DNA from: the human T2T-CHM13v2.0 reference genome, Homo sapiens
NCBI RefSeq assembly: GCF_009914755.1
Contig: NC_060932.1
Strand: one strand, 5' to 3'
Length of the DNA: 64,000 bases
The notes under the pieces: generated by a model
The model's input: only the letters and a program-made list of their open reading frames with translations
Told to the model about the DNA's origin: nothing
Databases searched by the model: none
Translations under genes and position numbers: made by a program
In this document: in pieces, positions 1 through 64,000 of the stretch
Numbering within the stretch: position 1 is the stretch's first letter
How the letters are laid out: each line of letters starts with the position of its first letter

Positions 1-451
1 AAACACCCCACATCAAGCATAATGCCCTTAATTTCTGGTGTAGGGTATAATGGTATTAAGCGAAAAAGTTGTGCCGTGACACAAGTGTGATGCATTTGAA
101 CAGATGTGCCTTCTTTTCCCTACAGCGTCCACACTAAAAATTTGCTCTGTTATGCTGTCATCTTCTCCTTCTCTGGCACACACTACATTTTTTAAAAATT
201 AGGTTTTACATACATTCTCATGGATGGTTAAACAAATATTTCTCCATGATCATGACCTCACAGGGACTATACACACACACTCACTGAAATGCCAAGTGGA
301 CGAGACCTGCAGGGGCTAACTGGTAGCTCTACAGCTCTGAGAGCATTTCTCTGAAGTCACGGGGACAACAAGGTGGAAACGTCTGTGGTAAAGAGATTGA
401 GTTAAAGATTTTATTTTATTTTTTTCTTTTTCATTAAAAATAGGTTTAACT

Positions 452-1667
<1,216 letters not shown>

Positions 1668-1911
1668 TTTTCTACATGAAATAATTTTCTATATGAAAAT
1701 TGTTCTGCTGAATTTTCATGAGATTTTTTTAAATGATTCATTTGTAATATTACTACCTCCAGGTCACCTCTCTTTTTTTCTGTAGGTCTGGCTAATGACA
1801 TTATCTCTTGCAGACCCAATGTCTAGACCAGTATTGAATAAAGATTGTATTTTAGTGCCAGCTAATTATGCAGTGTTATAGTTTTTTAACATATTCTTGA
1901 AAACCTTGTTA

Positions 1912-2358
<447 letters not shown>

Positions 2359-4455
2359 CTACTAGAATACTTTTCAATTAGATCAATCATATACAAAATC
2401 AAAAAGTAAGAAAAAAATATTACCCAAACTTTCACCTTCATTCAGGAACAAATGAATATTCATTTCCTTCTTTTTCAACCGGTTTCTTTCTGCATTGGGA
2501 GTTTTTAAAAATCATAGGTTAAGAACTCAAATGGTATTTTTGAAAAAGTTTTAGAAATTCAAAATATCTGTTTTTTGTGAACATTTTATGTAAAAGAAGA
2601 ATTATTGACAAACATGACATAGGGAAACAGGCTCATAACTTACTAAACATTCACAGCTCAGTTTAAACAAGCAAACAATTTTCTAATGTTTAAAAAAGTA
2701 CAGCTTTAAGCTAATATTTATTACTGGATATTTGTAAGTACCTAAATATGTGATGCTTTATTATAAATAAACTGAGAGGGATATGCGCACACTTGGTGTG
2801 ATGACTTGTCAGCTGTGTGGACCTCCAGTAGTTCTCAGTACTCATGGAAGGATTCACAAGGCCAGAGGTAAAGGCTATGTGTGAAGAAAAAAACAAAATC
2901 AAAACAGAAAGAAATACTTTCCCTATGTTTAGTATTACATGAAAAGCCCAGCATACATGAAAGAATATATGGTATGTTCACCACATTAGAGACTTTCTCT
3001 ACAATAGAGTGTGTCTCTTCTTTTAGACATATGGGTGATTTTTCTCTTTCATTTTCTACATTTGCCATATGGTCTGTTATAAGTACATTTTACTTTCATA
3101 ATAGAAGAAAGACCACAAATTGTCTCTTCTGTTTCAAACATTTTGCTGAGGTCAGAGAAAATTACTACTTTCCATAAGATAATTTTCTTATTTAAGTTGT
3201 CCTTGGAAATGCATCCAAGTGGTAATTCTAATTGACAAAGAAGTCTCATTCAGTACAGGATTATTTATTTAGGAATTTTGTGCTTCTGTGTCACACAATT
3301 AGCACACAAAGTATTTTTATGTGGTTATTAATCTAGTAACTTTGAGGTAATAATCTTTATACAATTTATATCATTTATAATTTGGCTTTGATTTTCCCTC
3401 TGAATTTTCTTTAATCAATATCAGATAAACAATTTATTTTACAATTTGGTTTTGATTTTCCCTCGGAGTGGTGTTTCTCTTATCAATATTCACTCTTTGA
3501 AAGAATCTGTGGCTTCAGAATGCTGTTAAAATTATAGCACCAAGTACCTAGAAGATATCCCATGGACCCTCTGTACATACTTGGCTGTGTCTTGCATTGT
3601 TACCTCTAATTTTATTAAAAGATATTTAACTGATACTAAATCCTAATGTAAAATCTTCTAAAAGAGCAATTTGACCTGAATAGGGATTCCTGGGCTTTGC
3701 TGGCCAGTACTCTCCCGTTTTCAGAACACGTGGCTGATGCCCCAACCCTCATCATTGTGGGATGGGGGGCAGTTCTCTCTGGCACACCTGTACCCTTGCA
3801 TTTTCACTGAGCAGTCACATGTCCAGATGTGTTGGAAAGTGGACATCCACTGCCATGCACTTTCCTTAGGGTTTCTGGATTTATCTTGGGACTTGTATTT
3901 TGTAAACAATGTATATGCCTTTTGTCTGGCTGGATGAACTGGATATTTCCAAGTGTTTATTTCATTATTTCTTGGCCCCATAGCGGACTGAGACTGAAGT
4001 GTGGTTTTGATATTAGCAGCACCCCACTTCACAGGCCACAATGCAGGCCAGACCGGGCCCCAGAAAGCTGCCCACTTTCACTTTTCCGCTTCATCTTGAG
4101 AGATAATGCAGGTGACCTTTAAAAAATTGTTGCTATGGTTAAAATAACATCATAACAGTGAAACATCAATAGTAAAAAACATCACAATAATGTGATGTTT
4201 ATTTAGCATTTCTGAAATTGTGGAAGTCTGGGATGGGAGAGAGAATAGCCATCAGTTATTTAGGAAGACCTTTGCAGGGGAATTTGCTAAGGGTCTACGG
4301 ATCCCTAGTAATAAAGTCGCGGCTTGCGTTTTTATGGTGCTTTCAAAGTACTTTCCTATATACCATTTCATTTTCACTTTCCTACCCACCTAATAGAGTA
4401 AGAAGGACTGACATTAATCAATTAAAACTCAGAATCCTGGAGCAAAAGAAGGTTT

Positions 4456-4459
<4 letters not shown>

Positions 4460-4486
<27 letters not shown>

Positions 4487-4768
4487 GAGACGGAGTCTCA
4501 CTCTGTTGCCCGGGCTAGAGCGCAGTGGTGCCATCTTGGCTCACTGCAACCTCTGCCTCCCAGGTTCAAGTGATTCTCCTGCCTCAGCCTCCTGAGTAGC
4601 TGGGATTACAGGCGTCCGCCACCATGCCTGGCTAATTTTTGTATTTTTAGTAGAGACGGGGTTTCACCATGTTGGTCAGGCTGGTCTTGATCTCCTGACC
4701 TCAGGTGATCCGCCCACCTGGGTCTCCCAAAATGTAGGGATTACAGGTGTGAGCCACCATGCCCAGCC
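4460..4768 (-). mobile_element. AluS (Sx/Sp-like), full length
   Basis: Poly(T) plus the Alu antisense body ending cccagcc; degenerate TSD agaaggtttgttct / agaagtttccttct. Confidence 0.95.
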
Positions 4769-4789
4769 AGAAGTTTCCTTCTAAATAAG

Positions 4790-4890
4790 ACTAGGGACAT
4801 TGCCTATTTCATTCACGCTGTATCCCCAGTGCCTAGAATGGTGCCTGACAAATATTCAATTTCCCCTAGATCTCTGTTGAATGAAACAAA
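4790..4890 (+). mobile_element. L2 3' end fragment
   Basis: ttcacgctgtatccccagtgcctagaatggtgcctgaca...gttgaatgaa resembles the L2 terminus. Confidence 0.75.
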
Positions 4891-6764
4891 TGAGAGAAAA
4901 AAGCTACCGGGTTTCATAGTCAGGACTAGCATCTCTCCAACCCCCTTACTCCAGAGATTCACATTTCTGATCAGTGTTTCTTTTTTTATATCACATCAAC
5001 TTAATCCTTAGAATGTGAGACTAAATACCAATGAACTTATTTCTTTGAATGACAGACTAAACAAACAGCAAAAGATATTCAGAAATAACATTCTGGGTCA
5101 TCCAAATTTTAACTGGAAAGTTTTTAGCCCTCACTGTGTGGATTTGCCCCTGTGTACTTGTGTGGTTACTAATACACCAAGTGCCCGCTTGCTTAAACTC
5201 GGTTGATATCCAGAGATTCAGTGATGTCAAAGCAGGTTAATAGACACCAAATTGAAGTAAAGATTGGGTGGCTGAGGTACATGAAAAACTAGCAATGAGC
5301 CTCCATCTGCTTACCTACCTACCTTTGAAAATAAATGAGTGATAAACAAAAAGTTTGTAGAATCAGAACTGAGCACTTGTCTAGCTCACATTTACCTGAT
5401 TATTGCCAGTGTATCACTTTATTCGTACTATAAAAATCAATGAATAGGTATTTATGACATAAAATCCAATGCTACAACATGTTGACATTAAAAAAAAGCT
5501 TTATATCTTTATATTTGACTCACAATAAGTGAGTAATATATTCAGAATAGGTAAATGGAAAATTGTTTTTCAAGTTGAAGTAACTAACCCTGTAGAATGT
5601 CTAAGCTGAAGAGACCTTGTTATCTATCAGTGTAATTCACGTGGAGCGCCTCAGGGCTAAGCCGTGCTCAGCTGTAGGGTAGGAACTGATGGAGCTATCA
5701 GAGCTGAAGAAACAGTTTGGTGATAGATATCTGGAGACAGTAGCTAGCTCTTCTCAAAAAAGCAGCCCTAAAATATCCTAAAATTGCTGGTTGCACAAGA
5801 GACAAAAGAACTGATTTTAAAAATGAGAAAAATAAGATAATAAATGCTGCACTAACACTGAGTAGATGTGGAACATTATTTCTGTATTTCAGAGCCAACT
5901 ACTGTTATAAATTATGAATGTTCCTTGTCCCTGAGATGAAAGGATGAGGGCTTCGTGAGGCTGGTCCTGTGGCTGTTTCCCATTGGTGCTTATAGATCTT
6001 TTTATCATCTTGACAAGTATTAAAAGTGAAAGCTTTTTGTGACTCTAATAATAAATTTTTGTAAAATTCATAAAAAATCCATTTTCTGGCTGAAAGGGAA
6101 ATTATGATGATAGTTTTAGGTGTTTTGTGATAGTTTAATATGTTATATATAAAATGTTTTATTTTTATTCTCTTTTCATTAAGAAGAAGCTCTTTAGAGT
6201 AGTATCAGTAGAAGTTATCTTCAAAATACATACTGCTATTCGTTCTAGCTTAGTCAGAAATAAATTTATAACTAGGTTTGGGCAACTTAAAATAAAGGAT
6301 GTTATTCTCAATAATTACTTCAATTAATGACAAAGAGAAACTAGTCAGATTCTGGATACAACCCAGTGGAATAAACCACTTCCTGTCTCTACAAATATCT
6401 TTTTAGAGATAATATAAAAGGATATTATTTATCCGTGGAAAATGCATATGATATATTTCAGCCTGAATACCTCTTTTCCACAGAGGACTTGAATCCTTTC
6501 ACAAAATAGTATGTAAATTATGAATTGCTAAAACGTACATATGTATATATTCCTAAATAAATGTGTGTGCCTGTGTGAGTATGAATAAGACTTGGATATT
6601 AACTTCTTTATATATATCCTATTTTTTCCCAGTAGCATTACATGCATTCTTGACTTAATTTTTTTATTTGGTAATTTCCTGCTAATTATTCTTTCCATAT
6701 CAATCCAGTCTTTTGACTTTTATTTAAGTCTTATGTATTATTTTTCTAATCCTGCCTTTTAAAT

Positions 6765-7295
6765 GATTCAAAAATTTAATGGAATAGGACAATTTTTTTT
6801 TCTAATCTCACACAGTTTCTTTGACTCAGAAATCCCGCAGCATTTTATATGGGTGGTTCTGGCTCAGGGTCTGTCATGGGTTTGCAGGCCAGTTTGTTGG
6901 CCAGAGTCGCTGTCATCTGAAAGCTTGACTGGGGCAGGAGGATGTGTTTCCAAGAAAGCCCACCCAGATGACTGTTGGACAAAAGCCTCAGTTCCTTTTT
7001 GGCTGTTGGTTGGAGGGCTCAGTTTCTTGCCACTGGGTTCTCCCCTTAGGGCTTCTCATGACATGACATCTAATTTTTCCCAGGATGAGTGATTTAAGAG
7101 ATAGAGAGAGTGAGAAGATTACATTGCCTTTTATGACCTAGACATTGCAGTCTCACAGTATATCTTCAACTTTATTCTGTTCATTAGAAGTTAGTGACTA
7201 AGTTCAACCTACACTCAACAAAAGAAAATTAGACCCAACCGCTGCTTTCAGTGGGGATGTCAGAAAATATGTTGACTTTTTATACACCATTACAT
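6765..7295 (-). mobile_element. Old MaLR solo LTR (MLT1 family)
   Basis: gggtggttctggctcagggtct...tcatctgaaagcttgactggggcaggaggat...ttttatgacctag resembles antisense MLT1. Confidence 0.7.
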
Positions 7296-9223
7296 CTTCT
7301 AAGATTTTTTTTAGTCAAGTAACAATCAAAGCCCAGGATTTCTTTCTTTTAGTCAACATCAGTCTTATGCCATACTTTCTAAATAAAATTACTGTCTTCT
7401 AGGGTGTTAAAATAGAACTTGAAATTCACTACTCAGATTAAGTAAAGGAAATGGAGTGTATCTCTCTACTTCTCCTGCTCCATACCTATTGACATTCAAA
7501 ATACTAAATTAAAAATGAATGCATACCTATGGTTCTAGAGTAGAAGAAAAGGTCTCATAAGTGGACCAGTAGTTAGGGGACAAGTTTGGAATGCAGATAG
7601 TACAACATTCAAAGAGCTGAATAAAGCATAGCACAAAAGGTGGTTCAGATACAACAGCAAGTTATCCCTAATGCTCTAATTCAGGAGAAGCCCTTAAAAC
7701 AAAGGACCTAACCTTCCTACGGGCCAGCTACCTATGCTAATCAGTCTTTTTCCCATATTGTACAAAGACAATGAAATATGAAACATTTTGGAAAGCTATT
7801 GGTATGACATATAAAAACAGAAGTGAACACAGAGAAATTATTCTAAAGGAAAAAGATAATTCAGACAATTCTTTGAGGATTTTCAATTTTCTACTCATTC
7901 AGAGATGCATTTTATTCACTATTAGTTTTGTAGTGGGAAGTTATTCCAAGTATCTATTCCACTATTTTGCCAGAAATTGTAGTGTAAAGAATTTCATAAA
8001 TATAAAAAAATCTAACTCATTCTCAAATTTATTATGAATTAGTGTCATCTATTGGATGAGGGCTGAGGTCTGCACTGAAAGCAGAATTCAGGGCCAGAGA
8101 AACAGAAGAAATATTTAAAATCATTTTAAAATGTAGCAAATGATCTGACCAAAGTAGTCAGATTCCGAGCCAGGGCACAGGTTGAACGGACAGTAAAAGC
8201 CAGCAAGCTGACTGACACAGAGCTCTTGTAAACTTAGTGGACATCCGGTTGCCTGCCTTTGTAAAGATGGCTGCAAGGGCTGTGCCCTTTCTGCTTGATT
8301 TAGCTGGCTAACCTAGGCCTCCAGTGAGATATTATTAGAAATTCATAATAATTTCACCACTCATACTTAGAAGAATTCTGAGAAGTAATTCTCTAGCAAA
8401 CTCCAAGTCAGTTTTGGTTTTAATTTTCAAAGTGGAGAAGTGAATTTCTATTGAAAGAATGCCACATATGGCATTATAGAAACACAGAAAACCCTTACCT
8501 CCTCTATTTCTTTTACGTTTGACTGGCCCAGTTATAAGGAAATGGTTGGTTTTAGCTGGCAATTGCCTTGTGGAAAAGTGACGACCCATAGGGCATTTTT
8601 GGCCTAAATTTTGCTTTGAAATTTTTTGCCTTATTTCTGATTTCTGCATGTCTTTTTTTTTTTTTTGTTACTTTTCCATTTTCATTAAAATATGCTATAC
8701 CCTGCCACAAAAAGTGTAGCTGTCAATCTATAAAATAGTACAATTTCAGTAATCGTGTCTGGTATTTTAAATTGAGAACCATAAAAAAATATTATTATTA
8801 TGGCTCTGAAGAATATATAACTCCTCAGGAAACATCATAAAAAAGAATTCAGAGTGTGTGTCACCCCCAGAAAGGAAGGAAGGGAGGCAGAGAGGGAGAG
8901 AGAAAAAGCTTACTAGATCATTTTAAGTTCCAGAAAATGTAATGAAAGGAGAATCAAAATTTTTAGTTTAAGAGAAAAAAACGTTAGTTTCATGAAGATT
9001 ATTATTTGTTTTTCCTTGTTCATGCCCTTTTTTCTTTAACCTTTTTTTTTTAAACAGAAGATATTTACATCATTAGGTCTAGTTCCTAATAATTCATGAA
9101 AACAATGAGATCCCTGGTAAACATTTTTTGTCAACATAAAACATAGAAACGTATGTTTAGAGTTGAAGCCAGAAAATTTTTATGCATCTATTTGGTGCTT
9201 GCTTTTAAAAATATAACCTACTT

Positions 9224-9640
9224 CATTGTTGGACATTTAGGTTGGTTCCAAGTCTTTGCTATTGTGAATAGTGCCGCTATAAATATACGTGTGCATGTGT
9301 CTTTATAGCAGCATGATTTGAAACCATCATTCTCAACAAACTATCGCAAGGACAAAAAACCAAACACCGCATGTTCTCACTCATAGGTGGAAATTGAACA
9401 ATGAGAACACATGGACACAGGAAGGGGAACATCACACACTGGGGACTGTTGTGGGGTGGGGGAAGCGAGGAGGGATAGCATTAGGAGATATACCTAATGC
9501 TAAATGACGAGTTAATGGGTGCAGCACACCAACATGGCACATGTATACATATGTAACAAACCTGCACGTTGTGCACATGTACCCTAAAACTTAAAGTCTA
9601 ATAATAATAAATTAAAAAAAAACATTTTACCAAAAAAAAA
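9224..9640 (+). mobile_element. Young 5'-truncated, 5'-inverted L1PA (about L1PA3)
   Basis: 9224-9319 antisense L1 ORF2 end; 9320-9622 sense 3' UTR and tail; TSD atataac(c/a)tacttcat at 9211-9226 and 9642-9657. Confidence 0.95.
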
Positions 9641-9789
9641 TATATAACATACTTCATCCTTTGTTTTTTTCCTTGCATAATACATCAGCAATGTGTAAAA
9701 GAAGTCTGAATTAAAGGAATGTTATGTCTACATTGTGGGCCCTTGTCACAGTAGCCAAACAACATAATACTTGCATTTAATTCTGCATA

Positions 9790-10230
9790 CTATGTTTTGA
9801 AGAGAAAGTTGACAAATTAGGGAATATCCAGAGGACAAAATATTGTGCAGACTCTATAAATTACCTCATACAAGGAACAGGTGAAAGAACTGGGGTTGTT
9901 CAGCCTAAAGGGGAATAGAATATGTAAACTATCTTTAGAGATTGAAAGTCTTTTTGGGGTGGGGTGTATATTTGTGATTATAGTAGCAGAATGTGAAGTA
10001 TATTTGTGTAGAAAGGTAGACTGGAATTAATTTGAGTAGCTCCACAGGCAAAATTGGGAACAAAAGGAAGATTATGAAGTAGATGTGGACTCAAGATAAA
10101 AAAAAAAAAGAATTATCAAATCATTGGAATAATGCCACAATGGGGATCCCTTGTGCAACAGCGGGTCCCCATAATCTGAATCAAAGGCAGATGATCATCT
10201 ATCAGAAATGCTGCAGAAAGAGTTTTATGA
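9790..10230 (+). mobile_element. Ancient L3/CR1 fragment
   Basis: gacaaattagggaatatccagagg...gaaagaactggggttgttcagcct resembles CR1/L3 RT 3' region. Confidence 0.5.
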
Positions 10231-10576
10231 ATCTATAAAGGACTTTGGGTAAAATGATTCTATGGGTTATTTAAAACCCACAGTTACAGTTGAGGTCAGT
10301 CCTTGCAACTTAGAAAAGATTTAGTGACTGTACAGAAAATACAAAGAAGAACAACTAGAATGACTAAAGACAGGAGGGGCTCCTTATAATAACATACCAA
10401 AAATATTAGAAGTCTCATCTGAAAAGTTAAAGATATGATTCAAAGTTTCAAAAAAATTAGTTTGTTTACATTAATATTAAGGAAGACTTTGTAACACATT
10501 TACCCTTTAATCCACATTTTTAAAAATCAAGGCAACATCTAGTTTTAGAAATAAAAGCAACCAAAGAATGAGTCAC

Positions 10577-10992
10577 TGTGTTAGTCCATTCTTGCAATGT
10601 TATAAAGAGATAACTGAGGCTGGGTAATTTACAAAGAAAAGAGGTTTAATTGGTTTAGTTTCTGCAGGCTGTACAGGAAGCATGGTGCCAGCATCTGCTT
10701 CTGGGGAGGCCTCAGGAAGCCTACAATCAAGGCGGAAGGTAAAGGGGGAGCAACACATCACATGGTGAGAGCAGGGAGCAAGAGAGAGATAGTGGGGTGG
10801 GAACACTTTAAGAAACCAGGTCTCACGTGAACTCACTGAGTGAGAGCTCACTCCTCACCAAGAGGATAGTTCTGAGCCATTCATGAGGGATCCTCCCTCA
10901 TGATCCAATCACCTGCAACCAGGTCCCACCCCCAACATTGGAATCACTTTTCAGCATGAGATTTGGAGGGGGCAAACATCTAAACCATATCA
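10577..10992 (-). mobile_element. MSTA/MSTB solo LTR
   Basis: TG...CA ends; gctgggtaatttacaaagaaaagaggtttaattgg; 5-bp TSD gtcac / gccac. Confidence 0.9.
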
Positions 10993-11049
10993 GCCACAGT
11001 GTTGTTGATGTGGGTCTGGTATAAAAGACTGACGAGAGCTCCTCATAGA

Positions 11050-11610
11050 CCTCCTGTCTCTCTCTGTTTCCACTAATCATACACACTCACGGCAGATTAA
11101 TCTTCCTAAGGCCTTCAGCTTAGTCCTACTGGAGTCACTTTCCTGTTCAGAATCCTTCAGTGTCTTCTGAGTTCATACCAACCAAGTTCAAATTCAGTGT
11201 CTTCCATGGTCTGATATATATCAACTATATACCCAGACCCACTGTCAACTTTTTATGTATCAGCCAGATGCCTTGAACTTTCCAAATTTCATGTCTCAGT
11301 TTTGAATATTCCCATCTACTGGCATAGCTTTCTTTCACATCTGCAATTGTCCACCTCCTACCTACTCTTTGAGACCCTAGCTCAAATGCTGTCATCTCCA
11401 CAGAGCTCTCCTGATCTCCCAGATAGAAATAACCTCCCCTTCTAAACTACAAACACATTCTATATCTTTTTAATTTCACTTTAATTTTTTACACTCAGGT
11501 TATGTAAGTACATGTTCTAGTCCACCTCCTGAACTCCTACAAGCAAAAGCCAGCTCTTATGATTCCATGATCCCCATAGGGCCTTCTGTATGTCTCAATG
11601 AATGAATGTT
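11050..11610 (+). mobile_element. Degenerate L2 fragment(s)
   Basis: agctcaaatgctgtcatctccacagagctctcctgatc and a terminal aatgaatgaat. Confidence 0.55.
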
Positions 11611-11896
11611 TTGCCATACCCAATAATTACCAGAAATGCCACTCAGTCCCAAGGATAATTCAACCTGCTGCATCATTCATGCAGGGTTGACACAGGATTC
11701 TAGCAAGGAAAGATGGCACCAGCCCTGTGAGCAGATTACAGACCCGCTCAATTGCAGCCTTGAGCGCTCATATGGATTGCTTTTTTTACTTGTATTTCTT
11801 TTCTCCTCTTGTCTTTATATTACATTTGTAGTTTCCAGGAAGCTGGGCAGAGGCACCCAAATTGAATATTATATCTACAAGCATATTTTCCTTCAA

Positions 11897-12220
11897 TTTT
11901 TTTTGTTTTCTTTTTTTTTTTTTTTTTCTGCGACAGGGTCTCACTCTGTTGTGCAGGCTAGAGTACAGTGCAGTGCAGTGAACTGATCATAGTTCACTGC
12001 AGCCTATAATTCCTGGGCTCAAGCAAGCAGACCTCTCACTTCAACCTCCTGAGTAGCTGGGACTACAGGTGCATGCAACCAAACTTGGCTATTTAAAAAA
12101 ATTTCTTATAGACATGGGCTCTTGCTATGTTGCCAGGCTGGTCCTGAACTCCTGGCCTCAAGTCACTCTCTAGCTTTGGCCTTCCAAAGTTCTAGGATTG
12201 CAAGTGTGAGCTACTGTGCC
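11897..12220 (-). mobile_element. AluJ
   Basis: T-rich tail; gacagggtctcactctg...tcctgggctcaagc...ctcctggcctcaagt; highly diverged. Confidence 0.9.
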
Positions 12221-12632
12221 TCTCTCCTTCAAATTTCTTGATGAGTCATTGAGTGAAAACGCTTTCTAGCCTGCCCCACCCACACCAACACCCCCCATGT
12301 ACAACAATCCTTTTTAACTGGCCATTTTATTTTATTTCCTTTCTTTCTTTCTTCCCCGCCTCCCCAGGTTGATGTATTTAACCAACACTTTTCCCAACAA
12401 TTACTTCTCAATTTACTCTACTTTGGTGATTTTATTTTCTCCCATCTTATCAAAACCACCTCTATTAACAAGCCAATCTTTTAAGCAAACGTATTTGAAT
12501 ATTCTTAATGATTCTTCTCTCATACATCTTTATCAGTAGATGCACCAGACTTAAAGTTTATGGTGCAATGAAAACAATTTTATGAACAAAAAGCTACAGA
12601 ATAAATGTTGGTGATGATATTGATGATATGTA

Positions 12633-12703
12633 TTTTTTTTTTTTTGAGACGTAGTCTCGCACTGTCACCCAGGCTGGAGTGCAGTGGCGTGATCTCGGCT
12701 CAC
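12633..12703 (-). mobile_element. Severely 5'-truncated Alu with its own TSD
   Basis: T13 plus about 58 bp of the Alu 3' end; TSD atgata(t/c)gtatt at 12623-12634 and 12705-12716. Confidence 0.9.
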
Positions 12704-14464
12704 AATGATACGTATTCTTAAAGGAATTTCATTACAGTTTTTCTTTCATACTGCCTTTAATTTGTTCTTGTTTGAATGTGATATACTATGTGACAAAATT
12801 GTATGTTGCCACTTTTTAACAATTGCTTATAGGATAAACAAAAACATTTTTAATTAATTCAGATTTCTGGCTTCCAAATTATGTTTACATAAAAATATAA
12901 TATTTAAATTTTAACATCAAGCACTGGAGATTTCTACCTCTTTATTGTCTGTTTTCAAAGTTATTCCTATAGATAGTAAACTTAGTTGGAGCCACTGCTC
13001 GCTGTTTCCAAAAGAGAATTGAAAACCTGAGGGTGACACTCATAAGATTGGCATGTCATTTCAAAGCTGGTGGGTTTAAGACACATCTAGGCATGAATCA
13101 CGTGGGCTGTCCAGGTGCTTATTTGCACATGGGACCAAAAAGCATCCCAAGAAAACACTCAACATGAAGGAAGGAGTCAACTCCATTAGTCTAAGCCTAT
13201 TAAAATGTTTTCAGTAACTGGAAGGGAGAGAAAACTTCTCAATTTGGATGATGCCTATCAACTAGATTTGTCTTCCAAAATGCAAAGGAGTGGATTCTAT
13301 GGAAAACAGAGAACTATAAAACAAACAAGCAAACAAAACAAACAAACAAAAAAACAGAAGAACAATTTCGGTGGAATATCTACAGCAGCTTCTTCTCCAC
13401 CCACATAATCATGGACATTGTCTCATGAGCTTCCAAGCATCTTGGGTCCTGGGACCCCGCAGAACCTTAGTGTTCTAGGGAGCACTCTCAGTACCAGAGA
13501 TAGCAGATTTGTGCAGTACATTTGAAACTTCCAAGGAATACCAGGGTGACATTTCAAATACATTAGCTAGGGTGAGAACCAGTGACATTAGGTCACCACT
13601 CTTAATGGGGCCCCACCTGTGCTCACTGGCTGGTGAAAGGTAAGGATACTCAGGTTTCACAGAATGTTACTTGTAATCTACTCAATGCCCTGAGGCAACA
13701 GGAAAATGAATAAAGCACGCACATATATACATACAACTCTCAGATTATGTATTACATTTTTGTGCCTTCTCATCTCACCTTTGAGACCTTCCTTGATAAT
13801 CATCGAAACCATTTAGGTAAAAAATTAGAAATTGGAAAGGCGAGTGACCTAGTCTTCTCTGGGCCCTGTGCTCCTTAAAATGCATATACCCTTACAACAC
13901 AGCTTTGTTGCAGGGGTAAACATGGAATAATGTCTTTCTTTTACAAATGCAGCAGAGTATAAATAATTCAACAGTAAAACCTAATGTACTTCTAACAGTG
14001 TTTTTATTCTGTATTCAATATAGTCACTAAATTCAGTAGCAGGGGGTAAAATTTACAGCTGTACTTTCTTATAAGCACTGTCCTAGGTACCACCAAAGAA
14101 CCATTGCTGACAGTCAGATGGAATCAATATTCACAGAAAGGTTTTTTGGGGTAGCTCAGGGCTTCAGACACAGATGTCCAAATCAGGGACTAGGGAATGG
14201 CATTTTTGGTTATTGCTGTTATGCTGTTGAGCAATAGTCATGTTCTCATTCCAGCTTTTGATGATGTTTCTCTCTGGGCCTTCTGTAAAGAGCCAGTTGG
14301 TGCTAATAACTCAGAAAAGGTATAAACATTTCTGAGAACTGCATTTTGGCTCTGAAGTAGGCTTTGCACTGTCTCATCTGTAATCAGTGTTTGTGGCCCA
14401 GATGGAACTATGACAACCAGTTATAGCTAAAAGATGACCAAGAAAGGCAGCCATAAGTATAGAG

Positions 14465-14632
14465 TAGTGCTTTTCAAACTGTAATGTGCACAGAAACCAG
14501 GTTGGGAGTTCTTGTTGACACACAGATTCTGTCTTAGTGAGTTGGGGTTGAGCCCAATAATTTGCATTTCTAACTATCTCTCAGGTGACCGTGATGGTGA
14601 TGCTAGTTCAAGAAGAGCAATTTGAGTAGCAA
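14465..14632. mobile_element. MER5-family hAT-Charlie element
   Basis: agtgcttttcaaactg...tttgcatttctaac...tttgagtagca. Confidence 0.75.
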
Positions 14633-15008
14633 GCATCTAAGATAGCACCTTGCATGCCAAACTAAGAAGCCTGGAGCAATTGCTCTATGGGAAAACAAAT
14701 TACAAAAAAGTTTTAAGATGAAAAACAACATGACCAATTTAATATTTGAGGTAGATCAAGGTCTGCACCAAGTAAAGCACTGTGATTGATACAGGGAAAC
14801 AAAAGAAATTCAATAATTTGGTCTCTGCCTTACAAAGAGATTGCCCCCTTGTAAATAGCAAAGGACATTGGGCATTGATATTTTATTGTAACCCGAATGT
14901 ACCACCTCTCCACAGGCTCAGATAACATCAGATAAACTTTCTTCCTTAGATTTCATGGGCCGTGGTTCTGACTTACATAGTTGCAGCACTTCGAGCCTTA
15001 CCTCCTGC

Positions 15009-15054
15009 TCCCATCATTTCCGGGGGTCTCCCGTCATTTCCAGGGGTCTCCCGT
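15009..15054. repeat. 20-bp tandem duplication
   Basis: tcatttccgggggtctcccg followed by tcatttccaggggtctcccg (19/20 identical). Confidence 0.9.
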
Positions 15055-15458
15055 AGGTTGCACGTGTTCAGGAACTGCTCTTTTGTGTGTTTGGTTCTGG
15101 TTTCCTTACTGATGTCCACTTCAGGCAAAGTGATTTGAGGCTAATGCTCCATCCCTGCCAGTGCCCTCTGTGGCCTACCGCTCTCCTCTCAGGGCTGGCT
15201 CCTGACGGTCCCAGAGCTGCAGGACGCTAAACGCGAAAGTCAAGACATGCTATATGAGGGAAACCTTATTCTCCACCCCCTGAGGTTTTCTTTCATGTGG
15301 AGGAAGATCCATTAATGTAACATCACTGCCCTCTCCCCACCTCTCCTTCCATTTCAACTTATTCCCTGACCAGGGAAGAGATATGGCTTCACTGGACTCA
15401 TGTTTGGAAGGAAAATTCCGATTTATAATCTAGCTTATTTTTTCCCCTTTCCCTAGAG

Positions 15459-15685
15459 CGGTGGTTCTCAAGGTGTGGACTTTGAATCAGCACATCAGCA
15501 CCACCTGGAGCTTGTTAGAAATACAAATTATTGGGCCCAAACAGACCTGCCAAATCAGAAACTTGGGAGTGTGGTGGAGAGTGAGGCCCTGCAATCTGTG
15601 ATTTAAATACTCCCTCTGGGTGGATTCTAAGACACTGGTTCTCAAACATTAGAGAGCATCAGAATCACTCCTGCAGTTTCTGATT
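15459..15685. mobile_element. MER5A with an adjoining second MER5-type start
   Basis: gtggttctcaaggtgtgg...cacctggagcttgttagaaatacaaatt; second ctggttctcaaac at about 15635. Confidence 0.8.
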
Positions 15686-16284
15686 CTAGAGAAAGGCCTG
15701 CTGTTCTTCAGAAAACGTGCATTATTCAGTATTTTTTGAGGTAAGGTTTTGCTTTCCTTGGGCGTAAAGTTATATAAAAGCAAAGCCTACTAACTCTTCC
15801 TATAGGAAACACATATATTTACCTGAAAAATTAAATGTTAAATCAAACTAATGCAACATATAAACATGCACTTGCAAGAATAACAAAATATAATTTGTGA
15901 GGAAAATTACATAGCTGTTGAGGAGTAAGATTACTCCTTCTGACCTAGCTAAAAGTTGTAACCAAGAAGGAATGGGCTGCTTATTTTGAAAAATAACAAA
16001 GAACTTCTCACTTCTTTAGGGGAAAGAATTTTTATGGATAACGTTAAATTTAAATGCCATGGCCAGGAAGAGACTCATTTCTGAATTTATTCTTCATCTT
16101 TCAATCGGCTGTGATTCTTTATTTACTGTAGAAGACACCACAACCCAGATAAAGTCTACCGGGGTGTTGGTCAAAAAGGAGTCCTGAAAAATGTACCTAG
16201 CCAGGCCCTACTTGTGCAGCATGAAGAGTAACTCATAAAATGAGAGGCTTGGCGCCTTCCAGCAAATGTGCCTCCAGAAAATAT

Positions 16285-16610
16285 TTAATTCATTTATTCA
16301 AACACACTTTCATTAAACAATTCTGGACACTTTTTTTGAACACCTACTCTGTGCCAAACTCTGAGGCTAGAAACATGACAATTTATAAGAAGAAATTTGG
16401 CTCTATATGTGAAAGCATTCGTCAATACATTTTATTGGCAATAACGTGTGTGAGACTGACAAAATGCTTTCCACTCAGTTTTCCCAGAACCTGATAAGAT
16501 AGGCATCACTTCACCTTTTATGGATGGGGAACCTGAATGAGGCCTAGGTCAAAAGGGCAAATCAAGGCCTCCTGTGCCGGGGTCCTGTTCCCAGACCCTA
16601 CCCCCATTGT
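16285..16610 (-). mobile_element. L2 and MIR fragments
   Basis: ttcatttattcaaac...gaacacctactctgtgcca; ttttatggatggggaacctga. Confidence 0.55.
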
Positions 16611-16669
16611 TCTTCCATCACAACATGCTCGGCTCCTCACACAGGGTGGTCTTGGCTCCCTCTTTGATG

Positions 16670-17068
16670 TAAACTGTGGATATGAACTTATTTGGAAAAA
16701 ATGTCTTTGCAGATGTAAGTAAGTTAAGAATCTTGAAATGAGATCACTCTGAATTATCCAGGGGAGCTTTAAACTAATGACAAATGCCTTTAAGAAGAAG
16801 AGAAGACACAGAGGGAGGCAACCACGTAAGGATGGAGGCAGAGACTGGAGTGACACTGCCACGAGCTGAGGAACACCCGGAGCTGCCAGAAAAAGAAGAG
16901 GCAAGGAGGAGGCTTCCTCTAGAGCTTGAGGAGAGAATGTGGCCCTGCAACATCTGGATTTCCAACTTCTGGCCTCCTGAGTTGCAAGAAAATACATTTC
17001 TGTTGTTTTAAGACGCTATGTTTGTGGCCATTTTGTGATGGCAGGCCCTGAATTAGGATACTAATTCA
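16670..17068 (+). mobile_element. MLT1C-like solo LTR
   Basis: ttatttggaaaaaatgtctttgcagatgtaa...ggaggcagagactggagtga...aacttctggcctcctgagttgcaagaaaatacatttctgttgttttaag. Confidence 0.85.
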
Positions 17069-19074
17069 GTAGTCATCAATTCATTTCTGAAATTACTCTC
17101 CTTGGCAATTCTAAGCTGTGTTTGTCACCTTTCTTTAATCCTAATCTCCTGAGAGCAAGGACTCTGCTTTAGATTGGACCCTGCTCTGTTCAAATGCCTG
17201 CCAGTGAAGCATCCTTGAAAAAAAGATTGAAATAATGGAGTAAATTTTGGTGTTCTCAATGGACATGCAATTATTCCCAAAAGATGAAAAAAGGAAAGAC
17301 GCAAACATTTATTTAGCTTTTTGAGTTTATTTTACATTTGTAATTGATTTTATTCTACAGTTAACTTTTAAGGTCACTAGGTATTTCTTTAATCTAATTA
17401 TGCTATTTTCTTATAGAAGGAAAATATGTGAAAGCTGCAGAACAAGCAAAGTGCTCTACCCTGTGCTGGTCTTTCCCCATGCGATGGTTACATCCTTGGG
17501 TGGCATTAAGCTCCAGGCGCATTACCCTACTCCCTGCAAGTGCTCAGCTCCTGCAGCTGTAACCACTGATCCTATGCCTACTTTCAAAGACTTGAATCAT
17601 GGTCTCTTTCCTTTCAGGAAGGTTAGCTGAGAAATACAGCTCTGTGCAAAGCCTCCTAGTGGATCATACTTGCAAACAATTCTTTTCATAATCTTTTATT
17701 TATTCACTATAAAGTGAAAGAGAAGCAAAACCAAGTAATTTTCTAAATACCTTATGGACAGTGTACTGCACTATATAATTACAAATTAATTATAATGAGT
17801 GGATTCAGGTGATATTTTAATCGCATCTTTAGCTAGCCAATGTTGGAAGCACGTGTTGGAGATTTAAAACCTAAAAGCAAATTTACAAGTTGCCACAATC
17901 CTTGCTTCACACACTGCCACTCATACATGCTGGTGATCCAACTTCTGAGCTTGATTTGCAGAGAAAGAAACAAAAAACTATAACGAGTGGATGGCTCTTG
18001 TTCTTTAGAACTGAGAAAAAACTGTATGTAAATCACATAGGACAGGCTTTACTATTTCTTCTATAAAAATATATTGAGACATAGAACAAAAATAGTAAGT
18101 GGACAGTGCATCTAGATATTTTAAAATAGAATGACATGTGGTCTCACAATCTGAGGGTGGTTTCTTCACAGCTCATTTAGATACAATTTTGCTTGAAATA
18201 AAACTGGAAATATGACTCTCCACTGAGTGTTTTTAAAGCATCCATGTTGCTGGTGGAAATTCCTCAGGACTTTACATGAATAGTTTACTTTTGAGGTGTT
18301 TCAGACAGTAATCTCACCTTATTTTTCTTGCGCTTTTAGGAAATTCAGAAGTTTCTTGAGACTGGATAAAGAAAAAATAGAAAAAAAGTTTTGCTCTTTT
18401 ATCTCTGCCTGAAACTTCTGAATCAAAGCTACTTGGCTAGCCATAAATTCTGAGTAGCCTCTCTCGTAAGGATTGCCAAGTGTGCGTTGTAACAACCAAG
18501 ATGATAATGAATCATCATTTCTTTCTGTCATCTTGAGTTGATGAGAGTTTTCTTAGCTTTCTTTTAAGTGCCTTCTGATACACTTGATAAAATTGTTCAA
18601 CACTATAGAAGCTACATTAGTTATTTCTGTGGGTGAGGCAGAGCCATTCGTTGCCAGATAGCAAGATGGTAGGAGTGTAGAAAGCAGCTTACTCTTTATA
18701 ATGCAGGGGCAGAAATCAATTCCAGGGCCCAAGATATGGGATCTAAATAGAGTTTCTCTTCATATTTGAATATATTATCACTCACATTGAAGCTATTTGT
18801 GGTGTAGAAAGATCATGAATAACAAATTGTATTCTACCTTGCATTTCAAGGAAAACTACCTGCTGGGTCTTAGTTGGGATTCAATTCAACTCTTTCAAAG
18901 TTATAAGCATTAAAAGGTGATTATGTTTTCAGGAGCAGCCTAGTGGGATGGAGAAACATTTTCAAAAACTAAATATCAAGTAGAATGTGTCAAGTGCTTT
19001 TATTAGAAATAAACTGGATGAGAAGGAGACAGTGTGGTAGGCAAGATTAATTTCAACTGGATGGCTCAAGAAAG

Positions 19075-20365
19075 ACAAAAATCAACTGAAAATAGATGAA
19101 AGACTTAATATAATACTTGAAACTATAAAAATACCAGAAGAAAACGTAAGGGAAAAATTCCATGGTCTAGACAATGAATTTTGGTATATGACCCCCAAAA
19201 CACAGGCAACAAAAGCAAAAATAGACAAATGGAATTACATTAAACTAAAAAGCTCATGCACAGCAAAAGAAACAATTAGCAGAACAAATTGACAGCCCAC
19301 AGAGTGGGAGAAAATACTTCAAACTATCTATTCAATAAGGGAGTTAATATTAAAAATATATAAGGAACTCAAACAACTCAATATCAAGAAAAAAATCTGA
19401 TTAAAACATGGGCAAAGTACCCAAATAGACATTTCTCAAAAAGAAACGTACAAATGGTCAACAGGTTCATGAACAGATGCGCAATATCACCAATCATTAG
19501 AAAAATGCAAATTAAAACCACAGTGAGATATCACCTCACATCTGTTAGAATGGCAATTGTCAAAAAGATGAAAGAAAACAAGGTAAAAGATTGGCAAGGA
19601 TGTGGAGAAAGGGGAACCCTTGTACACTATTGGTGGGAATGTAAATTAATACAGCCAGTATGGAAAACAGTATGGAGGTTCCTCAGAAAACTAAAAATAG
19701 AACTACCATGTGATCTAGCAGTCCCACTGCTGGATGTATTATCCCAAAGAATGGAAATCAATCTATGAAAGAACTCCCATGGTTATTGAAGCATTATTCA
19801 TAATAACCGAGATGTGTAATCAACCTAAGCATACATCAACAAACGAATGGATAAAGAAAATGTGGTATATATACACAATGGAATACTACTCAGGCATTAA
19901 AAAGAAGAAAATTCTGTCATTTATGCCAACATGCGTGAACCGAGAGGACATTATGCTAAGTGAAATAAGTCAGGCACAGAATGACAAATATTACATAATC
20001 TCACTTATACGTGAAATCCAAAAAAGTTGAACTCCTAAAAGTAAAAAGTTGAGTGGTGGCTACCAGAGGCTGGACTGGGGAGAAAAGGGATCAGCAGGTA
20101 CAAAGTTTCAGTCAGACAGGAGAAACAAATTTTTGAGAAATATTGCACAGTGAGGTGACTGCAGTTAATAAAGCTTCACTGTATATTCCAAAATAGCTAA
20201 GAGAGTAAATTTCAAATAAGTAACCACAAAAGGTGATAAGTAAGTGAGGTGATGGACATGTGAATTAGCTTGATTTAATCATTCCACATTGTTGACCTAT
20301 ATCAATATATCAGTCATAGCTCATAAATGTATACAATTAATACCGATTAAAATAATGATAATTTT
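19075..20365 (+). mobile_element. L1MA-type 3' fragment (ORF2 C-terminus plus 3' UTR)
   Basis: ORFs 19454..19768 and 19734..20030 translate to L1 ORF2 (MQIKTTVRYHLT, WIKKMWYIYTMEYY); frameshifted. Confidence 0.92.
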
Positions 20366-23239
20366 GAAAAGGCTTTATGAAGGAGGTGATATTTGAGTTG
20401 TAGCACGGAAGAATACTTAGGATTTTTGTAGGCAAAACTGACAAGGCAGGCACCACAAAATGGGCTAATGATTGCAATAAAACCAAGAGAAGAGACAGCA
20501 TTTCTAGACTTGGAGAAATATTTTTATTCTTTTGTAACTTGAGGAAAAATCATGTGTATATAGACCAGCTCCAAAGCCTCAGGGATGTCCAAGAACTGAC
20601 CTCAATCTTTCACAGTCCGCAGGACGAGGCACTGTTTGTAAATTCATTACATGAGCCACGTCTCTGAGCGAACGATTCTGTTGGCTTTGTATTTTTCAGA
20701 CTGTTGGCAGTTATAGTACTTCTCTATACCTGTGGAATTTCGGTTCAACTCTCAAAAGACCTATCGGATATGACACTGACGTGAGCCAGAAATGTCATAG
20801 AGTTTTCTAAGAAATACGGACTTTTCCAAATTGAGGAAATCATTTTCAGAGGACACTTGGAACCATGACTTTAATTTGTATAACCCAAAATGCTATTTTT
20901 AGTGAGGAGGAAGCAGCACTCTAAAATGCCAACGTTATTAATTGTGAAAAAGTTGAGGTCATTTTTTCATATATTTAGAGATGGGCAAATTCTTTGAAAT
21001 GCCATTTTATTTTTCCTTTTACTATTTACCAGATGTTGTGAAGAATTTTACAATTATTGTTTTAAATTCATTTAAACAGAAAATGCTTGTTTATTGAACT
21101 CTGTAGTGAGATGCCTTTTATTTATTTGCTTGAAAATATTTTCAAGGAAGCATTAACTTGGAAGGCAGTTTGGGCTCATAAGGGAAGCTGAAGGCAGGAA
21201 ACCAGACACGTGGTCCTATTGTCCTGTGACTTTGGGTAAGGAATATCACCTCCTTGTACTTCAGTTCTTGCCATTATTTTTTTTAATAATAGAGAGGGTA
21301 TTAAATTATATCTATCACTTGTTATCTCACAGAGGTGAAATGAGAATATAAGAAGATAGATAAATAAGACTGTTTAGATAAAAATACTTCGATTATTTTA
21401 ATAGCCCTTTAGTAAATTCTTGTTGACTCTGCTAAGAATTCATAAAGTTATATAGGGGAGTCCACTAATAAATACATGGTTTATCCTGAGCCTTAGCTTT
21501 AGTGTCTGATGTGATGTAGATTTTTGATAAGTTTAAAAATGAGAAATTTGTGCAAGAAACTTATACTCTTCACTCTGGCTAGAAATCAGCTTGCTTTAGG
21601 CTTAAATCCATAAAACATAATCAGAGTTTTTATGAGGAACACTTACTAAAGTCATTAAATAAAGGTCAGAATATCAATATAATGCTCCATTTTTTTAAAA
21701 AAAGGATTGCGAGTTAGCCGATGGATGCGAGTTATAAATTCTCCTGCAGATTTATTTACATTCTGAGTGTCTCCACAGTTCTGTGTGCCATAATTCCATA
21801 TTTATACTCCACATGTCTTTGGCACATCAGATAAATATATTTTATTGTGTTATTCTGCTTCTGACATATGACTATTTCTTTATTCCTCTCTAAAACCTCT
21901 TTTTTTTTTTCCTGATTCTGGTTTCTTACGTTTGAACTACCTGTACTCTTCTCAAAAATACTCTTAGTATTTCATAACTGTCATTTTATGAGTCATCATA
22001 GTGCATGCATGAGATGTTATAAAATTTTATATTACCTGCTTCTGGTAGAAAAAATAGAGCCAAGGAGAGGTTGTGTTAGGAATTACCATAGAGACAATGC
22101 AGCCAAGATTTCAGGGTGCTTTTACCTGACCAAAAAGTGTGCTCACATCTCCCCGTCAGCAGACCTTCCAAAGTTCTTGATTGAGTCATTTTATAAACCT
22201 TGATTCTTTATAAGATTTTATACTAACTCACACAGGTGGATATTTAAGATTTATGGAAGAACTATGACACAACTCTATGAAATGAAAGTAAACATATCAA
22301 TAAAACATGAAAAAAGTTTTATTTCACAATACATAAATAACGGTTGATTTTAAACCAAACTGTACCATGTATGTAAATCGAGTCAATTATTTAGTTGTCA
22401 TATGCTGTATTTCTTACAGGTTCCATCTGATGCATTGATTCCAAGGGAGGGGATTTCTAGCTCAGATTGAAGTGTTGAAGGGGCACAGCTAACAGGGACA
22501 GGTAGAGGTCCTATTTTGTAGCAGAGTATGATTATTCCACTTACTCAGGGTGTATTATAAATTAAAGGAATTCGAAAATAATTTTCCTAAAACATGTTTA
22601 TTCACTTTGCATATTTTTCTTTCCTATTATTTTCCCACTTAAATTTACACAGACTGGTCTACATGTTCCAACAGTACTCCATGGTGCAGACATGCACACC
22701 CTTTTAGTACTTCTCTTTGCAGCAAAGCCTCTTAACCTGTGGCCCCTGGGCCCTGAGTGGCTCAAGGATGGTTTTCAGCAGCTCTAGTCACTCCCTGGAG
22801 TTGTGTGGAAAATTTTGTGGGTAGCACATATGTGCATTCTTCTGCACAGAGTAACTTTCATTAGAAGACCTGAAATACATTCCTCCAAAATAAAGAACAC
22901 CTATTTATCTGTTCCTTTCATTTAAACATCTGAGGACACACAGATCTCATTTATGAGCCCTGATTCCTGCAACATACACAAAACAGATTTCTATGAGAAA
23001 AATCAATGATAGCAGTGATTAAATCAAACACATTTTTGTTTAAATGCTAGATTTATTTGAGATATAATTGATGAAATAGCTATAACTACAGTCCCATTTC
23101 ACTTGAGGTTCTTGAAGTGAAGAACTCCATAATTTTACCATGAATACCCAGTGATTTTAAATGCCCAATAGACAATAGAAGTGGGTAGAGCAAAAGGAAA
23201 ATAAGAATTTTAGGGAGCAAAATATTGGGTACCTTAGGC

Positions 23240-23752
23240 CAGGGGTCCCCAATCCCTGGGCCATGGACCAGTACCAGGTCACACAGCAGGAGGTGAGTGG
23301 CAGGTAAGCCAGTGAAGCTTCATCTGTATTTACAGCCACTCCCTACTGTTCGCATTACTGCCTGAGCTACACCGCCTGTCAGATCAGCAGTGGCAATAGA
23401 TTCTCATAGGAGTGTGAACCTTACTGTGAAACTGCGCATGCGAGGGATCTAGTTTGCATGCTTCTTATGAGAATCTAATGCCTGACGATCTGTCATTGTG
23501 TCTCATCTCCCCCAGACAGGACTGTCTGGTTGCAGGAAAACAGGCTTAGAGGTCCCATTGATTCTACCTTATGGTGAGTTGTATAATTAATTCATTACAT
23601 ATTACAATGTAATAATAATAGAAATAAAGTGCACAATAAATGTAATGTGCTTGAATCATCCCCAAAGCATCCCCCTCTCCCTACCCCCAGTCTGTGGAAA
23701 AGTTGTCTTCCACGAAACCAGTCCCTGGTGCCAAAAAGGTTAGGGACTGCTG
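23240..23752 (+). mobile_element. MER1A (Charlie3-derived non-autonomous DNA transposon)
   Basis: Terminal inverted repeats caggggtccccaa...ttagggactgctg; degenerate 8-bp TSD ccttaggc / ccttggat. Confidence 0.9.
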
Positions 23753-24159
23753 CCTTGGATGCATTGACCTTTGCACTCTCCATGTGTGCTCTAATTTAAT
23801 GGGGATGTCCTAGTGCAAAGGCAGCCAACTGCTCTTCAGAAGGTGGAGGATGCTTTCTGCCTCCCTCGGCCCCTGTAGGTGTCTAGTTTGGGATGTTTAA
23901 TACAGAGACTCTTTCCCAGGGCTTGGTTATTCGGTGATTATGAAAGTGAGCACAAATATTATATCAACACTCTGCAGAGTGTTAAGAATATTCACAAGTT
24001 TTTATTAAAAATATAGGACATAAGAACAGTGGCTCTAACTCTGGAGATCAGAATTACTTCATTTAGTGTGTCTGTAAAGCTGCTATACTTGTTTTCTACA
24101 GGAAAGACATGATGCCTTCTTTTTCTTTCAATTTTGCTAACATTGTTATAACAGTTAAT

Positions 24160-24320
24160 AGATTACACCATTTAATTCTTACAACACCCCTATCTGGTAG
24201 ATGTGATTGTGTAAGTGTGGAACAAAGGTGGAAACAGATTAGTGAACTTGAGTCACGTGTGCAAGATCAAGGTAGGAGCCACAGCCACAGCATGTGGCCT
24301 TGGAACTACACCTGATGGTT
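24160..24320 (-). mobile_element. MIR fragment
   Basis: catttaattcttacaacacccctat...gtagatg...ggaaacag. Confidence 0.55.
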
Positions 24321-24736
24321 ACAACACATCTCCAGTGGTACAGATTTGGGTTGTAGTTCTGTCACAGAATTTTTTGGAGGCTTCCAATCTTGCCTTTCAA
24401 CTGAGGCTCCAGTCTCTGACCTCTTCAGTCATGTTCTCAAACTTGCACACATAGGCAATGCTGTGGAAATGAGCTCCTGAAAGAAAGCTTAATCAAAGAA
24501 TGGAATTTTACCACTAACTTTATCATCTTAGGCAAAATTTGTGATGTGTGTTTGGTTTTGTCACCTGGAAGTTGAGGGAAGTATCTAGGGGCTCTTCCCA
24601 TTCTTCCCATGATCAATGTTGAACAAAGTATGAAGAGAGGAATGCATATCTGGCTCTCTTTCCCTCATCCCACTAGATTACTCTGTCTTCACAAGGTATA
24701 TTTCTTAAATTAACATTTTAGTTTTAGTTCTGTGTA

Positions 24737-25072
24737 CAGTCATGTGTCATTAACAACTGGGATACTTTCTGAAAAATTTATCATCAGGAGATTTCATCAT
24801 TGTGCAAACATCACAGAGTGCACTTCCACAAACCCAGATGGTACACCTACCACACACCTGAGCTATACAGTACAGCTTATTGCTCCTAGGCTACACACCT
24901 GTACAGCATGTTACTCTACTGAATATTGTAGGCAATTATAACACAATGGTGAGTATTTGTGTATCTAAGCATAAAAAAGTACAGTAAAAATATGTCATTA
25001 TATTCTTATGGAACCATCATCATGTAAGTGTGGTTCTTTGTGGACTGAAACGTGTTATGTGGCACATAACTG
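24737..25072. mobile_element. Tigger3a/MER7A-type Tc-mariner MITE
   Basis: Ends cagtcatgtg...cacataactg flanked by TA on both sides; internal ttgtgcaaacatcacagagtg. Confidence 0.88.
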
Positions 25073-25513
25073 TACATGCATCCCATTGTATTAAGTTCTA
25101 TGACTTTATGTTACAGAATAGCTGATTGCCTGTTCTTACGGAAGCTTTTTGTCCTCAGGGAATACAGACATTTACAGAGCAGAGAAGGGATTCCTACCTT
25201 TCCTTCCCCTCTCCGTGCTTAGAAAGTGTCATGTTTTTCTGGGTGAAGAAGATACATTTTACTCATGTTAGACATAGATTTTTAACCTCAATCATCAAAT
25301 GACCATTTTAAGGTCTCATATTTCTAATTGAATTGATTTTATTGGCCAGGTAAAATAGGGCTAATAATAGTTAAAATAATGAGTGATTATCATATGCTTG
25401 TCACAAAGATAAGATCTTTATGTATGTTATTTAATCTGTACAGCAATGTCTAGGTCACAATAATGGGACCAGGTATGTGCCATTACCTTTTTTATTTTAT
25501 AGATAAGGGCATT

Positions 25514-25895
25514 TTGTTAGTGTGCTAGGGCTGCCATAATGAAGTACCACACACAGCGTGGCTTAAACAACAGACGTTTATTGGCTCACAGTTCTAGAGG
25601 CTGGAAGTCCAAGGGCAAGGTGCCCGCAGGTTGGTTTCTTCTGAGGGTTGTGAGGGAGAGTCTGCTCTAGGCCTCTTTCAGGTGTCTTTGTACCGCCTCC
25701 CTCCGTACTTATCTGTGTCCAAACTTCCTCCTCTCATGAGGACAACAGTCATACTGGATTAGGACCCACTCAAACAAGTTCATTTTAATTCAATTGCCTC
25801 TTTAAAGACCTTATCTCCAAATCCAATTACATTCTGAGACACTGAGGGTTGGAACTTCAATATATGAAATTTTGAGGGGCCACTTCAGCCCACAG
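25514..25895 (-). mobile_element. MLT1A/B solo LTR nested in a MIR
   Basis: ctagggctgccataatgaagtaccac...ggcttaaacaacag...ctcacagttctagaggctggaagtccaag; MIR-like flanks at about 25400-25510 and 25900-25990. Confidence 0.85.
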
Positions 25896-26302
25896 CAGGT
25901 ACTGAATGCCAGAGAGTTTTAATAACCTTAAAGTCTCACAGCTGGGGTGTGGCCAAAAATTAGATCTGCCACAATGGCTGTGCATGATCCTATTTTTCTC
26001 TACCCTGTGGTTTTATTTAACTGGTTGGAAATCTATGGAGAGAAACAGGAGAGAACACAAGAAGTGAACTTGATGTTTATATAGAGTTTACTAGCAATGG
26101 AGGGTGAACTGAAAGACGTTTGGTGCACAGTGAGTAATTCTCATCCCTGCCTACGCCTGCTTAAAGCTGATCAGATTAAAGAGATCTCTGTCCATCAGGA
26201 GCTACCTGACACCCAGGTGATGTGCAGAGCCTTATTCAAGCTGGATGGAGCTTTCCAATTCGCTCTTCCTCAGATCTTCGTTGGACACCTACTCTGTCAT
26301 GC

Positions 26303-26679
26303 TGTCGTAGTCTGTTTTGTGCTGCTATAACAGAATACCACAGATGGGCAATTTATAAACAACAGAAGTTTATTTGGTTCTGGAGCCTGGGAAGTCTAGG
26401 ATTGAGAAGCTCACATCTGGCAAGGAACTTCTAGCTGCATCATAACATGGAGGAAGGCATCCTATGGTGAGAAAGCATGCCAGAGATCTGAATGTGCTTT
26501 CATGACAAACCCACCCTTGAGTTAAAGAAGCCACTCCCACAATAACAACATTAATCCATTCAGGAAGGCAGAGCATTCATGACATATTCACCTCTTAAAG
26601 GACCCACCTCTCAGCACTTTTGCATCAGAGGTTACGTTTTCAACACATGATCACTGGGGGACACACTCAAACGACAGCA
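26303..26679 (-). mobile_element. MST-family solo LTR nested in L2
   Basis: TG...CA ends; gtgctgctataacagaataccacaga; TSD catgc / catgt. Confidence 0.85.
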
Positions 26680-27240
26680 CATGTCAAGACTGTTCCAAAC
26701 GGCAGAGACACAAGTCAATATGGGATGTCTCTGCTGCCTGCAGGGTGTTTGCATTTCGGTCGGGGAGGCAGGCAATACACCAACTGTACACAATGCTCTG
26801 TCAGTGGGGCAGAGTGCTAGACAGAGAACAGAAAATGGGATGAGGGGCAGGAAGTGATGAGAAACGTGAGGATCTGGGACAAGTGCTCCAGACAGAAGAA
26901 TAGCATGTAAAAAGGCTCCTGGGGGGATTAGGCTTGCCTGCCAGGGAATGCCAAGGAATGAGGTGAGTGGGGCACAGTGAACAAAGGTGGTGATAGAAGA
27001 CGGTTCAGGTGGTTGAGATCTACAAGGCCTTATAAGCCAAGGGAGGAGTTAGAATTTTATTCTGAGTGTAATGTGAGACCTTGGAAGAGCTGGTGTGTTC
27101 CTGTTGCGTGTGGGGGTTGGGGGGCAGGGAGGCATGCACTGTGTTTTGCATTTTGAAATGATTATTCTTGGAGCTCTGAGGAGAATAGACTGTGTGTTGG
27201 GGTGGGAAAGTGAAAACAGGGAGCCCACTTAGGGTCATTC
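26680..27240 (-). mobile_element. L2 fragment
   Basis: ccagacagaagaatagcatgtaaaaaggc...ttagaattttattctgagtgtaatg. Confidence 0.7.
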
Positions 27241-29718
27241 ATTCACTTAATCAATCAAACAATCAATCAATCAGAATGTCACCTTACAATGGGATATATA
27301 CATGGAGGATGGAATTACAACCCTGGAGTCTCAAATCCTGAGTTTTATTTTTGGTGTGCTCATTCATTCCATTTTCTGTGATCTTGAATTAGGACCTTAA
27401 AATTCCTGAGAGGCAAAGGAAAAAGTCTGAAGATTTTCTGCCTTTAGATTTGTGAGTTGTAGGTGTTTGATAAAACATGAGCTTTTGAGTATAGAGGGAA
27501 TGTTGGGACTGTCAGAATGTTGTCTGCCTCCAGTTGATGGAGCCAGTGTAGCCGTTATAGTCACTCCAAAAGGTCACATCAAGGTAAAGAGAAACACTTA
27601 ATGCTCAAATTATTGATGTTCCCGTTAACATGCTTTCCCCACAAAAGCCCTGTCTGGCTAGAAGCCTGGGGACAAGGCCTCTGCCGACTCGATCTAGCAC
27701 CAACCTTGCTATAACTAATCCCCTGGTATCCTGTCTGGCTACCAGGGTGGAAACGGCCTTCACTTTCCAGGCAGCTCCAGTGATTCCTCCACAACCCAAT
27801 TCTTTTAAAAGCTGAGGGCCAAGTCCCACAGAGCAAGAGCCAGGAAATACCGGCCACCTAAGCTTTTGAGAATCAAGGAGTCAAAGAACCTAACAATGTT
27901 GGCTTGTCTTGGTTTACTTGGATCTGAGCCTCCTGAGAAAGATTCCTGTAAATGGCCTGAATATATATTTTGTTTCTCACTGCAATAACATTCTAGGACA
28001 TTGCCTCTGTTCAGAGCTCTCCTAAGCAGGCAGTAATTATGGGCAGTGGAACTAATCACTGTACATATACCTTTGTAAATCTGGCTCTCATTGGTGGAAT
28101 TTGTTTAACACCCCCCAAAGTAGGGTATATGCTTTTTTGGCATTAACATTAACCCTAGTCTTTAAGGGACTCTCACAAAATATGACACTGGATAAATGAG
28201 AATGATGTGATAGAAAAGTCCAGAGTTTCCATGTACTTCTATATACTGGTCCCTGGGCATGAAATTTGAAAAAGTTTTAGGTGCTGTTTACCTTCTTGAT
28301 GGATTAAATCTGAAAAAAAAGTAGGGGGGAGCTAAAAGACATTAACACTTTCTAAATTCTTTTATTAGTAAGAAAATACTGTGTTTAGGGGCTCAGATTT
28401 GTAAAAAGGAGGAAAAAACCCTGCAAATAACTTACTGTATTTAAGGAAAGTACTTCCTTTTCAAAATAAGAATACAATCAATTGCAAAAATTGCTTTGAA
28501 AGAAGAAAGAAATATTCACAGTGGGGCAACTTTCAATTGTATCACATAGCAGCAAAATCAATTCCTTTTCTTCCTGTTTATTTTTCATAATTTTTTATAC
28601 ATTTGTTAGTCATAAAACTTATTTTGCTTAAAAAGGCTTACCTGATTCTGAATCTGCCTTCTCTGATTTTTTTAAAAATAAATAGAAAGAAATTTAGATT
28701 TTACTTGTAACCAGATAAATCAGTTCACATGAAAAACACAGGGGACTGTAACTTTCTTGAAGGCCTAAGCAGCAGAGGAAATTGTTCTAAAGGAGGAAAG
28801 AGGGATGCTGTTGAAATGAACTCAGGTTTAAATGTGCCACCTGAAAAAAGGAGAGACAATATAAGTAAAGAGCACTAAATGTTAACTATTTTAGTATGAA
28901 TTTAGCATCAGGGATAGAGGTGATGGCTTAAACAGTAAATTTTACAAAGATAGCTGAGATTGATTTAGCATGGTATTCTACATTTTCCCTCTTTCCTTAT
29001 TTTACACCAACTTCTAGAAAGATGAGTGTGGGTTCTTCAAGCACACATGTACAGTGCATATAAAACTTAGAAGCATGTCAGAGAGAAGGTAAAGCTAGTC
29101 TTAGTGTAAAATATTTACAAATTATCTGCAGAGTTGTTTGTCCACATGCACATGACTGCACCTTAAATTTTTATAGATCTACTACCAAATAATAAAACAA
29201 TGAGTCACTTGTCTGGTGACTCCGTTTCTAAGAATATCCTAAGTGTGGAAATGACATATATTCCACATCGTGCGGAAGCTTTTCATTTTTCTGTGCGCTT
29301 TGCCAGCCTGTTAGGTCTTTGGGATCGTGTAGAGGTGGTGCAGTGGTATTGGGAAGGGAAGGTGAATGAATGCACACGCAGGTCCGTACCCAGGACAGAC
29401 ATTGCTCACCAGTCATAACAACCTTTCTTCTGAGTCCAGATGCAGCTTTAGACTCTTTCTCAGCACAGCATTCTAGGCAGCCACAACCAATTGCTTTAAA
29501 AGCAGGCATTCCAGTTGAGCCTTGTTACTATCTCTGACACGTTATATGCATGCTCCCAAAGTTTTGACAAAAATCCTACTGGACAAGATGAATCTGCTGA
29601 TGAGTGGACAGAGAGAATAGTTCAGAGGAGCCACAATGACAAGGCAGCAATACCTAAAGACCGCCAAATGAAAACGTTAAGTCTTTTAACCTTGGGAGTA
29701 AGTTTTTGGATGTAAGAG

Positions 29719-29721
<3 letters not shown>

Positions 29722-29758
<37 letters not shown>
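29722..29758. repeat. (GT)n microsatellite
   Basis: About 18 perfect GT units. Confidence 0.98.
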
Positions 29759-29762
<4 letters not shown>

Positions 29763-30202
29763 GTCAGGGACCTCCATTCTCGTTAGATATTTGAATTGCA
29801 TAATTAAATGTATACAGAGATGGCATGCTGAATAATGCCAATAAGAATGATAGTGAAAATGATACATCTAATCTGTAGTAGGCATGAAAGACTTTTCTAT
29901 ATTATCTCTGTTCTGCTCATTAACCCTGCAAAGTGGGCCCAGAGAAGATAAGAATCTCATAGAAGATCAAGCAGGTGGAAAGCAGAGGAGTCAGCATAGA
30001 AACCAAGTTTCGTATGACCTCCAAATATATGTTCTTTCTAGTCCAACATGTTGATTTTCACATTTGCAAATAACACGCAGGTGATATTTTAGGTGACAAC
30101 CAAGACACAAAATGACCTATCAGCTGGAATTATGGTTGTGAGCTAAGACTAAATTGAACAACAATCAATTTTAACTTATATAGTACAATTGTTCCTCTAA
30201 GA

Positions 30203-30546
30203 TAGCAGTCCTCAATCTTTTTGGCGCTGGGGCCAGTTTCATGGAAGACAATTTTTTCATGGACAGGAGGGTAGGAACAGGGGATGGTTTCAGGCTGAAA
30301 CTGTTCCACTTCAGATAATCAGGCATTAGAGGTCTCATAAGAAGTGTGCAACCTAGATCCCAAGCATGTGCAGTTTACAATAGGGTTTGTGCTCCTGTGA
30401 GAATCTAACGCTGCTGCTGATCTGACAGGAGGTGGAGCTCAGGCAGTAATGCTCACTTGCCCGCCGTTCACCTCCTGCTGTGTGGCTCAGTTCCTAACAG
30501 GCCAAGGACTGGTATGGGTCCATGGACTGGAGGTTGGGGACCTCTG
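30203..30546 (-). mobile_element. MER1B
   Basis: tagcagtcctcaatctttttggc...ggttggggacctctg; perfect 8-bp TSD CTCTAAGA at 30195-30202 and 30547-30554. Confidence 0.92.
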
Positions 30547-33049
30547 CTCTAAGATATAGGGAGGGTAGGAGGCTTAACAGTCTTTCCATTGAAAAGACTT
30601 GAAAGCTCCACTTTACTTAGGTTAAAATATGCCACTTATCTTGGCTTTCATTAATAGACAGAAAGTGTCCCGATTAAAGGAGGTGCTATTCCCAAGGAAG
30701 CCAGTGTGGAAATCAGGGGAGAACATACAGGAGGGCTCCCTTCTTATCTCCCCAGGATTCAAGAAAGGAACTTACACATATAGCCGTTTGTTGGCAATGA
30801 TTTTTAATATTTTTATTCAGCATTTATTTATTAGGAATGGGAGAAATTGAATTTCTAAAATTAATTTTCTAGACTAAAAAGTCTATATTTCTTCTTTATC
30901 TTTAAAATAGGAGATTTACTTCTGAAACTAAAAATCATTATAATTTTGTTCAAGGTTTTCTTTTGCTTCTGTTTTTCTGACACTAAAACTAGATAGTATT
31001 AGTGTCAGAAACATGAGGAGGATAGAAGTAACTTACATGGATATTATTTTACAGCATTATTCAAAATATGTATGTTTCTTTGGATTTTTCATATCTGTAA
31101 AATATTTTTTATTTTTCTCCTCAGTTCTTTCTTGTCATTTCCTAAACCAAATATATTCTTGGAAATCTTATTAAAGGGTTTTAGCTTTAAGTGGTCATTC
31201 ATAATGTGATTTGCCATTTAATATTTGACTTCAGAATGCTGGCTCTGTAATGGCTGATTTTAGGTGACTGCCAGGTGGCTGATCTCAGAGACGCCTGTGG
31301 GCAGCTTGGACCTTTCTAATCCTGTTGCAAAAATAGCCACTGGAGTTTTTGTTTTGTTTTGTTTTGACTCAAGTATAGTGTCTGGGACAAATTTACATAC
31401 TACAGTTTTATAAGAAGCCATGATAAAAACTCAGTTACCTGGGACCATATTCCATTTATTACGAAGATATTTAATGTCCAGTATAGATCAGTGCCCTAGC
31501 CAGCAGCAAACTGGTCCATACTGAGTTTGCTTCCAAATAAAAAAAAATCAAACTGCATTTTTGAGCATGCATTACCAAAACCTTTACTTTTATGACTTTA
31601 AACACATTAACTCTTTCCCTCTTCATTATTTATAAGTCAGAGTTAAATTGAAAGGGAAATAGGTGGATGATTTGGAAATTCAACTATAGGTACTCCACAG
31701 ATGGCTTACATTATACTGAAGGGTATGTAAAATTTGGCAGCATCAACAAATATACTTTCCTTACCCTCAAAATGAAAGAGAAAGTCTTAAATAGAAAGTG
31801 GGTATTTAAAATTGTATTCAAAGGTATGCTCTAATTCTTTGAAAATGCTTTAAGTAAGGGTCCGCATTTTAGAACATATTTGACTTACACTTTTACTTAC
31901 ATTACTGAGTAGTAGCACGTGCAGCTTAGTGAACTTCATGGTACTTTCGAATGAGGCAGTCAGAGACTGGGCAATCCTGTGTAACTAATCTTGTCGAGCC
32001 TCACAGGTGAGAATAAAGAATGTTCTTAAAAACAGCAACATACATTTCAATAGACATCTCTTAAATGTTTGCAGTAGTTTGTTTTCTTATCACTTTGATC
32101 ATCAAAGATCCCATCTCCTCCAGGTTGCTGATTCAGATTCAGAGATGTCGCCATACCTGAGTCTTCTTTTTTCACAGAAACATTACAGTGAAAGAGAATA
32201 ATATTTAAACATTTCGTTTGAAAGATCCTGCCAACCTTGTTACCCCTGAGGGCTCCTAGTCTTAGAAGCACAAAGTTTTAGTGTTTCAAGGTTAGGGTGA
32301 TATCTGCTGGGAAAAAGTATACATTTCTCAGCTTTGACTGTTGAATTAGACTTTTGCTTGTGTTCAGAGAAAGCAATTTGCTGAAAAGTCAGGCTTTGTT
32401 AAAAGTGAATTTGTTAAATTGCTTTAGCATATCAAGAACCAGGCTTGGAGGGCTCAGACCACAGAGTTTTTATGCACGTAGAAAAGGTCTCCTGACCAAC
32501 CATAGAATCTTTAATCTGTGTGGAGAAGCTGTTCTTTTATGGCAGCTAGGCTGTGAGATTTGATACTACAGGATATGCTAAAAATGTGATGTAGAGAAGA
32601 AAAGTCCCAGATCCACAACTTCTAACCCAAGCCTTTCAGGGGAAGAGGGAGATGAAGGTAGGAGAGACAAGAGACAAGTATTGTGTTAAATCTCTGTGTG
32701 GTTATCGACCTGGAGAGGGGAAATATATGAGGCAGGTTCAAAGGGACTTGGAGAAACTGATGACTTGGGCCTGTATTCATCTTTGGAGGTCTCAGAGGTC
32801 ACCTGGCAAAAAGTCTCACACAGTCTTCTGTGGGTGGCTGCACCACGATCAATTTAGTAAGCAAGAGAGATGTGGAAATTTGGCAAGCCAGAGAGAGCCT
32901 GGCATTGTGCTTCCCAGCCACCTTATCAGGTGGCCTTATGGAAGCTCAAGATCACTATGTGCACACAAAAAGGGGAAGGAGTCAGGCAGACAGCTGGCAG
33001 GAAGCGAACGGCCTGCTGAGACTGGCTACCAGGAGTGGCGCTGAGCTGC

Positions 33050-33100
33050 AGCATATATGTGCATGTGTATGTGTGTGCACGTGTGTGCATCTGTGTGTGT
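33050..33100. repeat. Alternating purine-pyrimidine (TG/CA/TA) low-complexity tract
   Basis: gcatatatgtgcatgtgtatgtgtgtgcacgtgtgtgcat. Confidence 0.8.
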
Positions 33101-33159
33101 AAGTATAAAATTCAGGTTTATGAGAAAGATTGGAATAGTCATAGAGAGATCAAGAAACT

Positions 33160-33523
33160 AAGTCCATTCTCATGCTGCTAATAAAGACATACCCTGGACT
33201 GGGTAATTTATAAAGGAAAGAGGTTTAATTGCCTCACAGTTTTGCAGGGCTGGGGAGGCCTCAGGAAACTTAGAATCATGGCAGAAGTGGAAGCAAACAC
33301 ATTCTCTTCACATGGTGGCAGCAAGGAGAAGTGCTGAGGAAAATGGGGAATAGCCCCTTATAAAACCATCAGCTCTCATGAGAACTCACTCACTATCACG
33401 AGAACAGTATGGAGGTAACTCTCTCCGTGATTCAATTACCTCCCACTGGGTCCCACCCATGACACGTGGGGATTATGGGAACTACAAGATGAGATTTGGG
33501 TGGTGACACAGCCAAACAATATC
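33160..33523 (-). mobile_element. THE1 solo LTR
   Basis: agtccattctcatgctgctaataaagacatacc...cacagccaaacaatatca. Confidence 0.92.
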
Positions 33524-34062
33524 ATTAACTATATTTATTTATTTAGTTAGTTTTGCACATCTGACTCTAGTTTAACAAACTTGGGACCCTAATATAAAGA
33601 AAAATAGAGCTGACAAAAGGTATATCTTATGCCTATTTTTGAGAATTGATTTGGGCACCATAATGAGATGAAAGGGGAGTGGGGTGCAAGAAAAGAGAGA
33701 GGGAGATATTTCAGCAGCAGGGGCTTTTAACTGTGCAGTCTATGAGACTTTGATGTTTTGTGAATAAGCCTACAGCCTATAAACCTATATAAGAAACCCC
33801 TGAATTTTTGTACTACCTTTTTAGGTCTATGGATTTTGGGGAGAGGGAGGATATATCACTTGTAGCAAATTTTAAGAAAGACACAGTTTTAAGTTTTAAG
33901 AAAAACACAGTAAAGAACCATTTTCCAAGCACACCGATTTCTTCACCCCAAACTATGTTCAGCTATTTCTGACTGGAGAAGTTTCTATTGTGTGACAACT
34001 CTGGATTGGAACCAAGAAAAAAAAGGCCTGAATTATGGGAAGAAGGATCCATTCTTAGCTGT

Positions 34063-34425
34063 CACTAAGGTCTGAATGTTTGCTTCCCCACATATTCATG
34101 TATCAAAACCTAATCACCAATGTGAAGATATTAGGAGGTGGGGTATCTGAGAGGTGATTAAATCATAAGGGTAGAGCCCTCATGAATGAGATTAGTGCCA
34201 TCATAAAGGAGGCTCTAGAGAGCTCCCTCACCCACTTCACCGTGTGAGGACACAGTAAGAAGGAATCATTTATGAACCTCAAAGCAGTATCTCACCAGAC
34301 ACTGAATCTGCTAGCACCTTGATCTTGGACTTCCCAGCCTCCAGAGCTCTGAGAAATAAATTTCTGTTGTTTATAAACCACCCAGCCTATGTTATTTTTT
34401 ATAGTACCCAAATGGACTATGAGAG
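34063..34425 (+). mobile_element. MLT1A0-like solo LTR
   Basis: tctgaatgtttg...cctaatcaccaatgtg...gcaccttgatcttggacttcccagcctccaga. Confidence 0.85.
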
Positions 34426-35949
34426 CTGTTTTGTTGTGGTCTCTTGAGATCAAGTTTTTTTTTGGAATTATTCCAGATATCCCAGAAGCATATTAGGTGG
34501 AGGTAGAATGCTTAATTTCACCCTGTGCACACCAGCCAGTAACAAATCCAAACGGGATGTTTGGGGTTGAATTCATGATCCCAAGATGATCTCAAGAATG
34601 CATGGAAATGGATAATGACTAGGAATCCCTACTTTTAATTAGAACACTAGACACTGTGGCCATTCTGAACTGTATGGTGAGTTGCTACTTATCAATGTTA
34701 TGAAGACTTAAGCAAAGGTATAGATAGTATACATTTGAATGTTTTAACTCAAGACACCAGCGGTCTTGCTCTAGAAAGAAAAAAAACACTGCAATGGGCA
34801 GGCGAGAGGCTTATGTTTACGTGCTGGATTTGAAGGAGCTCACCCATTTTCTTGAGGCTGTCGCGTTCCCTGCCAGTTTCCTATCTGTGTTCTCCAGGCT
34901 CTATCAGTCTATGGACAGGGAAGGAAATGTGCCATCTAGCCCCACAACTTAATCTCCTATGTTGTAATATTAAATGAAATTTAGTCGAGATTTCTATTTG
35001 AGGTGGGATGATGTATGGAGTCATTATAATAGATTCAAAATATAAATGTAAAAACCTCCTCTTTTGTTCCAAAAGCACTGTTCACAAGCAAAATTCTCCA
35101 AAGATCTGAAGGATATTTGTGAATTAGACTTTTGGGAGTTCTTCCAATTCCTCAGGCTTTGGTGTCACATGTTTTCAGACTGAAGAAAACATAAAACAAA
35201 TGGTTTTCATTGTTTTGAAACTGCATCCTGATTCATAAATAGTTCTGTCCAATGTTTCCTTGAAAACATTTCTTCTGACCAAACATGTTGGAGAACTTTG
35301 AGTTGGGAGAAGAGAATTCCTGAGCTATGTCATCATGAAATCGATCTATGCTGCCTCAGGCTTCTCCTGGTAATCAGAGCATAATCCCTGTGTTCCTGCC
35401 ATGAACTCTGTTTTCCATGGCATCTGGAGAATCTGACCTTTAAATGCTTTATCTCTTCAATGTCATTCTCAGCAATCAGAATGCCATTGATATTAGAGCC
35501 CATGTGCTGATTAAATCAGCTGGTCATCAGTTCAGTTAAGGAAAAATAAAAACGTAAAAACAAACAACAAACTAGTGCCCCTCAGACGTCAGCCAGAAGT
35601 TGGCATAAAATAAAGTCCATCTTCTGTGCTGCCAGTTATGATAGAGCTCCTTTATCCAAGTTTAGTTCCAGAACAAACTCGAGCCTCTCACCTTGAAACA
35701 GATGAGAGCCCCGGGGCACACACACTCAAAGGGCTCTGAAATTCTAGTCAATGGTTCATCTCTGGCTCTCCCAAGGTGACTGGTTTTGGGGATGATGAGT
35801 GGGGTGGATGTTGATGCACATAACCACAACCAAAAATGGCCATAGTGGGCACACTTTGCCAAGAGGCCTCCACATTTTAGTTAAAGGGAAGTAGAAAGAA
35901 AATGCAGCAATCAGGTTTGAATGTTTTTCTGAAACCCAGTCTGAGATTG

Positions 35950-36928
35950 CATTCCTCTCCTAGGACTGTTGCAACAAAGTATCACAAATTGGGTGGTTTA
36001 AGACAACAGAAATTGATTCCCTCACAGTTCTGCTAGCCAGAAATCCTAAATTAAGACAGGGTTGGGTCCTTGTGAGAGCACTAAGGGAGAATCTGTTCCA
36101 TTCCTCTGTCCCAGCTTCTCGTGGTTGTTGGCAATCCTTGGTGTTCCTATAAATGCATCACTTCAATCCCTGCCTCTGACTTCACATGGTGTTCTCTGTG
36201 TGTGTGTGTCAAAGTTCCCTCTACTTAGAAGGATGTTAGTCATATTTGATTGAGTTCACCCCACACCAGTATGTCCGCATCTTAATTTGATTATACCTGC
36301 AAAGACTATTTCTAAATAAGGTCACATTCATAGTTTCCGGGTAGATAGGATTAAAAAAAAATATTATGGATATATAATAGCTGTGGATATTTATGGGGTA
36401 CGTATGATATTTTAATACAAACATACAATGTGTAATGATCAAGTCAGGGTAATTGGGATATGCATCACCTCAAATGTCTAATCATTAATTTATGTTAGGA
36501 ACAATACAATTCCATTCTTTTAGCTATCTTGAAACACCTAATAAATTATTAACTATAGTCACCCTATTGTTCTACTGAACACTAAATCTTATTTTTTCTG
36601 TCTAACTGAATTTTGGTACCCATTAAAAAATCTATTTCCTGCTCCCTACTGCCATTCCTAGCATCTGGTAACCATCCTTCTACTCTCTATGTCCATGAGT
36701 TCATTTTTTTTTAGCTCCCACATGAGTGAGAACATTCAATATTTGTCTTTCTGTGCCTGGCTTATTTCATTTATCATGATGTCCTCCAGTTCCATGTTGT
36801 AAATGACAGGATTTCATTCTTTTAATGGCTGAATAATATTCCATTGTGTATATGTACTACATTTTCTTTATCCATTCATCCCTTCATGGAGATAGGTTCT
36901 TTGAGGGGACCCCATTCTATCCAGTACA
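35950..36928 (-). mobile_element. MLT1B/C LTR interrupted by an L1MA 3' fragment (about 36360-36890)
   Basis: MLT1 body 35950-36350; L1 antisense ttatggggtac...tatccattcatc; MLT1 end gaggggacccattctatccagtaca. Confidence 0.8.
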
Positions 36929-37874
36929 GAGACCATTCTGTGTCTAGAGACTAGTTAGAGCCATTGTTAAAGTTCCTGTCATGAGCAGAATATAATGCTG
37001 CTCAGGAGTCTTTGCTGAAGCCTTGATCCCAGATATTTATAACTACCAACATTTTTTTGCAATGAATTCTGATAATGTCTACATTTTCCTAGAAGTTAAA
37101 ATACTTGACAGAATAGTTTTTTATTTTATCTTCCCTACGGATTATAGTCACTTGTCAATTTCTGCCTCCAGATTGAGCTTTGTAAAAACATAGGAATTAG
37201 ATGAGAAGCTGCTTCTTCCTCTATTAAAGATATCACGGCAACTATTTCTCCTGTCTCTTGCTTCTGATGAGTTACTTTTTTGCTAATGATGATACTATCC
37301 TACTTCCAATGAGAGAAAGCCTTGGAGTTGCACCGTAATATGTTCAGAAGTGAACTCCTGTGGTCTGTCTGCATTTTAATAATGGTTAGTCTTGGTCAAC
37401 ATTCTCAAGCTGTTTTCCTCTGGACACTGTTGTCTTGTGACGTTGTCTTGTGATGTTGTATTTGATGTTCCGTGATAAAAAGATCATTGGTCCAACTTGC
37501 TTGGGAAATATTGGATTGTAAACACGTCCTAGAGACTCTCAGTGCACATTAGCATATCAGAGACTCTAAGAATGCAATAAAGAAATCCTAAATAAAGAAA
37601 TCTAAAATGTATCTAGGTTGCTCTGCCCAGTGTTTTGTTTAAAAAAAAAATCACTTTCAAAATGTTTTTTTCTAAGAAGTAAACGATTTAGAGAATACTG
37701 TGCTAATACTTGGAGAAAAAACCAGATATTTGATATATATCTCACCTGAAAAAATTAGACAACTGATACGTGCTCTGTAGTTTTTATGTTTGCTTTGTGA
37801 TTTTATCTTATTAAAGCTTCTTACCAGATGTCAGAGATGTCATGACAGAAAGACATTTAAAAATATTTAGAAAT

Positions 37875-38925
37875 TTTTTATTTTATTTATTTATCTATTC
37901 ATTTTTTATAATTTCAACTTTTATTTTAGATTTGGGGGTACACGTACCTAATTGTTACATGGGTATATTGTGTGATGCTGAGGTTCAGGATATGAATAAT
38001 TCCGTCACCCAGGTAGTGAGTATAGTGCACAACAGTTAGATTTTCAATCCTTCCCCCTTCCTTCCTCCCACTTCTAGTAGTCCCCAGTGTCTATTGTTGC
38101 CATCTTTATGTCCATGAGTACCCAATGTTTAGCTCCCAGGCATAAATGAGAACATGTGATATTTGATTTTCTGTTTCTGTGCTAATTCACTTAGCATAAT
38201 GACTTCCAGCCACATCCATGCTGCTGCAAAGGACGTGATTTCATTCATTTTTATGGCTGTATAGTATTCAATGGTGTATATGTACCATATTTTCTTTATC
38301 CAGTTCACTATTGATTCCATGTCTTTACTATGGTGAATAGTGCTGGAATGAAGTGTGTCTTTTTGGTAGAAGAATTTATATTCCTTTGGGTGTTGATGTG
38401 GTTTGGCTGTGTCCCCACCCAAATCTCATCTTGAATTGTAGTTCCCATAATCTCCACGTGTAGTTGGAGGGACCTGGTGGGAGGTAATTGAATCATGGGA
38501 GCGGTTCCCCCATGTTATTATTGTAATAGTAAGTTCTCACGAGATCTGATGGTTTTATAAGGAGCTTCCCACTTTGCTGGGCTCTCATTCTTCTTCCTGC
38601 TGCTATGTGAAGAAGGATGTGTTTGCCTCCTCTTCCACCATAATATAAGTTTCCTGAGGCCTCCCCAGCCCTGGGGAACTATGAGCCAATTAAATCTCTT
38701 TCCTTTATAATATACGCAGTCTTGGGCAGTTCTTTATATCAGCATGAGAACGGGCTAATACAGGTGTATACCCAGTAATGGGACTGAGGGGTCAAATTGT
38801 AGCTCTGTTTTAAATTATTTGAGAAATCTTCAATCTGCTTTCTATAGTGGCTGAACTAATTTACATTCCCACCAACAGTGTATAAGCATTTCCTTTTCTC
38901 TGCAGCCTCACTAGCATCTGTTATG
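37875..38925 (-). mobile_element. Older L1PA/L1PB 3' fragment interrupted by THE1
   Basis: tttcaacttttattttagatttgggggtaca...; ORF 38129..38422 gives NWIKKIWYIYTIEYY; resumes at atacccagtaatggga. Confidence 0.9.
38394..38762 (+). mobile_element. THE1 solo LTR
   Basis: tgatgtggtttggctgtgtccccacccaaatctc...gctaataca; perfect 5-bp TSD GGTGT. Confidence 0.95.
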
Positions 38926-38994
38926 AAAAACATCCATATTTTTATTACAGCAGGAATAGACTTCAGCCCTTTTATTTTTTAATAGACTTTATTT

Positions 38995-39082
38995 ATTTAT
39001 TTATTTATTTATTTATTATTGTTATTTTTTTTTGAGACGGAGTCTCACTGTCGCCCAGGCTGGAGTGCAGTGGCACCTGGCC
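38995..39082 (-). mobile_element. Internally deleted Alu retaining both termini
   Basis: (TTTA)n tail, Alu 3' end, then cacctggcc (Alu 5' end); TSD AATAGACTTTATTT at 38981-38994 and 39083-39096. Confidence 0.88.
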
Positions 39083-42000
39083 AATAGACTTTATTTTTTA
39101 CAGGAGCATTATGTTTCCAGAAAACTTGAGCAGAAAGCACAGAGATTTTTCCATACATTTTCTGCCCCCAAATATACACAGTCCTGCCTGCTATCAAAAT
39201 CCCCTCTAGAGTGATGCAGTTGTTACATCCCATGAACCTACATTAACACATCATGATCACCTAGAATCCACAGTTTACAACGCCTTTGGTGCTGTACATT
39301 CTATTGGTTTGGACAAACGTATAATGACATGCTTTCACCATTGTAGAATTATACATAATATTTTCGCTGCCCTAAAAATCCTCTGTGCTCTGCCTATTTA
39401 ACCCTCCCTCCCCTCAACCCTTGACAACCTCTGATCCTTTTACTATCATTTTAGTTTTGACTTTTCCACAATGTCATGTAGTTGAAATCAAATGGTATGT
39501 GGCCTTTTCAGATTGGCTTCTTTCTCTTAATAATTATGCATTTAAGTTCCCTCCATGTCTTTTAGTGGCTATTAGCTCATTTTGTTTTATCACCAAATAC
39601 TATTCTATTGTCTGGATGTAGATGGCTCCCAAGTTTTGGAAATTATGAATAAAGCTGCTGTAAACATTCATGTGCAGGTTTTTGTGTGGATATAAGTATT
39701 CAATTCATGTGGGTAAATACCAAGGCAATCAATTTGTGGATAACATATTAAGAGTATGTTTAACTTTGTCAGAAACTGCCAAACTGTCTTTCAAAGCTGC
39801 TGTATCATTTTGTATTCCCACAAATACAAAATTGTCATTTTAATTGTCATTCTGTCATTTAAAGCTATCCTGTTTGTGGCATTTTGTTATGGCAGCCCAT
39901 AACAGAAGACTTCTTTTTTCCCAGTCTTGGATGCTAGAATTTGCTCCACATCTTCACCACTATTTGGTGTTGTCAGTGTTCTAGATGTTGGCCACTCTCA
40001 TGGGGATGTAGTAATATTTCATTATTGCTTTAATTTGCATTTCCTTAATGACATACGATGTAGAACATCCTTGCATATGTTTATTGTCCATCTGTAAATA
40101 TTCTTTGGTGATGTCTCTGTTCAAGTATTGTGCCGAGTTTTTAATAAGGATTTTGTTTTCTTATTACTGAGCTTTAAGTGTTCTTTGTACATTTTAGATA
40201 ACAGTGCCTTTTTATGTAATTTGTAAATATTTTATATAATTATGTAAATATTTGTGAAATGTAAATTTTGCAAATTTTGCAAATATTTTCTCCTTTTCTG
40301 TAAATTATCTTTCCATTCTCTAGACAGTGTCTTTCACAGAGCAACAGTTTTTAACTTTAATACAGACCAGTTTATCAATTTTTTTCTTTCATGGATCATG
40401 CCCTGGTGTTGTATCTAGTAAGTCATCATCATGCCAAAGATCATCTAGGCTTTTTTTGTGTTATCTTTTAAGAGATTTATAGTTTTGTGTTGTGTTCTAA
40501 ATTTAGGGCTATGATCCATTTCGAGCTTGTGATGAGTGTAAGGTCTATGTCTAGATTCTTTCTTTCTTTCTTTCTTTTACATTTGGAAATCAGGTTGTTT
40601 CAGCGCTATTTATTGACAAGGATACCCTTTCTCCTTTTCTCCATTGTATTGCCGTTGCTCTGTTGTCTAAGAGCAGTTGACTATATTAATAGGGGTCTAT
40701 TTCTGGGCTCTTTATTCTGTTCCATAGGTTTATATATCTTTTCTTCTGCCAGTACCACACTCTCTAATTATGGTAGCTTTATGCAAGTCTTGAAGACAAA
40801 TAATGTCCGTCCTCCAACTTTGTTCTTCTCCTTCAATATTATACTGGCTATTTTCTATCTTTTGCCTCTCTATATAAACTTCAGAATCAGTTTGTTGATA
40901 TATACAAAATGACTTGCTAAAATTTTGATTGGAATTTTGTTGTATCTAGATGAAGTTGGGAAGATCTGCCATCTTGTCAACATTGAGTCTTCCTATTGAT
41001 TATATGGAATACCTCTTCATTTATTCCATTCTGCTTTGATTGCTTTAATCAGAGTTTTTAGTTTTCCATATACAGATCTTGTACATATTTTGTTAGAGTT
41101 ATACCTAAGTATTTCATTTTTGAGGGGAGCTAATGAAAATTGTGCTGTAATTTTAATTTCAAAGTTCACTAGTTCATTGCTGATTTAAGGAAAGTCACTG
41201 ACAATTGTATATTAATCTGGTATCTTGCAACATTGCTATAATTTATTATTAGTTCCGGGAGGGTTTTTTCCTAATCCCTTGGGATTTTCTGAATAGACCA
41301 TCATGTTATCTATGAACAAAGTTTTCTTTCTTTCTTCCCAATCTGTAATCTTTTATTTCCTTTTCCTTTTTATTGCATTAGCTAAGGCTTCCAGTATAAT
41401 GCTGAAAAGCAAGGGTAAGAGGGGACATCCTTGCCTTTGTTCCTGATCTTAACAGGAAAGCTACTATTTTCTCACCAGTAAGTAATGTTAGCTGATTTAT
41501 AGATATTATTAATCAAGTTGAAAAAGTTCCCTCTATTCCTGCTTTACTGAGAATTTTAGCATACATAGGTGTCAGATTTCATGAAATGCATTTTCTGCAT
41601 CTATTGATATGATTGTTTGACTTTTTTCATTAGTCTTTTAATGTAATGGGTTATATTAATTGATTTTTGAATGTTGAAACCGACCTGCCTACCTGAAATG
41701 AATCCCACTTGCTTTTAATGTGTTATTCTTCTTATAAGTTGTTGGATTTGATTTGCTGATATTTTGTTGAGTGTTTTATGAGAGATATTAGTCTTTTATT
41801 ACAATATCATTGCCTGATTTTAATATTAGGGTAATGCTGGTTTCATAGAATGAGTTAGGAAGTAGTCCTTCTGTTTCTATCTTCTGGAAGAGATTGTAGA
41901 GAACTGGTATAATCTCTCCCTCAAATATTTTGTAGAATTCATCGGTAAACCCAGCTCGGCTGGTACTTTAGTTTTAGAAGGTTATTAATTATTTATTCAA

Positions 42001-43083
42001 TTTTTAAAATTGATATAAGACTATTCAGTATGTCTGTTTATTCCTGTGTGAGTTTTGGCAGATTGTGCCTTTGAAGGAATTGGTTCATTTTCATCTAGGA
42101 TATGAAATTTTTAGGTATAGAGTTGTTCATCCTATACATTTTGCTATCCTTTTAACGTTCATGGTATCTGTGGTAATGTTCCTTTTCTTATTTTTGGTAT
42201 TAGTAATTCATTTTTCTCTTTTTTTTTACTTAATTACCCTGGCTAAAGATTTATCAATTTTATTGATCTTGTCAAATAATGAACCTTTGGTTCTATTGAT
42301 TTTCTCTATTGATTTACTCTTTTTAATTTCATTGATTTCTGTTATAATTTTTATTATTTATTTTCTTCTGCTTACTTTGGATTTCATTTGCCCTTCATTT
42401 TCTAGTTTCCTAAGATAGAAGCTTAAATTATTAATTTTAAATCTTTTTTTTATTATTTGCATTCAGTGCTATACATTTCCCTCTAAGCATTGCTTTTATT
42501 GTCTCCCACATATTTTGGTAAGTTGTGTTTTCATTTTCATTTAGTTCAAAATATTTAAAAATTTCTCTTGAAATTTCTTTGACCCATATGCTATTTAAAA
42601 GTGTTTTGTTTAATCACCAAATATTTTGGGTTTTTTTCAGTCATCTTCCTGTTACTGAATTCTAGTTTAATTTCACTGTATTTGGAGGGCAAATATTGAA
42701 TTATTTACATTGTTTTAAATTTGTTAAGGTGTGTTTTATAAACCAGAATGTGGTCTATCTTGCTAAACATTCTGTATGAGCTTGAGAAGAAGGTATATTC
42801 TGCTATTGTTGGTTGATGTAGTCCATACATGTCCATTATATACAGGTGATTGATGCTGCTGCTTAGGTCAACTCTGTGCTTACTGATTTTCTGCCTACTG
42901 GATCTGTCCATTTCTGGTTTCTTTAAAGTCTTCAACTATAATGGTGGGTTCATCTCTTTCTCCTTACAGTTCTATCAGTTTTCACCTTATATATTTTGAT
43001 GCTCTATTTTTACATGTGTACAAAATGATTATATGTCCTCTTGGAGAATCAACCCCCTTATCATTATGCAGTGCTTTTATCCC

Positions 43084-43395
43084 TGTCTGCTTGGGCTGCT
43101 ATAAAAAATATTACAAACAGGGTAGCTTAAATGACAGGCATTTATTTTTTCCCAGTCTTGGATGCTAGGATTCTATGGCCAAGGTGGTGGCAAATTTAGT
43201 TTCTGATGAGGGCTATCTTCTCGGCTTTAGGAATAGATCAGGATTAGATTACAACACGAATCCTCTCAGATCAGGATCACAATTTTATTGCCTCGTTTAA
43301 CCTTAATTACTTTATTAAAGACCCTGATCTCCAAATACAGTCACGTATAGAACTTCAATATATTATTTTTGGGGGAAAACATACATTTATGCCAT
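43084..43395 (-). mobile_element. MLT1A/B-type LTR, internally deleted or rearranged, nested in L1
   Basis: ttgggctgctataaaaaatattacaaacagggtagcttaaatgacag...aaagaccctgatctccaaatacagtcac. Confidence 0.8.
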
Positions 43396-43997
43396 TTAAT
43401 CTCTGACATCTTTTCTTGCTGTGAAGTGTGTTTGGCCTGAAATTAATATAGCTATTCTCACTTTCTTTTGATTAGTGATAACTTAATGTATCTTTTACAA
43501 CTATCGCCACCTCTTTACTTTTAATTTATATGTGTTTTTATAGTTAAAATGGATTCTTTTTATACAACATAAAGTTGCGCTGCGTTTTTTGATCTACTCT
43601 GACAATCTTTGTCTCTTAATTGGTGTGCTTAGACCACTGGTGTTTAAAGTGATAATTGATATAGTAGGTCTAATATCTACTATATTTGGTTTTTTTTGTT
43701 ATTTGCCCTTATTCTTTGTTCCTCTTTGTTTTCCATTCTTTTATACTTTTTGTGGTTTTAATTGAGCATTGTATGTGATTCCATTTTCTTTCTTCCTTAG
43801 CCCACCAGTCATGCTTTTTTTAGTGGTTGCTCTAAAGTTTGCAATATATATTTACAATTAATCCAAGTTTTCTTTCAAATAACCTTCTACTGCTTTACAG
43901 ATAGTGCAAGTACTTTATAATAACAAAATAATTCTAATTCTTTCAACTCTGTCTTTTTAATTCCTGTCATTTATTTCCCTTATACATATAAGCTTAT

Positions 43998-44358
43998 TGT
44001 ATTAGTCAGTTTTCATGCTGCTGATAAAGACATACCTGAGACTGGGCAATTTACAAAAGAAAGAGGTTTAATGGACTCACAGTTCCATGGGCTGAGGAGG
44101 CTTCACAATCATGGCACAAGGCAAAAGGCACATCTCACGTGGCAGCAGACAAGAGAAGAGAATAAGAGCCAAGCAACAGGGGTTTGCTGTTATAAAACCT
44201 TCAGATCTCATGAGACTTATTCACTACCACAAGAACAGTATGGGGGAAACTGCCCCCATGATTCAGTTATCTCCCACTGGGTCACTCCCACAACACAAGG
44301 GAATTATGGGAGCTACAATTCAAGATGATTTGGGTGGGAACACAGCCAAACCATATCA
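43998..44358 (-). mobile_element. THE1B solo LTR nested in L1
   Basis: tgtattagtcagttttcatgctgctgataaagacatacctgagactgggcaatttac...gccaaaccatatca. Confidence 0.93.

Positions 44359-44361
<3 letters not shown>

Positions 44362-44401
<40 letters not shown>
44362..44401. repeat. (TA)n microsatellite
   Basis: About 19 TA units. Confidence 0.97.
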
Positions 44402-44404
<3 letters not shown>

Positions 44405-44882
44405 TACATTGCTGTTAGTTTTTGAACAAATTGTATCTACTAGATCAATTAAGGATTTAAAAAGTGTTTATTTTACATTAACAAGTGTTTATTTTACATT
44501 CACTTATTACTTCTCTGATACTCTGATACTCTTCCTTTATGTAGATCTGAGTTTCTGACATACAATTTTTTTATTAACATTTCTGCAAGGCACATTTCTG
44601 CAAGGCTACAAATTCCTTCAATGTTTGTCTAAGAAAATCTTTATTTCTCCTTTGCTTTTGAAGGATAATTCTGCCAGGTACAGAATTTTAGGTTACATTT
44701 GTTTTCCTCTCTCAAAATCTTAAATATTTCACTCCACTCTCTTTTTGGTTGTATACTTTTTGAGACATCAGATGTAGTTCTTAATTTTGCTCCTCCGTAG
44801 GTAAGGTGTTTTTTCCCTCTGACTTTTTTCAAGACTTTTTCTTTGCCTTTGATTTTCTGCAGTTTGAATATGATATGTTCAG

Positions 44883-44884
<2 letters not shown>

Positions 44885-44922
<38 letters not shown>
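44885..44922. repeat. (TG)n microsatellite inside the L1 ORF1 remnant
   Basis: About 18 TG units. Confidence 0.97.
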
Positions 44923-44925
<3 letters not shown>

Positions 44926-46319
44926 ACATTTATCCTGCCTCATGTTCTCTGAACTTCCTGAATCTGTGCTTTGGTGTCTGACATTGAGTTGGGGAAATTC
45001 TCAGTCATTGTTGTGTCATATATTTTTCTGTTTCTTTCTTTCTTCTCCTCCTTATCTTCCCATTATTATGAATATGTTAATATTTTTGTAGTTGTCTCAT
45101 AGATCTAGGATATTCTGCTCCATTCTTCCAGTTTCTTTCTTTGATTTTTTGATTTGGAACTTTCTATTGACATATTAATCATAGTTGTGTTAAATTCCCA
45201 GTCTGATAATTCCAACATCCCTGTCATATCTAAGACTAGTTCTGATGCTTTCTCTGTCTCTTAAAATTATGTTTTTGGCTTTTTAGTATGCTTTGGTAGT
45301 TTATCTTGACAGTCATACATGAAGTACTGGGTAAAAGGAACTGCTGTAAATAGGCCTTTAGTAATGTGGTGGTAAGGCATTGAGGAGGGGAAGAGTGTAC
45401 CGTGGTCCTCTGAGTAGGTTTTAGTCTTTTAGTGAGCCTGTGCCTCTAGAGTGTGAACTTCACAAATATTTCCAAGTGATGTTCCCTCTCAATCCCTGCT
45501 TAGGTGGAATAGAATGACTAGGGTGGGTTGAAGTTGGGTATTTTTCACTCCCTGTGTGGAAGGCTAGAGCGGGCTAGAGTTGGATATCGTCCTTTCCCCC
45601 AGGTCAGTTGGGTTCTAATAATGCCCCAGGAAGTTAGTCTCAGGTTAGCTAGTTTCTGTGGAGGGCAGACCTTATTAAGAAGAAAAAGTGCTCTGGCATA
45701 CCTTACAATGATTACTTTTACCCTCCTTTGCTGGAGGCATGAGGGACTTTTTCTTTAATATTTACTATGAAAACCTACTAAAACTCCTGGAGATAAAGCT
45801 CACAAAAATGTGTAGGTGGACCTATGACTGAGTCTCCCTGGAGTTTTAATCTTTCAGACTTGCCACACTGAGTCTCTAGAAATTCATTTCTCATTTACAG
45901 TTCAGGTTTTCCTACCCATGCATCTGTTCTCTCGGGGGTTTCTGCTCCTGTAAGTTATGACTCTTTGTATTTGCCTTTCTGTCTTTTCAATTGTGGGATC
46001 AGCAGTTTGCTCGCTGACCTTACTTCTCCAATAGATCTAAGAATACTTGTTGACTTTTCAGCTTGTTCAGTTTCTACTTGTTAGGACTTGGGATAAAGTG
46101 ATTACTTTCCAGCTTCTTATATACCTGACTTGAAATCAGTATTCATTGACATCAGTTCTTTGTGATCAATTCTTTTCTGTGTCACATACAAGCCTCAGGC
46201 GTCAAGGAATGCATCTATTAAATTGAAAATCTTAGGTTAAATAGGACTTTACAATTTTATAATGTGTTTTCTGTGTTTTGTGTCATAGTGACCTGGCCCA
46301 TTTAGGTGCAAAGGAAACA

Positions 46320-46740
46320 TTTTGTTCTCATTTTTTGTATGAGAATAATGAGATCAGAGATCCTGAGTGACATATTTGCACAACAAATATGTAACTCAAA
46401 CCTGGATTTTCTGACTCCAAACCACATCTGTTCCTAAACCTCAAATAGTACCATTTGCTAAATAAAATAACTTAGCATAGAGAGGAAGACAGTTTAGTAT
46501 AGTGGGAAAGAGGATGGGCTTGCAAATCAGATAAATCTGGGCTCGAATCACAGATGTGTTGTTAGTTTTGTGACTTGGAAAAATTTTACAACATTCCTGA
46601 GTCTCAGTTTACTAGTTGCAAAATGGGGCTAATACGACCTACCTTGCTGAGATATTATGAAGATTCAACAAAATGATGTACTCAAACAACTTACCACAAA
46701 ATCTGGTGGTAATCTACTCAAAACATTAGTAGTTGATGTG
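46320..46740. mobile_element. Two MIR fragments in opposite orientation
   Basis: actcaaacctggattttctgactccaaa (-); tgtgacttgga...ctgagtctcagttt...aaaatggggctaata (+). Confidence 0.7.
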
Positions 46741-46904
46741 TGATCATCAGTAAGATAAAGAGAATCACCACCAGGTGGGGCAGATTTCAGTGCAAGGTCA
46801 AAAGAGTCAGATCAGTCCAGAGCTTCAGTCCACAGAGAATGGCATCTAGAATTCTAGGTGCAATTCAGCTAACACATAATAGTTTACATATCTATCTTGA
46901 ATTC

Positions 46905-47660
46905 TTGCATTCATTCAATAAATATTTATTGAGCTGGATACTGCTTTAGGTGCTTAGGATGCATCGGTGAATAACACAGACTTAGATCCCTGCCCTGAGA
47001 GGGTCTCAGAGTTAGCAGAGAATGATAGACAATAGAGAATCGCTTAATGAATAAGGAAATTACTTTGTATGTTAGAAGGTAGTAAGTGCTACAAATAATA
47101 GAAAAGTGGAGCAGAGCAGGGAAACAAGAGTACAGTGGGAGAGACAGCCTGTAACTTAAATGATGTGGTCAGGGTCAACCTCATTTCAAAGGTAATATCT
47201 AAACATATGCTTGGAGGAGGTGAAGGAATATAAAGGAAGAGCTGGGAGGAAGAGCACTGGGTCACAGGATGCAGTCGGGACAGCACTAAGGCAGGAGGGT
47301 GCTTTGGGGGTTTACTCAGAATCAGATGGGGAGGAGCCATGGCAAGGTTTTGAATAGAGGAGTGACTTGATCTGATTTACATTTTAAGATAAATACTCTG
47401 GCTCTTCTTTAGAGAATTAAAGGGTGGAAGCAGGGTAACATTTAAGAAGTTATTGCATTGATCCAAGTATAGGGTAATAATAGGTAGTACTTGAGTGGTA
47501 GAATAGGAGAGAGAAGAGAGTGGCCAGATTCTATATAGATTGAATGTAAAACCAGTAGGATTTCTTTAAAGAGTTGAAAAGATTGGAAGTGTTGGTGAGA
47601 GAAAACGGGACTCAAGAATGATTCCAAATATTTTAGCCTGAGCTAAAGAATGGACTGGAC
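46905..47660 (-). mobile_element. L2a fragment
   Basis: cattcattcaataaatatttattgagc...gattccaaatattttagcctgagc. Confidence 0.8.
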
Positions 47661-47862
47661 CTTAAGACTGAGCTAAGGAGGGAGTTGCCACGGCTGCGAT
47701 GGGATTCCATGTTACTGATTATTATGGCTCTCGCAAGACCTCAACATGTTTGTTGAACTGCAGACTTGGCTATGGCCCCCAAATGAGCTAGTTTTGAATT
47801 ACAGAAGATTCAGTGCAGAATTGGGAAGTTGGAGGGGAAAAAATCTTGGTGTCACTATTCTT

Positions 47863-48492
47863 CTTTTTTTTTTTTTAGGGTAAACAAACTTTATCCCACA
47901 TAAATGGCAATGCAGTTATACTAAGCAAATGATATAATAAGCACGTTGCAATGGGAAGCAGAGAAGGGAAAAGAGATATATGTATATTTACACTCATCAG
48001 ACTATGGAGGATTCACCACCAGACTGGGAAGCAACACCCTGGGCTCCATAGTTGGCCACTTGTCTGTGCACAGATGAGGAGGGATCTCATGAAGCTTTGG
48101 CACAGTCTTGAGACTTAGCTCTTTTTTTTTTTTTTCAAGTTTTATTAACATTTATTTTTCCATTGGGAAATTTACTGATGCTGACAGTACTGGAGACACT
48201 TGATAGGGATATACAATTTTGTTTAGCTTCAGATTCAAAGACCAAACCACTAAACTTTCTTTCCAGTATCATCGTTTCTAGGAAGGTCAGATAAAGTTTC
48301 CTGAATACAAACTGGATCATGCTTCTCACTTAACATTCAACAGGTTTTTCAGCTTAGAATAAAAATTACATTCTACACTGTAATTTGTCCATCTCTTCCT
48401 CTCCAGCCACAGGTCCAATTTGACCCACTATTTCAGTCACTATGAACAATTAATGTTTGCCTGGGCCAGTATATCTGTCCCTATCATAACTG
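47863..48492 (-). other. Putative L1 3'-transduced DNA (two blocks, each ending in poly(A))
   Basis: Lies between the L1PA tail and the left TSD copy TGTCACTATTCTT (47850-47862); T13 at 47864-47876 and T14 at 48122-48135. Confidence 0.8.
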
Positions 48493-50392
<1,900 letters not shown>

Positions 50393-51549
50393 TGTCACTA
50401 TTCTTACTATGAGCGGTCTGATGTCATTGTGCCATCATTTGTCACCAGCTGCCTGGGGTTCAGTAGTGTCTATCACTGCAGTCTCTCAGAGGCAATTCTT
50501 GGGCATGAGATTATCATTTAGTAGGAAACTGAAATTGTAGTAAGTTTCAATTGAATACCTAGCACTAAAACTTTAGGAGCTCTCTGCATGTTGTAGCTAA
50601 TAGAAAAGCAAAGGTCTGAGAAATGGTAATATAGTTCTGGAATTTACGGTGCCATATTATGATTGTAAGAAGTAAAGGTATATTTATTTCTCTGTGGGTA
50701 AGAAGGTAGTACTTTAGGAGTGAGTATAATTAAGGAAGTGTTTTAGGTAGGGACTAAGTAATTTAATTTCCATAAACTATTAAGGCAATTCCAGTGTTAT
50801 TTTTCCCTAAGCCACCAAGAAAATGAAAATGTATTTTACCAGCAGTGTTTTTTGGTTTTTTTTTTGTTTTTTTTAACCAGAAGTTTGGTACATTATGGTC
50901 TTCAGCATTTTGTTTATGTTTAAGATGTACTTTCAAAGAGTTTTCTCCCTTAAACTATAAAAGTTACCTCTAACAACTTGTGGGGAGTTTTCCTGCATTT
51001 TCTGCATAGTTTGCCAATTCCCTGGTAAGTTTTTTAATACCTTTAGACACCAAATAGTCTCTTGCCTAAGAGGATACATACAAAAATGCTCTTTAGGCTA
51101 ACAAGAGGTTATTATTACATCATTAAGAATATTAAGAAACATTCAGGAGTTATGATTTATTCATTCAGCACACACATTGATCACTTCCTATAAAATAGGT
51201 ACTATGCTTGGCCCTAAGTATATCACCCATCGGCTAATGGAACACAAGCATACAAAATAAAACTTTAGTAGATACAGTTTGACAAATCCAATTATAAAAG
51301 AATGGAACAATGGTAACACAGACGAAGGCATGATTAAATATTTTTGGAGGGATGGAAAGTGTGGCTGAGTTAGGTCTTCAGTGAAGAATAAGGGCTCTCA
51401 ATATGTATATGCATGGTAGGGCACATGGAATAAGCACCTGCCCAAACAGAGCAGCATAGGATGCATAAGCTCACTGAAGAATGGAAAAGGCAGTAAGTAA
51501 TTGAAGGAGCATCAGAAAGGTTCCTGAAAACATGAAGAGGGTGATGGGT

Positions 51550-51615
51550 TGATTTGTGTCATAAGTTTAAGTCCTAACCCCCAGTTCCTCAGAACGCGAC
51601 TTTATTTGGAAAACT
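51550..51615 (+). mobile_element. MLT1 5' fragment
   Basis: aagtcctaacccccagttcctcagaacgcgactttatttggaaa. Confidence 0.6.
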
Positions 51616-52846
51616 GAAGAAGAAGATGTTGAAAGTGAAGATAATCTCACTTAGGCATGTCAGCCAGGAAATCCAGTCAGAGAACTGGGTTTTTGATATC
51701 AGTGAAATCCAAACAGAAATAGAAAAATTACCTATGGTCGATCATAGTGTTATCATCATTGGCCAGAGAAGGAATTTCCAGGTACATTTGGCTCAGATAG
51801 TTTGTGCAAACAGGTGAAAATAGTTGTTACCAAATTGTATGAGTATAATAAAATAGCTAGTTTAAGAACACACCTGTGTCCAGAACACACTATGAGGATG
51901 AACAGACTTTCTCCTGGGACTGTGGAGATGATGGGGAACAGCATCTGGTAGGTGTTTTCTCCATTGCATAGGGGTTTTTAATGTGAGGGGTGTCATGGTG
52001 TTTGTGTCACACTGGCATGCAGACATTCTGCTGGGACTATATTGCATATTACTGGCACATATAAACTATGCTAGTAATATATCAGTGGAGAAATTCACCA
52101 GGGAAGCCATCTAAGCCTTTGGTAAAGAACAAAAAAAAAAAATAAGAAAAGACAACAATTTGAAAGTATATTTCTTGTGATGATTACTGAAGAATCAAGC
52201 TATGCTTGAAGCTTTGCTAAGGTAATGGGGCACTTGGAGAAGGAATAGAAAACAGCAGAATGACCCAGGTGTAGGGCATGTATCTGCAGTGTGGTCACCA
52301 CAAACCTGGCGCATGCTTCTTATCCCCTCTCTAGCCATCTTTTCAATTCCATGACTTTGTGGAGAGAAGAAAAAACCCCTCAATTTGAAAACAGAAAATC
52401 CCTCTTATTTTCTAATATGAGGATATTTTACTTAACATCAATGCTTTTGTTTCTTTTATTGTGTTTTTATTTACCTCTAGATGTTAAACAATAAAATTAC
52501 CTTCTAGATATGACAATAATTTACTATTCAATTTCACATAGGATTGTAAACAGTTGTTAAAATTATGAATTGATCATAGATTTTCCCGGGATTCCCTTCC
52601 AGAATAAGGAAACAGAAAATAGAAGGTAAACTTTGGATGGTACTGGGGCATGAAAAGCTCTGGGGACAAAAAACGCGGGCAGATGTTTTTCTCTATCGTC
52701 TGATGTTTTATCTTTAGGAAAACCAACATCCCGACTTTATATTTTTAATAAGAATCTAGTAAATAGCTTTAGGCTAGGATGGATTCTGAGAGATAAAATT
52801 ATTCTTGTTATGTGTCTAATGTTATTGGTTATTGAGAGTCACAAGT

Positions 52847-52885
52847 CACACACACACAAACACACACACACACACACACACACAC
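52847..52885. repeat. (CA)n microsatellite, one interruption
   Basis: cacacacacacaaacacacaca... Confidence 0.95.
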
Positions 52886-53411
52886 CACTTACTGAAAGTT
52901 CCATGAAAAGTTAAGTGTGTCCTATTTATAGAACAAAAATTAAAAAGCTAGAAACCTTTCATTGGCATTAGACAGCTTACCAATTTTGGCATGTGACACC
53001 TGTGGGAAAAAATATAAAATAATAAGAATTGGTGCTTCACAAAATTAATGTCAGTTAATTCTTCTACCACACTAGATTTTAATTTTATCCAAAATTTATT
53101 TGAATCTTTATAAAAATCAAAGTACACTTTACATCTATAAATTCATTTCATCTTATTTAAAAAATCTTTTATTTTTGCTTCTACAAAGCTCTTAGTAAAA
53201 AGAAAACCTAATCTTTGCTCAAAGTCAGCTGGCTAATAAAAGGGAAAGAAGCAAATTTCTTTAACTCTAATCCTGGGTTATTTCACACTGTACTGTTAAG
53301 AAGACCCAACCTGATGATGATGTTTTTGCTGTAATGAAAATTTCTCTTGGTCAGAGGATTTCAAAATTCTTCAAATAATAATTTTTTTTATAAATCCCAC
53401 ATTATGCTTAT

Positions 53412-53590
53412 TTATTATTTATTATTTTTAATTGACAACAATAATTATTTTATGGGATATAATGCAGTGTTTTGAGATAAGTATTTGTGGAATGCATATA
53501 TAAAACTAAATAACATATTCATCACCTTACACACTTTGAGGTGAGAATATTTAAAATCTACCCTTTTAGCAATTTTGAAATATATAGTAT
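53412..53590 (-). mobile_element. L1MA/MB 3' terminal fragment
   Basis: ttttaattgacaacataa...gtgagaatatttaaaatctacccttttagcaattttgaaatata. Confidence 0.75.
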
Positions 53591-54061
53591 TCAAATAATA
53601 ATTTCCTATGGCCATATGTATGCTGTGTCATATTTTGTAGTATATTCCATGAATTAAACATGTTCTCCATGTGCCAGGTTAAGAGTAGGTAGCATCTACT
53701 TTTAAAATGAGAATAACAGTAGCTGTATTAGAAGGATGCTTTTGGAGGAGTATATCATGAAAGAAACTGAAGAGAATCATATCAAATTAATCACAACCCA
53801 GAAAAAAATAGCTTATAATAGGTACTCTGTGGAAGGTAAATAAAATTTATTGAGAAAATCATAGTATCACCTCTAGTCCATTCTCCAGCGATAACCATTG
53901 TTAACATTTTGGTATGCACATCCTTCCTTTTATTTTTTTCCTGTGCGTAATTTGTATATGTGGGTATTGCTTTTTCCACAAAAATGGTATTAAACTTTAT
54001 ATACTGCTTTGTTCTTGCAGATTTCATATAGAAGTATGTTGTTAATATACACGTTCTCATG

Positions 54062-54510
54062 TGTATCAGTTTCTTAGGACTGCCATAATGAGTTACCACA
54101 AACTTGGTGGCTTAAAAAAGTAGAAATTTGTATCAAAATTCTGGAGGCCAGAAGTCTGAAATCAGGGTGGCACCCAAGCCCCTCTCTTTCTGAAGACTCT
54201 GGGGGAGAATATTCCTCGCTTCTTCCAGCTTCTGGTGGCTCCAGGCATTCCTTGGCTTGTGGCTGTATCACTCTGGTCTCTGTCTCAATCTGTACATGGC
54301 CTTCTCCTCTGTGTTTCTTTGTCTCAAATCTCTCTCTGCCTTTCTGGTATAAGGACACCTGTCATTGGGTTCAAGGACCATCTTAAATCCAGGATGAGCT
54401 AGTCTTGAGATCTTTAATTACATCTTCAAACATCCTTTTCCCAAATAAGATCACATTCACAGATCCTGGGTAGACATATCTTTTAAAGGAGTAACATTCA
54501 ATCCACTACA
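54062..54510 (-). mobile_element. MLT1C solo LTR
   Basis: tgtatcagtttcttaggactgccataa...ttcaatccactaca; TSD tcatg / tcagg. Confidence 0.9.
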
Positions 54511-56747
54511 TCAGGTCAATAAGTATTCTATGTTACTACAAAAGGAATATGAGGGGTATGAGGGGAAGCACTGCAGAGGAAAGAGCTTTCTTATCATTTT
54601 GAGCACCTATGACATGCTAAAAGCTAAAGAACTCCAGATTTTCTTATGCCCTTTTGCAGGCAGGGGTTTTGAAGCAGTAGAAGAAACCTAAGACTTCAAC
54701 CCTAAGTTACTCTGGGCTGGACCAAGGCTTTTTTGCATACTCAGAGACCAGTAGAGCTCTGGCTCATTGGTGAGTGCCCAACTTTCTGTATGAGGAAGGG
54801 AATCCCATTGATGAGCCCCATATCATTTTACAGAGCTGTGGAGATGGAACTGTGGCGGTGGGGTTGTTTAGGACTGAAATAAGCCCAAAGAGGGTAATGG
54901 AGCCGTTTTCTGAGCAAGGGAGTTCGTATACTGAGAGGGCAGAAGAACTTGATATGGGATTTGAGAAAAACATTCAGAGACTAAAGGAAGAGTTTGACTA
55001 TTAAAGAGAAAATAATACTAACAGACTATTGACCATTAATTCCCTCTCAATAAGACAGACATCTACTGGCGTGCCTCATTCGATGGCTCAGGAAAGTCAA
55101 ATACTTAGATCCCTTTTTTTACTTATGGTTACCAACAAAGGGATTCTTTTACTGGAATTTAGGACAAATATAATATCTAGATAACTTTTCGTTATGTTTT
55201 AGTTCTCATATCTGGTTTTCACATACCTTTGGAAAATAGGGTAAATAGATATTATAAAAGGAGAAAATTGACATTTATTTAACATAATGCTGCATATACT
55301 TTGTATACCTTCCTTCATACAGAAACAAACTTGGGCAGTCTTCACAGTGCTAGCGCTTGTGCAGAACAGGATGTTGAAGACGCCCCATCGTGGTGTTTTA
55401 TTTTGATGGACAGAGGAAGAAAGGACTAGGAAATGTGTCCTCATCTGACAGCAGCATAACCCATAGACTGATGAAAGTTCCTGCAGTCCTTCCTTCATGA
55501 CTTTCCTGATGGAATCTGAGCCCACTGCAATCCAAAACTCTTTTATTCATTTTTTGTTTTATATGCTGGTATATAGCAGAGTGGCTGTCCTGTAGTAAGT
55601 ACTTGCTAATGAATGCGTGAATGAATGATAAGATAAGGCATAAATTCACTCAAAAATTCTAGACCTTTTCTTGCATTGTGCTCCAAAACACATTAAACAT
55701 GTACCAATACAGAGAACTGCTTCAAAGATACTATGGCCTGTGAGTGTCTGCCACAAGCTAGCCACATGACAATGGCCAAGTCATTTTACCTATCAAATCC
55801 TTAGTTTACTCATCTAATGAGAGAATGGGACAAAAAGACTGAAAGCTCCAAAGAGGTTGGTCACAGTCTCACACTCCAGTTTGGATTTGCATGTGGAGGG
55901 ATTTTACTTACCATATCCCTTGCTCATAATCTGTAGCTCTTATTTTTCAAGCATCTCCCAGCACTGATTTAAAAAATTTGATTTTTCTTCTTGAGGCATT
56001 TAGTGAAAAGCACTGTGTTCCTTCCTAATTTATAACAAAACACTTGAGGAGAGAGTCTTGCCTTACAGTACATGAGTTATGAGGCCAGTGTTCAGCCTGC
56101 TATTCCTTCCTTAGCTGAATTCCATTTTCTCCTTTCAAAGCTGCAGTATTTCTTCTTTCTTGTATGTCAAATTAATCTTTGTTCTTAAAATTATGACCAC
56201 CAAGAGGAAACTTAACTTGTTGTGGTAAAGAATTTGCTGGACTAAACAAAGCATATGTTTTACTTGACATTCTATTCTGCTGCAACAGAACAGCAAATTG
56301 TCATCTCCACTTTAGGGACCTGTCATTGAAAGTAGCAGTGCTGATTCTCATTTTACAAAGAAGAGTTCTGGCTAACTAGACGGTCTTACTTATGAAGGGT
56401 TGTCATATATAACAAATATGGCAAAATATGACAGTATATTTGAATTATATTATAATTATAATTATAATCTGTGCATACTGAAATTTTTAAAAACTACATT
56501 ATGGAGCACAAAGAAAACTAGCTAGTGGTTTGGCTTTTGTTAAACCTTATTTAACATATTCCTATTTGAAAGCTTTGCCACTACCTATCTTTTTCTTGTT
56601 GCTTTAGAATTTTGCTATACTCATTTTCCCCTAGAAGATTCCAAAGATATTGAGTACATCTTATCTGGGGAAGAGTTTGATTGCTTTTGTTTTTTTCAAT
56701 CCTATAAGTGAATTCATCTTACTGCAAAGTTGTAAATGACAGTGCTG

Positions 56748-57170
56748 TGCTGTAGTTTGGATGTTTGGCTCCCAAACCTCATGTTGATATGTGATCCCCA
56801 GTGTTGGAGGTGGGGCCTGGCGGGAGGTGTTTGGGTCATGGGGGAAGGCTCCTCACTAATGGCTTTGTGCTGTCCTCGCAGTAATGACTGAGTTCTCACT
56901 TTACTGGTTCCCATGAGATCCAATTGTTAAAAAGAGCCTGGCACCTCCCTCCCCTCCCTTGCTTCCTCCTTCATCATTTGAGCTCAGCACAACGGCTCTC
57001 CTTCACTTTCCACCATGAGTGGAAGCAGCCTGAGGCCTCACCAGAAGCAGAGGCTGATGCCATGCTTCCTGTACAGCCTACAGAACTGTGAACCAAATAC
57101 ACTTCATTTTGTTAAAATAAATTACTCAACCTCAGGCATTCCTTTATAGCAATGTAAATGGACTGAGATA
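56748..57170 (+). mobile_element. MSTB solo LTR
   Basis: tgctgtagtttggatgtttg...ctcaggcattcctttatagcaa. Confidence 0.9.
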
Positions 57171-58579
57171 GACAGTGAGATATCAAAAAGAAAAAAGGCA
57201 AGTTTTCCTTTGACGTCCCACTCCACCCATGGTCTTTCCCATAGTCAACACTTTGATGTGCAAAGTTTTGATATATTCTTTAATTTACATTAAATATGTA
57301 TGCACTCCTAATTTGTTTTTGTTTTCTCTTTCTAACTATATGGTTCACCCTACGCTTATTTTCTGCAACTTATGTTTTTCATGTCAATATTTCTACCATG
57401 GAAATAATTTCATATCAGAAATGTAGATATATCCCATTCTGATTAACCATTCACTACTATCCTCTAGTATGAATAGATGGATGCATCAGAAAAAACATTT
57501 TTTTAATTGATTTGTATTTGGTCCCCCAATATTTTTCTATTAAAACATGCACCCATCTTTGCACACATACATTTATGCATATCCACGTGTACTTTTTCTT
57601 TTTAAAATTTTATTTTTAATTGACAAATAATTATTGTATATATTTATGGGATACATTGTGATGTTTTGATATGCATAGTAGGTATATTTTTACTTAACAC
57701 TTTTATTCTTGTTTTTGATAGACACAACCAAATTGCATTCCAAAACACCATACTAAATCATACTCATCAATAGTATATGGGAGTGCCTGTTTTCCCATTT
57801 CCTTGCCAACGCAGGATATTATTAATATTTCAAAGTTTTGTCAGTCTCATGGGGGAAAAGCATTATTTCATTATGTTTTAAATTCCAATTGAGATTAGTA
57901 GTGACATTGGTGATATTTTCATATGCATATGAAACTTTCATTTTCTTTTTTGTAAATTACCTGTTCATAACTTTTATCAATTTTTCTATTGGGTTATTTC
58001 TTTTTCATATATACATATGAAATATGTTATTTCAGTTCATGGCTTTTAATTTTGTTCATGATATCTTTTGAGATATAGTCAAAACTGTTGGTTGCTTCCA
58101 AACTGGAGAATATTGTTTGTCTTTTTAAAGACATTTTTCCTACTCCCAAATTATTTTTTAAAAATCCTGTTACATTCTATATTTATTCATTAATTTATTC
58201 AGACTTTACTTTTTGTATACAGTATGACACATATATCTAAATTTATTTTCTCCCAAAGCAAAGCTGGTTGTTAGCCATTTTTTCTTGAATAGTTGATCAT
58301 TTCCTGACTGATTTAAAATAGCAAATTTATCAAACACACCACATATTTACATGAATCTCTGCTTCTTCACTTTCTATTGTTTTCCACTGATTTGTGATAT
58401 ATCAAAATAATACAGAGACTTTTAATTAACATAATTTTAAGTATGATCTTATTCTTTTTTCAAAATATTCATTGCAATATTCATAGACTTTCTCTTCAGA
58501 AAACTTTAAATCACATATATCAAATTCCTTTAAGAAAACTCATTGGAGGTTTTTGACTGTAATTAAATTAATAAGACTG

Positions 58580-59084
58580 TAGTCGACCTTTGAAGAACAG
58601 GGTTTTGAATGGCACAGGTCCACTTACACCTGGATTTTTTCAGTAACAGTTACACTGAGTGTGCTTGCCTCTCCTGCATCCTCTTCTACCTCCTTTAAAC
58701 TTCTTCCGCCTCTGCCACCCCTGAAATAGCAAGACCGATCCCTCGTCTTCCTCCTCCTCATCAGCCTCCTCCATGTGAAGATGACAAGGATGAAGATCTT
58801 TAAGATGATCCACTTCCACTTAATGAATAGTGAGTACATTTTTTGTTCCTTATAATTTGCTTAATAACATTTGATTTTCTCTAGCTTACTTTATTGCAAA
58901 AATACAGTATATAATACATATAACATCCAAAATATGTGTTAATTGACTGTTGATGTTATCATTAAGGCTTCCGCTCAACAGTAGGCTCTTAGTAGTTAAG
59001 TTTTGGGGAATGAACAGTTATACGCAGGTTTTCAACCGCACAGGGGTCAGTACCCTGACCCCTGCATTGTTCAAGGGTTGACTG
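58580..59084. mobile_element. Tigger2-derived MITE (Tigger2a/MER28-like)
   Basis: Terminal inverted repeats agtcgacctttgaa...ttcaagggttgactg followed by TA; atgtgaagatgacaaggatgaagatcttt. Confidence 0.88.
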
Positions 59085-59588
59085 TAATTTGAAAAGTTTT
59101 AATACTTTTACAAAAGTTCAATACATGCTATACTGTTCTTCAAAAATATATGTATTTGTTAAGTTTTTAAGGGCATTTGATAGTTTTGTTTTGTTTTCAC
59201 TGTTAGAAAACTGATTTAATTATGTTCTTATACAGGCTATCTAATGTATAGAAAGCTATTCATTTTTATTGATTAATTTTAAATACAACAAACTTATAAA
59301 AATTTTTATTGATTTTAATAGGTTTTTAGATTACTCTAGACAATAATGAGAATCTTACTGATTTTTCCAATTTGTATACTTTTTTTAAAAGCCTTGTTAT
59401 CAATAAGTCAGTTGTAGTCTTATTTATTTTATTACATCTAACTATCACGTTACAAACTAGGTACACAAGCAGATTGTCTTATTCTGTCCTTAAGTATAAT
59501 AGCATTTTTTTATATTTGTCAGTTGATTTTTTATCTTTTATATATTTTGCATAAACATACTTTATCAATGTATAAAAAGTTTCTTTCT

Positions 59589-59847
59589 GGCCAGGCGCGG
59601 TGGCTCACGCCTGTAATCCCGGCACTTTGGGAGGCCGAGGCCGGCGGATCACGAGGTCAGGAAATCGAGACCATCCTGGCTAACATGGCGAAACCGCGTC
59701 TCTACTAAAAATACAAAAAATTAGCTGGGAGTGGTGGCGGGCGCCTGTATTCCCAGCTACTTGGGAGGCTGAGGCAGGAGAATGGCAGAGGAGCTTGCAG
59801 TTAGCCAAGATGGCACTACTGCGCTCCAGCTTGGGTGACTCGGTCTC

Positions 59848-59878
<31 letters not shown>
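59589..59878 (+). mobile_element. AluY/Sc-type with two small right-arm deletions
   Basis: ggccaggcgcggtggctcacgcc...ggatcacgaggtcagg...cctggctaaca; long A tail; degenerate TSD aaaagtttctttct / aaaattttttttct. Confidence 0.94.
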
Positions 59879-59882
<4 letters not shown>

Positions 59883-62389
59883 TTTCTATACACTAGCTAA
59901 GAGATCTTGGTTTTTCCATTAGAAAGTGATAATTTACATTTACCAAGATCATCATATATTTTCTCATTTAATCTCATAATCTACTAAACGGCATTAATAG
60001 ACTCCACATTGTGAAGCCATTTTTTAATTATTCAGTTAAACCCTGGTTTGCAAAAATGTACCATTATTTTAAAACATAGCTATGTTTAATGCGTTAACAT
60101 TTTATTTGGATTTCCACATCTACATTCATAAGCAAAACTGACATCTTTTTAATTTTTATGCTATTTTTGTTTGGTTTTATCACCAGGATAATTCTGGCCT
60201 CATGAAATGAGTTACAAAATTCTCTATTCTTTTCTGGCTTTGGAATAAACTTAAATTATCTGAAATCATCTGTTTCTACTGGATGGGATGGCTTATTTTA
60301 GGAGCATAAGAATTTTTTATTACTTTTTATTATTCTCTAATTTTTATTATATTTCTTTCTGTCATTTCTTGAGTAAATTTGGTCTTGTAATATGGTAATA
60401 AATATTTTCCTAGGAAAGAGTCTGTTTTGGAGCAAACACCTAACTTTATTGAGGCTGTAATGAAGGATTGAATAAGCAGACACTTAATTTCATTTTAAAC
60501 TCTATTATTCTGTGATTATATAATGCTGAGCACGTAGCAAAAATAGAACCTACAGATACCAACATGTTTTCTACCTACCATAGCAGTAATGATTTAGGAT
60601 ATATTAATGTCATTTTGTCTCACTGCTATGTAGTAATAAAAACTCTTCATTTTAAAAATATATACATTAAATAGCATTTCTCGTACCCCAAACCATATTT
60701 ATTTAAAACCAAAACTTTTAATGACATATTAGAGTTCTTCATATGCAACAAGGCAGATATATATCTGAGGTTTGAATATAAGGAAGTTAGACAACCATCC
60801 CAACAAGTTTTGGAAAACACAGATAAACCATACTTAGGATAATTAAAACCAAAACTATAATAGTCACAGAAGAAACTAACTCTCATCATTCTTGAACAAA
60901 AAGTGAAAAAATTGAACCTCAATGAATTCTCATTATTTTTTCTACAGTGAAGAATGTTTTCTCAACCTTGTGCTTTAAGAGCCTGGTCTCATACTACTTG
61001 CCATGCTTAGTTTCCAAGCTCCTATAGTATATATTTTCAAATTAGTGGAAAGCTACTCACGAACTACAACTCTCAAGAGACACCCATTTCTTCCAGGATT
61101 CAATCATCCTCCTGAGCTTCATGTAAGTCAGAGAAATTCATGAATTATTTAAAATTCTCTACTAAAGCATCAGCTGATTTATAAGAACTATTTGTTGTAG
61201 CTATTTGCTCAAAATAAGATCATGTTATATCCAGGACATGACTAATTTATGACTATAAGGGAGGTGCAAATCAATACTCCAGCAACTGTAGGGTGGAAAA
61301 GTATGTGGTAAGAAAGAGGGAGGAAAAAGTAAAAAGGCTAAGATTCAATTAAGTAGGAATGAATAATTTGCTATGAAAAACTTGATGTCTTTTTCCAAGT
61401 TTCTTCTGTTAAATTATTTCCTTCCTGGTATGGCTAGGGGGTCTGGCTACGCTGTGTGTCAATAAGGCTCTGGTGTACCTGGCTCACCTCAGCCATGCGG
61501 GAGGGAGAGGGAGGTGGGAAGCCATACTTAGGAAATAGGTCCCTGACATCCTATTAGGATATGAGAAGTCCTCACACTAATGACCTCTTGGAGTTAAGAC
61601 ATAATATTTTTCTCTAAAGTAAATAAATGCTACTCATACAGAAATGCTATCCACCAAGTTATCTAATTAAATTGTTCATGGGTGTCGATACAATTATAAA
61701 AATAACATACAAAGAGCTGAACATGGAGGGAATAGACGGGAAAGTTGTGATACAGTTTTTAGGTTGGGGTGAGGGCACCAAAATCAAGAAGTTGTTTAAG
61801 AAAGTGATCCAACACAGAAAGCCTTTTCTTTTTCTCTTCTTTCCTTTATCTTCCTTTTGTCTTTCATTCATTAAACATGTGTTTAACAGGCAGCCCTGCT
61901 AGTTAGTGTTAATGGAGATACAAATATGAAAAGCTATGGGTTATGCCTAGAGGAAATCACCATTGGAAAAGAATTAAGAACATAATTACTTGTTTTAGCA
62001 CCAACTATTAATATATCCCACAGGCTTTGTAGTTTTCTAGAGAGAGCAAAATCTCTGACTGTATTCCTATAAACTAGGCTGGACTGGCGCATTAACATAG
62101 AATAATTTTCATAAGTACTCGACACCAGATTTGCTAATCACCAGAAAATTCCATTCAAAGCTAAAATATGCACATATGTATTTATAAATATAGCTAGAAT
62201 AAAGAAAATATAATGTTAATCATTATTTTGAATGAACAATATCCCACAAGTAGTCTGAAATAAATATTACTTTACATTGCGAGTCAAATCACCATTTTAA
62301 CATAGATTAAGCTTGGGCTGTTGCTGTCTCAGTCATGACTCTAGAAACTAAAAATATTAATCGTTTTTAAAATACTGTTTTATGAATGT

Positions 62390-62590
62390 GCAAACTGTTG
62401 ATAACTGTTGCATTGGCAAGACCTCATTCAATCCTCATGACCATCATATGATAAAGGTATCTTTATTTTAAGATAAGGAGACCAGAGATGATTGAGACCA
62501 CTCGTCTTCCCCAGGACCTCATAGCAAGTAAGTGGTGGAAATGAGATTTAGTCCAAATGTGGCAACTGAGACTTTTCACGGAGCCATTTA
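62390..62590 (-). mobile_element. MIR fragment
   Basis: ctcattcaatcctcatgacc...attttaagataaggagac...agcaagtaagtggtgga. Confidence 0.7.
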
Positions 62591-63046
62591 CCTCCCACAG
62601 AAGGTGCTAAAGGTAATCAGGACAGAGGACATGATGAGTTGACCAGAGGAGCAGCCAGAGCGCTGTGAGAATTTGCAGGAAGCAGTGAGAAATACAGACA
62701 AGGGCAGTCTGTTGCAGCAGTCTTGCATGCGGTCTGCCCTCTGGTAGCAGGTCTTCTTTGTTCTGTTTTCACTAGGTGTCTGACAATCTGTCTATAGGCT
62801 GCTTCATCCAGCAGCCCATCTCCCTTTCTTTTGGCCCTGCCTGTTAGGTTCTGGAGTTCCGGTGACATAAAGACTTCAGACAGATCTCAGGGAACATATT
62901 TTATTGCCTCAAAAATTTTCTAAGGCTCCCAAATCCCTGCAGCTATGTTTAGTGTGAGGGAAAGATAAAGCCAGTTTTGGCCAGTAGAGGCCACTAGTGA
63001 GCAGTTAGTGGCAGAAGAAGGATATTATATAGAAAGAGGCTAGTGA

Positions 63047-63318
63047 ACAACACAGGGCCAATGGTTAACAGCACGGTGTTGTGCACTTCAGAATTTGTTA
63101 AGAGAGTAGCTCTCGTGTCAATTATTTTTACCACAAACAAACAAATAACAAAGAGACACCAGGAAACTTTGGGAGGTGGTGGATATGCCTATAACCTTGA
63201 TTGTAGTGATGTATCATGGGTGTCTGCATATATTCAAACTCATCAAGTAGTAAATAGTAAACATGTGCAGTTCTTTGTGTACCAGTGATGCCTCAATAAA
63301 CCTGTTTTCAAAAAAAAA
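63047..63318 (+). mobile_element. Short L1M 3'-end insertion with preserved TSD
   Basis: aggaaactttgggaggtggtggatatg...cctcaataaa plus A tail; TSD aaaga(g/t)gctagtga at 63033-63046 and 63316-63329. Confidence 0.85.
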
Positions 63319-64000
63319 GATGCTAGTGAGAGAATCTGATCCTGGCTGTATTAGGCCAAATGGACAATTTTTTGAGAGAATAACGTCTCTTCTTTTGGGC
63401 GCCACAGGGACCTCAGAGGCAAGGCTGTGGAGTTTCTCTGCAGAGCATTATACTAATATGACTGTGTTGCAGCATCACTGAGACTGTTGTCTCTCTGTTA
63501 GAGTTTTAATTTCTGCAAGAGAGAAGCTGGCTGTCCCAGCTACAGGAACGTGGCTGTGAGGGCCTGGCCACTAGGGGTGCATCATGTGTATTGTGGCCAT
63601 GACTCAAAAGGAGGGATTTGTTTTGAGTTGGAAAGATGCCCCTAAGTGAGGCATGCAAACTTCTCCAACTTTATGCTAGCTCTTTGGTAAAATTTGCTTC
63701 TAATTGTGCAATGTTCAAGGAGAAAAACTTGTTTCTCAGCAGGTTTCTAGTTTATTCCAGACCTTTGGGGTCTTTGGAGGACAAAAGACAAATGTCCTGC
63801 TATCTGAAGCCAGGTAGCAGGACATTTAGGTGATTTAAGGCCTGCCTCCTTTTCTTGGAATGATGTTTATGGATGTTATTTCCATCTCTCTAGTTTTTCC
63901 AGATTGACAGACAATCTTACAGTCACTTGGACAGTTCAAATATACTTGAGGACTTTCACATATGAGCTACATAGTCCATAGAGTAGGCTAAGTAGGACTT

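What the first reader, a model, noticed from the sequence alone, without database searches (positions are those of the whole stretch)
39822..39940. Patchwork insertion in L1MC apparently templated from the LTR 3.2 kb away
Seen: the L1 sequence tattcccac...ttgctccacatc is interrupted by about 120 bp with three parts. (i) Three stuttered tgtcatt copies. (ii) 39852-39898, matching the reverse complement of 43093-43137 at about 40/47. (iii) 39914-39937, TTTTTTCCCAGTCTTGGATGCTAG, identical (24/24) in direct orientation to 43145-43168. The two donor pieces are adjacent in the MLT1 copy at 43084 but appear here in opposite orientations. The 24-mer departs from the MLT1 consensus as I recall it, pointing to this particular copy. 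Inference: a fossil of iterative template switching (polymerase-theta end joining or MMBIR) using a nearby locus.
Basis: partly seen in the sequence, partly recalled or inferred. Interest (0 to 1): 0.7.

Follow-up and report, generated by a model that had tools for sequence, protein, structure and literature searches.

The report
Ancient DNA-repair scar copied from neighbour
A 119-base patch replaces about 22 bases of an old LINE-1 repeat on human chromosome 8 and holds pieces matching its own flank and an LTR repeat 3.2 kb away; it is likely a tens-of-millions-of-years-old scar of break repair by template switching, a known and ordinary kind of mutation.

Summary
39822-39940 (119 bp) replaces about 22 bp of an old L1, with no target-site duplication and no inversion of the DNA in between. 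The inverted piece matches the same LTR at 41/48; its first 25 bases form a haplotype found only at these two places among 744 family matches, but its second half is family-typical where the LTR is not. New here: the insert starts with an exact 10-bp inverted copy of its own left flank, and a second hairpin sits where the orientation flips. Donor and insert differ at 11 of 86 columns, so the event is likely old, not a recent variant. Best reading: one repair event with foldback, abortive starts and two copying rounds from the nearby LTR. Complex templated insertions of this kind are described in human germlines (PMC8421209). The polymerase cannot be named and the age could not be checked in other primates. 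Real, well preserved, ordinary.

The parts
39086..39821 (-).
   Evidence: Paralogs align to 39086-39821, same strand and order as the rest of the element
39807..39816 (+). Local template of the foldback, in the left flank
   Evidence: Exact reverse complement of 39823-39832; includes T39813, shared by only 5 of 24 L1 paralogs
39822..39940 (.). The whole 119-bp insertion, replacing about 22 bp of L1; no target-site duplication
   Evidence: 11 of 20 paired paralogs have a 22-bp spacer
39823..39832 (-). Foldback copy of the left flank: 10-bp stem, 6-nt loop
   Evidence: a match of 10 or more this close to a point occurs at 0.09% of 21,267 window positions and at 0 of 1,244 host-L1 positions
39830..39851 (.). 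Two short stuttered units (likely abortive starts on the LTR, or slippage on the new strand)
   Evidence: 39830-39839 = 39842-39851 exactly; the core matches the reverse complement of 43130-43136
39852..39906 (-). Piece ii: inverted copy of the LTR end 43086-43137; first half carries the LTR copy's rare bases, second half is family-typical
   Evidence: 46/55 columns
39882..39907 (.). Hairpin at the orientation switch (39884-39891 pairs exactly with 39897-39904, 4-nt core loop); possible second foldback
   Evidence: -6.5 kcal/mol, z -2.5, 6 of 200 shuffles as good; the same bases also align as the LTR end, so this is ambiguous
39911..39941 (+). Piece iii: direct copy of 43142-43172, exact over 39914-39937; shares 1 base (39941) with the right flank
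39941..43083 (-). Host L1 between insertion and LTR, collinear and not inverted
   Evidence: Single paralog alignments run from 39941 to beyond 43000 on the same strand as both outer flanks; 74-77% identity
43084..43398 (-).
   Evidence: 40 scored candidates gave family matches at mostly 73-85% identity; L1 paralogs lack it; candidate 5-bp target duplication 43079-43083 / 43399-43403, 4 of 5 identical
43086..43172 (.). Donor tracts: 43086-43137 (copied inverted) and 43142-43172 (copied direct)

Best explanation
The 119-bp patch is likely the fixed scar of one germline break-repair event in which a DNA end was extended several times on different templates: its own flank first, then the LTR 3.2 kb away in both orientations. 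Shown: 22 bp of L1 are missing; the insert begins with an inverted copy of the left flank; piece iii and the first half of piece ii carry bases private to this LTR copy; the intervening DNA is not inverted. Inferred order: (1) the left end folds back and copies 10 nt of itself; (2) it reaches the LTR and makes two aborted starts, possibly helped by the 6-mer that 39805-39810 shares with the reverse complement of 43129-43134; (3) it copies about 50 nt to the LTR end; (4) it folds back or re-primes and so changes strand; (5) it copies about 30 nt in direct orientation; (6) it joins the right flank with 1 bp of overlap. I commit to microhomology-primed iterative template switching, probably started by polymerase theta and including a kilobase-range invasion as in MMBIR; the enzyme is not shown. 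Age is inferred as tens of millions of years, after the LTR inserted.
For: 24-mer unique to the two places at up to 2 mismatches against 284 backbone matches. First-half haplotype of piece ii at 2 of 744 backbone matches, the two it was built from; its informative bases occur in 3, 10 and 5 of the 100 listed (counted by eye). The local LTR outscores all 13 LTR ends not chosen by similarity: piece ii 65 vs at most 54, first half 41 vs at most 21, piece iii 54 vs at most 26. Foldback background 0.09%. No target-site duplication and a 22-bp loss. L1 collinear on both sides. Difference rates of the two pieces (9/55 vs 2/31) are not significantly different, Fisher p 0.31. Inverted and direct templated insertions and repeated aborted rounds in AT-rich DNA are described for polymerase theta (PMC7165422, passages); multi-template germline insertions that switch direction are described (PMC8421209, section read).
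Against: The second half of piece ii (39875-39899) matches 5 other genome places exactly and not the local LTR; 14 of 14 fetched best genome hits score higher over piece ii than the LTR does (68-79 vs 65), though they were picked as the best in the genome. The model needs the LTR to have gained 4 changes within 43100-43112 after the event. Against the exact 24-mer alone the contrast is borderline (9/55 vs 0/24, p 0.05). One of the five sites I first took as rare in piece ii (43116) is common in the family (about half of the 100 listed), and 43132-43133 tend to change together, so three informative events remain. The last junction has only 1 bp of overlap. The unbiased sample is only 13 copies. 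No other species could be examined.
Confidence: 0.8

Rival explanations
1. Two steps: a fragment of another LTR copy was captured first at the L1 break, and later homology between the two inverted LTR ends let the local copy overwrite or add part of the patch (first half of piece ii, piece iii).
For: Second half of piece ii is family-typical and exact at 5 other places; identity is uneven along the patch.
Against: Donor-like tracts lie on both sides of the family-typical half and in opposite orientations; the stutters copy the donor's rare dinucleotide at 43132-43133; unevenness is not significant over the full tracts (p 0.31).
Confidence: 0.1
2. Piece iii was copied from the local LTR, but piece ii is an unrelated LTR fragment or relic whose likeness to the local copy is chance.
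For: Other genome copies score higher over piece ii.
Against: No third place among 744 backbone matches carries the shared first-half haplotype; no target-site duplication and a 22-bp loss argue against a normal LTR integration; an unrelated fragment would have to come from the stretch next to piece iii's template.
Confidence: 0.04
3. The LTR pieces came through an RNA or cDNA patch, or as free DNA fragments ligated by end joining (class 2 templated sequence insertion), rather than by a DNA end invading the nearby LTR.
For: Deletion at the site, no target duplication and no poly(A) fit class 2 features (PMC5110952, passages).
Against: Described donors are distant, not nearby (PMC5110952); a local foldback, stutters and two orientations from one 90-bp stretch are simpler as repeated priming; no transcript is annotated here in the hub's table.
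Confidence: 0.05
4. Relic of an inversion or ectopic recombination between two inverted LTR copies, or an assembly artefact.
For: Two inverted LTR ends 3.2 kb apart could recombine (inference).
Against: The L1 is collinear and on one strand across both sites; 13% difference between insert and LTR is not what a mis-assembly would give.
Confidence: 0.01

Closest known systems
Complex MMBIR-type templated insertions (MMB-TI, 'complex' class) in human germlines, Osia et al. 2021, PMC8421209 (passages and part 1 of 2 of the fibroblast section read)
   Same: Several templates in one insertion, direction changing between rounds, no larger rearrangement; they report 33 and 26 complex events in two people, with up to five templates.
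   Different: Those are differences between people and the reference; this one lies in the reference and has drifted about 13% from its template. I did not see template distances in the passages read; supplements were not opened.
Polymerase-theta templated insertions (TINS; foldback, cross-junction, strand-switch), PMC7165422 and PMC11541566 (passages read)
   Same: 10-bp inverted copy of the flank within 20 bp of the break with a hairpin loop, short aborted rounds, AT-rich context, small deletion.
   Different: There, tracts are rarely over 10 bp, templates lie within about 20 bp, and distal templates were under 0.1% of repair; here two tracts of 30-55 bp come from 3.2 kb away.
Class 2 templated sequence insertion polymorphisms, Onozawa and Aplan 2016, PMC5110952 (part 1 of 4 and passages read)
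   Same: Patch at a break with microdeletion, no target duplication, no poly(A); similar size range (73-414 bp in their experiments).
   Different: Donors there are distant and thought to pass through RNA; here the donor is local and copied in both orientations; polymorphism untested.
Micro-insertions at 1000 Genomes deletion breakpoints, Abyzov et al. 2015 (not held; only a citing passage seen in PMC5392597)
   Same: The citing passage says templates lie at two frequent distances from the breakpoint; I recall the longer one as a few kilobases, which would fit 3.2 kb (recalled, not checked).
   Different: Those accompany large deletions; here only about 22 bp are lost.
Short-range template switches in human and ape genomes, Loytynoja and Goldman 2017 (PMC5453318), Walker et al. 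2021 (PMC7954356) (search listing only)
   Same: Fixed or inherited inverted copies from a nearby template found by sequence comparison.
   Different: By their titles and abstract starts these are short-range events; this one adds a kilobase-range donor and several rounds.

Membership tests
Complex templated insertion by template switching (MMB-TI, complex class) | Inserted sequence absent from the ancestral site | tested here: met
   119 bp vs a 22-bp spacer in 11 of 20 paired L1 paralogs; paralogs stand in for the true ancestor
Complex templated insertion by template switching (MMB-TI, complex class) | Two or more identifiable templates, with a change of direction | tested here: met
   Left flank inverted, LTR inverted, LTR direct
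Complex templated insertion by template switching (MMB-TI, complex class) | Microhomology at the switch points | tested here: inconclusive
   1 bp at the last junction; a shared 6-mer between left flank and LTR and a hairpin at the flip are candidates, but age has blurred the junctions
Complex templated insertion by template switching (MMB-TI, complex class) | All pieces made in one event | not testable with these tools
   Needs primate and mammal orthologues; only this genome and prokaryotes were searchable
Polymerase-theta templated insertion (TINS) | Direct or inverted copy of 5 bp or more from within about 20 bp of the break | tested here: met
   39823-39832 vs 39807-39816
Polymerase-theta templated insertion (TINS) | All templates local and tracts short (rarely over 10 bp) | tested here: not met
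   Tracts of about 55 and 31 bp from 3.2 kb away; criteria
Polymerase-theta templated insertion (TINS) | Dependence on POLQ | not testable with these tools
   A fixed historical event
Class 2 templated sequence insertion polymorphism | No target duplication or poly(A); microdeletion at the site | tested here: met
   and the sequence
Class 2 templated sequence insertion polymorphism | Donor in a distant genomic region | tested here: not met
   Donor 3.2 kb away in the same L1
Class 2 templated sequence insertion polymorphism | Polymorphic among people | not testable with these tools
   One human genome held; 13% drift predicts it is fixed
Ordinary LTR integration at 39822 | Target-site duplication, no loss of target, intact LTR ends | tested here: not met
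   22 bp lost, flanks not duplicated, only about 55 bp of one LTR end
MLT1 LTR (donor) and L1MC (host) subfamily names | Best match to the named Dfam/Repbase model | not testable with these tools

The most novel reading that the evidence does not exclude
Old repeats hold a readable, datable fossil record of kilobase-range template switching: private bases of a repeat copy identify the donor, and the patch freezes the donor as it was on the day of the break. If the second stuttered patch 270 bp away (about 40208-40276) proves the same age, this L1 would record one clustered multi-break repair episode in an ancestral primate germline, and a genome-wide survey would give the distance and strand rules of germline template switching over primate evolution.
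Probability: 0.2. Interest if true: 0.45.

Novelty: new member of a known kind. Interest (0 to 1): 0.22.

Why it matters
The site itself lies in old repeats with no annotated gene or element (hub table), so no function is expected. Its value is as a clean worked example: foldback, aborted starts and a kilobase-range strand switch in one inherited scar, with the donor pinned by private bases. It would serve as a homoplasy-free marker of a primate branch and as a seed for a systematic search for old repair scars. It does not change what is known about repair.

Tried and rejected
Subfamily sharing of the 24-mer: rejected. Inversion between the two sites: rejected. Normal LTR integration at 39822: rejected. 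A better single donor elsewhere: the genome search with the whole insert returned 20 of 20 candidates, all but the insert itself matching piece ii only, and missed the local LTR, so it is a lower bound; none of the 14 fetched had piece iii nearby (best score 30 vs 54 for the LTR). Treating 43116 as a private base: dropped. A greedy exact-match parse of the insert was too fragmented to fix junctions. A large random sample of LTR copies was not obtained, so the unbiased comparison rests on 13 copies from 253,569 bases already held. Base rate: in the window and 237,759 bases of other loci, exact matches of 20 bp or more 150-6,000 bp apart were Alu-like pairs (recognised from memory) apart from this one, one pair at 33245/38646 and one in L071; the loci are short and not random, so this is only a rough sign of rarity. 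The Abyzov 2015 paper and a review on templated insertions (PMC10962320) were not held. No search was made for this locus in print by coordinate; literature searches were by mechanism, so absence from print is not claimed.

Full report
Observation. The sequence shows all three parts at the stated coordinates. The longest exact match of 39800-39960 elsewhere in the window is the 24-mer at 39914/43145; the next is 13 bp. BLAST against the window gives 39852-39899 vs 43137-43092 at 41/48 with 2 gaps and 39911-39941 vs 43142-43172 at 29/31, both E 2.9e-8.

The site. A genome search with 39700-40050 returned L1 paralogs that match query 1-122 and 242-351 and skip the middle. Of 24 fetched paralogs, 20 had both flanks paired; their spacers were 12-37 bp, 22 bp in 11 of 20. 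So 39822-39940 (119 bp) replaces about 22 bp. The flanks are not duplicated. Long paralogs align from 39086 to 43993 on one strand and in order, skipping only this patch, a second patch near 40210 and the LTR, which excludes an inversion between the two sites. The LTR spans about 43084-43398 with a candidate 5-bp target duplication, 4 of 5 identical.

Piece iii comes from this LTR copy. The 24-mer has 2 genome matches at up to 2 mismatches. With five positions freed, the same pattern has 284 matches, so the search does see the family. Among the 100 listed, the five bases shared by insert and LTR occur 12, 2, 5, 12 and 1 times and never more than two together (counted by eye; these copies are selected for an intact backbone, so the rates are on the low side). 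In 28 paralogs chosen for likeness to the LTR the same bases occur 5, 1, 2, 3 and 1 times.

Piece ii is well but less firmly tied. A pattern built from the first half of both copies matches only those two places (it matches them by construction), while its backbone matches 744 places. In the 100 listed, the informative states occur 3, 10 and 5 times; a fourth site I had thought rare is common, and two adjacent sites change together. Against 13 LTR ends not chosen by similarity, the local LTR scores highest for every piece (65 vs at most 54; first half 41 vs at most 21). Against this: the second half, 39875-39899, is exact at 5 other places and not at the LTR, and the 14 best genome hits fetched outscore the LTR over piece ii. 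In 43100-43112 the insert mostly has the base common among paralogs and the LTR has the rarer one, so the model needs four later changes in the LTR there. Over full tracts the difference rates are compatible (9/55 vs 2/31, p 0.31), and borderline against the exact 24-mer alone (p 0.05).

39823-39832 is the exact reverse complement of 39807-39816, a 10-bp stem with a 6-nt loop starting 1 base after the junction, and it copies a base shared by only 5 of 24 paralogs. Such a match arises at 0.09% of 21,267 window positions and at none of 1,244 host-L1 positions. A second hairpin (39884-39891 with 39897-39904) sits where the orientation flips (6 of 200 shuffles fold as well); the same bases can also be read as the LTR's end, so this one is ambiguous. 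39805-39810 equals the reverse complement of 43129-43134, a 6-mer that could have helped the end find this donor (read; role inferred).

Age. Insert and LTR differ at 11 of 86 columns (12.8%, 95% interval 6.6-21.7%), while the LTR and the L1 are mostly 73-77% identical to their paralogs. The event is therefore younger than the LTR but old; by recalled primate divergences this means tens of millions of years. The perfect 24-mer is partly luck. No other primate could be examined.

Mechanism. Most likely one repair event: foldback on the left end, two aborted starts on the LTR, about 50 nt of inverted copying, a strand change, about 30 nt of direct copying, and joining to the right flank with 1 bp of overlap. 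The templates are shown; order, single-event status and enzyme are inferred. Foldbacks and repeated aborted rounds in AT-rich DNA are described for polymerase theta, but its tracts are rarely over 10 bp, its templates lie within about 20 bp and distal templates were under 0.1% of repair (PMC7165422, passages; PMC11541566, passages). Multi-template germline insertions with direction changes are common: 33 and 26 in two people (PMC8421209, section part read). Class 2 templated insertions share the junction features but have distant donors (PMC5110952). Supplements of these papers were not opened and may list template distances.

Verdict. Real, correctly read, and a new member of a known kind. 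It lies in old repeats with no annotated function. Interest 0.22.

Noticed in passing
window 40208-40276: A second patch of about 45-60 extra bases in the same L1, absent from three long paralogs, made of stuttered copies of the adjacent right-flank motif (exact repeats of 11 and 13 bp); it looks like a separate local iterative-synthesis scar 270 bp from the finding. An 18-bp inverted match to 29107-29124 is AT-rich and probably chance.
   Followed up: partly
window 33245-33272 and 38646-38673: 28-bp exact inverted match 5.4 kb apart, apparently between two copies of a younger LTR family (recognised from memory); probably family likeness.
   Followed up: no
window 43084-43398: The donor LTR matches paralogs over query 1-144 and 171-300, with about 100 bp more between these parts in several paralogs, so it has an internal deletion; its left end is also about 6 bp shorter than most aligned paralogs.
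   Followed up: partly
window 39620: About 40 bp of L1 are missing here relative to three paralogs, 200 bp left of the insertion.
   Followed up: no
L044 (G000:C20:18300535-18300743): An L1 paralog with its own unrelated extra sequence (37-bp spacer) at the same L1 position.
   Followed up: no
window 44457-44498: 21-bp tandem duplication, 95% identical.
   Followed up: no
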